Origin: Vicugna vicugna
Lineage: Eukaryota
NCBI GenBank assembly: GCA_013265495.1
Contig: MU057781.1
Location: forward strand, 1,426,001-1,490,000
Length of the DNA stretch: 64,000 bases
Reading direction: 5' to 3'
Shown here: positions 1 to 64,000 of the stretch, piece by piece
Position numbering within the stretch: position 1 is the first letter of the stretch
How the letters are laid out: the number at the start of each line of letters is the position of its first letter
The notes under the pieces: generated by a model
Database searches by the model: none
Seen by the model: only the letters and a program-made list of their open reading frames with translations
Told to the model about the DNA's origin: nothing
Position numbers and translations under genes: made by a program

Positions 1-56
1 GTAACAAGACCACGTCCAAACGCAGCGGGTTCCAAGGCTTCCGACTGCTGTCTCAC

Positions 57-2030
57 GTCCAGCCAGGTCCGTGTGGTTGGGGGTGGCCTCCACCTTCTCC
101 CTCAGGGCACACAGATGGGCTCAATGGCCCCAGGCGTGTTGGCCGCCACCTTTCGGATATCTTCCTCAGAGACTCAGACACGTAGCTTGTGGAAGACTTT
201 CCTGCAGAGGAATCGGGGGTGCAGCCCTCAGAGCCTCTGTGGGGAGATGCTGGCCTGGGGGCCTCTGTGCCCGTCCCCATCAAGGCCCAGTGGCCATCTT
301 GTTCCTGGCCACCCCACCAGGGATCACAGAACACAGGCGCCCAGTACCTTCAGGCCAAGCGAGTCCTAGCCTGGGCCACCACCTCCCTGACGCGTGTCCC
401 AGGGACTCTGGGTAGAAAACTTCTCTTCCTGCCTGAGTCAGGCTCTGCTCTGTGAGGAAGTCCGGCTGATTCACCTCCAAAGTGCAGGGGTCTGACCTCA
501 GCACATCTGCCTGCAGCTGCCACCCTCCCGCCTCTGGGGGTCAGAGCAGCTGCCTCCCCTGCCTCCACCTCCCCCAATCTCCTCTTCCCTGGCAGCTCTC
601 CGAAGCGAGTCCCATCGGAACCTGCTGGGCCTGGACCCTGCCAAGCATGGTCCCCCCAGACACTGCCCTCTGAGGACCCTCAGTGGCTCTGAGTGCCCCT
701 CTCTGCCCAGCCTCAGGGACTCAGGGTCTCCCTCCCCACCCTGTAGGTCACCCCCACCTCGCTGTGCTCACTGTCACTTCCTCACAGGTCCTGCCTTGTT
801 GTCCTTCATGCTCCCTCACAACTGACACTGGGTCCACCTCCTGGTGGATTTGTCTTCCCCCTAGACTCACAGCTCCATGAAGGCCAGGGCCCACTTACTG
901 CCATGTCTGCTGTGCCTGAGTAGAGTCTGCCACCCAGAGCTATGCATGAGTGAGTGGGTGGGAGCTGTGGTCAGCAGGGGCTGGACGCACAGTCAGAGGG
1001 CAGGACTGACGCCCTGGTGAGCAGGTCTCAAGCTCCTGGTGGGGCGCCCCGGAGCCCCAGGTTGATGGTGAAGTTCCAGTGAACAGGAACTGGACGAAGA
1101 GTCAGGGGAACCCACAGCAGAGGAGCAACCTGAGAACTTGTCCCAGAGGCTGGGAAGGGCTCGGGGAGGCTGCCCCAGGCCAGCCTTGAGGGGAAGGGGC
1201 CCCAGCGCGAGAAGTGGGGGCCCCCGCGGAAAAGGCAGGGAGCACAAAGCCTGCACGGCTCTGCGGGCAGCAGTCCGCCGGGCCCAGCCCTGCCTGCTGA
1301 GGACGCTCCAGCTGCTGAGCTTCTGGTCTGCGCTGCAGGTGGGGAAGTAGCTGTGCGGGTCCACGAGCCTATCCGGGGGTGGGGGGTGGAGGTGGGTGGC
1401 GGAAGAGCTTCACGATCCACGCCAGCATCGCTGGGGTGGAGCCGGCAGGGGCGCAGGTGAGCGGGGCCTGCGGAGCTAGGGCTCCTTGGCTTCCTCAAAG
1501 GGGCGGATGAGCACCAGAGGAGTCCTGGGGGCGACTGCTGGGGTGTGGGAGTCCCGGGGAGAGGGCTGTGGCAGCTGCCGCCCCCCTCCCCCGTCTGCTG
1601 GAGGCCGGAACCCCGTGACGAGTTAGACGCACAACCGGCCCCTGGCCTTGGCCGCACTCCTCCTGGGGGGCCGTCAAGGCAGCACCCCACCTTTGCCCCA
1701 CCCCGTTTCCCCGTCCTGCCCGCCCTCCAGGGCGCCCCGCACGCCCCCGCTCTGGGGTCTTCTGAACTTTGCATGGAGCTCGGGGAGGGGAGATCCTTCC
1801 CGGGGCACGGCCCTCGCCCGGGGCTCTCGCTGGCGGGAGGCATGGCGGCCGGGCTCCTCCCCTGAGCGGAGAGCGCCGGGACCCGGCGGCGGCCCTGCCC
1901 CCGCGGCGGGCCCCCGGCCCCCGGCCCGGCTGAAGTCCCGGGCCAGGTGGCGCTTGCGGCGGCGGAGCGGGAGCGCGTCCAGCCAGGCGTAGAGGCCGCA
2001 GAGGGCGCCGGGCGGCCACGGCGGCGGGGC
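57..2030 (-). pseudogene. SPEF1L: SPEF1-like (sperm flagellar 1-like, CH-like domain) unitary pseudogene; further 3' exons probably lie left of the window
   Basis: Three exon remnants align to the SPEF1 N-terminus. About 1929-2030 reads ALCGLYAWLDALPLRRRKRHLARDFS (cf. LYLWVDNIPLSRPKRNLSRDFSDG). 1294-1430 reads MLAWIVKLF...LVDPHSYFPTCSADQKLSSWSVLSR (cf. VEMHNYVPANSLQQKLSNWGHLNR). 57-201 reads KVFHKLRV*VSEEDIRKVAANTPGAIEPI/LCALREKVE (cf. KVLKRLNFSVPDDVMRKIAQCAPGVVELVL). Lesions: no in-frame ATG, no GT donor after DFS, frameshifting C-rich insert with TAG at 1369-1371, TGA at 174-176, 1-bp deletion near 114. Its position next to ADAM8 matches mouse Spef1l as recalled. Confidence 0.82.
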
Positions 2031-2160
2031 CAGGGGGCTCCCTGGCCGCTCGTCAGGCCGTTGCCGGGAGACGGGCCGGAAGGGCGGGGCCGTTGCCGGG
2101 AGACCGGGGCGGGGCGCCGGCTGCCCTCCTCCGCGCCGGAGGGCCTGGCTGTTTACTTCG
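1450..2160. promoter_or_regulatory. CpG island / promoter of the SPEF1-like locus with two RFX X-box-like motifs and GC boxes
   Basis: Very CpG-dense. GTTGCCGGGAGAC at 2060-2072 and 2092-2104, each followed by GGGCGGGG, inside a 32-bp tandem duplication. Confidence 0.65.
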
Positions 2161-2211
2161 GGTTCGCGAGGGCTTACGATCAAGTTAAGAAAAGCAGGGG
2201 GAAAGTTTGAC

Positions 2212-2239
2212 TTTATTCATTTACAGTAGACGTTTTATT
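2212..2239 (-). terminator. ADAM8 polyadenylation signals (AATAAA x2)
   Basis: TTTATT on the plus strand at 2212-2217 and 2234-2239, about 500 nt past the ADAM8 stop in an AT-rich 3' UTR end. Confidence 0.7.
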
Positions 2240-2729
2240 TTAATAAGCGTCAGACCCTTCAATCTTAAAACTCCACATTGTTTCGCCGCACCATTTTTCA
2301 CTGATCTAGTAAAAATCTCCCCTCATTTAGAACTTGATCAAGAACTTAATCATAAAATACAAAAAAATTCAACGCTTTCAGCCCTGCTGAATGTGCACCT
2401 GAGGTTTCAAAGACCCAGACAAGACCCCAGTGGCTGTCTGGAGACACGTGGGTGAGGAGGGACTGGACTGACCCCAGGAAAGAGCATAGGTGACCCATTC
2501 CCGAGGCCAGGGGGAGAGGCCCTTGGCTGTGACCCTGGGATGCCGAAGAGTGACCCCGGCCACGAGGAGATGGCGCTTCTCTTAGGACTTCTCACAGTGG
2601 GCGCAAGAGCACAGAGGGCCTGGGGCCAGGGGGCTGCATCTGCCGTGCGGGTGGCAAGGTCCCGTGAACCACAGGCAACGTCCGGACTGGTACACAGATG
2701 CCCCCAGGGTGCTCTGAGCTTGGGCCCCA

Positions 2730-5700
2730 TCACCTCCTCTGGATGAGGGGTTTCAGAGCAACCTTTGGGCCAACAGCTCCCTTGGAGGAGGAAAAAAGAA
2801 CTGATTTTAAAACCCACTTGCTACAAAGAGCCCAACTGAATCGAACTTCCTTTCACTTTTTAAAAAATTCAGATCCTCAGTTCATCCCACACTGTGTGCA
2901 CTCAGTGAGAGCTGTGATAGCCGTGATATTAGCAGCTGACACTTTATAAAGAGTGGACCCCCCCCCACTCCAGTGGAGCAAAAAGGCAAGTTCACAGCCA
3001 GTAGGACCAGCATCACTGACAGAAGGCAGCAGAGTTAACCCTCTTGGGCAGCGCAGGTGGACACTGCCCTGTGTGAAAGGCGCTCACCGACTGGGTCCAA
3101 GCTTGGCCTCCCCCGCCCCAGGCTTGACGGGTGGCAACGGGGGCGTGCAAGTTGGCTTGACGACCTGGGAGGAGGTAGACACAGCTGATGGCCGGACATG
3201 CCAGGGCACCATCTTCCCAGCATCTTCTAGAAAGTTCCCTGGGTTCCCTGCTCTGCTCCTGACTGGCCTTCAGGCTTCTCTTTGCTAAGCCCGCTAAAGA
3301 AAAGCTCCCCCAACACCCTTCCCACCCATGGCTGTCCCCATCCCAGAACGAAACCCAAATGTGGCAGGGCTCCGGTTCCCGGGCCCATCAGCCCGTCACC
3401 AGCTGGCCCTCTTCCCTCATCTCGCCTCAAAACCCCTATCCACCCCACGCAGTAAAGCTCTTAAGTTGCCAGAATGTGAGTCTTTGGAGTTCAAATTCGC
3501 ATTTGTTTGCACTTCTGCTTTTCCAGAGCCACCTAGGCTCTGGGCTCCAGGGTGCAGGAGGAAGGCCTCAAGCTGCAGCCCAGCTCAGCCCAGGCCCACA
3601 GGAACCGGAACGGGAATGGAGGGAGGCCCACATACTCAGAATGGCCTGCTGAGCAGCTGGGGGAAGTCCTGTGCACGCCCTCCTCCAGCACAATCCGGGC
3701 GCACGGCTGCCACCAGAAATCTCTACCCACTCCCCCTCCCTGTTTGGCCTGTCAAGACCCCTTCTAAGACTTTTCTTAAAGACTATTTTTGTAACTTTAA
3801 TGTAAGTCTAAAATTACTTCAAAGTAAAAAGTTAAAAAGGAAAGAGAAGTAGAGAATTTCTGTTAAGCAAACACCATAGTGTGGTCTTTTAATGGGGCAG
3901 GACCCCGCCGGAGGCTTCGTGGGTCAGTCTAAGGAGTGACAGGCTGGGCGTCTCCCTAAGTATGTCCAAGACACTAACCACAAAGGGAAGACGGGCCCTA
4001 CAGTGATTTGATTCCCCACAGACACCACTGCAACCAAGCAGTGACTTAACACCCCTGTGAGGACAGACTGACATGGGGCCCCACAGAGCGCCAGGTGGGC
4101 AGAGCCCTGTCCCAGGAGGGGGGCACTACCTGTTCCTCTGGGGGGCCTTCCTGCCCCCGCAGTCTTCCCCCCTTGCCTGCCAGGAGGTGAGTGTGTCTGT
4201 CCAGAGGCACCCGAGGGGCTCCCAGCCATGGAGGGGACCCTCCAGGGCCAGACTTTGTGAGAGTGCAAGGGGCATCCCCGGCGAGCCCAGTGGCGGAGGG
4301 CTGGCGGGGGGCACCAGTGACGCGTATCTGGGAGAGAGCTTCCCCGAACCCCTGAAGCCTCAAACCAGAGGAAGCCTGATGATGAGCCCCCATAAGCCCC
4401 GCGTCCCAAAGGCCAAGTCCCCTTACCTGTTTGGGCTTCAGCACTGGCAGGGGCTTGGCGGGAGGAGCAGGTCTGGGCTGGTGGGAGAGCAGAGCAGTCA
4501 GGACCCCCCGGTCCCCTAGGTCCAGTTCACGTCCTCACTGGGCCACAGGGCAGGTGGTCAGCCCCCGAGGGTGCAGCTGCCACTACCCTGGGGTCCCTGG
4601 CGAAATCCAGCCCCAGCCCCTCCACCTCCACAGCTTAGCTGTACCCACATGGCTCACCTGGTCTGGGGCCTGCTGGGTGTACACAGGGACTGGGCAGAGT
4701 GGGCTGGACATGGCAGCTGGGCGCTGCAGGGAATGGGCATGAGCAGGGGTCTCACAGGGCGGCCACCAGCAGGGACCCCTGGCTTCAGAGCTGCCCTTCG
4801 CCCAGCTAAGGACCCCCCCGAGGGAGAATAAAGCCCCATGTGCGTGTGGGGCCATGTCCTCCATCAGTCTGCTGCGGGCCTGCCCCCCAGACCTGTGGAC
4901 GCACGGAGGAACTGGGCAGCAGTGAGGATGACGGATCTCGCAGAGGCCTTGGGCCTCAGATTCAATCCTGCCACCAGCTCACATGGGTCCTCAGATCGCT
5001 CATTCTGAAGCCTTGTTTCTCCTCTAAATAGGTGACAGTGGTGGCCACTCTAAGCCCCTGGGGACCGTACCCTGGCATGAGATTTGGGGGAGGCCTGGGG
5101 GGCCCGCTGGGGATGGCAGATGCTTACAGCAGGGGGAGGCCGTTTAGGGGTCACCACAGAGGCCGTGGGCCTGGGGGGTTGGCAGGGACGGGACGTGAGG
5201 ATCGGTTCTGGGGGCCCCTTGGGGGGAGCTGTAACCCTGCCCTTCACTGGTGAGCTGTTCCTCTCATGGAAGAGAGGGTTGGAGAGCCCCACAGCCGTCT
5301 TGGGCGCCACATTCCTGGTGAGAAATAAGGTGAGTCAGTGCGTCCTGGCCTCAGGATTCAGTCCAGGACTTGGGGCTCCTCATGTAGGGTCCCCAGGCCT
5401 GGTCAGGGTCCTTTTCAGCTGCAGCTGCCCCTATGTGGTGTGCTGGTCACAGCCACTCGAGGAGGGGGAGGTAGCCTCATGTGTCCTGGGCCCCATCGGT
5501 TCTAGGGTCCAGTTGAGCTGGGCGGGAGGTGCTTGGAGGCCACTGGGCAAGGGTGCCCTGCTGTGGCTGGCCTGGGGCTTGAGGTCCCCACAGAGCGGGT
5601 GTCAGGGACCCCCAGTGCAGGGAAGGCTCAGAGTGCCGTGTCCAAGGAGGGCGGGTGGCCGGTGCCAACTGGGGTCAAGTGTGTGGGGGAGGAAAGGGCT

Positions 5701-8700
5701 TCTCTGAGCTTGCACATTACCAACCTGTCACCACTGCTTACCACCTATTCAGCGAGAGGCAGGGGTCCCTCGTGAGAGGTTCCCTTCTCCAACAGTGCGA
5801 ACAGGGGGCACGCTCTGCACACATGGGTGCCTTGCAACCCCAGAAAGCCCTCACCTCTTCCGGACTGGGCTCCAGCCCTTGCGATAGATGACCACTCCTG
5901 CCACGGTGAGTGCCAGAACCACCAGGAGCACCACAGGAACCAGCACGCCCATCTGGAAGCTGCTGGATGCTGTGGGGGCATAGGAGGCTGGGTGTCACCA
6001 GGGCCGGACCTGGCTCGGGGCAGCAGGGGCCCCAGGGGGTGCCTTCCTCACACCCCTCCTTGGCCATGCCGACAACCCGGAGCCCTGGGTCCTCCCCTAA
6101 ATCCCAGGGCCATCTAAGGACCCTTGGCCTTGAGACCCAGTGCATTGCACTGGTGCTCTGGGCTCTCCGATGACCGGTCGGAGGGCTTGGCAGTGGATGG
6201 CCCCAGGCCCACAGTGATATGGGTGGAGCCCAACCAGGTCTAGAGGCCGTGGTGCTATGGATGGCCACATGTCCAGTGGCCACTGCGGAGGAAGATACTT
6301 CAGAGGGTGGGGGGCCCTGAGGTCCCCGGGCCCAGGCTGGGGCCGACAGTCCCGCCAGGAGCTGGCGCTATCCTGTGCTGCTCCTGCTCCGCTCCACCCA
6401 GGCCGGCCCCCCGTCTCAGTAGGGCTGAGGTGGGGGCACAGGCTCCTGGGCCCTGCCCTGGACCCCAGGGGTCAGAATGTCTGGGGCTGCAAAGCCACGT
6501 CTTCAATATGCTGCTCACAGTTTAGGGGCACCTGGCTTGCCTCTCAGCCCTGCCCCAGTGGTCTGAGAAAAGACAGAACCCTGACCAGACCCCGGAGGTG
6601 GCGCGGGCCCTACCTGTGCGCACATCGGACAGCAGCTCTGCGCAGTAGGGTGGGGCCCAGCCAGGGTGGCAGTGGCACTGGTCCTTGTGATTGCACACCT
6701 GGGGGACAACCAGGCATCAGGGTCTCCAGACCCCCGCCACTGCACCGCCTGGTGCCCACCCAGGTGCCATCTACTCCCGAGTCAGCAGGCCCGGCCTCAG
6801 CCTGCAAGGGGCTCTGCCCCGGCTTCCGCTGATGGAGGACGGGCTGGGCGTCCAGGGCTGCCACCATCAACCCACAGCAGCCCCTCCCCCGGGTGATGGA
6901 GGAGGGCTCCGATCGACAAGGCTTTCTGAGCAAAGCAGGACGCCGCAGGGCAGGCAGGGCAGCTTTGTGGTGGGCCGTCCTCCCCGAGACGGGGGCACAG
7001 AGGGCCCTGCCCTGGGGCTCTGACCTCCCCTACATCACAGTACATGTTATTAGGAGCTCAGAACAGAACACTTCCAATCTGACCAGCCTGGCCTGTGTGT
7101 TCTCCAGCACTATGAGCACCCTGGGATGCCCAGATCCACGCCAGTTCCAGGCCTGAGAGGCCCCCGTGGGCTCCTGGCACAGTCCCCGGGCGCGGGCCTC
7201 TGCCCTGTTTGCCTGGGCTGCCCCGAGCACAGCCTACACATCTTTGAGTCCAAAGGGTTGGTGGCAGGCCGTCCCCTGGGCCCACGTACCCCGTGGTTGC
7301 TGCACCGGGCAGAGCAGTTTCTGGATCTGTAAACGTGAAAGTCCCGGCAGAGTCCTTTCCAGCAAACCTGGGGGGCAGCGGGGAACTCTTAGGTAGCCAG
7401 TCTAGAACCTGCTTGGAGAACTGCCCCCCCATCAGTTGAAGCCCACCTGAAACCTGCAGCTGTGCTTCGGACAGGGAGGGGTGTGCCACGGCCCCACACC
7501 CAGGACAGCCCCATCTGCAGCCCAGCCTAGGCCCCCAAGGCCACAGAGGAGCGCCCCACCCGTCCCCGGGGAACTTGCAGAACAGACAGCCTTCAAATCC
7601 CTCAGCTGAGAAGGGGCTACTCCCCCAACGCTGAGAGCCTCCCGAGTTTCTACCCAGAACAGAGGCTACTGCACAGCCCTCCTCCCGCCAGGCTTTGGGC
7701 CCCTCGAGCTAATCCTGGGGACCCAGCAGTCTGACTGCAGGCTGCATCCAGCCCTACCTTCTCCTCCCCGCACCTGGCGCCTTCAGGCACCGGCTCGTAG
7801 GCAGTGCTGTCGTCCTGGCGCAGAGCCTGGCAGGCGCCCATGCGGGAGTAGATGGTGCAGGAACCTCGCTCCAGGGGCTTCTGCCCGCCCTCGCAGAGCA
7901 GAGTGCCACACATGTTGACCCTGAGGGCAGAGGGGTGTGCCAGGAGCCAACTCCACAGCGTCTCCTGCTGAGGGGACTAGGAGCTGTAGGCAAGGCCTAG
8001 GACCCTCGGATGGGCTTTGGGGTCCACCCACAGGTGTTCACACCCCCAGCCACAGTGACCCACCCTCCCACAAGGGCAGCAGGCCCGGGGGTCCTAGAAG
8101 GCAGGGCAGGCCCTGGGAGAGTCCCCTGACTCAGCCTGCAGACTCCTTGGTGGCCCCACCTATGGGGACATCCCACACCCTGGGCCCAGGGGAGCCAGGT
8201 CACAGATGGACTATTACCTGTCAGAGCCCAGGGGGATCCCGCTGCTGCAGCCTGAGGAGATGCTGTGGGTGTAGCACATCTCCGCGGCAACCTGAGTGCC
8301 TGTGGGGCCAGGAGCAGTGAGTCCTCCAGCTCAGGACTGGCAGCCACCTGGCAGGCCAGCAGGTCCCACACCCAGGGCTCCTGCCCGCCTCACCTGGCCC
8401 CCACAGGTCCCGGCACCTCTGGGCCAGTGTGGGGCACTTCCCGTTGTAGCAGTAGCCCCCAGGGCAGGGCGTGCCATTCTCCTGGAAGGCGTCCTCCGGA
8501 CAGGCTGGCTGCTGGCCGTCACAGTACTCCCCGAGGTCACATAAGTCCTTCTCGGGGCGGCAGGGCTCTCCAGCTGGCTTCACCTGGTCCAGCAGAGCAA
8601 AGCTCACCATGGGAATAGAGGACCCCAGCACCCACGCCTGCCCTGCGCCGTGTCACCAGCACCCCCGGGCCCGTGCTCACCCTGCACTCATGGCAGCAGG

Positions 8701-11700
8701 CGCCGTGGGCACACTCGGCCCCCTCGGCCAGCAGGCAGGTGGTGGCATTGCAGCAGTGGTTCTGGCAGTCCTAGGGGCAGGCGCAGGGGCAGCGGTCTGA
8801 GCCGACCCAGGGCCCCTCCCCCGGGAGGTCCGCTCACTCCCACCCGTGACCCCTGCCAGTCCGGTCAGTGCCAGGGAGCAGCAGGTGCGGCTGTGGGCGT
8901 GCAGGGCACCTGGGAGGTCAGGAGTGGACGCCCTGACCTGGGGACGGGGACCCCGCACCCCTACGCTGGTGGAGAGCAGAGGGCAGCGGGATGCTCGGCC
9001 CTGTACCTGGGGCGAGCCACAGTCGCACTGCTCCCCGTGCTCCACAAACCGGTTCCCACACACAGGGCCGCCCACCAGCCGGCTGAGGTCCGGGGGGTTC
9101 ACCAGGCAGGCCGTCCTCGGCTTCTCCACAAACGTCTCCAGGTCGGTCTGGCTGCACTGGCTGAACTTTCTGGGGAACTTGGAGCTAAGGGGAGGGCATT
9201 CCTGTCATGGTGGTGGGCAGGCCGCCAGCCCCCAGGGTGCCCCCAGGGTGGATGGGGCCGGGCCTCACCCAATGCTGGCCGCCATGATGCAGCCACCGTC
9301 GGACCGTGGCACGGGGCAGTAGCAGCCCTGCACATTCTCATCGTGGTCCATGCCCAGGTTGTGGCCCATCTCGTGGGCCATGGTGCTCGCCACGCCAATG
9401 GGGTTCGGGCTGTGGTCCTGCAGGCAGGGCTGTGCTGGCTGGGGCCGCTCACATGGCCCGTCCACCCTCCCGCCCTGGCTGCCCCAAGCAGGCTGAGGGC
9501 CTTGGTGGCACTTCCTGCCAACATCACTTCTTAAAACGTAAAAGCATCAGTGCCTCTTCCAAAAGAGGAAGCTGCTTAGGTGTCCAGACAATAGCGTGGG
9601 GGGACGAGCAGGTGGACCTGAGTCCTGAGGTCCCCCTCATACATCCGAGCTCCAGCTCTTGAGCCCTGCTCCCCACCCAGCGGCCAGCTCCAGCCTTTTT
9701 CCAGCAAAACCTAGGCCGGATCTCCACACCTGGTTCACAGCCCCCGAGCCCTGGAAGCACATGGCGGACACCTTGGCCAGTCCCACGGTGGTCCCGGTGA
9801 AGTCAATCCCTCTGGAAACGAGAGCAGTGTCTGCATGTGGACACCCCGGGACCACCCTGGTGCCCCTCTCCCAGCCCCATGTGTGGTCCTCTGCCCCCGC
9901 TCACGTGATGAGCTGCGCGTTGTCGTGGGGGCGGCGCCCTGCCAGTTCCCGAGCCTGCCAGGCCAGGAAGTTCTCCAGGGTGGCGTTGGCCTGGGAGCTG
10001 ATGTGAATCTTGTCCCCACTGTTCCAGATCTCCAGGCCCACCAGCACCACACGGAAATTCAGTTCTTGATAAAGCTGGGAGAACAGGGGTCCCGAGGGTC
10101 AGGTTCAAGATGGTTAGGCCGGTGAGAGGGCCGGCGCCCCTCAGGCAGTGTCCATGCGATGGACTTGTCACCAGTACAGGGCCAAGTCCCAGCTCCCTCC
10201 TCTCCTGGCTCTACCTGCTGCCAGGCCCATCACAGCCAGCCCCTCCTCTCCTCTTCAGGTGCCGTCAAACCTCCACAATCAGGGTTTCTGTTGGGCTGGA
10301 GTCTGCCTGGTCCGGAATGGACCCGGATGTCCTGGAAGTCCCTGCTGGGAGGACCCCTAGCAGCCCCTAGAGGAGAACCCCCACCCCGGCAGAAGTGGCC
10401 CCTACCTTGTCCACGTGGTTCACCACCTCCAGCACCCGCCTGCGCACGGCTTCTCTGCTCCCCAGCTGTTGGAACTGGGGGACAGCGGACCCTCAGGTTA
10501 CAGCCCGTCAGCCGTCTGGGTCCTGCCCCCTGTGCCCACCCCACATACCTCTGTGCTGTCCGTGACCACGTACAGCTCCACGTAGCGGGTCTCTCGGGAT
10601 AGTGGCCAGTTCTGAGGGGCAGTGGCAGGAAACCGGTCAGCCACAGCCACAGCCCTGCTGTCCTTAGACAGCCTTCACACACTGACCCCACACAGTGCTC
10701 GGGGAAGCCAGGACTGGGCCCACCCCAGTACAGGGCAGCAGGCAGCACCCCCACTTCGTTGAGCACACAGGAGTCTGGGGGCTGCAGGGGCCCAAGTGGA
10801 CGGGGATGAAGTGAGTCAGGCCCCCCTCACCCGGGGCCTGAAGGCTGCCGAGATCCGCGGCCCCAAGGCGCTCTGCAGGTTGCTGTCGCTGACCCCACAG
10901 GTGCCAGCCTTCTGCCGCAGATGCCTTGCCTGGTACAGCGCGTGCTGCTCCTCCTCCCCGCCCACTTCCAGGGGCTCAATCAGGTGGAAAGCGGAGCCGG
11001 CCTGGAAGAAGCCCCTGGCAGAGGGAGCAGGTGGCTTGGGGTTAGTCAGTCCCCTGCCTGCCCCTCCAGGGAGGCACAGGCGGCCCTGGCCAGCGACATG
11101 CAGCAGGACAGTGCCTTCAGGGCCTTGCGGGGGCCTGTGACATCTAACTGGGGCCCCGACACCCCAGTGCAGCAGGTGTCCCCAGGTCCCCCCTCTCTTC
11201 TGGGCCTCGGTTCACCTCCCTGGAGACGGAGGAGTGCGTCGGGCCCTGACACTGACATGCCTGGCCCAGGGCTGCAGCACCCACCTGAGACCAGCACAGG
11301 TGCTGAGGCTGGCGGCGGAGTGCTGGTACCCCTCCACGTGGCCCTGGTAGAAGCAGTGATCCTGCAGGAGGAGGGCATGAAGACCCTGCTCTAGTGCCCC
11401 AACTCCCAGCACCCCCACTGCCAGCCTGGAGAGGGCCACCCTGGGGCCCATACCTGCCTCTGCAGCTGCTCGGTCACCTGGGAGCCATTGTCAGCCACGT
11501 AGGTCTCCATGTAGCCTGAGCCCACCAGGTCCCTGGAAAAGAGCCCCTGTGGCACTCTGGGCCCCACTTGATTTCCCCTAGAAGCCACCTCTGGTGTGGA
11601 GGGGCTGGGCCAGGGGGGCAGGACGCCTGGGACACAGGAGTGCTGGGGGCAGGAGAGGGACCAGCCTGGGGACCGAGACCTGGGCAGGCTCAGACCCTGC

Positions 11701-13820
11701 TCACCTGTTCTTCCGAAGGTGCAGGGTGTAGTTGTGCCCTCGGGCCCCCAGGATATAGCTCACGCTCTCTGGGTACAGGCCCTGAGCCAGGGGAAAAGGG
11801 AGGAGTCCACGATGAAGGGCCCTGACCCAGCCACGTTCACTTCAAAGCTGGGGGTGGCTGAGTCAGGCCAGTGGAAGGAGGTAGGGCCCAAGGCTGCACT
11901 GGAAGGGTCAGGGCAGCAGGGAGCTCCACCCAGAACCACACCGGGCCCCTCCAGGCTTACATCCCCCATATGTCCATGCAGGGAGAGTGACAACATCCCT
12001 TTTCCAGGAAGAAAGGGGTGGGAGACAGCTTCTGACAGACAACCCTAGAACCAAGGCAGCAGAGGTGTGGGGCGGGGCCGTCCCTCCTACAGCAGGTGAG
12101 CTTTCGACCTTGGGCCCAATTTGAGGGGCGCTCCTGCCAGCTGCTGGCCCCTTGGGACAGTGTGTGCCATGTCACAGGGTGGGCTGAGGGCCCAGGTGGC
12201 AGGCGGCTCTTCTGCACTGAGGTCAGGATGGGGCTGTTCTCTGCCACCACACGCACGCACACACACACACCACATACACACGGGCACACACATACACATA
12301 TACACACCACACACACTCACATGCACGGACGGACGGACACACATACACACACACACACACACACACTCACACAGGTAAACCCATCCTCATGCGCACTTGA
12401 CGCAGGAATGCCCCCGGGCAGCCCCGGGGAATCCCCGCCCCAGATGTCCGAGAAAGGTGTAATGCTACACGCCCTGGGGAGCCACCCCCTCCCATCTAAG
12501 AGGAATCTGATCGCTGGAGTGAAACTGAGGAGTGGCCCAACCAGCGTGGTTCCTGAAAGGAAGACAGGGCAGCTGCAGTGGGTGCCACCCCACGCAGGGT
12601 GTGCGTGAGGCTGAGGACGGAAGGTGAGGCCGAGGACGGAAGGTGAGGCCTGGGGGAAGGGGGTGGCTTGGACAGAGACCGCCCAAGTGGGCTGAGCCCC
12701 CTCCATGGTTTGCCCCAAATCCAGAAATCCACCTGGCCCTCAGCACCAAAGGCCACCCTGCACATCGGGCTGGGCTATCATCTCACTCTCAGAAGGAAAC
12801 TGGCTCAGAGGGATGGGGTGAGCGAGGTGGGGAACCCCAGGCCAGCTTCCTGTCGAGACTTACCAAGTGGGAGGGCAGGGCTCGGCGGGTGCGGGTTCCT
12901 GGCAGGCGCCGGGGCTGCACCACCTCGTACTGCTCCACGTGGGGCAGAGCGGCCCTGGGGGCGACCACTGCGGGAGAGCCCCCGGCGTGAGCAGGCGCAC
13001 GGGCACTCTCTGGCCCTGGGGCTCCCTCCCCACAAGGAATCGCCTGGAAACTCTGAGGTCTGAGGTCGAGCTCCCAAGCCCAAGTAGGAGCTCAGCATTA
13101 AAAAGACCATCGGACCCCCACCCTGGGTGAAGCCAGGCAGACTTGTGCCTGGCAGTGCCCAGGGATCCTGCCCGGCGCCAGCCCTTCCAGGGGCCCACCA
13201 GGCTGCACCCGGTGCTCAGGGTGGCCCAGACATCTTGCTCAGGAACTGAGGATGCGCACTGGCCCTGGAGGGGGCGGGTCTGCCCACCCAGCACCTGTGG
13301 TTTATACTTCTCAACTAACCACAGAACTGCCTTGAGCTGGGACCTGGCAGCCCCCACCCCTGCCTGCAGGCAGCTCACCTAGCCCAGACCTGGAAGTTGT
13401 CCCACAGCCAACGACCGCCTCATGGTGCCCCCACACCTCGGCCCCAGGCCGTTGGTCCTCAGTCCTCTCTTCCCTGCCAGGCTGGGGGATCCCAGTGAGG
13501 GTGGGCTACCTCCCCAGGGCCCCAGGATGGAGGGGAAGCGGCAGGGTCCTCCACCCTGCTGTGTCCCTGCCCCAGCCCCCACCTCCAGCGCAGGAAGTGC
13601 CAGGTGCCGGTTCTCAACAGTTCCCTTTTGAAGGTTCTGTGTCCGCTGCCCAGGGCCTCTCCGCTGAGTGACCACCTCTGCTCCTCCTGATTCCCAGATA
13701 TCAGCCCTGAGCCCCGTGGGGGACACAGAGGGCCAAGTGACCGAACCAGCCAGAGTGGGATGCGCATCACTCACCCTGCAGCCACAGCACACTGAGCAGC
13801 AGGAGCCCGAGGCCGTGCAT
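2730..13820 (-). CDS. ADAM8: ADAM metallopeptidase domain 8 (CD156a), 24 coding exons; reading frame shifts at the exon 23/24 junction in this assembly
   Basis: Exons (all GT-AG): 13775-13820, 12864-12967, 11705-11781, 11454-11532, 11285-11361, 10831-11014, 10549-10611, 10406-10474, 9905-10074, 9730-9811, 9269-9417, 9007-9184, 8681-8770, 8394-8583, 8218-8299, 7758-7920, 7290-7367, 6614-6698, 5855-5969, 5128-5314, 4658-4723, 4427-4477, 3088-3164, 2730-2780. Domains: signal peptide [15 protein letters not shown], prodomain, zinc motif [11 protein letters not shown] (9343-9375) with CIM Met-turn, disintegrin ([12 protein letters not shown]), Cys-rich, EGF, transmembrane (5855-5969), Pro-rich tail. 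Exons sum to 2513 nt, one short of a multiple of 3. Confidence 0.97.
12247..12373. repeat. Degenerate (CA)n microsatellite in ADAM8 intron 2
   Basis: Interrupted CACA/CATA run. Confidence 0.9.
12605..12650. repeat. 19-bp tandem repeat (GTGAGGCYGAGGACGGAAG) x2.4
   Basis: Units at 12605-12623 and 12624-12642, partial unit at 12643-12650. Confidence 0.85.
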
Positions 13821-13899
13821 GATGGGGTGGTGGTGGGGGTAGTGCGGGCGATTGCCCAGGGGTCCGGGTTGGAAGTTCGGAGCTCCGGGGACACCGCGC

Positions 13900-14060
13900 G
13901 TGGGGAGACGCAGCTCCGTGTTCAGACTGAGTTTGGTCCTGCGCTCAGCTAGATTTATTCCCGCGCACCCCGCCCAGCAACCAGACCCTGGCCCGCAGCC
14001 AATCAGCCCCTCAGAAGCCGGGAGGGGCGGGGCCTAGCCATGAGTGGGCGGGGCCAACAC
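13900..14060 (-). promoter_or_regulatory. ADAM8 proximal promoter (CCAAT, GC boxes)
   Basis: GCCAATC near 13999-14005, GGGGCGGGGC near 14025 and GGGCGGGGC near 14046, about 180-230 nt upstream of the ATG. Confidence 0.5.
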
Positions 14061-16105
14061 CTCTCCACAGGTCCTCTGGGGGCTCCTGGACAGTGTCAGG
14101 TATCCAGTGTCCAGCACACGGAAGCTTCATACATCTGCTCTGAATGAACGCAGGGGGAAGTGGACAGACTAACCCGGGGCACTCCTGCAACTCTGCATCC
14201 CCATGCAGGCGAGGAAACGGGCTGGGGTGCTGGCCCTGCTGGGGGAGGGGAGGAGCGTAAGTGACAGAAAGATTGTGTGTGGGGGAGGAGCCTCTGCCAG
14301 GGAGCAAGGTTTGGGAGGTGCACCTTGACTTACGGGGAACAGAAAGCTCCAGCTGTCTGTGGCCAGCCCTATGGGGTGGGTGCCCCTCCAGGCCCTGGGT
14401 CCTGCCTGCAGGCTCCTGAGGCCTCACTGGGGAGACTGAGCAGGGGGAGCACACAGGTGGGGCTCCAGGCCAGGTGCTGGGCAGCTCTGGGTCCCTACGG
14501 GTCAAGGCCTGCAGCTCCTGGCACAGCAACTGGATGCAGCCTGCCCGCTGGTGCCTCCCCTCGTTCCTGCCAGCCCTGGGTGGATGGGGCTGCCCTACTC
14601 TGGCCAGGGACCTGGGACCCGGGCCTTCTGCGGCTGAGCCGGCCAGTGGCACCCAAACCTTATTCTGGACGTGTTCTCTGGGATGGACAGTGGAGCATGT
14701 CAAAGTGTCAGGTAAAATGGAGTGGCACCCACAGCTGGTACCAGACCAGAGATCACAGCTCAGCAGACCGTCATCTCCCATGAAGTGAATGGCGAAAGAA
14801 ACAAGGCAGGAGGAGCTCGCGCACACACGGCGTGTCTGGGGCAGGGGACAGGCCCTGGGGCCAGAGGGAGCAGGGCACAGGCAGCACCTGTCCCCGAGCT
14901 CACGCAGCCGTACAACCAGGCACACAAGCCACCCAAAATCCCTGACAAGTTTACTTCTCTTCTTTGGTCACACACTGCACGTCATCTGATAGCAGAAGTT
15001 CAAAGGCAGCATGTCCCTATTTGGGCAAAAACACCAGCCACTGGGACTGTGCACTGACCACAATGCGCAGCTAACTAACAGGGACTCGGCAATGGCAGCC
15101 AGGACCTCCCTCATCACAAGGACCCCCCCACCCAGCCTCCAGGATGCGCCCCTCCGCCACCACCACCTGCAACTGGAGGTGTCTGGGGACAGGGACCCCG
15201 GGGTCTGGGCCTCGGGGCTGGGCAGGAGGGCCAGCAGCTGGCTCTGGTCAGCCCCCGTGTTGCACAAGCCAGGACTGTGGCAACTGGGGTTGTAAACTTG
15301 TTTACGCACAGGTCATACTTGCCCACACTGTAGCTTAAAAGAGGAAGCAGCCTGTGGCAGGAGTCCAGCCACTCAGGGAGGGGTGCCCCCCTCCCTGGGA
15401 GAACCCCGTCATGCCACCTCATCTGCCCAGGGTCCACCTGGACAGAGCAGGGGTCAGAAGTGAATTTTGAAAATAACGTACGTGGAATTCAGCAGGAAGG
15501 GGCAGCTTGGCTGGGAGCAGAGCACATAGATGTTCAAGGCAGGTCACACTGGGACTGGCCATTCCCCCTACTGCCCGTCGAGGGGGCCAGACACGGCTGG
15601 GCCTAATGGACGGGGGCCTGGGCCTCAGCCGCAGCAGGGTAGCTCTTCCTCTGCTCTGCGGGCACCTGGGAGATGCACCCAGGCGGTTCCCGCTACAGGG
15701 CGTGGGCCATGCTGCCCTCTGCTGCCTGGAGCAAGCCAGCCGGCTGGAGGGGCCAGGCTGACCCTGGGAGCCCATCCCCCAGTCACACCGACAGGTGGGG
15801 ACACAAGGCCCACACCTCCCCCACATGGCATCTTGGTGACTGTCCTGATGTTGCCCAAAAGCCATGTGTTTTTACTTTATCTTATTTGAGACCAACACAC
15901 TCTTCAGGGTGACTTCAACTCAGGAGAGCACGCAGGAGAGCAGACCTCTGTCTGGGATTGTGAACCAAGAGATGGGAGCTGAGCGCAGGTGACTGCAGGC
16001 TTTATGTTTAAGCAGAACCCGGGGCACATGCGACCCAGGAACGTCTGGGGAAAACCTCCAAACCCATTCGCTCACGCCACTGGGGCTGTGGTGCTGCGGC
16101 TGGCC

Positions 16106-19100
16106 TCACTGCGCAGTGACCGCGATCCTGGGCGTTGGAGCCGGGGGCCCCCGTGGCAAGGGCGCTGCGGGGGCCGCCTTCTGGCTCCTCTCTGCGGACA
16201 GGCGCTCCAGCCGCTCGGTGTAGAAGCCGTTGAAGTCGAGCCTGTGGGGGAAAGCAGGCTGTGTCCCTGCAGACGCCCCCAGGTCGGGGTGGAGATTCCT
16301 CCCTCAGTGGCCCTGCAGGTGACCCTCCTTTCCCCACCACGGTGAAGGGCTGGCTCCACCCTGGACAGGAGGGCGCTCAGTCACCAGCACACAAACACGG
16401 CCCCAGGCTCCACACAGCCTTCACCTGCAACACGGAGACTGAACTTACACACTTGGGGAAACTAAAGGCAAGACAAACATCTCCAGCCCCTGGACGTCGG
16501 GGCTCCCTGAACCCTGGTGCCCAGGACATCGGGACGCCTGTGGGTGGAACAGGGCAGTCCCAATGTCTGGCTCTACCTAAGGCCACCCAACAGGAGCCTT
16601 CCCAGGGAACGATCGCCCCCCGACCTCCACCCAGTGAGCAGGCCCATCACCTCCGCTCTGAGGAGCTGTGCACCCAGGGTCCTTGGGGCAACAGAAACCT
16701 GCCAGCCCCAGAACCATCAGCCGCACCGATCAGCCCGCTGATCACCACGCACCCGTCCTCACCACTTCTGCACAGCCCTACCCAGGGTTCCTCCCAGATT
16801 CCTCTGCCTCCTGCACACGGGCTGCCCCGGGCTCCCCAGATGTGTACCCCAGGACTGTAGCATCATGGCCCTTGAGGTGCTGGCCTGAGAGGTGTGGCCA
16901 GACCCCCACACCCAACGTGGAAGGCTGAGTGAGCACTGCCCTGACCCTTACTGACCCTCCCAGCGATCCCCTGACCAGCCGACATCGGGAGGACAGCACC
17001 TCCCACTGTTCACCTAGCGAGGGTGATGGCCAGGGCTGGGGCCCAAGGGGCCTGGGCAGCATCCTGGGTCCTGGCTGGGGTGAGACACACAAACTAGGGG
17101 TGCTGACGGGGTGGCCTGACTTGTACTGGTCAACACACACAGGACACACCTGTGAACACACACAGACTGTCTCTCCAGCGAATGACAAGTAACCAGCAGC
17201 AGCATGACAAAGCCAAGGACAGCATCCTTGGCAGAGTAGACACGGCCTCAGTCACACCTCAGTGATGGTGAGAGGACGTGGCGGGGCAGGGAGCAGACTT
17301 GGGCGTGGGCCCTGCGGTCACTGTGTGTGGTAGAAAGGGGGCCACCCTTTCCGCGGGGCTGGAGGCAGCGACACCCACCTGGAGATGACGCTGGCCATGC
17401 CGTGCTCGCAGTCACTGGTGCTGTAGAGGCTCAGCTGGGCCAGGAGGTCCAGCAGATGGGCCGAGAAATTCTGGTCAAACTTACTGATGGTGGCCTCGAA
17501 GCTGGAGGCCAGCTGCGGCGTGTCCACATGCTCGGCCAGGCACTGCAAGACACAGAAGCCCTCCTGCTGCTCATCCTCCCTTCTCTTCTCTCTTTCTTTC
17601 AAATAGGAGAACATGTCTCGGGAAGTTTTCAGGTGACAAGAGATAGAGGATCAGGGCACCGTGAAAACTCGAGACGGCAGGATGCAGAGACACAGTCCGG
17701 GCAGCAGGCCCGCGGATGTCTGTGGACGGCAAGTTTCTCCCTGTAGCTCAGATTCTCAAGCCGACGGTGTTGTCTCCTGGCCACCGCTCAGCACAGAGCA
17801 CAGAGAAGGGAACCCAGAGTGCCTGCCTGGGCTCACCTCCCCACTCCCTGCTGACCACCTGACCCTCCTGGTTACGGAAAGACTCCAGTCACCGTGACTG
17901 CAGGGCCCGCAGCCCCGAGCCTCCGCAGGTGGCACCCTGGCTCAGCCCCACAGCACCACTCTGGTAACGTGGCCTCGCTCTGGGCATAGAGGACTGAGGT
18001 TTACATGAAGCGGTGGGGAGATACTCTGGTTTGTGTTTGGAACCTAATTTAAGATGATCTTTATTTTACTCAGAGGGAAGCCAGGAATGGAAGGATGGCA
18101 GTGGATCAGGTCTGAGTGCTGCGACCCTAATGGTGTCAGATCTGAGCGGGAACAGGAGGGTCTCCGAAACAAACTGAAAGGCCACTCACCTTGCGGGCAA
18201 GCTCCCTGCGGGCGCGCTCCTCTGGGTGCTCAGCCTCCTCCACGGGCGGCCCCGGCACCGCGCTGCGCTCCAGCGCCAGGCCGCCCAGCTCACTGTCCAC
18301 CTTCATGCTCTGCGTGAATCTCTTGGGGGTCAGGAAGAAATGTGCGCCAACTATGACCACTCAACTCCAAGGGAAACGCTGCCCCCGTGCGTCCGGGACA
18401 GGCTCTGCAGGACTCAGGTCACATGCTCATGGCCTGCCGCCGCCCACCCAACTGGAGCCCCCAAGGTCCCAAGCCCCGACCCCAGTGGGCGCACCTGCAT
18501 GCAGTTGGTGAACATGACGCACACGGACATGAGCTTGGAGAAGGCCCTGAGCAGCGCGGGGGTGGTCAGCATGCAGTCCTTCAGACAGCTGTCCAGGAAG
18601 CCCGCGTGGTGCCCCAGCACATCGTCGATGTTGGAGGCCTGGGCAGCGGACACCGGCCTTTTCTCAGAATGACTGTGCCAGGCACAGCCCCGTGCACAAA
18701 TCTTCCCAGGGTCTTTGCAGGAAGACTTCAAAATACCGCTAAGAGCACACACCAAATGTGCCCCCCAAAGCGCCAAGCTTTTTAAGAGAGAAAACACAGA
18801 AGTGCTCTGTGCCCTTCCCACTCCTAGAACTTGGGGCGTGAACCCTGTGGCTGGCAGCCCTGGACAGGAGCGCTGGCCCAGCTGTGAGGCCCCATGGGAA
18901 CACACGTGCTCCTCCGGCAGCCGGACTCCTAGTGGCCCTAAACCCTGGTCACCCTGGAGGGAACCCCCCATGGCCACCTCTCCTGACGATGCTCTGGTGG
19001 CGTCTCAGGAGCTGTGGGGTCAGCCCCTCCCTGGCACCTGACCTGCTCCCTGGCTGCAGACACTACTAAGTGCCATTGTGAGGAGGCCAAACTCACGGAC

Positions 19101-22100
19101 TTCAGGTTTTTCTCCAGGACGTGCCAGGTCGGCTCCATCACCTCGAACATCATGTAGTACTGGATGTTCTGGACGAAGTTGAGCATCCGCTGCCGCAGCG
19201 TGAAGGCACCAGCGAACCTGCGCGAGGGTGCAGGTCACAGACGCACAGCCGCAGCCCCTGTGCCTGAGGGTCCACCCCCGCCCCCCTGCCGAATATGCGA
19301 CGCATCGTCAGGGACCACCCCGCCCTGTGTGTGCAGTGTCGTCAGGGACCACCCCCACTGAGTGGGGTGCGTTGTCAGGGTCCACCCCCTCCCCAACAGT
19401 TCCCACCACTGAGCGGCGGTGGCTCACAAGGGCTCGGCCACTCCACTAGCCAAGCACCCAGCCATCCTGTGCAGCAGGAAAGGTCCTAAATTAGAAGCTG
19501 TGAACACGCATCCCCAGATCTCTGTCTTCAGGCTATGGAGAGGGTGCAGCTCTGCCCTGTGGGAACCCTGGGAGCAGACAGGACGTACCACTTGGCAGAG
19601 TGCAGAGAGCATTGCTTGGCGGCTTTGTTGCTGATCCAAACGTTGCAGAGCTGCCGCTCCACGTGCTTGCAGTAGAACATGTGTCTGAAGAGCATCTGAT
19701 AGCGCGTCAGGGCCTTCCTACCAGGAGGGAAAAGGCAGCGGCCTCTGACTGACGCCGCTGGTCGTCGATGGTGCCAGACATCGTCTGAGAGGCTCACAGT
19801 ATGGAGCATGCCCTAGGTGGCCAGTAACCCCGAGGGGCACAATCAGACGTGGAGACCCTGCCGCCCACCTGTTGATGATCAGAGACAGGGGCCACTTCAC
19901 CACGTAGTCGAAGGAGAAGGCCTCCAGGCCGGTCAGCGAGAGCTCAGTGGGGTCGGCATGGACCATGGCCTTCTCCTGCTTGGTCTCGATGGCCAGAACC
20001 CGCAGAAGCTGGGTGATGAGGTCATGAGGCATCAGGTCAATCTTGGGGACAGAGAAATGGAAAAGCATCAGGTCCTGACCCCTACCCAACCCTGCATCAC
20101 AAACTAGAAAAGCAGACTCTCAATCTTGGAGGCTGGTTTAAAACACCAAACATCTACTGATAAACCCTAATGAAGAAATTAAACCACCTCCCGCCGAAGT
20201 GGAAAAAGCAGAGCACAGAGGAATCACTCCGAAAACACCCCTGACGGTAAAGTGCGGCGCGAGGGATGGCTGGAAACCTTCCACCGCAGCACACAGGCCC
20301 AGGCCATGGTGAGGGCGGTGCAGCTGTTCTCGGCAGGGCGCGCTGTCCACACGTCACTCTGTTCAAATACTCACGAGGGCCACTGACACACCAGACAGCA
20401 GGATGATTCCCACAAACTGATGAAGAGCGAGAGGATGGAGGATGGCAGTTGGCAGGAGCGGAAACAGAATCAGCAGTGACACCCTCCCATCACACGCCAC
20501 AGAAACGGACACCAAACAGCTGTGCCTCTCACGCCAGGCCCACCCGGTGGCAGCCCTGGGTGCCCGGGACCCAGTGCCAGTGCCGTCAGCCCAGCCATGC
20601 GCTGGCCAGGCGCGTCCATCCGAGAACCTGGCCTCCAGGACTTTATCCTGTGAAAACACGCTTTTGCCTCACCGTAGGAAGCAAGGACTGGCAGAACTGA
20701 GAGAGCTGCGCCTGACACCCCACTGTCCACACCACAGCCAGCCAACAGAAGAGGGAAGAGAGGACCCGAACATGGCGAGCCAGCACCACGAGACCTGCCC
20801 CTCGTGCACAGAGCCCTCTCCAGGACGGGCCACAGAGCAAGGCCTTGGTGATGCTTAAAAGCTGAAACACGAAGTGCCCTCTGACTACAGTGGGGTGACG
20901 TCAGAAATCAGTAACAGGGGAAAACAGAATATTCACGAATCGTGAAAGGTGGACGCTCTTAAAAACAAATGGGTCAAGGAAGAAATCACAATGGAAACTG
21001 GAGGACACCTTGAGCCAGACGGAAATGGGAACACTGTCACCAAAACTGCCAGGCGCAGTAGATCAAAGCTCAGGGGGAAATTCACAGCAGCAGAAAGAAC
21101 CACATCAAGCCGACAACCCAGCTTAACCATCCAGGAAACCGGAAAACGAGCAAATGACCCAAAGCAGAAGGAAGAAAACAACAATCAGAGCAGGAAGAAA
21201 CCAGAGACGAGAGAAACAACACGGAAAACCGAGGAAACCATCAGGCTGGGTCTCTGCAAAACCAACCAAGCTGACAAGTTTTTAGGTGTATTCGTCTGCA
21301 CAAGAAAGAAGACTCCAATGACTAAAATCAGAAATGGCAGTGCCAACCTTACAGAAACAGATGAGCTCACGAGAACTCATTCCTACACAAATTCCTGCAG
21401 ACACTTAAGTCACCAAAACTGACTCAAGCAGAAGCAGAGATGGGAGCAGACCTGGAGCAGGGAGGAGACAGAGGAAACCACAGACCCTCTGGACAAGAAA
21501 AGCCTCGCTGGCGAGTTCTACCCAACACTCCAGGGAGAATTAACACCGATCCTCCTGAAACGTCAAAAGACCAAAGAGGAGGGAACATTTCAGCTCAGCC
21601 TATGAGGCCAGAGACCCCACAAAGGACTAAGGCCAACACGCCTGCGGGACCAGACCTCGGACACGGGTCCCGCAGCACACGAAAGGCTCACACCCCACGA
21701 GGCCTGGCCCCCACTGTGCTTCTGGAGCGCGGTGGGCAGCCCACCTTGAGGTCATCTTTGAAGGGGTCAGTGTTGGCGGTGCTCATGCGCAGGGCCAGCT
21801 CCAGCAGCGCCTCCAGGCGGGTGGGCGTGATGTCGTCCACCGGCTTCTTCAACTCCTCCTCCGTCAGGTCCATGAAGTGCACGAAGAAGTCGCCTTGGTC
21901 CATCAGGAAGTAGCGCTTGATGGACCTGCGAGCGGGCGAAGGTGAGAGTCCGCACCAGCAGGGCCCTGAATGCGAGAACAGCCTGGACTCGCAGAGGCTT
22001 CCCGCAACTGGGATGCGGGGTGACGAGGTGGGGCCACGTGGGCCTGGGAGGAGTGCCGGTGCCCACACCCGCCGGTGCCTGAGCTGAGACGTTTACAGGG

Positions 22101-25100
22101 GCCGAGGTGAAGTGCTCTCTCAGGTGGAGGCACAGGATCACTGCGCCGGGCTGTGCAGGAGGTGCTGCCAGAAAGGTGCGGGTGCTGCAGGTGGGGCTCC
22201 AGGAGGGCAGGGGGCCGAGGAGGGGGCTGGTGGCTCCAGACAGGAAGCTATGCCACCGTGGACAGGGTGACACGGGCAGACCCTGCCCTCGCCAGCCTCC
22301 AGTAGGACATCTCTGGGATGGCGGGTGTGAGGCCCACAGGCCTCTTCGGGCTGGATGCAGCCTGGCATGCGGCCTTGTTTAAAGTGACAAGTGATCTGTT
22401 GCGTCGGCGCCCGACCGCGGGCAGGCACCCAGGGGGACACACACCTCAGGTGAGCTACGAGCTCCTTCTCCTCCATCAGGAAGTCCAGCAGCACCTTGCT
22501 GGCATAGTTGAAGGCCTTCTCGATCTGCTCCACATATGCCCGCTCCTTCAGCGTGTAGATGACCTCCTTGGCCACTGGGCAGGTGACATCGTGACCACAC
22601 TCTCTGACCACATTTAGGTATTTTCCTGGAAAAAGGAAAGCAAGTTTACATTCTTGACGCTCACGGCTAGTCGCAGGCCTGGACCTGAGACAGTGCAGCC
22701 CGAATGCCGGCCCGGGGACAGGCCCAGGACTGACTGGGCAAGAATGGTCCTGGAACCGCCCCCACCCCACCGCCAGGGCACAGCAGCACAGCTGCCCCCG
22801 TCACGGGCTGACGCGGTGCTGTGGCCTCCCAGTCCAACCAGGGATGCTCGCTTGCCTCTGAGGGCTGGGCTGGGCCAGGGTTGGGAGGGTTTAGTCTGGC
22901 TCCGGTGAGGCTTTCTGAAGTGACTGCTGGGCTCTTGATGCAAAAGACCCAGCTCTGACGAGTCATGGGAGGTCACAGCACTGACTGCGTCAGCCCATGA
23001 CGGGGGCAGCGGTGCCGCTGTGCCCTGGGTGGGGCCGGGCCCCGGATCCGCGGGGACAGAAGCGCCTGGGCTCGGACCCCCAGGTGTCACCAGGGGGCCT
23101 CTCCGTGGGCTCTTCACCTGTGCCCCTTACGGTGTCCTTCGTGGTAAAGCAGGCGTCTGGTAAGCGCAGCGCCTCCCTGAGTTCTGGAGGTCGTCACAGC
23201 AAACACCGGGCCTGCGGAGGGGTCCCGGGAACCCCACTTGGGCCCACGCTGGACAGAAGTGCTGGCGGCCTGGGACCCGATACTTGTGACCAGTGTCTGC
23301 AGTGGGGGCAGTCCGGGGGACTGAGCCCTCAACCTGTGGGGCCTGCGCTGACCTGGGGAGTTAGTGTCAGAACTGGGCATCCACAGGGAACTGGAGAGCT
23401 GGCTGCTGGTGTAGAAAACCCACATGTCTGGGGTCAGAGGAGTTGGGGGCAGAAAAGTTTTCCTTTAAGTGGTAACAGTTTTAGAAATTAAGCCACACAG
23501 CAACCGTGAGACAACCAGGGGCAGGGAGCACGCGCCCGCGAGCGCCCCGCTCACCTGTGCTGAGGACCTTGCCCGCCATCTTCTGCAGGAAGGAGGGGAT
23601 CTGGCGCTGCACCACAGTGTACCGCTGGTCCCAGTACTTGTCGTTGTAGTCCTCTTGGATCTTCTCCTTCTGCAGCTCGTGCTCTTCCACCATGAACTCG
23701 CTGCAGAGCACAGGGGCCTGCTGGCTGCGGGGCTGTGCACAGCCAAGCAGCACAGCAGAGGCCGCCGTCCAGCCCGGCCTCGGTGCGGGGATTTCTCTGC
23801 TGCAAGGGGAGGTGCTCCTGCCAACCTCACTGTGGCCGGACACCCACCAGCCCAGGTGAGAGGACTTGGGGTCTGCAGGGCTGGGGGGCCACCCCCCTCA
23901 CCCTCACCCCCTCCCATGGGGCCTCACGTTTCCCTCCATCTCAAATGGAGGCAATGAGACACTCCAGTCGGGTACGCGAGCCTTCACGTCAGGGGTCAGA
24001 CGCCATCCATCCGCGTCACGACCGTGAAAGGGATTCCTTGCTAGGCCCTCACACTTGAGTTTGCTAGCTCGACCATTAGTAAACTATTTCTGGCCAACGA
24101 ATTCATCTTTTAAATATTTTGACAAACACACATCAACGTGGAATTCTTCGTGCACTGACACGTGTCAGGGTGACGAGGGGCCGCGGACGCGCCCAGGTGC
24201 CCCCAGCCCCACCTGTACGGGTCATTGATGACACCTCGGTAGATCCACTTCTCCAGGATTTCAAAGTAGGGCACGCTGGCGGCCTTGGTGAGGTACAGAC
24301 ACAGCTCCTGCGCCTGGCTGTCGCCTGTGTAGCTGAAGCTCCGGTCATGCAGGAGGCTCAGGGTCGACCCCCCGACACACTCGCCTTTATCCACCGAGGT
24401 GGCTGCTCAGAGGAGGTGGCGCTCAGTGCCGAGGGCCCAGCAGTCACCATGGCAGACAGAAGCCCCTCAGCTCACCTCCCACCTCCTTACACAGACAGGC
24501 TTTCTTTTGGGGATAAACACGAAGCCGCACTGCCTCTGCCTCCCTAGAGCAAGGGGCGGAGGATGGACATCCTGGCCATGTTGCCCCCACTGCCCCAGGG
24601 CCCCGGCTCTCCTCTCACCCAGGGAGGCCAGGATGTCCACGGTGCGCATGGCTGGCTGGACATAGAACCAGAGCTTCTGAAGGGACAGGAGACCCTGCCT
24701 CTGCAGCTGCTCCAGCTGCGTGACCAGGATCAGGTACTCCTTCACCAGTGTTCTCATGGCAGCCGCCAAGGCGTGGTTCACCTGCCCATACTCGAAGGAA
24801 GACTTCTCTTCAATGAATCTGTGGGGAAAGGAAATAGTGAGCACCCCTGAGAGGGTGGGAGCTCGTCTCAGGAGGGAAGGTGGACGACCGAAGCCCCCCT
24901 TGCCATCCTCAGGGCACTGTGGACACCTGTCTCCCTCGTGTGGCTCAGCGAGGTAGAGACTTTCCTCAGAAGAGGGCTGAGTGACCTTGACGGGCACCTC
25001 TGGCGAGCCTGGCACCAACCTTGTCACGGTGGAGTAACTGGCGGCCACTGGGAGGATCCTGTTCACCAGCTCCCTGATGGACAGGTCCAGGTTGGGGTCC

Positions 25101-28100
25101 ACGAGGAAGGTGCGGCTCTGCCTCCCGGTGAGGGGCTGGGCGGTGATGTACCTGCCGTCCACGCCCACCAGCACATACAGCAGGTCTTCCACGACGGCTG
25201 ACTCCTGGGAGGTCAGGGGCAGCGTGCCTGTGGGCGCAGACACGGCTGGGGCTCACCTTCCACCAGACCCCCGCTCCCAGCAGACTCTTTCCATTGGCTG
25301 CCCTCCGTGTAACTGCCTCTAGTGCTCGTGAATATAGAAACCAAGTCCTTCACTCGACTCGACTGACACCTCTGAACACCAAAGGCTGAGGCCCCAAAAC
25401 CACCACCAGGAAAGGCGCTGACCCGGCAGCAGGCCAGGAAGAGCCTCGGAGCACTGGGCAAACAGACACCTGCACACGCGAATGAGCGTGCGACATCTAA
25501 GAGAACAGAACTAGGGCTTAAAAAGCACCTCTGACCGTATTGTACTCGCGATGCTCACTACAACCTAACAAACCTGGGATAAAAAGGCTTTCTCTGATCA
25601 CTAAAACGCAGGTGGTTTCTATTGTATGCACAGTCTGAAATGGCTCCGTGACCCCAAAGGACTCAGGGCAATCAAGGCCATGGACCAGGGCCGTCCCCCA
25701 AATGCTTCGTAACCTGGACCCCCCTGCCTCTAGGTTCTCGGTCCAGAACGATCCTCAGCGTCCTGCCCAACACCTGCTGGGCACATGGTCACACTAGGAC
25801 AGGGGCAGCACAGGAGAAAGGTGCCCCAGCCCCGGCTCCCTGCCGAGCCCCATGGGTGCTGTGTCAGCTCAGGGCACCCAAAACCAAGGCCTGGCAGCTC
25901 GGATGGGGCTCACGGAAGCACTGCTGGCCCCACACGTCTGCAGGCAAGGGAGGCAGGGCAGGCTGGAGCCCAACAGCTGTCTGTCCAGGCACTGGTCACT
26001 CGGGGCTCAAAGCTGCTGTCTGAACCTGAGGCTGTTTTTCTCTACAGCTGTGGCGGCCTTCAGATTCCAGCCTCTGTGACCCCCAGAGGTGGGCACGACC
26101 GGCTGCCATTCCTTAGCGCAGGGCTACTAACCTAACCTCACACATTTCACCTCCAACCTCCACACTGCCCTCGCCAAGGCCCGGCTGAGGTTCACGGGGA
26201 GGAGTCTGCAGCAGTGGGGGAGGGTGCTGACCCAGGGTGGGGAGCTCAGGGTCCTGGCGCAGATGCTGGCCCGGCCTCCCCTGCCCCTGCGTGGAGAGGA
26301 GAACATCACAGCCTGTACGAATGGGAGACACAGCCAGCCTGCAGCTGAGCTCAAAGGGACATGGGACGCTCCAGGGTGAGGGGACATCCCACAGAAGTTG
26401 GAACGGGAAGCCACACGGAGCCATCAGGATTTCACCGGGGTGCAGGGTCACTAGAGAGGCTTCGCAGGGCAGGCCTGACTCAGAGCCGCACTGGGATGAC
26501 AGAGAGGGCTGCAGTGGGCAGGACGTGGGCTCAGATCTGCACCCTGACACATTGCCGCTGGCTCCCAAGGCCAAATGAAGGGAAACTAAAACTCGTTTCC
26601 CTGCAATGCCAGCCACTCGCTGCCCACCGGCCACAGATGGCTGGGGCACCGCACTGGGCAGAATGGATCTACAGCATGCCTTCATCATGCAAAATTCTGT
26701 GAAAGGTGCTGAGCCCTGAGTGGGGAAAGTGGACAGAGGCCCTCTCCTGCAGCTGGAGGGTGGGTGACAGCTGGGGGCTGGGGCCAGGCTAGTGCAGCAG
26801 AAGGGAAGCAGATACAGGTGATGCCAGTCACCACGCGGAGGGGAGGGGTGCCTGGGGAAGGTCAGGAGCCCGTTGTGGACACTCTTGGCAGACAGAGGGC
26901 CACACACAGGCAGGACTTCAGGAGAGCTGTGTAAGGGACAGAGAGCTGGGGCCCCACTGGGAGCTTCCAATTCCTTAAAACAGACGGGTCACCTTAGGGG
27001 GGTAGAATCCATGAGACCCAGGAGCAAAGTGCAAGGACTCAAGATGAGGAAGAGGGAGAAGCAAAATGGAGGCCAGGAAGGGACCACAGACCACCCAGTG
27101 TTGCCCGAACATTCAGGGAAATCGTGCTGTGTTACCAGATCTGAGCACAGGGCTCAGTGACCCAGCAAAGGCCGCTGCATGGGAGCCACCTGTGCCTGTG
27201 GCCTCGATGTCAAGGCCCTGGGTCAGGGCAGGACTTGTAAGGACGGCAGTTGCTACGCCATCTGGCCGTTGACAGGACGGCCTGGGCAAGCAGATGGAGC
27301 TGGAGACCTGTGTGTGGAGGAATGGCCCAGCGTGGATGGGGACCTGCCTCAGCTCTAAGAAGGGAATCGGATGGCAAGGTGACCACAGGGAGGTGGGATG
27401 GGCACCACTCAGCCAGCGGGGGGACGTCTAGCATTGCCCACTCCTGGGGGTGAAGCTCTGCCGGGGGAGGCCAAGGAAGGGCTGAGGACAGCCATGCCAA
27501 CCACAGGAGTCTGAACGTGGACAGGGAAGCGGCCAGAGGGCTGTGGAGGATGCTGCGTCACAGCCTGCAGTCTGGGCCAGGGAGGGACAGGGTAAGAAGG
27601 TGACGCGGGCCCAGAGGACCAACACTAACCCCACCTCTGAAACCCGCATAGCGTGGCTGCTGGAGTGACATGGGATGGAACACCTCGAGTTCTCCCAGGG
27701 AACGCTGTCATGCAACCGGCCTGGGGACCCCAACAGCGAGGCGCGCCCGTGGCCCGTGTGTGAAAGCATCTGCCTCAGTAGCACAACAACTCCAAATGTA
27801 GAAAACTTCCTCGTCGGACACCCAAAGCATGGCCTGCCCTCAAGAGCCAGTGCCTGGGTTCCCCTCCCCGGCTGGGCCTCCCCAGAAGAGGTGGTGCTGG
27901 GCCTCCCCAGAAGAGGTGGTGCCTCATGCGAGGCCTGGAACATTGACTCCTCTGACTGATCCAGACACACAAACATGGTGTCAGCAAAGTCCACAGCCAC
28001 AGCAACGGACTCCCTCAGCAGCTCTTAAACTTCCTTGGCTCCTGCCAGGTGCGCAAGGGAGCCAGTGGCATCTCACCTGCCGGCTCCCCAGGCCGGCAAC

Positions 28101-31100
28101 ACGGGGCCTGCCCCACCCACCCTGCTCCCTGCCCTTGGAGAACCTGTGCAGCACAGGCTCCTGTGCCCACGCCTCTCACCTCCACACAGGCTGTGCTGGC
28201 GCCTCCCCACGGGCACCGCTCTGCGAGCACACACCATGACGTGTTTCCTCTCAAGTGTGCACCCTGAGCAGGAGGTGGGACACAGCTTCCCACCCAAAGA
28301 AGTGCTCGCCAGGTGGGAGGTGCGGGCAAGGTGCGCAAATACCACGTCCCCTCGGCTGTCTGGACCGGACACACGAAGGCCAGCGTGGCAAGCCTGGCAC
28401 CGCTGCGGGAGAATCTGCAGTAACCATGCCTCGCTGTTTGGAAGGAGGACCCTGGTCATCCTATCGCCCCTAGTCTGCACAGAGCCCGGGACGCAGGCTC
28501 TCCTAAAAGCCAGACAAGACCCAGCCCAGACGCTGGCAAGTCACCACCCACTGGTGACTGGGGATAGGGATGTGGAGGATGGCAAAAGGTGGGCATCGTG
28601 AGCTGCAGCATGACCAAGGGCAGGAAGGGCCTCGGGGGGCTGTAGCCCTCCCCACCACAGCATCACCAAGCAAACAGATGTGCCTCCAGGTCCCCACTGC
28701 CAGAGCTCCAGGCCTCACGCACCTATAGGCACAGCTGCATCTGTGCTCACACCCGAGCCCGCCAGGAAGTCCCCGAGAAGCGTGGGTCTCTCATACACCC
28801 AGGCCGGGAAGACTGGGAGGTGTTGGCCCAAATTCTTCCTGTTCTGCTTGTCTCGAAGCATCTTTCTTGTGAGTTCCAGAGACTGGGAAGAATGTTTTTT
28901 AAAAACAGGAAAGACACACATAATTTCAGTACAACCACTTAAAACTAACAGGTCTGCAGTATGAAAAGTGGGTCCCTAAGCACACGTGAGGGTCAACAAA
29001 TACAAGTGGACGTGAGACAAACGTGTCCAAGCCCATCACAGTGCGAGGGGCTGGGGACAAGCCACACGGCCACCCCAAGGAGCCAGGACCGGACAGGAGT
29101 GTCTCCAGTCAGACCGGGCACCCACCCGGCTGTGGCAACGTGGTACCTGCTGCCACGTGGGGCCCGTGGCCACGCTGCCCAGCTGCTTCCTCAGCTCCTC
29201 CAGCTCCTGCATGGAGATCTTAGAGGCCGTGACTGGGGCATTGAAGTTGGTGGTGCCACTGGTGGCGGTGCTTGCTGCGAGCTCTGCCCTCTCCCTGGCA
29301 TTCTGCTGTAAGTACTGCAGAGTCTGAAAGCACACAGCACCTGGAGTCCTACCCACCGGCGTGTTTGTGCCCTCCACCGGGCACTGCCAGTCCCTGAGCT
29401 GCAGCCCAGTCTCCCAGAGCTTTCTGCCATGAGGTGCCACATCCCCAAATCTCAGGAGGACAGCATCCCAAACTCGTTCCCAACAGCCCATGACTGGCCT
29501 CCCTTGCTGCGAGAGACCAGTGGCCAGCGCTGGTGGCCACCCTGTGCCCAGCCGCACCCTCTCCCCAGACCCCAGGCGCATGAAGTGAGTGGAAGCACTG
29601 AACGCCCAGGCACCTCGGCACCTCTGCACTCTTCTGAGCATCGTTAAGTAACACATGCTCACTTTAGAACAAAGACACAGCCCGGACCACAGAAACGGAA
29701 GTCCCTCCGCCCCAGAGGCAGCGTTAACCACCTTGCGTTTGTCACCAACACGAGTGACTTCCGTTCCGATGCACCTATATGGTGCACGGAGTCCTCTGTG
29801 ACCTCAACGCGCTACAGGTGCAAGGCCGGGAAAGCTCAAGGACAGGTGCCTGGGTCAGAGAGCAGAGGTCAGGTGGCCCCACGGCTGTCACCCCAACCGA
29901 CAAGCTGCACGGCCTAGCATGACCCCACAAGGACACACATCCATCCGTCTTTCTGAGACACAGAGAGGTCCTTCCAACCCAGCCGAGCCAGCACCCACCT
30001 CTCTGTCCTCCGTGAGCTTCGACAGCAGGTACACCAGGGGGTCAAGGTTCCTGGTGTTCTTTGATTTCAGTTCATCGTATTTCTTCAGGAAGTCCTCAGG
30101 AGTACGAGAAAACTCTGCTATTTTAACCTCAAAAGTATAGATAGAGGGACTCAGTGACAACAATCGGGAATCTTAAAAAATCTTGTAGAAAACTAAACCC
30201 AAAACAGCAATCAGAGTGACGTCAGGCAGATGGAACAGTCCTAAATCTCCAAAATAAAACTGAGCAAATGCACTGAAATTCCTTGTCGAACTCCGCACTC
30301 TCCTCTGAGGTTCCTCCCTCGTTTGCTTCCCCAGCCTGAGCTGCGACCTCCCAGAATTTGTCTACACATTTAACTCTGTTCCTCTGGAACTCATCACTAC
30401 ATACAGGTTCACGGTTACATTTTCTCATTACCTAAAATACCCACTTATAATATGCTAGATTTCACTGTATGTCCTAGACTCTCTAGTCTGCTCAGTAAAT
30501 GTTCTGAATTATCCCTGTGCTGTTATTAGACTATTTAAATAAATGAAGGTTCACAACGGGTTTCTAAAGTAGATTTCAAAGTCATCTTTTACTGAGGTAT
30601 AATTCTGAATTACATACTATTTTAATAAAGAAAGAAAATCTACTTTAAAAGGATTTAAATGCAGTTAATGCCAGGAGCCTCCTTTTCACCCATGGGAATA
30701 TCTCTGTGTCGAGATGTGAGCAGAAATCAGGACTATCTGTGTCTTCCTCCTCAGGGGGTACAGGGAGGCTGTGGTTCAGAGACTGAGTCTGAGGTCAGGC
30801 AGACAGCCCTGCGTCCTACCTGAGCCTCACTGCCTCGTCTGTACAACAGGCTGACTGACGGGGCCGCTGAGGAGTCAGCAGGAGTGCTGAGCAGAGCACA
30901 CGTCCGCGAAAAGCATCTGTCAAGTGCTGCCTGCCACCAGCACTGGCACTGCTGAGGCTGCCCAACAGGGGTGTAAACTCCGGGACGCGCACTCACCTTG
31001 GCACTGTGTGCAGACACAGTGGTTGTGACATACGGGGTCCTGTTCTTCTGCAGCAGGTCGATGTAGACCTCGGCCCCATCACCCCCGCGGACCCGCAGCA

Positions 31101-31146
31101 GGCTGAGCAGCTCGTTGACGTCATGGTGAATCCGAAACTCACTCAT
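16106..31146 (-). CDS. TUBGCP2: Gamma-tubulin complex component 2 (GCP2), 17 coding exons, 906 aa, intact
   Basis: Exons (all GT-AG): 30997-31146, 29999-30127, 29147-29323, 28723-28882, 25020-25227, 24619-24818, 24213-24402, 23555-23700, 22445-22625, 21745-21925, 19869-20041, 19589-19717, 19097-19217, 18495-18638, 18190-18321, 17379-17542, 16106-16241. Total 2721 nt, frame continuous. Starts MSEFRIHHDVNELLSLL, contains GRIP1/GRIP2 motifs (SIKRYFLMDQGDFFVHFMD; FSFDYVVKWPLSLIINR), ends LDFNGFYTERLERLSAERSQK...VTAQ*. Confidence 0.98.
19307..19390. repeat. Short minisatellite (about 34-bp units with GTCAGGGACCACCCC core, x3) in a TUBGCP2 intron
   Basis: The GTCAGGG(A/T)CCACCCC core recurs three times at regular spacing. 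Confidence 0.7.
20870..21630 (+). mobile_element. Old L1 ORF2 fragment (post-endonuclease region), antisense within a TUBGCP2 intron
   Basis: Degenerate translation NKWVKEEIT...KLRGKFTA and later DKFL...KTP..KIRN matches L1 ORF2 (NQWVKEEITREI...VLRGKFIA; IDKPLARL...KIRNE). Weaker L1-like pieces extend back to about 20110. Confidence 0.8.
22765..23034. repeat. Intronic inverted repeat, arms about 67 bp (22765-22831 and 22966-23034)
   Basis: CAGGGCACAGCAGCACAGCTGCCCCCGTCACGGGCTGACGC...GTGCTGTGGCCTCCCA matches the reverse complement of 22966-23034, apart from a few substitutions and two small indels. Confidence 0.85.
27871..27922. repeat. Perfect 25-bp tandem duplication
   Basis: GCTGGGCCTCCCCAGAAGAGGTGGT at 27871-27895 and 27896-27920. 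Confidence 0.9.
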
Positions 31147-32169
31147 AGTCTTGGCTCTGCGACAACATCACAATGTGTTCTCCTTAAAGTAAGAGGAAAG
31201 ACACTTATAAAAATAAAACCCATAAATAAAAAACCTTTCAAGTAACTGAATCTGGCCAGTATCAGGTCTTTGGGAAGCCAAACTGTCACAGGGCCCAGCC
31301 TGGCCCACCAGTCCTCCATGACAGGGCCTGCCCACCCCCAGGCGGGGCTCATTCCTAGGGTGAGTCCTCCTTGCCCCCCAGGTGGCACCCGCTAGTGTGT
31401 TCTGTCATTTCTTATTGGAGGCTGCCTTCAGTGGGCAGCTCCTTGTGGGAGCCCAGAGTTTCCGCACCTGCTCCTCAGCTCAGGGAGCTGCTTGTGCAGC
31501 CAGTGAGAGTGTGGCCCCACCGGCCTGGGCCCCTTCCTCCTGGTGACTCCAACCTCACATGGCCCTGGGCCAGCAGGCAGCTGCTCCCTTGGTCAGCATA
31601 CAGCACCTTCCTGTCCCTTCTCGCTCTAGCCATGCAGACACAGGGGTCCTGGCCCTCGGGGGTCCTGGTCTACACAGGTAGCTCCACACAGGCCTAAACC
31701 ACTGCCCTGGCCAGGTTCCCGCCGTGACCCCGCATCTGCAGCTGCGTTCACCCTCCAGTTCTGTGTTTGCACTCCGGTGCCTCGGACGCTGCCTTTTCTG
31801 GCCCAGGCGTGGTTTTTGCTAAGATTGCGAAGCATCTCCTGCACACTTGAGCTGAGTGCTTCAGCCAGACCTGCCCTGTCCACTGGATGTCCACAGGACT
31901 CCCCATCGGACGCACAGCCCACTGGGGTCAGGACTGTAACTGCAATCCCACCCGGCAGACAGTGGGGGACTGCCCAGGGACTTCTGTCTTCCCCTGGATG
32001 ACCCGTCCAGTCAGCCATTATTGTGGTGGCACAGGCAATTAGCCAGAGATTCAAAAAATAAACACGAACAAACTTTACATACTTCACATAAACATTTCAG
32101 TGCATCTCCACAGGGTTCATAATGTTGGTTCACCACCACCAAAAAAGACTCTTGGAAATGACAGGCAAA

Positions 32170-32253
32170 ATCATTTCTGTCTGTGAGTTTTCTGAGAGGT
32201 CTTTCAACAGATAATCAAAGGCTCTGTGACCCAAAAAAGGTTAAGGACCACGG
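32170..32253 (-). mobile_element. hAT-Charlie-type MITE fragment
   Basis: ...CAAAGGCTCTGTGACCCAAAAAAGGTTAAGGACCACGG resembles a Charlie/MER terminus (reverse complement of CAGTGGTTCTTAACCTTTTTTGGGTCAC), from recall. Confidence 0.55.
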
Positions 32254-32399
32254 TGCCACCAGCTCCACTGAAGACGAGCCCCGCGTCAAACATCAGGCCA
32301 GGGAGGCTCAGTCCCCTCCCGCCGCACGAGTGTTGACCCCTAACTCTCCCATGAGACAGAGACTCTGACCTCGAGCGACGGAAAACAGGGTCTCGGTGT

Positions 32400-33550
32400 G
32401 CAAATCTGAGAGTCGCGGCACACAAACGTCAAACGCTGGCCAGAAGCAGGGCACCTCCAAACAGGACAGAACAGCGAGCGCGAGCCGCGCGGATGTCGCC
32501 AGCACGCGCGGGGTTAGAGCAAGGCACCGGCTGCGGCTCCTGGCCGGCCTCAACCCCGACCCGGTGCTCCCCGGCTGCAGGGCCCTGGGCAAGGGGCTTG
32601 TCCTCCCTAAGTTTCCTGAGAAACACCACCCGAGGGCTTCGCGCAAAGGAAGGTCACAACAAAACGCAAGTTTTCCAAAGACCCCTGGGCTCCAGTCCGG
32701 GGGCAGTTCTGGAGACAAGGTCGGTCCAGGGGCCGCGGCAGCCCCTCAGGTGGGAGACGGCGGCGGCGGCCGAGGGTGGGAGAGAGGGAGCCCGCACTGC
32801 TCGGGGCTGCGAGCCGCCCCGGGACCCCGACCAGCGCCCCCAGGCTCAGGCCCCGCCGCCCCCGCCCGACTCACCGCAGGCGCCGCGCCCGGGGCCAGCC
32901 CGCCAAGCCAGCCAAGCCCGCCGCGCAGCCTGCGTCGCCCGCGCCGGAAGTGGTGCGTGACGTCACATCCGGCCCCGGCCCGGCCGGCTTGCGGACGGTG
33001 GCCGACAGGCTGTGGCGGCGCCGGCGCGCGGGGCGATGCAGCTGCCGCCTGCACTACACGCCCGCCTGGCGGGGGCACCCGGGGAGGCCGAGCCGCTGCC
33101 CGTGGAGCGGGACCCCGCGGCCGGGACCACGCCCTTCCGCTTTGCGGCGCGCCAGGTCCGCTTCCCACGGGAGCACGAGTTCTTCGAGGTGCGTGAGCAG
33201 GGGGGGAGGGCAGTTGGGGCGGGGGCGGTGCCGGGGGCGGTGCCTGGGGCGGGATCGGGACCGGAGGCCGGTGGGCGGGCCTGTGGGGGGCGGGGTTATG
33301 GCTCAGGGCGGGGCCCTGGACGGGGGCTCGATGGGGCGAGATCAGAACTGGGACAGCTTTGTCTCCTGCAGGACGGGGATGTGCAGCGGCACCTCTATCT
33401 CCAGGATGTGCTCACGCAGGTGGCTGGGGATCCCGAGAGGCCCAGGTGAGCGCTGTGACCCAGCGCGGGCCCCCTCCTTGTCTCCTCGCTCCTTCCTCCC
33501 TGCCCGCCCCTCTGGCTGGACCACCGTTTACGTCGTCGGTGTGACTGGCC
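32400..33550. promoter_or_regulatory. CpG island; bidirectional TUBGCP2/ZNF511 promoter containing TUBGCP2 non-coding exon 1
   Basis: TUBGCP2 exon-1 donor (minus, G|GTGAGT) at 32873-32874 and ZNF511 ATG at 33036. Between them lie ETS CCGGAAGT (32944-32951), CRE TGACGTCA (32958-32965) and an inverted ETS ACATCCGG (32965-32972). Confidence 0.85.
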
Positions 33551-36212
33551 TCCTCACTGCCTGCCTGGTCTGTGAAAATACAACTGTTAGAAAAATGGGA
33601 GTTGGGATTGCAAAAGAAAATCCGGAGCTTTATCAGACCACTTAAAGGGGTGTGGTAACAGGGAGTTCTGTCCTCCGTGGAATGGCATCCCCACCAGGCC
33701 ACTTCCTCTGCCAGGGTGCCCGAGTTCACCTGTCAGGTAGCCGGGTGCTGCCAGGTGTTTGACGCCCTGGAGGACTACGAGCACCACTACCACACTCTGC
33801 ACAGAAACGTCTGCTCCTTCTGCAAGCGGGCCTTTCCCTCGGGACACCTGCTGGACACCCACATCCTGGAGTGGCACGACTCCCTGTTCCAGATCCTGGC
33901 TGAGCGGCAGGACATGGTGGGTGACCGTCTCACCCAAGGGCCGAGGGCACATCATGAGGGTTTGTTCCCCCATTGCGTGCCTTGTGGTGCCAGAGCCGGG
34001 GGGCTGCCCAGGGGTCAGCGTGCAGTGACACTGTTTCTGTTTCAGTACCAGTGCTTGGTGGAGGGCTGCACAGAGAAGTTTAGGACCAGCAGAGACAGGA
34101 AGGAGCACCTGGTGACACGTCACCTCTACCCTGCGGACTTCCGCTTCGATAAACCAAGGAAGAGCAAAGGGTATGAAGCCACTTCCCAAGCGTAGAACTC
34201 CTTTGATACGGAGACTTTAAGGGTACCCCTGTCACTTAACGTCCTGCTTAGCTGCCAGTAACGGAAACCCGGATAGGTCGGGAGTTATTAACCCAGAGGA
34301 ATTAAACAGATAGGGCTGGTTTCACGTGTGGGACCCCTGCTGCAGGAGGACAGGAGGGGAGAACCTGGCTTCCCTGGTCTGTGCTGGGAATGACTGGGGT
34401 ACCGTGGCGGGGTCTGCAGGGCCTGCAGAAAGAGCCCCACCCCCTGCACACTCAAGCTTCGCAGCTGTGCCTGCACCTCCACCCAGCCCGTCGCCTCCCC
34501 TCCATCGCTGATCAGGGCCTTTGGGAACCTGTCCTGGGCTGTGAGTCCCTCTGCTCATGTGGGGCCCTCTGGTTTTTCATTTGTCCTGTAGGTAGATGAA
34601 CTTGACAAAGCCGAGTGCTACATGCTACTTCTCAAAATGTCCTATGGGGAGGTTCCTCTGGGTATAATTTTTAAGTTTGTGTTATATTTGTTTGCCTCTT
34701 CATTAACTGATGTGTTCAGCTGAAACTTCACAATCACCTAAAAATTGTGTTGGTTGAAGTCTTTTTAGACTAAATTGTCCCCAGACAAGACTTCGCTGTT
34801 TAAAGTGAAATAATCAGGAGAATCCACTACAATGTGAGAGATTTTTCCAAAGCCCCTGGGGGTAAGGTAATTCTTTTCTTTTCAAGGACTCGTTTTAAGG
34901 GAGAAAACCCTACAACGTTGGATTGAGACATAGCATTATGGGAAAGACACTCAGTATCTTATGGCTGAGTTTAGTAACTTTCTCACTAATTGTTACAGAG
35001 AGATGTCTAGTATTCTTAGTAATCATTTACCACATGACACCATATAAATACTGGTTTTGAAAAGTAAAGTACGATCATTACGCCTAAATCCATAAATCGT
35101 GTCTTATATCACACAGACATTTCTCCTAGTTCCGGTAGCCAGGAAGTTACTTTTGACAAAATAGTTATAAAACAGCTTTGTGAGTTCACTCCTGGGGGAA
35201 GCCCGGGGGCTATAGGAGCTCGCTCCTTCTTGTCTTCCCCAGCCCAGCCACGCCCGGGCCCGCCGTGCAGGTGTCCGCAGAAGCCCTGGGGGATGACCAG
35301 GTGCCATCAGAAGGAGACGCCATGGAAGTCTGCTTTGGACACACAGAGCTGCCCCCAGAATCTTCCGGAGAGAGGCGGACCTACGGCCACAGGTCAGTCC
35401 CGGGCGTCCTTCTGAAGCCGGCTCTGAGCCTGTGCGTTCCCTGGAAAATTCCAGGTTTGATGTTGGGCCGGCATCCTCCCCAAGAGGAGCTGCCACGGGG
35501 TTGGAGTGTTGGCTTCGGCAGGAGGTGAGAGCCCGACTCTACCCACTCCCCTCGAATGACCTGCTTCTCCTGCTGTTCAGCCTGGAGTGCACCTGCCCAG
35601 CCTGAGCTGGGGTGGAGAACCAGGTGTGACTGCTCGGGTTACAGCCTACGAGTCTGTCTTTCTAGTGCTAAATGTGCTATTCCTGAGTTGAAGTTGGTTT
35701 CAAATCTAATTTGGGGGGAAACACTGGAGAAATGGAAAAGATCACCAGCAAACCCAAACCGACAGGAAGGTGACCGGCGTCCCTCAGCTGCCCTCGAGCA
35801 GTGGCCCAGACTCTGGCATGAGCGTGAGCCCCAGGTTCCAGCGGGTGGGTTGGGTTTCGCCCGGATGGACCGAGGGCAACAGGAAGGCTGGGCCCGGGGG
35901 CGGGAGGCGGGGAGCCTCTCGTGCCTGGCGGCTGGAGAACACCCCCGCGCCCTCCGGGAAGCCGGTCTGGAGCAGGCTGGCTGGCTGGGCCCGGGGAGCC
36001 GTGGGCGAAGGGCCGCCCACAGCCTGAACATTCCAGGAAGAAGGAGGTTCCAGGCGCCAGACAGCGCCGTGGGTTGGGTTGTTTGCTGGCGAGAGATGTG
36101 GTTCAGCACGAACGATTTTTCCCTGCGTTTCAGAATTCCTTCTGCCGTCTGCTTCGGGCAAGGCGCATCACGAGGATTTAAGAGCACCAAGAAAAGAAAT
36201 GAGCACCAGTGA
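33036..36212 (+). CDS. ZNF511: Zinc finger protein 511, 6 exons, 260 aa, three C2H2 fingers, intact
   Basis: Exons 33036-33188, 33372-33445, 33715-33916, 34046-34170, 35243-35392, 36134-36212 (783 nt, GT-AG, frame continuous). Begins MQLPPALHARL...RFPREHEFFEDGDVQRHLYLQD. Fingers CQVAGCCQVF...HYHTLH, CSFCKRAF...HILEWH, CLVEGCTEKF...HLVTRH. Ends RIPSAVCFGQGASRGF. Confidence 0.96.
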
Positions 36213-37971
36213 CGCTGAGACCGAGAGGAAGAGCCACGAAGTCGAGCAGATCCTCGGCGGGAGACGGGCCCTCTGCAGAATGTGGTGTCACCGTAGGCTT
36301 TTCCTCGTGCCTTGCTGTGGCCACCCCAGGACCCTGGCCCTGCTGTCCTCGAGTCTTGGTCCCTCGGTGAACCACCGAATGACGCGGGGAGCTGTGTTGG
36401 GAGCCGAGAGGGGCCCACGGATTCCAGGAGGGGCCCGACCCACGTGGCAGCTGGAGTGGGGAGGGCAGCCCTGCTCCTCACAGGGCCCACCCCCGGCCCC
36501 ACAGCCAAGGGCGACCTCTGTAAACACGTGGAGAGAATATTTTTCACGACCGGTCTCATGTTGTCATTCTGTGCTGGTTAACGGTGGGCATGTGAGCAGC
36601 AGTTAACTGGTGAGCACTTTGTTTTCAGCACTCACTTCCCGGAAAAACTGATGACGTTTTAGGGCCTGAGTGCGGGGGTGATGAGGCCCGGACCATCCTG
36701 TCACCCACACTGAGCAGACCTGACTGAGACGGTGAGACCAGGGAGACTCCCCCAGGCCTCGGCAGGGGCTGTAGGTGCCGGGGGCGGAGTGCCCGCTGGG
36801 AGAGAGGCTGGGGGAGGGGCCCGGTTGTGCAGTCCTCTCCTCCTTTTGTATCTGGCTAAATGGAGTGCTCACCAGTGGAGCCAGGGCTGGGAAAGGCAGG
36901 GCAGTGGTGGGGCGGGTGCAGATAGAGGCAGACCTGCACAGAGAAGCAGCTGGATCAGGTGTACTGATAAAATCAGTGCTCTCAGGGCCAGGCCTGTTAG
37001 AGTGGAGACCCACCAGCGGGCTCTCCCTCTGGGAGCCTGTGCCCACTGGGCGTGTGCCTGGGACTGTACTTCTTCCAGGGGCTGTACCAGGCTGAGGGCC
37101 CTGGCTTAGCTGGCCGCGGGAGGATGGGCGCTCCCTGCCCCCACACCCGCCATCCTACTCTTGTTCTGGGCTCTGGGCTGGAGGCAGCGGGTGGTAATCT
37201 GGGACTCAGGGCACAGAGGCTATGCCCCAGCTCCTCCTGAGCCCACCCTCTGCTCTCCCCAGCCTAGGGCAGAGGGACAGTGACCTCACACCATCCACCT
37301 CATGCACCAAAAACCCTGAGGTGCCCAAGGAAAACATTTAAAACCTTAAGTCTGACGAGGCCTAGTATCTTGATGCAGAGGGGCCAAATGTAGACTTTTC
37401 TTGGGGGAGCAATGACCAGCCTTGGCTGAGGGATGATGGCAGGGCTGCTAAGGGTCCTATCTTTGGTTCTTGAAAAACACAACATAGGGAGAAATACTAA
37501 CAGCAAATGTACCGTCAGCCGCCACATGGGATGGCGGTTCCTGGCCTGGGGACGGTTGGTCCTGGGTCCCCATCCCAGCTGCACCCTGCTGACAAAGCTC
37601 CTTGTTTAACCTGGCCCAGCTTTGCTTTTTCTTCTGAAAAACAGGGACTATAAAACTTTAGTCTGATGAAAGTTACTGGTGGGGAGAAAACCGAAACAAT
37701 AGCATAATTTATTCTGAGGGGCTACTTGTATCTCTGCTGCAAAATCTGAAAATCTGGGGGTGGTTTCCAGGTCCGTTTCCAGGGAGACACAGAGTTGGAA
37801 GCACAAGAAAACGGGCCGCTCGCTGGCAGGTGCAGGAAAGTCACTGCATCAGATGCCGAGTGTTTAAGGTCACTGAGGTGGTAGTGGTGGCGGTGGGAAC
37901 GTGACTGTCATCCCTCGGTTTACATGAAATGCACTGGGAGATGAGAAGCTGCTGGGATTACCCTGTTCTTT

Positions 37972-38490
37972 CTTTTTTTTAACTGATGTATAGTTGATTT
38001 ACATTATATTAGTTTCAGACACACAAACATAGTGACTTGAGATTTTTATAAGTTGTTCTCCACTTGTAGGTACGGCGACACGTGGGCTGTGTCCCCTGTG
38101 CTGAGAGACATGCCCTTGTACACAGTGGCTTGTAGCTCTCGACCCCTCACCCCGGGCACTGCCAGTTTGTTCTCGTACCTGAGTCTGTTTCTCCTCTGTC
38201 ACATCACTAGTTAGTTTCGTCCAAGGCCCACGTGTGAGTGACGCGGTACAGCACTTTCCCTGCCTGACCTCACTCGGCGCGGTGCCCTCCAGTTCCCCCA
38301 CGCTGTGGCCAGGCGCCCTCTTCTCTGGCAGGGGTATGAGGTGCTGGTCATTCAGGAGCCACGCTTGGGCCTGGGGGTCTGCATTCCTGCTTTTCTTCTG
38401 GGTGGAGTGAGCTTTTCTCATTCTGCTACTTGGAATTTAGGCGTCTGCGAGGCGTCATTTGAGCAGTTACCCCCGAACTTTTCATAAACA
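37972..38490 (-). mobile_element. L1 3' end (Laurasiatherian type), antisense
   Basis: Poly-T followed by AACTGATGTATAGTTGATTTACA...AGTTTCAG, the typical reverse complement of an L1 3' UTR/poly-A end. Confidence 0.75.
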
Positions 38491-38764
38491 CTGAACGTGT
38501 TCGGATCTAAGATTAATCAGGATCTATCCCCTCCCCACAAACGGAGGACGAGCTGTGGACACTGAACCTCCACCTGCCGTGTCTGGAGAAGGGTAGGGCC
38601 GCACACTGCCACCTAGTCTGTGCCCCTGCGACGTCCCTGCCGCGGCCCACCCTGAGGCAGCGCTTCCTCTGCTGGGTCTCTGCTCCTGCCTCTCGGAGGC
38701 CCTGCACGGGACCCTCTCCTGCCAGACCAGCATTGTGGAAAGTCCTGTGGCAAGAGTCAGTAGT

Positions 38765-38975
38765 TACAAATGCTTTTCTTTTTTTTCTTTTTGAGTAAAG
38801 GTAGATTTATTCAGAGATACACATTCCGTAGGCAGCAGGCTGTCTGAGAAGGCCAGGGAATGGCCACGAGGTGCGGGGTCGGGTGCTCAGGTTAAAGGAA
38901 AAGCAGACACCTTCTGCAGTCGATGCAGGCGTCTCAGAAGGGAGAGGGCTCAGAAGGGAGAGGGCCACACGTGTT
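38765..38975. mobile_element. ERV1-type LTR fragment
   Basis: GGTAGATTTATTCAGAGATACACATTCC...TCTCAGAAGGGAGAGGGC (internally duplicated) resembles artiodactyl ERV LTR sequence. Family not assignable by eye. Confidence 0.4.
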
Positions 38976-39015
38976 TTCAATTCTGTTTTCCTGAAAAAGC
39001 TTCTATGCTCTGTTC

Positions 39016-39162
39016 TTTTTTTTTTAATTGAAACTTTTTAAATTGAAGTATAGTTGATTTACAATTTTTAAAAAAGTTTATTTTAAACAGAGGCACTGGG
39101 GATTGAACCCAGGACTTCGTGCATGCTAAGCACTCACTGTACCACTGAGCTGTACCCTCTCC
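39016..39162 (-). mobile_element. tRNA-Ala-derived SINE (Vic-1-like, camelid)
   Basis: Reverse complement reads GGAGAGGGTACAGCTCAGTGGTACAGTGAGTGCTTAGCATGCACGAAGTCCTGGGTTCAATCCCCAGTGCCTC followed by an A-rich tail; A and B boxes present. Confidence 0.85.
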
Positions 39163-39164
39163 TC

Positions 39165-39990
39165 TGTGCTCTTGTTCTTGAAAGACATTTTGCTGGGAAT
39201 GCAGTTTGGGTTGGTAGCTTTTCTGAGCGTGCTGAACGCTCTGTTCCACTACCTTCTGGCTTTGTTGTTGCTGCCGAGAACCTGGTTGTCAGTCTGAGGT
39301 CTGTCTTTCAGAAGGTCCCTTGTCTCCACTTTGTCTTGATGGTCCCACTGAGATGAGCCAGGTGAAGGTGTCCACCCCACCGCTTGAACCTGTGGTTTTA
39401 TCTCTTCAAACATTGCCTCTCCCCCACTATGCCCCTCCTCCTTCTAAAAACCCAGCTGTGGGGGTGTTAGCCTCTCGCTCTGTCCTTTGTGTTTCTCACT
39501 AGCCCTTTCGTGTCTTCCGTTCCTTGTCTGTCTTTGCTTCATTCTGGTGATTTCCCCAGACCCACTTTTCAGATCACTAATTCTTTTATTAGCCGTATCA
39601 AAGGTGCTGTTAAACTCATTCAGTTTTTAATTTCAGTATCAGTGATTTTCAGTTCTTTAAGTTCTATGTCATTTTTGTAATTTTCTGGATTTTTATAGCT
39701 TTTTAAAATCACATTTTCAACTCATCTTTTTATTTTTTAAACATATTAAACATACTACATATTCTCTGATTGGTAATATCAGGATCCAAAGACTGTGCGT
39801 CTGATTCTTCTGTCCTTTTCCTGCTGACTCACTCAGAGTGCCTTGTCTCCTGGTGAAGTTTGTGATCTGGGGCTATGAGTTTATATTTCTTGGAACTTTA
39901 CCTCTGGAATTTCTCTGACACATCTTGGTTCTTCCTGAAAAAATTAGTATTTGCTTCTGCCATGTGACTGGGGGCTACGGTCTAGAACCA
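39165..39990 (-). mobile_element. Old L1 (ORF1 region) fragment, antisense
   Basis: TTGAAAGACATTTTGCTGGG...CCACTACCTTCTGGCTT...TTAAACTCATTCAGTTTTTAATTTCAGTATC, typical antisense L1M ORF1 pattern. Confidence 0.7.
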
Positions 39991-40079
39991 CTGTACCTGT
40001 AAGCGATCAGATGTGAGTTTTCACTTCCAGTTCACGTCCACAGTGCCCTGTGTTGCCTTCACACAGCCTTAGCCAAAGC

Positions 40080-40480
40080 AGAACACCTGAGTGATAGAAA
40101 CAGACCCCTCATTTCACTTACAGCAGAAGAAATTGAAGTAAAAATTCAGAGAGACCCCTTCTTACACACGAAGTTGACAAGCCCAAAGGTCTGACGGCTC
40201 ACCCTGCTGTGTGTGGTGGGGCCACGTCTCCCACTGTCACGTGTTGTCAGCAGGGCTGCTGAGCACTGCAGCCCCTAGGAGGGGGTTCACCAGTACCTGA
40301 CAAGATTCCTTCAGCATTTACCCTTCGACCCAGCAATCCTCCTTGTAGGGATATATCCTGAACACACACTGGCAAAAGTTCCAAAGATCTACTCAAAGGC
40401 AATTTATTCAGTAAAAATTTTAATAGCTAAATACTAAAAGAAAATGTCCCAAGTCCCAAATAACCCAAGTAGTGTTGAGA
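40080..40480 (+). mobile_element. Old L1 ORF2 3' fragment
   Basis: TTACCCTTCGACCCAGCAATCCTCCTTGTAGGGATATATCC corresponds to the L1 ORF2 LPYDPAIPLLGIYP motif. Confidence 0.7.
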
Positions 40481-42737
40481 ACTGAAATTTTTAGGTTTGG
40501 GAAAAGAATATAGATAGACTTAAGATCAGTGAAGTTAATAAAAACCCCATAGTCCTGAATTTGAATTAGAAGTATTGCTGTAAACCCGTAATATACACAC
40601 ACCATGTTTATTAAGTCAACAGCTTTACTGAAAGTCCAGATTCGTTTTTTTAAATCAACTTAAGTTGGGTCCTGCCGGCCAGGGTGGGGCAGCTTGAGCA
40701 TCACTGAGAGCAGTGGCTACAGTGGGACGAAGCGCATCAGTCATTCAAATCCACGAACTCGTAACGACTCTCTAAAGACAGGAGCCTCCCTGTCTACCTT
40801 TGGGGAACTGACATCCTTTTGAAAACTGGTGAGTCAAGGAAGAATCGAGGCTTTCCCTGCTTTTCCTGCAAGAACTACACCTGAAGAGAATGGGTTTATC
40901 TTGAGAAATGGTCCTGAGGAGGAGGAGTCGGGGGCAGGGAGGGGAAACAAGGAAAGGGGAAGAGTCCACCCAAGAGGACGCTATCCGAGGGGTCCCCCCC
41001 GGGGCAGCTGAGGCTCCGTCCCATTGGAGACCTGTGTGGAGCCTTGGAGGATGTCCTCAGAAGTGTCCACCCAAGATTCAGAGAGGAGAGTGGCCCCACA
41101 GGCACCAGCTCCCTCTTGCTTCCAGGCCTGTGGTGTGAAGGGTCAGCGTGGCCAGAGGAACCGCGGGGTGGGACGTGAGAGCCTCAGAGGGGGTGCTGGT
41201 GGGAGGCACTGCCAGGCGGCCCCAGGGCATCTCGTGAGGAGCCGCTGCTTGGTTCACAGGTGCACTGAGAGGTGTGAGGTAGGCACCGAGGTGCCAGGGC
41301 CCTGGCCAAGCTTCCAGGTGGAGAACAGGTTCAGTGACACCCAGGGGAGCAGGCAGCGAAGCCCAGACTGGACAGCTGGGATGCCTGGTCTCCCCAGTAG
41401 AGAGCAGGGGAGGGGAGCCCCCAGGCTCAGGTCCCTAGGGTGGACCTCAGCCAGCTGCAGTGTGTGGACGCTCCTGGGGCCCAGATTCAAGTGAACACAC
41501 ACAAAAATTAACCAAACCAAACCAAGACCACATGAGGATTGACTTCCATGGTGGCATGAGGCACTCCACCACCCATTCCCAATGAAACTGGTGGATATTA
41601 GTGAAAGCTATAAAAACAAACAAAAAAGATGACCACATGTGAAGCCTCTGGGAGTGGTCCTAAGGGCAAACAGCAAATAGAGACTCATCCAAGAAAACCT
41701 ATAAAAATTCAGTAAGAAAAGAGAGAGTGTGGTATCTGTCCCAAGACCACTCCCCCAACCCCCAGCTCCAGGGAGGCAGAGATTCGGCTCAAGAGGCTGC
41801 AGCCAACAACACAAGGCATCCTGCCCCCAGGCTCCAAGTGGAAGGGCTTCTTTTCCTGAGAGCCGGACTTCCAGTACTTCTCACCCTGCCCAGTGCCTGT
41901 TGCTGGCGCGAAGTGTAGGGTGAGGCTAAGTGCAGGGTGAGGCTGGTTGGGAGCAGGGGCTCCCCCCTGCCCAGCCCCATTCATGGACTGGAGGCTCTCC
42001 TTTGGATGAGGCATTACTGAGGATGCTGGGGCCCTGGTCACCCTTGCCCTGGCGTGTGAGGCAGTGGTAATACACCAGGAGAGGCAGCTGAGAGGCCATC
42101 ATGATGCCCTGTCCCACTGAGCTAGAGCACGGCTCTCACTCGGAGAGAACTTTGCCTTTGTCCTCACCCTCAGCTCCAGAGCTGAAGCCCAGAGATTTTG
42201 CCTGGGTTGGGGGGCTGGGGGGGAGCAAGTCAAAAGCAGATTGAAAAAGACATGAAACACTGACTCAGAAAAGATTATTTAGGGGAACCAGACCTTGATT
42301 GGATTAATCTGTAGAGGAATTTATGCCCAGGGGATTGTTGGAAGCAATTGTTGGAAGGTGGCAATTAGCGGAGTGTGATGACTGGGTGTGGTCAGGGAAG
42401 GGAGGAAGAGAGTCTTCGGAAAGCACTGTGGTCCCAGATGACTGGATGCACCAGGAGCTGCATCTCCAGTAGGACAATGTGGGGGTGGGGAATAGTCCTC
42501 ATTAAAATAATCCAGCCAGTCACTAAAAATACACAAGCAAATAACAATCATAAGCCCCAGAGGAGGGGAACCAGCACCCAGAGTTGCTACAACATATTAT
42601 CTGTAATATGCAATTTCCAACTAAAACTTACGAGGCAGCAAAGAAACAGGAATGTAAAACTCATACACCTGAGAAAGCAAGCAACAGAAACTTCCTATGA
42701 ACATTATAGGGTGTTAAATTTATCAGAAAAGACTTCA

Positions 42738-42888
42738 GAGAGGGTACAGCTCAGTGGTAGAGCGCATGCTTAGTGCTCAATTCCCCATACCTCCATTAAA
42801 AATAAAAAATAACCTCATTACCTCCTCCACAAAAAAATACATAAATAAAATAAAGCACACCCTCTCTTTAAAAAAAAAAAAGACTTCA
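42738..42888 (+). mobile_element. tRNA-Ala-derived SINE (Vic-1-like) nested in L1, with target-site duplication
   Basis: GAGAGGGTACAGCTCAGTGGTAGAGCGCATGCTTAG (internally deleted) plus A-rich tail; TSD AAAAGACTTCA at 42727-42737 and 42878-42888. Confidence 0.88.
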
Positions 42889-44374
42889 CAGTAGCCATTA
42901 TAAACATGTTATAAACATGCTCACAGAACTAAAGGAAATTATGATGAAGAATTAAAGGAAGAGTTGATGACAATGTCTCATCGAACAGAGACTATCAATA
43001 AAGAGACAGAAATTCTAAAGTTCAAAAGTACAAAAACTGAAAAAAATTTAAAAAACTCACTCTAGAGGGATTCAACAGTAGAACTGAACCAGCAGAAGAA
43101 AGAGTAAGTGAACCGGAAGATGGATAGATTGAGACTATGTGTGCTGAAGAACAATGAGGAAAAGCGAAGAAACATGAGAAGAGCCTCGGTGAAATTTGAG
43201 ACACCATTAAGAACACCAACATACATGTAATGCGAGTACCAGGGGGAGAAGAGGAAGAAAAGAGCAAAAAAGTGTGAAGACGTAATGGCCAAAACCTTCC
43301 CAAATTTATTTAAAAACATCCTATACGTCGAAGAATCTCAGTGAACTCCAAGCAGGATGTACGCATGGGGAGTCCAGATGCATCATGATAAAATGCTGAG
43401 AGTCAAAGGCAAGGAAAAACAATCTCAGAGGCAACAAGACCAGAAAGATTCATTACTTGCAAGGGAGCCCTAGGAAAAGTGACAGCTGAGCTCCCATCAA
43501 AATAATGGAAGCATTAGGATAACAGATTCCAAGTACCCAGCTGAAAAGCTGCCGAGAGTCCTACACTCAGCAATGAGAATGACAGTGGGGACACTGCCAC
43601 CCACCAGACAGGAATTTTAAACACTGTGAAGGAGTATTATGAGCAACTGTATGCCACCAAATCAGATAACTTAGATGAAATGCGCACATTCTGAGAAAGA
43701 TTCAGACTATTGAAACTGATTCCAGACAGAACAGACCACCTGAATAGACCTATAACAGGTGAAAGATTAAATTAATTTTTTAAAAAGATACCCGTAAAGG
43801 AAAGCTCAGGACCAGACAGTTTCACCAGTTCTACTGAATAGTTCAAGAAGAATTAACACCAATTTTTCAAAAACTTCCTAAAACATAAGAGGAGGAAACA
43901 CTTCCCAACTCCTTTTATAAGTCTAGTGTTACTGTGTGACCAAAACCAGACAAAGACATCATAAGAAAAGCATAGTCCAGTATCTCTTGTGAATATGGAT
44001 GCAAAAATCCTCAATAAACATTAGCAACCCAAAACATCCAGCAACATATAAAGAGAATTTTACACCATGAACAAGTGGGACTTTTCCCAGGAATGCTAGG
44101 TTGGTTTAACATCAGAAAATCAGTTAGTGTAATACATCATAATAATAAAATAAAAAACAAAACCACATAATCTTCTCAATCAATGTAGAAAAATTATTTG
44201 ACAAAATCCAATGCCCTTTCATGATTTAAAAAAAAAAAAACAACAACACTTAACACACTCAGGATAGGAGGAAACTTCCCTGCTCTGATAATGGCACCTA
44301 TGAAAGTCCCACAGCTCACATCACACTTCATGGTAAAAGACTGGACGCTTTCAGGAACAAGACAAAGATACCTG

Positions 44375-44520
44375 NNNNNNNNNNNNNNNNNNNNNNNNNN
44401 NNNNNNNNNNNNNNNNNNNNNNNNNNNNNNNNNNNNNNNNNNNNNNNNNNNNNNNNNNNNNNNNNNNNNNNNNNNNNNNNNNNNNNNNNNNNNNNNNNNN
44501 NNNNNNNNNNNNNNNNNNNN
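44375..44520. other. Assembly gap (146 N) inside L1
   Basis: Run of n. Confidence 1.
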
Positions 44521-45789
44521 CATGATCTCGTATGCAGAAAACCCTAAGGGGCGCACAGAAAAATGATCACAGCTAATAAGTGAGCACATCAAGGTTGCAG
44601 GATGTGACATCAATGTACAAAATCAATTATCTTTCTATACATTTCAAATGAGCAATCCAACATTGGACTTAAGAAAACAATTCCAACTGCAATAAGCATC
44701 AAAAAGAATAAAACACTTAAGAACAAATTTAATAAGAAAAGTGCAAAACTTAATACCCTAAAAGCCAGAGTATTGTTCAAAGAAATTAAAGATCTAAGTA
44801 ACTGGAAAAACATCTCCTGCTCATGATTGGAAGACTTCACACTGTTAAATGGCAACATTTCCTAAAACATACCCTAATGTCCAGACTCAGCACAGTCTCC
44901 ACAAGGATGCCAGTGGACTTCTCTGCAGAAACTGACAAGCTGACTCAAAATTCATACAGAATTGCAAGCGACCCCGAATGGCCAAACATTCTTGAAAAGA
45001 AGAACAAAATAGGAAGGTTTCAGAACTTACCACGAAGTAACAGTAATCAAGGCACTGTGGTGCCAGCAGCAGGACAAACTCACAGATCAATGAAATGGAG
45101 CTGAGGGTCCAGAAGTAAACCCTCACGCCAATGGTCAAGTGATATTTGACAGCATGTGAAGTCCATTCAGTGGGGAAAAGACAGTCTTGTCAACAAATGG
45201 GCTGGGACAACTGGATATTCACATGCAAAAGAATCAAGATGGCTACTCACCTCACTTAAATATTCAAAAATTAACTCAAAATGGCTCAAAGACCTAAATG
45301 TAAGAGAGAAAACTATAAAACACTTAGAAAAAAATAGAGTGAATCTTCACAATCTTGGATTTGGTAAGGATTCTCAGACATGACACCAAAAGCATGAGCA
45401 ATCAGATTAAAAATAGATAAATGGGGCTTCATCAAAAGTAAAACATTTTGTGCTTCGAAGGACAGCATCAAGAGAGTGAAAAGACAGCTCACATAACGGA
45501 AAAAAGTACTTGCAAACCCTATGTCTGGTAAGGACTTAATGTCCTAAATGTGTAAAGAATCCCTGCAACTCAAAGACAACCCAACTGAAAAATGGGCAAA
45601 GGGCTTAAGCAGATGTTTCTCTGAAGAAGACATACAAGTGGCCAATGAACACATAAGATTGTCAATACCATTAGTCGCCAGGGAAACACAAATTAAAACC
45701 TGAGACATCACACCCACTAGACTGGCTGGAATAGAAATTTCAGGTACTGACAAGTGTTGGAAAGGATATCAAGAAATCTGACTGTTCAC

Positions 45790-46310
45790 TATAACTTACC
45801 ACATTAACAGACTGAAGGGGGATGTCAGTTGATTATCTCAATATACGCAGAAAAAGCATCTGCTAAAGTACAACATTCACTGATGATAAAACTTCCTATT
45901 AACTAGTCGCAGAAGGGAACCTTAGTCACCTGGAAAAGGTATTTTGAAAAACTGACCGCATATCCCATGCTTATGGTGAAATATCAAAAATATTTCCTTT
46001 AAAAAGTGAGACTAGAAGGGAGGGTGCAGCTCAGCTGTGGAGTGCGTGCTTGGCATGCACAAGGTCCTGGGTTCAACCCCCAGCACCACTAAAGATAAAT
46101 AAATAAGTATAGACCTAATGGCCTCCCCAAAATTTTTCTTAAAAAATTTAAAGCAAGAATAAGACAAAGATGCCCCTTCTGGCAACTTCTGTCCACACCC
46201 ACACTGCTGGCCCTAGACAGCCCTGTAAGACAGGAAAAAGAGGTAAGAAGTGTGTAGCACTGTGTTCAGTTCCAACTCCGTTTAACAGAAAACCCAAATA
46301 ATTGAGTAAA
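45790..46310 (+). mobile_element. Second, independent L1 ORF2 RT fragment interrupted by a SINE
   Basis: TTACCACATTAACAGACTGAAG...ATCTCAATATACGCAGAAAAAGCATCTGCTAAAGTACAACATTCACTGATGATAAAA repeats the HINR...IISIDAEKAFDKIQHP region already present at about 44140-44230. Confidence 0.75.
46017..46155 (+). mobile_element. tRNA-Ala-derived SINE (Vic-1-like)
   Basis: GGGAGGGTGCAGCTCAGCTGTGGAGTGCGTGCTTGGCATGCACAAGGTCCTGGGTTCAACCCCCAGCACCAC followed by AAATAAATAAG...CCTAATGGCCTCCCC tail. Confidence 0.85.
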
Positions 46311-49300
46311 CAGGGTAAGAATGCAATCCTCTCTGGTCCCTGAGGCCTCCCCAGCCTCCTGCAGGGTCCAAGGGCCCTGCTCTGGGCCTCTGGGTGCAGC
46401 CGTCACCACCCCAAGTTGTGAAAGCAGGGGCTCACTGAGGGTCCGGGGCGAGTACATGGCTCCTCATTCTACACACTTTCAAAGTAAACCTGGAAAAACC
46501 CTTGAATGTTTAGAGGAACAGTGCAGCCATTTGGTGAGGGTTTTGAAAACACACGCATCGTATCTACGGAGACAGTTACTGCCTCGGAAATTTAGCGTCT
46601 TATCCCCCTGGCCTCACCAGTTATTTGCTCTATGGTTATTTTTCTCAGTGGTGTAACAGATGGAAATGCAGCCTAGCGTGTAGAATATCAGGGATGGCAA
46701 AGACTGCGTGTACTTAGGTGACGAGAGCACTTTGTTAAAGGCCAAAATGCAAGTGCCATCTGGACAGCATGACGCAGTGCCCTGCCAGGGAAGCACCACG
46801 GGGCAGTCGTTCCGGAGCACTTCCCGAGGGCAGGCGCAGATTTGACGGCCGGGCCCCTGGCTGTGTCCAGGAGGCGTGGCACCTCGGGCCCGGCATAAAC
46901 GGCACTATTCTTTACAGCCAGTCACTGCCTTTTCAGTCTACTGTCTAAACAGTGTTTTCTTGTTATGGAACATTTTATATGCACGGAAGCAGGGGTAAAA
47001 TCGCATGTCCCCATGGGGGCGGCAGGTGCCACAGGCTCACTGCCCAGCTTACAAAGCACCCAGTTCCCACGAGGAGGCCTCTGGCCTCCCAACAGCTGCT
47101 TCTGCGTGATTGCAGATCGAGGCTGCAGGGGTCCCTCTCCCAGAAATCCTGCGACAGGACTGATCCCCTCACCAGCTGGTCCACAGGCACAGGACCTGTG
47201 GCCTGGGGTGCATCCCGGGGACAGCACCCTCAAACACAGAGTAGGCAAGGCTGGTTTAGGGGCCAGCAGGGGCCCTGAGAGCTGACCGTGTGCTGGAAGA
47301 GACCTGAGGGCCCAGGCTGATCCCCATCCAGGAGCCAGAGGGAATCCTGACCCTGCCACCCTTGCTGAGGTGACACTGATGTAGGAGCCTCAGGGTGGCT
47401 TCCCTGACACCCAGGCTTGCTGGGTGGGTCACTGTCTGGGGTCTTCCATGGTCCCCCTTTCCCCACTTCAGCCCTACCAGGGGTCACCCACCATCCACAC
47501 CTTTGTACACCTCGACCCACTCCCTGTTCCCAGGCCACGTGGCCCCTGCATCTCCAAGGAGGCTCAGTCTGCCCTGAACTGCTCTCCTGGCCCCGTCTCC
47601 CAAGGGCACAGCTGCCATCTCCAAGTCCACCAGCAGCGGCCAGGCATGAAGCAGGTGACAGGCAAAAATGGGGGCCAGGACTCTGGAGTTTGGACCCTTT
47701 CGTGCAGGGTCACGATGGAAGAACCCTCCACGTTGGCTCTGGCCAGCTCAGGGCAGTGTCGAGGCCTTGAAGACACAGTGGCTGAAGGAGATGGCCAGGG
47801 GTTCCCCGCGGCCCCAGGCCCTGGCCCAGGGTGAATGGGGGCTCCAGGTGTCCATGAGAAGGTGGACAGGTGCTAGAAGTCCCACGACTCTCCCGCCCTG
47901 GGCAGGAGTCTGCTCTGGAAATGGGGAAAAGTCTTGGTCTTGACAGATGTGCTTCGGCCTTGCTAGACAGGTGCCCCTGGCTGGTGAGCTCTCAGGGCTC
48001 TGGCCCCAGAGAGCCTCGCTCATCCTCTAGCGGTCTGGGCACCCAGCCCCGAGGCAGACAAAGGGTGGTGGACCACGTCAGTGGGGACCTGGGCAGGGAG
48101 CCTCCCAGGATGGCTGTCTTGGTCAGGACTGGTTATGGAGAGACGTACAGCAAATTGAGGCAGCCAGTTCCTCGCCAGCTCCAGGCTGCCCAGCGCTCCA
48201 GGCTGTGGAGAACAGGAGCATTGAAGGGCCTTAAAAAGCAACAGAAGTGCTTTGCAGGTGCCTGGGAAGACACAGAATGTGGGAGGTCGTTTCCAGGCCC
48301 GCTTGGCCCCTAGGCCAGCTCCCTTCTCTGGAGCATTTACAGACCTCAGACGGGACTGTCCCCTTGAAAACTGAGACTGGAGTCGGGTTCTGAGTTTGAA
48401 CAGCAGGGGTTCCGGTCTCGGGGGTACACACCTGAGGAGGGAGGGATAGCCCCTGGCTTCCTCCCCACTCCCATCACCAGGCCTGCACTCTCAGCAGCCG
48501 CACTTCAAGAACTGGGTTAGTTTCCCTTTAAAATTTGCCGTGAATTTTTCCCGGGAAAACCTAGGGAGAATGGTCTTCAACAGGCAAGTTAATGCAGTTT
48601 TATCCTTACTCCCAGGGGCGTAACTGTGAAGCTGCACCTCTGCTGCCTGCTGAGTAAAAGTCCTTCCCCTTCTGGGGGTGGGGAGGACCCCAGCCCCACC
48701 ACTGACCTGCGGGTCATTACAGGCAGAGAAGAGCCTGAAGTTACGCTCTCCTGTGGTCATAGCACATCCCCATGCCCACTTGGCCAGCACGATCCGCAGC
48801 GCCTGCAGGTGAGGGCAGGGGAGGGGTTGCCCACAGCACCCTCAGGCCCAAGCTAGTGACTGCAGCTGGAGCGAACACTGAGATCGCCTCCTGTGTGTCT
48901 TCCTCCTGCCACCAGGGACCTCCAACAGTCCCAGCCCTGAGTGGGGCAGGGGCAGGGGGGCAGTCCCTGGGAGAGGATTGGACCAACGTCTTCATACTTG
49001 GTACTTGGGTGCCCAATTCCTAAATTAACTCAGCACACTGTCAAGAGGCAGCAGCAGGATGACCAGCAGGTCCCTGGCCATCGGCCATCCTTTGGACAAA
49101 CCTGACTCCTGGTGATGCCATCCTGCAGGGTGCATGGTGATTCCATATCTTCCCGTCAGACACCAGCCAACCCGTTGTCTCGCTCCAACCTGGTCCCCAC
49201 GGAAGCTCTCCACGGAGTCCTCAGCTCTGAGGCCACCAGGCCACGCGTGGATGCCCTGCACACACACATTCACGCTCTCACAGAGACAGCATTTCACCTG

Positions 49301-49569
49301 AGGCGCTCAGGTGTTCTCTAGTAAAAAACAAATGAGAAATTTCTCTGAAATAAGCATGAATGTTTCCGTTGTCACTGGTGACAAACCTAGTTAGTGAAAG
49401 TAATTAGTTTCATTTCTGCAGTCTCTGCACCGAACTGTTACTTCATTTTTTTGTTCGGATCAGTTTCTTCTCACCGCAGCCAGAAACAGTCTATTGAGTT
49501 CTTCTGAGCCATGTGGTTACAGGAGGAAAGGGCATCGGAGTCAGGTCCACAGAGTAAACCTCAAAATAC

Positions 49570-49575
49570 TTTATT
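49570..49575 (-). terminator. MSX3 polyadenylation signal AATAAA
   Basis: TTTATT on the plus strand about 380 nt downstream of the MSX3 stop. Confidence 0.6.
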
Positions 49576-49947
49576 GGCTGCTTTGTACAAATTGGGAAGC
49601 TCTATTTTGGTCCATTTCAAGGACATGCCACCATCTTTTAGGAAAGTTGGGATGGAACATGGGGTTTTTAAAAAAGTTTTTAAATATCTGTAAGACACCC
49701 ACAAGTAGGCTTGCGGCATCAATTATAACACTGTATTAACAAAAACAAAACCCTGAAAAACAAGACAAAAGGAACACATAGACGCCCACGGCCCACTAGG
49801 AGCAGCAGTGCCTGCCCAGGGCGCGAAAGCTGCCTGGGGTGCTGCCGGCGGGTGGGGACCAGTGTCCGGCCCTGGGACCAGCTGGCCTGGGTGGTGCAAA
49901 ACAACACCCCCAGCTCGAGCCCTCTCTCCCCAGCGGACCCCCAGGCC

Positions 49948-51237
49948 CTAGGGCCTCGCAGCCCTAGGACAGGTAATACACGCTGTAGGCAGCCACGGCG
50001 GGGCGAAGAGCCTTGGCACGTGGGGCCGGGGGCCCGCCGCGCCCCCGCCATACACCGCCGGGGAGCGGTGAAGGTGGGCGCCCAGGGGGAAGGGTAGGGC
50101 GAATGAGGGCAGCAGCGGCTTGGCCGCAAGCTTCAGCTTCTCCAGCTCGGCCTCCTGCAGTCGCTTGGCCTTTGCTCGGCGATTCTGAAACCAGATCTTG
50201 ACCTGCGTCTCGGAGAGGCTCAGGCTGCTGGAGAACTCGGCGCGCTCGGCGATGGGCAGGTACTGCTTCTGGCGGAACTTGCGCTCCAGCGCCAGCAGCT
50301 GTGCGGCGGTGAAGGGCGTCCGCGGCTTGCGGTTGTTCTTGTGTTTCCGGAGGGTGCAGGGTGGAGGGCTGGGGACGCCTGAGGGGAAGAGAGCATGAAA
50401 CGGGCGCTCAGACGCCGGCAGTGCGCGCCCCTTTCCGACACGCCCATATCCCTGCAAAGGTCGGTTCTGGAGGCAAGTCCCAACCAACTCCGTGACCACG
50501 GCCCTCAGAGCAGAGGAGACTCCAAAAGTCTCCGTGGTACGAGAAGTGAGGCACCGCGGAGGCGGCGCGAGGAGAGGGGGGCCGCTGTGGACTCGGGCTC
50601 TGCCCCTCAAATCGGTGGCCCTGCGCCCCAGGGGGGAAGGTAACTCTGCGCATTTGGAGAAGTGAGGAAGCCGGGCGGGAAGCCGCCGCAAGAACTGAAC
50701 GGTGAGCGCAGAGGCAACCATCCACCCGTTAACCATCTCGTGGAGGGGCGGGGACGCAAGGGGTGCTCCGGCCAGAGAGAAGCCCGGGGTCTTGGTTTGC
50801 GGGCTCCGTCCCAGGGTAGAGCAGAAGCCTGTCTGGCATGGGGGAGCCGCTGGGGGATTTGCGTGCAGGAGGGGTCGGTGGACTCGTGAGGGCTGATTTC
50901 TTTCTCTGCACTCAGGCCTGCGCGTTAGCGGCTGGTTACTTTCCGAAGTTACGAGCGACAGCGCCCTTCCCGCCCTGGTCCTCCGATCCTTGGCCAGGCA
51001 GGCTCCTCTCGCGGCCCAGAACCGTGCAACAGGGCACTTACGTGGGGAGGATGAGGGGGCGACCGGCGGGAACCAGGCCCCGGGTTCCGCGGTGCCCCGC
51101 GGCCTCTCCTCCCGGGGTTCCGCGCGCTCTGCCTCCAGCAGCGACTGGACGCTGAAGGGCAGCGAGCCAGGCCCCGCGCGGTCCCGGCCGCACGTCCTGA
51201 GCCCAGCGGGGTTCATGCCGAGCGATGCCGGGGCCAT
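49948..51237 (-). CDS. MSX3: Msh homeobox 3, two exons (51042-51237 and 49948-50378), 208 aa as written; C-terminal frameshift, possibly a decaying gene
   Basis: Exon 1 reads [13 protein letters not shown]...[13 protein letters not shown] (eh1 motif)...GAWFPP. Donor C|GTAAGT at 51041, acceptor TTCCCCTCAG at 50379. Exon 2 reads [21 protein letters not shown]...[31 protein letters not shown]; homeodomain at 50155-50334. Position just downstream of ZNF511 matches mouse Msx3. Confidence 0.93.
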
Positions 51238-51279
51238 ACGATGTGGGGGCAGCGGGCCGTAAAACTGCCAGGGCTTGGG

Positions 51280-52100
51280 GGCGCGCCCTCCCTCAGTGCC
51301 CTATAAAAAGGCGGCGCCCCTTTCATGCCCAGCTGTCCAATCGCCGTGGTAGCTGCGCGCGGGCCTAGGCGTCCATTGGTTTCGCTGGTCGGGGAGGGAC
51401 TGCGGGGAGGGACTGCAGGGAGGGGCGGGGCGCCGCATCGGACCCATGCTCCCTAGTCCGTGCCCGCCTGGCGCATCCCTGCTGGTTTTGCAGCGCCGGG
51501 CTGCCTCTCCCGGAGCGCTAAGACCCGGCCGGCGCTCCACTTGCCTGAGAGGAGGCTGGGGCACCCGGGGAGCACCACGGGCTGCCCCCAGCCTCCCCAC
51601 GCGGAGGAGCCCACAGAGGGCGCGACCTGGATGAGGCGCTGTCAGGGCGCAGGTCGTTGACCGCGCGCGGATCCTGCGATGCAGAGAGTTTGGCGCCATC
51701 AGAGGCGCGGCTCCGGCGGCTCTTCCCGCTGCGCCTCAGCCCGGAGTCGCAACCCTCGGCGCGGGCCTGCTGTGACCCAGGCGCTCTTTCCAAACCCTGA
51801 GGGCCACTTTTGACCGACCCCGCGTGCGGATTGGGGATTGTGCTTCTGTTGCCTTGAAGTCGGGCCGGGGTGTCCTGACCCTGGGTGGCCTTTCAGGCAC
51901 CTGCAGCTGCCCAGCGCTCTCACGGGAGTCCCACGGCCTGGCCCAGGAGCAGCAGCGGGGCGCAGCGACGGCCCCTAGGCAGACCCTGGGGCCGCGTGGA
52001 AGGCCGCGGGGCCGACCCCTCACCCGCCTCTGACGCAGGGCTTGGGACACAGGCAGGGCGCCTCCGGCAGCCCCTGGTCAGGGGCGCGAGATCCATTTCT
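51280..52100 (-). promoter_or_regulatory. MSX3 promoter / CpG island
   Basis: CpG-rich. TATAAAA at 51302-51308 (plus orientation), CCAAT at 51337-51341, ATTGG at 51375-51379, GGGGCGGGGC at about 51422-51431, TGGCGCC at 51691-51697. Confidence 0.65.
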
Positions 52101-54664
52101 GGGTGTTGGATTTATCGTCAGCCTCTTTCGTTCCACACTTGCTCCACCAAGTTGTCTGGGTACTCGTGACCTGGAAAAAGCTCCCCGACACGAGCTTCAG
52201 GCCGACCTGGCCGCGGGGCTGCTTTCGGGACGTCCGTAGACCAGGCAGCGACCAGATCCCCAACAGGGCTCAGCGAAGGAGGAGCCAAGGCCGGCAGAGA
52301 CGTGCGCTTATTCAGATTCGTTTTCCAAAACTGGACCAAGCTTTGGTTTAAAAGCCTTCCGAGGTGCCGCAGATGAGGCTTCTCTCTGCAGTCTCTCCCT
52401 CAAGGGAAGATCCCCCGAATGTGTTTTAGAATAAATCATGAGACTGGTTTGCGGATAACGACTTTATGTCAGGTTAGTATTTCAGAACACAGAAACAGCA
52501 ACCTAAATCGATACGTCTGTTTTTGAAAAACCAAAGTTGCTTTAATGAAATCTAGCTTTGGGGAACACTCTGTCTGCCAGAGAAATTCAATTAGAAACTT
52601 TCTCTCCATGCAAATTTAGAAGCATGACTGGAAGGGGCCTCAGACCCCTCCAGGGCTCTTTCTAAATTCCAAGATGGATTGCCCCTTTCTAATGTAATAA
52701 AGATGTTCTGAGTTGATTGAAGATAATTGCATCATTAAAGCACCTTCTTTGAAGGCCTCTCTCCTGGTAGTTTATCTTTAGCAGGCCACTCTTGGGAGTG
52801 TTCCAAGAATTTTAATGAGGCAGCCAGCTGCCCCCTCCTGCCCCACATCCACTCAGGAGAAGGAGGCAACTGGGTGGGGAAAATGGGACCTGGGCTGTGG
52901 CCTGGTGGGGACATGGTGTTGTGGGGCAGGTGCAGATGCCCACCTCCAGGACAGGTGTCTGAATGGGTGTGTGTCCCTCCTGGCAGGCTGGGCCAGAGAT
53001 GACCAGGCCCCTGCCTGGCACTGGTTCTTTCCCTGGAGGGAGGGAGGATGTTGGGGTGGAGAGCCCCTGGGCTTGAACCTCAGATCCCAGACCGGAGTGC
53101 TCAGCACAAACAGGCCTCCAGCAGCAGCAACTTCCTGGGGTGGGAGGTGGGGCAGGGGATGGTGGGGTGAGAAGGAAGGGATCTCACTTCTGTCAACATG
53201 GTGCAGAAACCTGGACCCCAGGTCTAAGGGAGCCTGTCACCGTCTCTGATCACCAGGAGGGACGAAGATGCCAGTGGACACCTGTCTTCCCAGCGGCCCA
53301 TGAGCAGGTCAGCCAGGCAGAGTGTGGGGACAGGGGGCCAGGCACAGCCTCTGGCAATGGGCCCTGCTTGAGGCTGGTAGGTGCACCCCACACCCCCCGT
53401 CCAAAGTGAGTTCCTGAAATAATGGCAAACCCCCAAAACTTCCCCACTCAATCCACACCTGGGTAGGTACTGTCCCCAGTGGCATTGTTCCTACAGTTTG
53501 CTCTAAGCCATGAGGGGACAGGAGGCCAAGCAAGGGCCAGGACGCTTTTATTTCCTGTGTTCTGGCGCCTTGTTTTGGTGCTGATTTTATAGGGAGCGGA
53601 CACATTGTTTGCTTCCAGAATGAATGATGATGACAAACATGGGGGTTCAGAAGCCCTGAGGAGCCTCCTCAGTGGGGTCAGTGTGACGAGATGACACTTG
53701 AGAATGGGTTTAGTTTTGTAGGATTTATCCAGCCAAGTTTGGAACTGGGCAGGACTACAAGAGAAATGTTCTCCCTCCTCTTAAAAGCTGGTGGAGGGGA
53801 GTGTTTGATGCTGTGGTGGTGAGGTTACGTAGAGCTCATGCCAGACGGTGCTGCAGGACTGAAGGTAACAAACACTGCTGAAGAAAGCGGCTGTCCCTGT
53901 TTGGATACCGACAGCAGGTGTCCAGCCTGGATGCTGTGTCTGCGGTGGCATCGCAGTTTGCACCCAGGGTACCACTGCTGGCCTCCCATGGGGGCAGCTG
54001 ACTAGGGTGTCTTATTCTAGGGCAGGACCACCCAATCCCCTGGGCTCCTTCCAAAAGCTGCACTTCCCAGACAGTGTAATCTCCAGGGGAAAGCCAAGCA
54101 GGAAGGGAGCCACCTATTTCTGCCTCATTCTCTGTGTCACTGCCATCAGCTGAGGCCCAGCCAGCCTCCCATTCATCCTGAAAGGCCAGGGCCACTCCCT
54201 GCCTCAAAGGCATCTGGGTTGGAGTCTTCGACTTTTTCCTTCTCAACTTATTGGAAACTTGCTCCAAACACAATCGCACTTTACCCATGACCCTAGCCAG
54301 AGGGGGACCAGGGGACGGGAGCTCCAGCAGCCAGTGGGTGTAATAAAGGAGGGGCAGGTAGGACATGAGGTCCCCCTCCCCAGGTGGATGCTTTGACATC
54401 ACTTGGGAGAGGAGCTGCTCCCAGTTGGAAGAGATCTGAGCTGGGAGACCTGTCAGATGAAGGGAGGCTGAGGACAGAAGCCCTGGGACTTGCTCTGCCC
54501 ACATCTTTCTTTTCCTCCTGTCCCATCTCCATCTTCTCTCCCAATTCACTTTCATACTTACTCTTTACACCCAGGGCTACAAACTTTGCCAAGACTCCTG
54601 ATGGGGGTAAAATCAGGGGAGAAGCCCCTCTGTGGTGTGACCCCTCCCTCTAGAGCAAAAGATG

Positions 54665-55065
54665 CATGTCATTTTGTTGAGAACAGAACGACACCCCCAC
54701 CTCAAGACGTCTGCAGCCTAATCCCTGGGACCTCAGAATGTGACAAAGGCAGGGTTAAGATCGTTAATCAGCTGCCTTGTGCTTGGTGGATATCCTGGCT
54801 CATCCGAGGACACTGCCAAATGTGAGGGTCCTTGAGGGGCCAGAGACACAGCAGTGTGGGGAGGACTTGGCCAGCCACGGCTGGCTTCTGCAGGTGGCCT
54901 CTTGAGGCCCTGGCTCCCCTAGAGTTTTCATCAGGACCAGCCCAGCCTGCTGACACCTGATTTTGGCCCAGAGAGACCCACTTGGACTTTGGCACCAGAC
55001 CTGTGCAGTAGTAAGTCTGGGCTGTTTGCAGTTGCTTGTTACAGCTGCGGTTGGAAGCCAGCCTC
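54665..55065 (+). mobile_element. MaLR (MLT1-type) LTR remnant
   Basis: CCCCCACCTCAAGACGTCTGCAGCCTAATCCCTGGGACCTCAGAATGTGAC near the start and TTGGCCCAGAGAGACCCACTTGGACTT...TTGTTACAGCTGCG near the end, both typical MLT1 landmarks. Confidence 0.75.
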
Positions 55066-56804
55066 CCTTCCAAGGCACCTCTTATCACCCCTGCTTCTAT
55101 GGGAGAAGAAGGTAAGGCTTGGAGAGACGAGAGATGTGGTGAGGTGGAGGTGGGGTCAGATAGGATGGGAACAGCCCTGTGTGACTCGACCTGAGTGTTT
55201 TTCTCCGTGCACTACCTGGGGTGGTGGACCTGGCCCTCTATCCAAGGGTCAGAGGCAGCAGGCTCCATGGCACTTGGGACCTTTGCTCCAGTGTCAGCTT
55301 TTCCAGAGCCCAGGCTTCCCCAGGGCCTCCTGAGCCTCTCTGCTTCCTCCCTTGTTCTGCTCTGCTTGCCCAGAGCCGTGCTGAGCCCCTCCATGGGATG
55401 TGCTCACGGTGCCTCCACATGGCTGAACCAAGACCCAGGTCCTGACCAACCAGACCATGGGATGGAGGGAGGCTGGTGGTTCTGTGCCTTTGTGAGGACC
55501 CGGTGTACCTGCTCCTGTCCACTCTGAGACTGGCCGGGCAGCCCACTGTGGGCACCTCAGAATGCCTGGGCTGAGCTGGAGGGTGGTCCCCAGGCTGGAT
55601 GAGGGCTTTCTCTCAGGGGCAGGAAAGTGAGTTCTCCGAAGGGTGGAGTGGGGCCCCCTCCCAGTTCTGCCAGATGCTGCTGCTGCACGTCTCTCGGTCC
55701 AGTTGTCCCTGCTTCTGTCTCCCTCTCCATCTCTGCCTCTCTTATCACCTGGTCCAGGGCAGGACTCCTGCTGAGCTGATGGACAGGTGTGACCAGACAC
55801 ACACATGGAGCCCGGGCACAGGGTCAGGGCCTCAGGGCAGGCTGAGCACACGCTTTGCTCCCCACCTGCCCCCCTTTTCTCCGGAGGCCTTGCTCCCATC
55901 CAGGGCCCTGGCCTGAGCCTCCCTGGAATGCTGCTCTGTCGTTCCAGCAGTGGGAAGCGCTACCGCAAGTTCTCAGCCGACACCCCCACTCGCTGAGGAA
56001 CTGTCCCTTAAACAGATTCCTGGGCCAAATGCCTGGCCGCCTCAGACCTCTGCCAGGCCAGGGGGCCTGGTTCTGGATGCCCGGCAGACCACAGCCCAAT
56101 GGCCGGCTCACCACACGTAGGATGGTCACTGCGGTCAGGCCTCAGGGAGTGGGGAGTGAGGCAGATCCGGGGGGGAGTACCTCAGTGGGCACCCCTGCAG
56201 GTTTGAGAGACTCCGCGTGATCACCTCACCCACCCACACTAGGGCTGCTCTGTGCCCCTCACTGCACACCCCTGCAGGGCTGCCAGACCTGGGGAGACTT
56301 CCCTGATGACACAAGCAGCCCCGCCACCACCCAGCCCTCCTGGCCTCTGTCCCAGTCCAGCTGCACCAGCAGACGGATGGACAGGCTTGTCTGTGGGAGG
56401 GATGAGGCTCTGGAGCTCGAAACCCCATTTCTCTCCTCACAGCTTCCTCTTCTTTCCTTCCCGCCCTAACCCTTGACTCGGGCAGCTCAGGCTCACCGTC
56501 CTTAGGGGTGACGGGCCCTGCCCTGCTGGGGCCCAGGTGACCTGGCCTCTGGAGCTGGCATCTAAGGTTAGAGAGCTGTCCTGCTCTCACTCGCCTCCTG
56601 CTGACAAGAGCTGAGAGGTGGCCCGGGATCAGACTGTGTCCAGTGGGGCTGGGCCTCCGTCTCCTGGGGAACTGGCTGTGGGGGATCGGGCTGCAGGGCC
56701 GGGGCGGTGGGGGTCCTCAGAGAGCACCAGGACAGCAGTGGGCTCGCGCCTGGGCCCCGCCTCCACCTCTCCTGGATGAGGGCTGGTCCCGGGTCTGGGT
56801 GGGG

Positions 56805-56905
56805 GTGGGGGTAGGGGTGGGNNNNNNNNNNNNNNNNNNNNNNNNGGGTTGGGGTAGGGTTAGGGGTAGGGGTAGGGGTGGGGGTGGGGGTAGGGGTGGG
56901 GGTAG
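56805..56905. repeat. (GGGGTR)n G-rich hexamer repeat spanning a 24-N gap (56822-56845)
   Basis: GGGGTG/GGGGTA/GGGTTA units on both sides of the gap. Confidence 0.9.
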
Positions 56906-59185
56906 GAGCAGGGCTGCCCTGGCCCACCCTATGAAGTCCTTTGACCTCCCCCACCACAAGCTGTGTCACTGTTAAAGGGATGACGCAGGAGTGATGGACA
57001 GAGGTGCTGTCTGGGGGTACCAACTCAGCAGCATGTGTGGGGAAGGAGGCAGCCCAGACCGCACCATGGGAGAGACAGAGGAGTCCTCCTGGGCCTAGCC
57101 CCTCCCCTAGGAAGGTAGAGGGTCTGGCTCAGCCTGGCTACGTGCTCCCCCTCCCGAAGGCATCCCTGCCACCCCTGCTGCCCAGAGGGGGCCCCACCTC
57201 TCCGCTCCCAGACGCCTGGCTGGGCAGCAGACACTCGAACCTTTACTCGAGAAGCTTGTATCCAGGCTTCTGCTGGCACCAGGCCCCTTTACTCATGGCC
57301 TGGCATCATCCAGCCAGGCAGGACTCTTCCCAGGCGTGCCCCACTGGGTGGGGGAGTGCTCAAAGGGCCTGAATAAACAGGCGGGGCATTTTGGGGACAA
57401 TGGGACTTCTGGAATCAGGACTGGCTTTGTGTGCTGCTGCTGCCGCTGGGTTAATGAGCTGGAAAGCACAATTGCTCTTCCCGGGCTGTGAAAATCGCTT
57501 CAGGGCAGTGGAGTCCACTTAGTTGCTGGGAGGACCCAGAATTGATTTCCTTTGTCCAGAGGGCCCAGCACAGCCTTGCAGAGGCCACAGGCTGGGTGGG
57601 GCCTCCTCGTAGGAAGACCCCAAGCAGCCCAGGCTTTGGAGGGCCTCTGAACAAGGGCAGGATCCCAGGAATGAGATGACTTTAAAAACAAAACAGCAGA
57701 TGCCTTTCTCCTGTCCAACCCCCATTTTCCAGAATCCTCCCCTGCTTTGGGGTGGTGTGACATAGCCTTCCCACACAGGGTGCTGCCCCAGGAAGACGAC
57801 ACTAGGGACCAGGACCAGGCTCCTGACCCCCACACTGCTCCCTCTTGGGGTACGGACACTGTGAGAGGTGCCTGGGCAGCCTGGCCCGTGGTAAGCCAGG
57901 GGCAGACCAGCCCCTGAGGCCCCAGGAGAGTGATGGCCACTCTTAGCCTTGCCCCTCTCTTGGCCCCAGGCCACGGGGCATGCTGTTCAGATGGACTGCA
58001 GGAAAGCCGTTTGAGGCCTGAGGTCATGAACACAGAACAGGTCTCTGAACAGAAGGTGCCTGACCTTTTGTGGTGTTTCTCATCTTCCAGGCTGACCCAA
58101 CGTTGAGCTTTAGATCTTCATGAAGTTTTGGAGGGCAAGCTTCTGAGAACACCGTGAAAGAACACTTTCTGGATCACAGTCTGTCCTCATGAGGTGGACA
58201 GGGCAGGAAGTGTTCTGAGAACTCTCACCTTGGTTTTGCTGAAGAGTCCAGGCAGGCACTGGGGGTTGGGGACTGCACTCAGGGGCTTCCCCTCTCTCTG
58301 CTGCAGAGCGGCCGGATGCCTGGACCAGGCCACCAAGGAGCCACTGAAAGCGGTCCAGCTGGACCTTCGCGAGAGTCCAGATGGCTTCTACTGGGGCCTG
58401 GAATTTCGGGGGTGAGACCCTGATTCCAGAACCTCGTTCCTGTGGTTTCCAGAAGCCCAGAGGAGCTAGAAGTGATTTAAGGAAGGCCTGCAAGTCCTAG
58501 GACAGCGAGGGGTGTTGAGGGGAGTGGGCCTCAGCAGGGAGGCCTGTGGACTGTACATGCAGAGCAGAGCACGACTCTCAAAATGTGGAGAAGAGAACCC
58601 ACAGCCGGGACCACGATCCCTCACTGCACTCTCCTTGCTCATGCGTGGACCTGCACAACTAGGTGGTTTCACAAGTGTAGCCTTAACTTTGGAAATCTTC
58701 CTTTCCTTCAGAGGTTTTCTGTTTCCTCCTCCCTCCATCCCAAGGGAAAATCTCCTTTTTCCCCAGTAATGAGGGACATCAGACTGTCGCAATGTCTGGC
58801 CAGAAGCCTGACGTTGGGTGAGGTGCCCGGAAGCTCCTGCACAGAGCTGCCCACCCACCCACCTGCCTAGGCCTTGGGGCAGCGGGGCAGGTCACCTGGC
58901 CGGCCAAGCCCCTTGCTCTTGGGGTGGAAGGTTCTAGCTGCCAAGTCCTGCGGGCAAGAGCTGGAGTTGGGTGGTGCCCACGTCTCAGACCGCCGCCCAG
59001 GCTGAGCTCACCTCCCCGCGTCACCCAGTGCTGTGCTGCCTCTGGTCAGTGCCACCCTCCTGGCACTCGGAGCTGACCCACGGCAACGGATAGGAGGCAT
59101 GTGCCAAGTGCCAGGTACAGATGGCACTCAGAGTGGGTAGGAAGAGGGGTCAGGGGAGGTGCAAGGGGGGCTGGGAGTCGCATGC

Positions 59186-59272
59186 CTGATTCTAGTCCTG
59201 GCTCTGCTGAAGGGCTGTGGCACCTGACCTGATGTCTTAACGTCTCTGGGCCTCAGTTTCCTATTTTGTCTC
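59186..59272 (+). mobile_element. MIR SINE core fragment
   Basis: TTCTAGTCCTGGCTCTGC...TTAACGTCTCTGGGCCTCAGTTTCCT is the MIR core signature. Confidence 0.7.
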
Positions 59273-60511
59273 CCCTATAGAAGTGGAAGCAAACTTACAA
59301 AGAATTCCATTTGTTGTAGTCATTGAAGCCCATGTCCACTTCCCTTTTACCCCATCTGGTCAGTCAGGCCCAGAGGCACCGGGGGAGGGCAGGGAGCCAG
59401 CAACAGGGGCAGCCAGTGGCCTCAGGGAGCAGCAGCAGGGGCTCCTGAGTCCTGCTGCCTGGAGCGAGGGGAGGGGGCATCCCGTCCAGGCCTTCAGTGC
59501 CCTGGTGCCCAGTGCAGCTGCCCTGGCCTTGGAGGGAAGGGCACCCATGGCCGGCCTCCAGGTCAGCTCTGTAGACAGACCCCTCTGTCCACTTAAACGC
59601 AGCTTTTGCAAAAGTGCCCTCTGCCCTCCCTGACCCACTGCACAGCAGCGGCCACTCCCAGCCAGGGTAGGGCAGGAGCTCAGCCTCTGAGCCTCTGCAG
59701 GAGGCTTCTAGGGCTTGTAATCCCGCCTAATCCTGCCTCAGATCCCCTCAGGCAGGAGGAAGGCCACACACAGAATCCTCAGGCCCATGTTGGTCCTGGG
59801 GACAGGCCAGGGGAGGGGCCCTCTCCAGGCCTGAGCCCCTCCCCTGAGGGACCTGGGGGTCTGGGTCCAGGCCCAGCGCACACAGACCTGGAGCTGGGAG
59901 GCAGGTGTGCCGGCACAGAAGGTGACGTCAACCTGCCTGGCCCAGGCCCAGGCCCAGGGCCAGAATAAACCAGAGCTGGGGCCTCCCCAGCTCCCTGGGT
60001 GGGAGATACTGGGGACCTTACAGGGTGTTCTGGCATTTTGGTCCACACTGGACATGGACCCTGCTTTGAGAAGTGCATGGAAAGGGGGTAACTCTCTGAG
60101 CTGATGGCCTCCATTCCTAAAAACAGCCAAGCTGGAGGACAACTTTATATGTGGGCCAAATGGGCCAGCTCCAGAAAGGCGTCCTCCCCAGCCCACCCCC
60201 CTCAGCCCCAGCCCATGCCAGGTGCGCCCCAAATTGCCGGGGCCCTGTTAGCCCCCACAGTGGCCGCTGGGCAGTTCCTGGACCGCTCCAGGGAGAGGGA
60301 GTGAATGAGGGGCAGCAGGGGGCCAGATGGTCACACCAGTGCACTCCCAGGGCACCCACCCACAGCCCTCCAGCTATGATGAAACAGGAGAGGGACGTCT
60401 GGGAGGCCTGGTTAACAAAGACTGAAGTCTGAGCAGACACTCTGCTGCCAGAAGCGCTAGGCGGACAGAGGCAGGGCTGGGGGGCCTGTGCGGTGGGAGG
60501 AGGTGAGGCCA

Positions 60512-61080
60512 TGTAAGCAGATAGGGTAGGGGTCCCTGGAGAAAGGGAACCAGGCATGGCTTTCTTGACAGAAGGGAAGCCATTTTTGGCCTAAGCCATT
60601 TTATGGGCTAAGCCTGGCCACAGTGCTTGCCCTTGAGCAGGTCTCGATCATTAATGATCTCAAGGGGACAAAAGAACGCAGAAACAAACTGTTACCGGGC
60701 AAGAGAAGTAACAATGGCAAAGCTAACGTGTCAGTTGTCGAGTCTTCAGTTCTGTTCCGATGGCAAAGATTAGCTGAGGCTGAACCACCAGTCCTCTGAC
60801 CCTCAGGGAGGACGATGCAGACCTTTTCTAACCCTCGTGACTTCAATCAACCAAAGCTCGGACTCTGTCGACCGCCCAGGTCCCCTCACAAACATGCACG
60901 TCCCCTTAGCTTAAAACTTCACCAGCTTCGCTGCTCCAGGGGACACCACTCTGCCGAACGTCCCAGGTGTTCTGCCTACCTGCTGTGAGTAACAGTAAAT
61001 GCTTCCTTCTCCTGCGCTTTGGCTTCTTTGTGTCTTCTGGCTCGACACCCACCCAGAGGCCAACCCAGTTTTCAGGAACA
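60512..61080 (+). mobile_element. ERV1-class solo LTR (569 bp) with 4-bp TSD
   Basis: Begins TGTAAG and ends GGAACA (TG...CA termini); GCCA at 60508-60511 and 61081-61084. Internal TTAAAA (60911) and AGTAAA (60994) lie at TATA-like and polyA-like positions. Confidence 0.85.
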
Positions 61081-61891
61081 GCCAGAGAGCAGAGAAGGAT
61101 CTTGGGTCATGGAAACCTTGGTTGGGACTTTGAGTTCTGTGTTTGTTCTGTTAGGGGGTGGGGTGCAGGCCAGACATGGAGTTTCAGGTGCTCAGGTCAG
61201 AGGGTCTGTGGTAGCCCTCTGTTCCCGCCTAACAGACCACCAGCAGCCCAGGGGGTGGGATGCAGTGGGCGCTGCAGGCAGGAGCTCTGCGGAGATGTGG
61301 GGGCTGATCGGGGCCTGACAGGAGCCAACGGAAGTCCTCTTCTCGACCAAAGAGGACTGGCACTGAATTTTGTGCCCTGGTGGACGGTTCACGGCCCAAG
61401 GCTTGCTATGTTCGAAAACAAGCTGGAATGGAGAGTAATCAACTATCAAGTACCTAGTTTAATCCTGGTCTGAAAGACCACTTAAGACTGAGCCACTGAC
61501 AGAACATCTCGGCAGTGGTTCCGACCGCCCAGTCCAGGAGGAGGAGGGCTGCTGGGCGGCTGTCTGCGCCCTAGGCTTCAGTCGGGACAGACGGGGGAAC
61601 GCTGTGGTGTTCTCAGGTGGGACGGGGGACAGGCACAGAGCTGGGGGAGGGGGAAGCTCACTGCCAGGCCGGCGTGGAGGGCAGCACCTGCCCCCGTGGG
61701 ACCACGCGGGCCCCGGACAGCCATCCTGGGTCCCAGTCTGTGCCCAGCAGCCACAGAGACCCTGTGTGTTGGACCAGCCATGGACTAGGCCTTGTCCAGA
61801 ACCAGAACATGGAGAGTTCTTTACTCCCTTGGTAGCCAAGCCTGGGTGGGGTTCCCATTCCATGTGCCCCTGTCAAGTTCCTGCCCCCAGC

Positions 61892-63135
61892 CCAGCACCA
61901 AGTCACTGGACCGTCTCGGGGCACGTGTGAAATCCTGGAGGGGTGTCCAACCAAGAGCTGGAGCAAGGAGCCCACTGTGCCCGGGAGCCAAGCAGGGCTG
62001 AGGCTGAGGGCACCATGTGCTCTGACAGGGTGGGGAGACCTGCTCAGGGTCGGGGGCAGCAACTGGACCCTCGGCCACGTCTCCAGGGGGCTGAGAAAAA
62101 TCTGAGGATGTCCCAGGCCTGAAGACTTCAAGGGCCCAAGCCCTTGCTGCCATGTGACCCTCATTCACCCAAGACAAGCAGGGCTGGGTGGTCTGTGGCC
62201 ACACAGACCCAAGGAGGGACAGTGCTTTCAGGTTCCTGCCAGTGAGAAAGCACTTGGATGGTGAGCTGGAGCCCAGGGGGCAGCAGCCACACCCTCTGCA
62301 CCCCCATGCCTACAGGACTCTGAAGGGCACTTCACCCGCCCACGATGGCCGAAGGGCTGGCTCAGGCAGCAAGCTGAAGCTGGGACCCAGGTTCCTGGTG
62401 GTGAGCAAGCTTGGGGGTCTCTCCAGGGGGGCTCCCCAGTGTCCCCAGGGAGGGTGCTTTGGTGAGGAACATTTCCGTGGTCCTGCCTCTCCCCAGAGAG
62501 TTCCCCAAACCAGTCTTGCTCTTCCTCCACTGGCTGTGGGGTTAGGAGGGCGCTGGTGCTGACCTGCGGGGAGACAGGGGAGGCCCATGCAGGTGGTGCT
62601 CCTGAGTCTGTTAGGTGTGTTGGGGGAGGGGCTGTGGTCAGACACCCACCCCAGATCTGGGGTTGCAGAAGAGCGAGTCCTGAGTCCTTTGGCCTTGGGA
62701 TTTGGTTGCGTGCCTTTTGTCCCCATGGCAGTCTCAGGAGACAGCCAAGGAAAACCAGGCCCCCTGACTCAGGGATGCTGGGGCCACAAGGGCAGCCTCG
62801 CTTCAAATCCTCCTTCAAGATTCCTGACCAGTTAGTTCTGGCTTTGTAAGCACTTGGATGGTGAGCTGGAGCCCAGGGCAGGCACCGGGCAGGGGGCGGT
62901 CTTCAGGCCTGGGACATCCTCAGATTTTTCTCAGCCCCCTGGAGACGTGGCCGAGGGTCCAGTTGCTGCCCCCGACCCTGAGCAGGTCTCCCCACCCTGT
63001 CAGAGCACATGGTGCCCTCAGCCTCAGCCCTGCTTGGCTCCCGGGCACAGTGGGCTCCTTGCTGCCAGCTCTTGGTTGGACACCCCTCCAGGATTTCACA
63101 CGTGCCCCAGAGACGGTCCAGTGACTTGGTGCTGG
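61892..63135. repeat. Inverted duplication: 61892-62126 and 62899-63135, near identical
   Basis: The same peptide (LGHPQIFLSPLETWPRVQLLPPTLSRSPHPVRAHGALSLSPAWLPGTVGSLL) appears in minus ORF 61658-62164 and plus ORF 62858-63124. Comparison by eye finds only two 1-bp indels. Confidence 0.95.
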
Positions 63136-63199
63136 AGAGAGCAGAAGCTCGACCCCAGCTTCCCGGCCGGAGTGCCCTGGAGTCTGGGCCAGGAGAAGC

Positions 63200-63705
63200 G
63201 CCCTTGGGGCCGGGGCTCCACGCCGGACTGACCGCCACACTCGAGTGAGCGCCGCCCTCCAGGATTGCCGGCCTCGCGCCGGAGGCCTCTTTGTCATGCA
63301 CATGAGGGCACCGAGGCTGAGACAGGGTCCCCTTCAACACAGAGTCACCGATGAAGAGCACTTTCTTTCCCAGTCTGCGGGCTTGGCACATGCCTGCTGT
63401 TTCCCAGTGGCCTCGCATTCAAAGAGTCCGGTCCCCCATTCTTTGTCCCCCTAGGTGCCCGGCCGACAGCCCCTGGCAGCTGCTGCGCTTTCAAAGGCTC
63501 TATAGAGCGTCTCTGCAGGTGAGCCCTCATGCCAGGGGCTCCCGTCAAAGGCTCTTTGAGACGTCACCGCCGAGCGGGCTCGGGGCGGGTCGCGCTCACA
63601 GCGCCCGCACAATGGCCTCGCCGCTCAGCGCGACCCCGCGCCCCGCCCGCGCGCGCTTCCGTGGGGAGTCCCGGGTGGAGGCGCCAGGCTTCCCGTCCTG
63701 CGGCC

Positions 63706-63767
<62 letters not shown>

Positions 63768-64000
63768 TCGCCGCACAGCCGCTGCGGCCTCCCCCGCTCC
63801 GCCCTCCTCGTCCTCCGGCCGGCGTCCCCTCCCTCCCCCACCCCGCCTCTCGCCCTCCACTCCTCCCCTTCCCGGCCTCCCGCCGCCCGCCCGGAGTAAC
63901 TGCTCCTTTGAAACCCCAGGCCGGCGTCGCGGCGCCCTGAGCGCTCCCACCCCGCGAGCGGGGCTGCCGTCCGGCCGCTCGGTCTCAGCTTCTTTTCACC
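63200..64000. promoter_or_regulatory. CpG island with a TCF/LEF motif cluster, running off the window end
   Basis: High CpG content. TTCAAAG at 63418-63424 and 63490-63496, CTTTGAA at 63906-63912, near matches at 63544-63550 and 63554-63560. Confidence 0.6.
63707..63763. repeat. 57-nt poly-C homopolymer
   Basis: Uninterrupted C run. Confidence 0.95.

Follow-up and report, generated by a model that had tools for sequence, protein, structure and literature searches.

Introduction

In mouse, Msx3 encodes a transcriptional repressor with a homeodomain, and its expression is restricted to the dorsal part of the embryonic central nervous system (CNS) (PMC11089253). Msx proteins carry a C-terminal motif, MH6, which was named by Finnerty et al. 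and is described as a PIAS-binding domain (PMC2655272). In human MSX1, a 1-bp deletion just upstream of MH6 (p.A282Rfs*21) replaces the motif with an unrelated peptide and leads to tooth agenesis, and mice in which MH6 of Msx1 was disrupted by CRISPR show a recessive phenotype that is milder than that of the Msx1 null (Mitsui et al. 2016, PMC5137164). MSX3 has been reported as absent from human, chimpanzee, macaque, cow and dog, and as present in mouse, rat, pig and horse (Zhong and Holland 2011, PMC3141429).

Here, we describe the MSX3 gene of Vicugna vicugna and its counterparts in other camelids. The analysis started from a stretch of 64,000 nt (assembly GCA_013265495.1, contig MU057781.1, positions 1,426,001 to 1,490,000), referred to below as the window, and all positions are counted from its first nucleotide. 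An initial annotation of this DNA had proposed that a 1-bp deletion frameshifts the conserved C-terminus of MSX3, that the gene may be at an intermediate stage of loss, and that the frameshift might instead be an assembly error.

Results

Structure and identity of the gene

The gene consists of two exons, with the intron just upstream of the homeodomain (Table 1). When read in the frame of the homeodomain, the spliced coding sequence (CDS) is 627 nt long and encodes 208 amino acids. The same two-exon structure was found in all nine other mammalian sequences that were compared (9/9), at loci where the annotated proteins were re-derived exactly from genomic DNA with a GT-AG intron of 650–663 nt. 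Exon 1 is shorter than in non-camelids, in which it has 214 nt, because of an in-frame deletion. It carries an Eh1/MH1N-type motif (LPFSVQSLL), so the N-terminal repression motif is kept, with a single E-to-Q change that is common to all camelids.

Table 1. Coordinates of MSX3 features in the window
Feature	Position	Strand	Remarks
MSX3, two exons	51237–49948	minus	Assigned as orthologue
Exon 1, 196 nt	51042–51237	minus	Start ATG at 51237–51235; ends in phase 1
In-frame deletion of 18 nt (6 residues), camelids vs other mammals	near 51123/51124	minus	In exon 1
Exon 1 splice donor	GT at 51041–51040	minus	GTAAGT
Intron, 663 nt, GT...AG	50379–51041	minus	3′ end ...CCCCTCAG at 50379
Acceptor AG	50380–50379	minus	Exon 2 begins at 50378
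Exon 2, coding part, 431 nt	49948–50378	minus	Includes TAG stop at 49950–49948
Homeobox, 60 codons, NRKPRTPF...AKRLQ	50155–50334	minus	Pfam PF00046, E = 6.8e-22
Camelid-specific in-frame insertion of 3 nt (extra Gly in YGGGAAG)	50042–50050	minus	Placement ambiguous within a G-rich run
Site of 1-bp deletion, ancestral CCC-GTG to CC-GTG	49996–49998	minus	From alignment of four camelid sequences with Physeter and Equus
New tail reading, 15 codons + TAG	49948–49995	minus	Stop in last exon
Ancestral MH6 tail, out-of-frame remnant, 10 residues + old TAG	49964–49996	minus	+1 frame, intact

The best matches of exon 2 were MSX-3 proteins, with 98% identity to Camelus, 86–90% to whales, horse and bats, and 80% to mouse Msx3. 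Identity to MSX-3 of other mammals is 80–90% overall, compared with ∼71–75% for Msx1-type proteins of birds, amphibians and fish. The spliced translation differs from the camel MSX-3 models at three residues and is equal to them elsewhere. In a maximum-likelihood tree, the window sequence groups with Camelus (support 100/99) within the placental MSX3 clade (98/97), and the Msx1-type sequences lie on the other side of the tree; this contrast set consists of the bird, amphibian and fish Msx1-type proteins, mammalian MSX1 and MSX2 having fallen outside the length filter of the search. Best matches, tree and exon structure concur on MSX3, the name under which the gene was initially annotated.

The homeodomain differs from that of other mammalian MSX3 proteins at one to three positions. 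T10A is common to all camelids. Ser27Pro, at the start of helix 2 (50254–50256), is present in the window and the alpaca assembly, absent in Camelus, and found independently in gray whale MSX3, in which the tail is intact. Camelid MSX3 shares T43S with whales and horse (bat and panda keep T43), and the N that immediately precedes the homeodomain with whales, horse and bat. With the other features of the family in place, sequence comparison identifies the gene as the camelid orthologue of MSX3 (Msx family, ANTP class) without one family motif, MH6.

The intron is a multiple of three in length and contains no in-frame stop codon, and for this reason a mechanical 429-aa open reading frame (ORF) extends from the ATG across the intron as far as the stop. 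In dromedary the intron is 13 nt shorter, and the open intron frame is therefore not conserved; it is a chance outcome in GC-rich DNA and not a conserved read-through form. An exact look-up of this intron-spanning ORF in assemblies of public sequencing runs returned no record. Runs of N occur in the window at 44375–44520 (146 bases) and 56822–56845 (24 bases), both more than 5 kb from MSX3.

The one-base deletion and the displaced tail

The genomic MSX3 genes of the window, dromedary, two Bactrian/wild camel assemblies, sperm whale and zebra were aligned, with the missing base coded by a placeholder in the analysis script for the alignment only. The sperm whale sequence GCC GCG CCC GTG GCC GCC TAC GGC corresponds to GCC CCG CC- GTG GCT GCC TAC AGC/AGG in every camelid. 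One C has thus been lost from the run at 49998–49997, immediately before G49996, and this site falls inside the approximate range of 49997–50003 to which the shift had been assigned. The initial coordinates of both stop codons, in the homeodomain frame (49948–49950) and in the +1 frame (TAG, 49966–49964), were re-read without change, as was the length of the CDS up to the latter (196 + 415 = 611 nt, one short of a multiple of three). From the deletion to the old stop, camelid DNA is colinear with that of whale, and there is therefore no compensating indel nearby. A compensating role was also rejected for the two other camelid length changes, the 3-nt insertion and the 18-nt deletion of exon 1, both of which are in frame.

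The tail that is read in the +1 frame agrees with the ending of the Msx family and is not a chance match. Nearly all of 129 retrieved Msx proteins, from chimaera and rays to mammals, keep the ending Y-x-x-Y-Y-L-S (Y-x-x-Y-Y/H-L-S/T/A with its variants). In frame, MH6 is absent from camelid MSX3, and among MSX3 orthologues only the camelid proteins are without the MH6 tail outright. The alignment with whale and zebra and the intact MH6 in the +1 frame thus uphold the proposal that a 1-bp deletion replaced the conserved tail. The new tail of dromedary differs from that of the window by one residue (A to G).

In pig MSX3 (P0125, P0126 and P0085), the tail is either divergent, AAYCRYYFS, or replaced by an alternative ending, AAYCSHRPPYVPGKMKSHDEF. 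Pig MSX3 is also one residue shorter just before the homeodomain, has the longest branch of the tree (0.26) and may be under relaxed constraint. Four gene models (P0014, P0019, P0123 and P0124) splice around the lesion and were judged to be prediction artefacts, as they depend on an intron of implausibly small size or on downstream exons that are unrelated. The first ∼60 nt past the ancestral stop (within 49900–49963) are ∼90% identical between camelids and sperm whale, and the proximal 3′ untranslated region seems to be conserved in its own right.

Distribution among camelids and age of the deletion

The same base is missing in five independent sequences, namely the window, alpaca, dromedary and two Bactrian/wild camel assemblies (GCA_036321535.1 for dromedary, GCA_048773025.1, GCA_009834535.1, and GCA_048564905.1 for alpaca). 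The initial annotation had suggested that an extra base in related genomes would mark an assembly error; the comparison came out the opposite way, as none of the camelid assemblies that were compared carries it. Over 7.3 kb, the window is 99.8% identical to the alpaca assembly, which is therefore not the same sequence, and 96.6–96.8% identical to the three Camelus assemblies. The alpaca gene (L006) has the same length as that of the window and differs from it at 2 nt. The shifted tail is also present in the NCBI proteins of C. dromedarius, C. ferus and C. bactrianus, and the NCBI alpaca protein is a LOW QUALITY PROTEIN in which the frame was artificially corrected.

Old World and New World camelids (camels and llamas) are reported to have split ∼16.3 Myr ago (PMC12127551). 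As the same base is missing in both, the deletion is older than this split of ∼16 Myr ago. In the sequences compared, both camelid tribes share the deletion in fixed form, and the only economical explanation is that it arose once, in stem camelids.

Selection on the gene after the deletion

Since the deletion predates the Camelidae crown, every crown substitution occurred in a gene that was already tail-less. The crown changes in the 192 codons that precede the frameshift comprise 13 substitutions and no indel. Nine of the substitutions are synonymous, at third codon positions, and four are nonsynonymous: the homeodomain Ser27Pro and a Leu-to-Arg change in the New World lineage, and a Pro-to-His and a Pro-to-Leu change in Bactrian/wild camel. 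Compared with 421 nonsynonymous and 155 synonymous sites, these counts give a binomial p of 0.0018.

Branch-specific omega values were estimated with our own implementation of the GY94 model, using 11 sequences, a fixed species tree and 199 codon columns. Omega was 0.162 for the non-camelid background, 0.204 for the camelid stem and 0.099 for the camelid crown. A crown omega of 1 was rejected (2dlnL = 16.1, p = 6e-5 with F3x4), as was a stem omega of 1 (p = 4e-4), and a crown omega equal to the background was not rejected (p = 0.42). The crown estimate varied with the codon-frequency model, from 0.10 (F3x4) through 0.15 (F1x4) to 0.19 (equal frequencies), and neutrality was also rejected with F1x4 (p = 1e-3) and equal codon frequencies (p = 3e-3). 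It was likewise rejected in each tribe, with p = 5e-4 for Lamini (New World) and p = 0.04 for Camelini (Old World).

The comparison of the window with dromedary gave a divergence of 3.1% in 6.6 kb of intron and flanks and of 1.4% in the CDS. Neutral evolution would predict 13 nonsynonymous differences and ∼1 indel in the CDS, but only two nonsynonymous differences (Poisson p = 2e-4) and no indel were observed. Further lesions were sought in the five camelid sequences and none was found; all keep the ATG, the GT-AG splice sites and the open 208-codon frame, and none has a CDS indel relative to the others. The four differently built selection tests, which rest on small numbers (13 substitutions), agree with one another. 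They indicate that the 192 codons upstream of the frameshift stayed under purifying selection after the deletion, and that, as far as substitution patterns tell, MSX3 has behaved as a working gene ever since the loss of its tail. The suggestion that this lineage holds MSX3 at an intermediate stage of loss is not supported, given that the open frame is kept, no new indel or stop has appeared, and omega (∼0.1–0.19) is significantly below 1 and like that of other mammals.

Discussion

A camelid MSX3 without MH6

The reading that we consider likely is that a 1-bp deletion in stem camelids replaced MH6 and that the rest of MSX3 was retained, encoding a working homeodomain repressor that lacks this motif. 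In the common ancestor of living camelids, one C was lost eleven codons (ten residues and the stop) before the end of the gene, so that the ribosome would read 15 unrelated residues in place of the ancestral VAAYG(M/V)YYLS. The new stop lies in the last exon, and nonsense-mediated decay is not expected; the mRNA would escape it. The predicted spliced mRNA of the live, MH6-less gene has the 3′ end CCGCCGTGG. Its putative product is a protein of 208 amino acids in which the Eh1-type motif, linker, homeodomain and MH5 are intact and MH6 is missing. This protein may be made in the embryonic dorsal CNS, as in mouse, and would still bind DNA and repress. The interaction that depends on MH6 would be lost, being either dispensable for MSX3 or covered by MSX1/MSX2, and it is possible that the loss of MH6 only weakens function. 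When the 208-aa camel products were looked up by exact match among assembled public sequencing runs, the only records returned were NCBI genome assemblies.

Evidence from other mammals bears on this reading in both directions. Some mammals do without MSX3, and this dispensability may explain how a gene without its tail came to be fixed. Mice with disrupted MH6 of Msx1 are affected more mildly than the null, so an Msx protein without MH6 is weakened and not dead, which fits the selection that was observed here. On the other hand, the tail is nearly invariant across vertebrates and its loss would be expected to come at a cost. The proneness of MSX3 to loss in mammals and the Ser27Pro change of the New World lineage are also counted against a retained repressor.

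Alternative explanations

The frameshift could have inactivated MSX3, leaving a unitary pseudogene that decays slowly and drifts toward loss as in primates, cow and dog. In favour of this, losses of MSX3 have occurred repeatedly among mammals (PMC3141429), MH6 shows hardly any variation elsewhere, this motif is important for MSX1 function (PMC5137164), and T10A and S27P are unusual changes for a homeodomain. However, S27P also occurs in gray whale MSX3 with an intact tail, no second indel, stop or splice-site lesion has accumulated over ∼2 × 16 Myr, nonsynonymous divergence is ∼7-fold below the local noncoding rate, and crown omega is significantly less than 1 under three codon-frequency models and in both tribes. 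These observations make a decaying pseudogene unlikely. It is more improbable still that the protein is dead and that constraint acts on the exon DNA, for example as a CpG-island regulatory element or a non-coding transcript. The high similarity of the 3′ flank past the stop between camelids and whale does point to some non-coding constraint at the locus, but the predominance of synonymous third-position changes in the crown is the mark of constraint at the level of translation and not of the DNA itself.

It is very improbable that the old tail is still produced by recoding at the deletion, whether the ribosome shifts to the −1 frame or the transcript is edited. Recoding would account for the out-of-frame remnant and its stop being intact in all camelids, but the sequence at the site, C-CCG-CCG-TGG, is not a slippery heptamer of the type X-XXY-YYZ. 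Moreover, at ∼3% neutral divergence ∼1 change is expected in the 33 nt of the remnant and one is seen, which is nonsynonymous in the old frame, so an intact remnant is what chance would produce. As 33 nt give no power, conservation of the remnant was dropped as a means of dating the deletion or of testing recoding. An assembly or sequencing error, with an extra C and an intact tail in the true genome, can practically be dismissed. In its favour are the GC-rich surroundings of the site and the frame correction that NCBI applied to the alpaca model. However, the same single base is absent at the same position in five sequences, which represent at least three or four species and come from different assembly projects, and the run is short (CC/CCC), with no long homopolymer.

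Annotation and significance

MSX3 orthologues are often named ‘homeobox protein VENTX’ or ‘MSX-2-like’ by NCBI (for example in sperm whale, beluga, several bats, harbour seal, echidna, chinchilla and mole-rat), and the VENTX slip has also been remarked on in PMC11089253; the missing human orthologue is probably the cause of this systematic error. The VENTX labels would also fit a position of MSX3 next to VENTX, as in the VENTX/ADAM8/CALY neighbourhood of mouse Msx3. In alpaca, the correction that underlies the LOW QUALITY flag restores a tail that is probably not made by the animal, and it is the Camelus models, with their shifted tail, that represent the gene faithfully. The lesion is thus already visible in public annotation, through these models and the alpaca flag. 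No paper on the lesion or on camelid MSX3 came up when the literature was searched for MSX3 in combination with camel, alpaca or dromedary.

The camelid gene is a lineage-specific variant of a well-known gene. A retained repressor without MH6 would make the camelids a natural experiment on a tail that is conserved from cartilaginous fish to mammals and whose disruption in MSX1 causes tooth agenesis in humans. With less assurance than we attach to the retained repressor itself, we lean toward regarding them as a natural knock-out of MH6 in an Msx protein that is more than 16 Myr old and was nevertheless kept by selection, which would imply either that a motif reported to bind PIAS is unneeded for a conserved neural function or that camelid MSX3 shifted to an MH6-independent role. 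The effect on camelid biology may be nil, because several mammals are without MSX3 altogether. In genome scans, a frameshift is easily conflated with a gene on its way out; here, the lesion is ancient and the gene is constrained.

Comparison with known Msx systems

Camelid MSX3 resembles mouse and rat Msx3 and the MSX3 genes of whales, horse, bats and carnivores in having two exons, a phase-1 intron before the homeodomain and a product of ∼204–208 amino acids. It shares with placental MSX3 the LPFSV-SLL repression motif, a near-identical homeodomain and MH5, and 80–90% identity across exon 2. Unlike in other placental MSX3, 15 unrelated residues stand in place of the final 10 (MH6, VAAYGMYYLS), exon 1 is six residues shorter in frame, one extra Gly is present and the homeodomain carries T10A, with S27P confined, among camelids, to the New World lineage. 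A 1-bp deletion just upstream of MH6 that exchanges the tail and leaves the homeodomain intact is the same type of lesion as in human MSX1 p.A282Rfs*21 and the MH6-disrupted mice. However, those alleles are deleterious and affect a paralogue, whereas the lesion of camelid MSX3 is fixed in a whole mammalian family in a gene that is still under selection. The losses of MSX3 in primates, cow and dog concern the same gene in placental lineages and show that it is dispensable in some mammals. In contrast to these lineages, the camelids have an MSX3 that is complete apart from its tail and, judging by its substitution pattern, selectively constrained.
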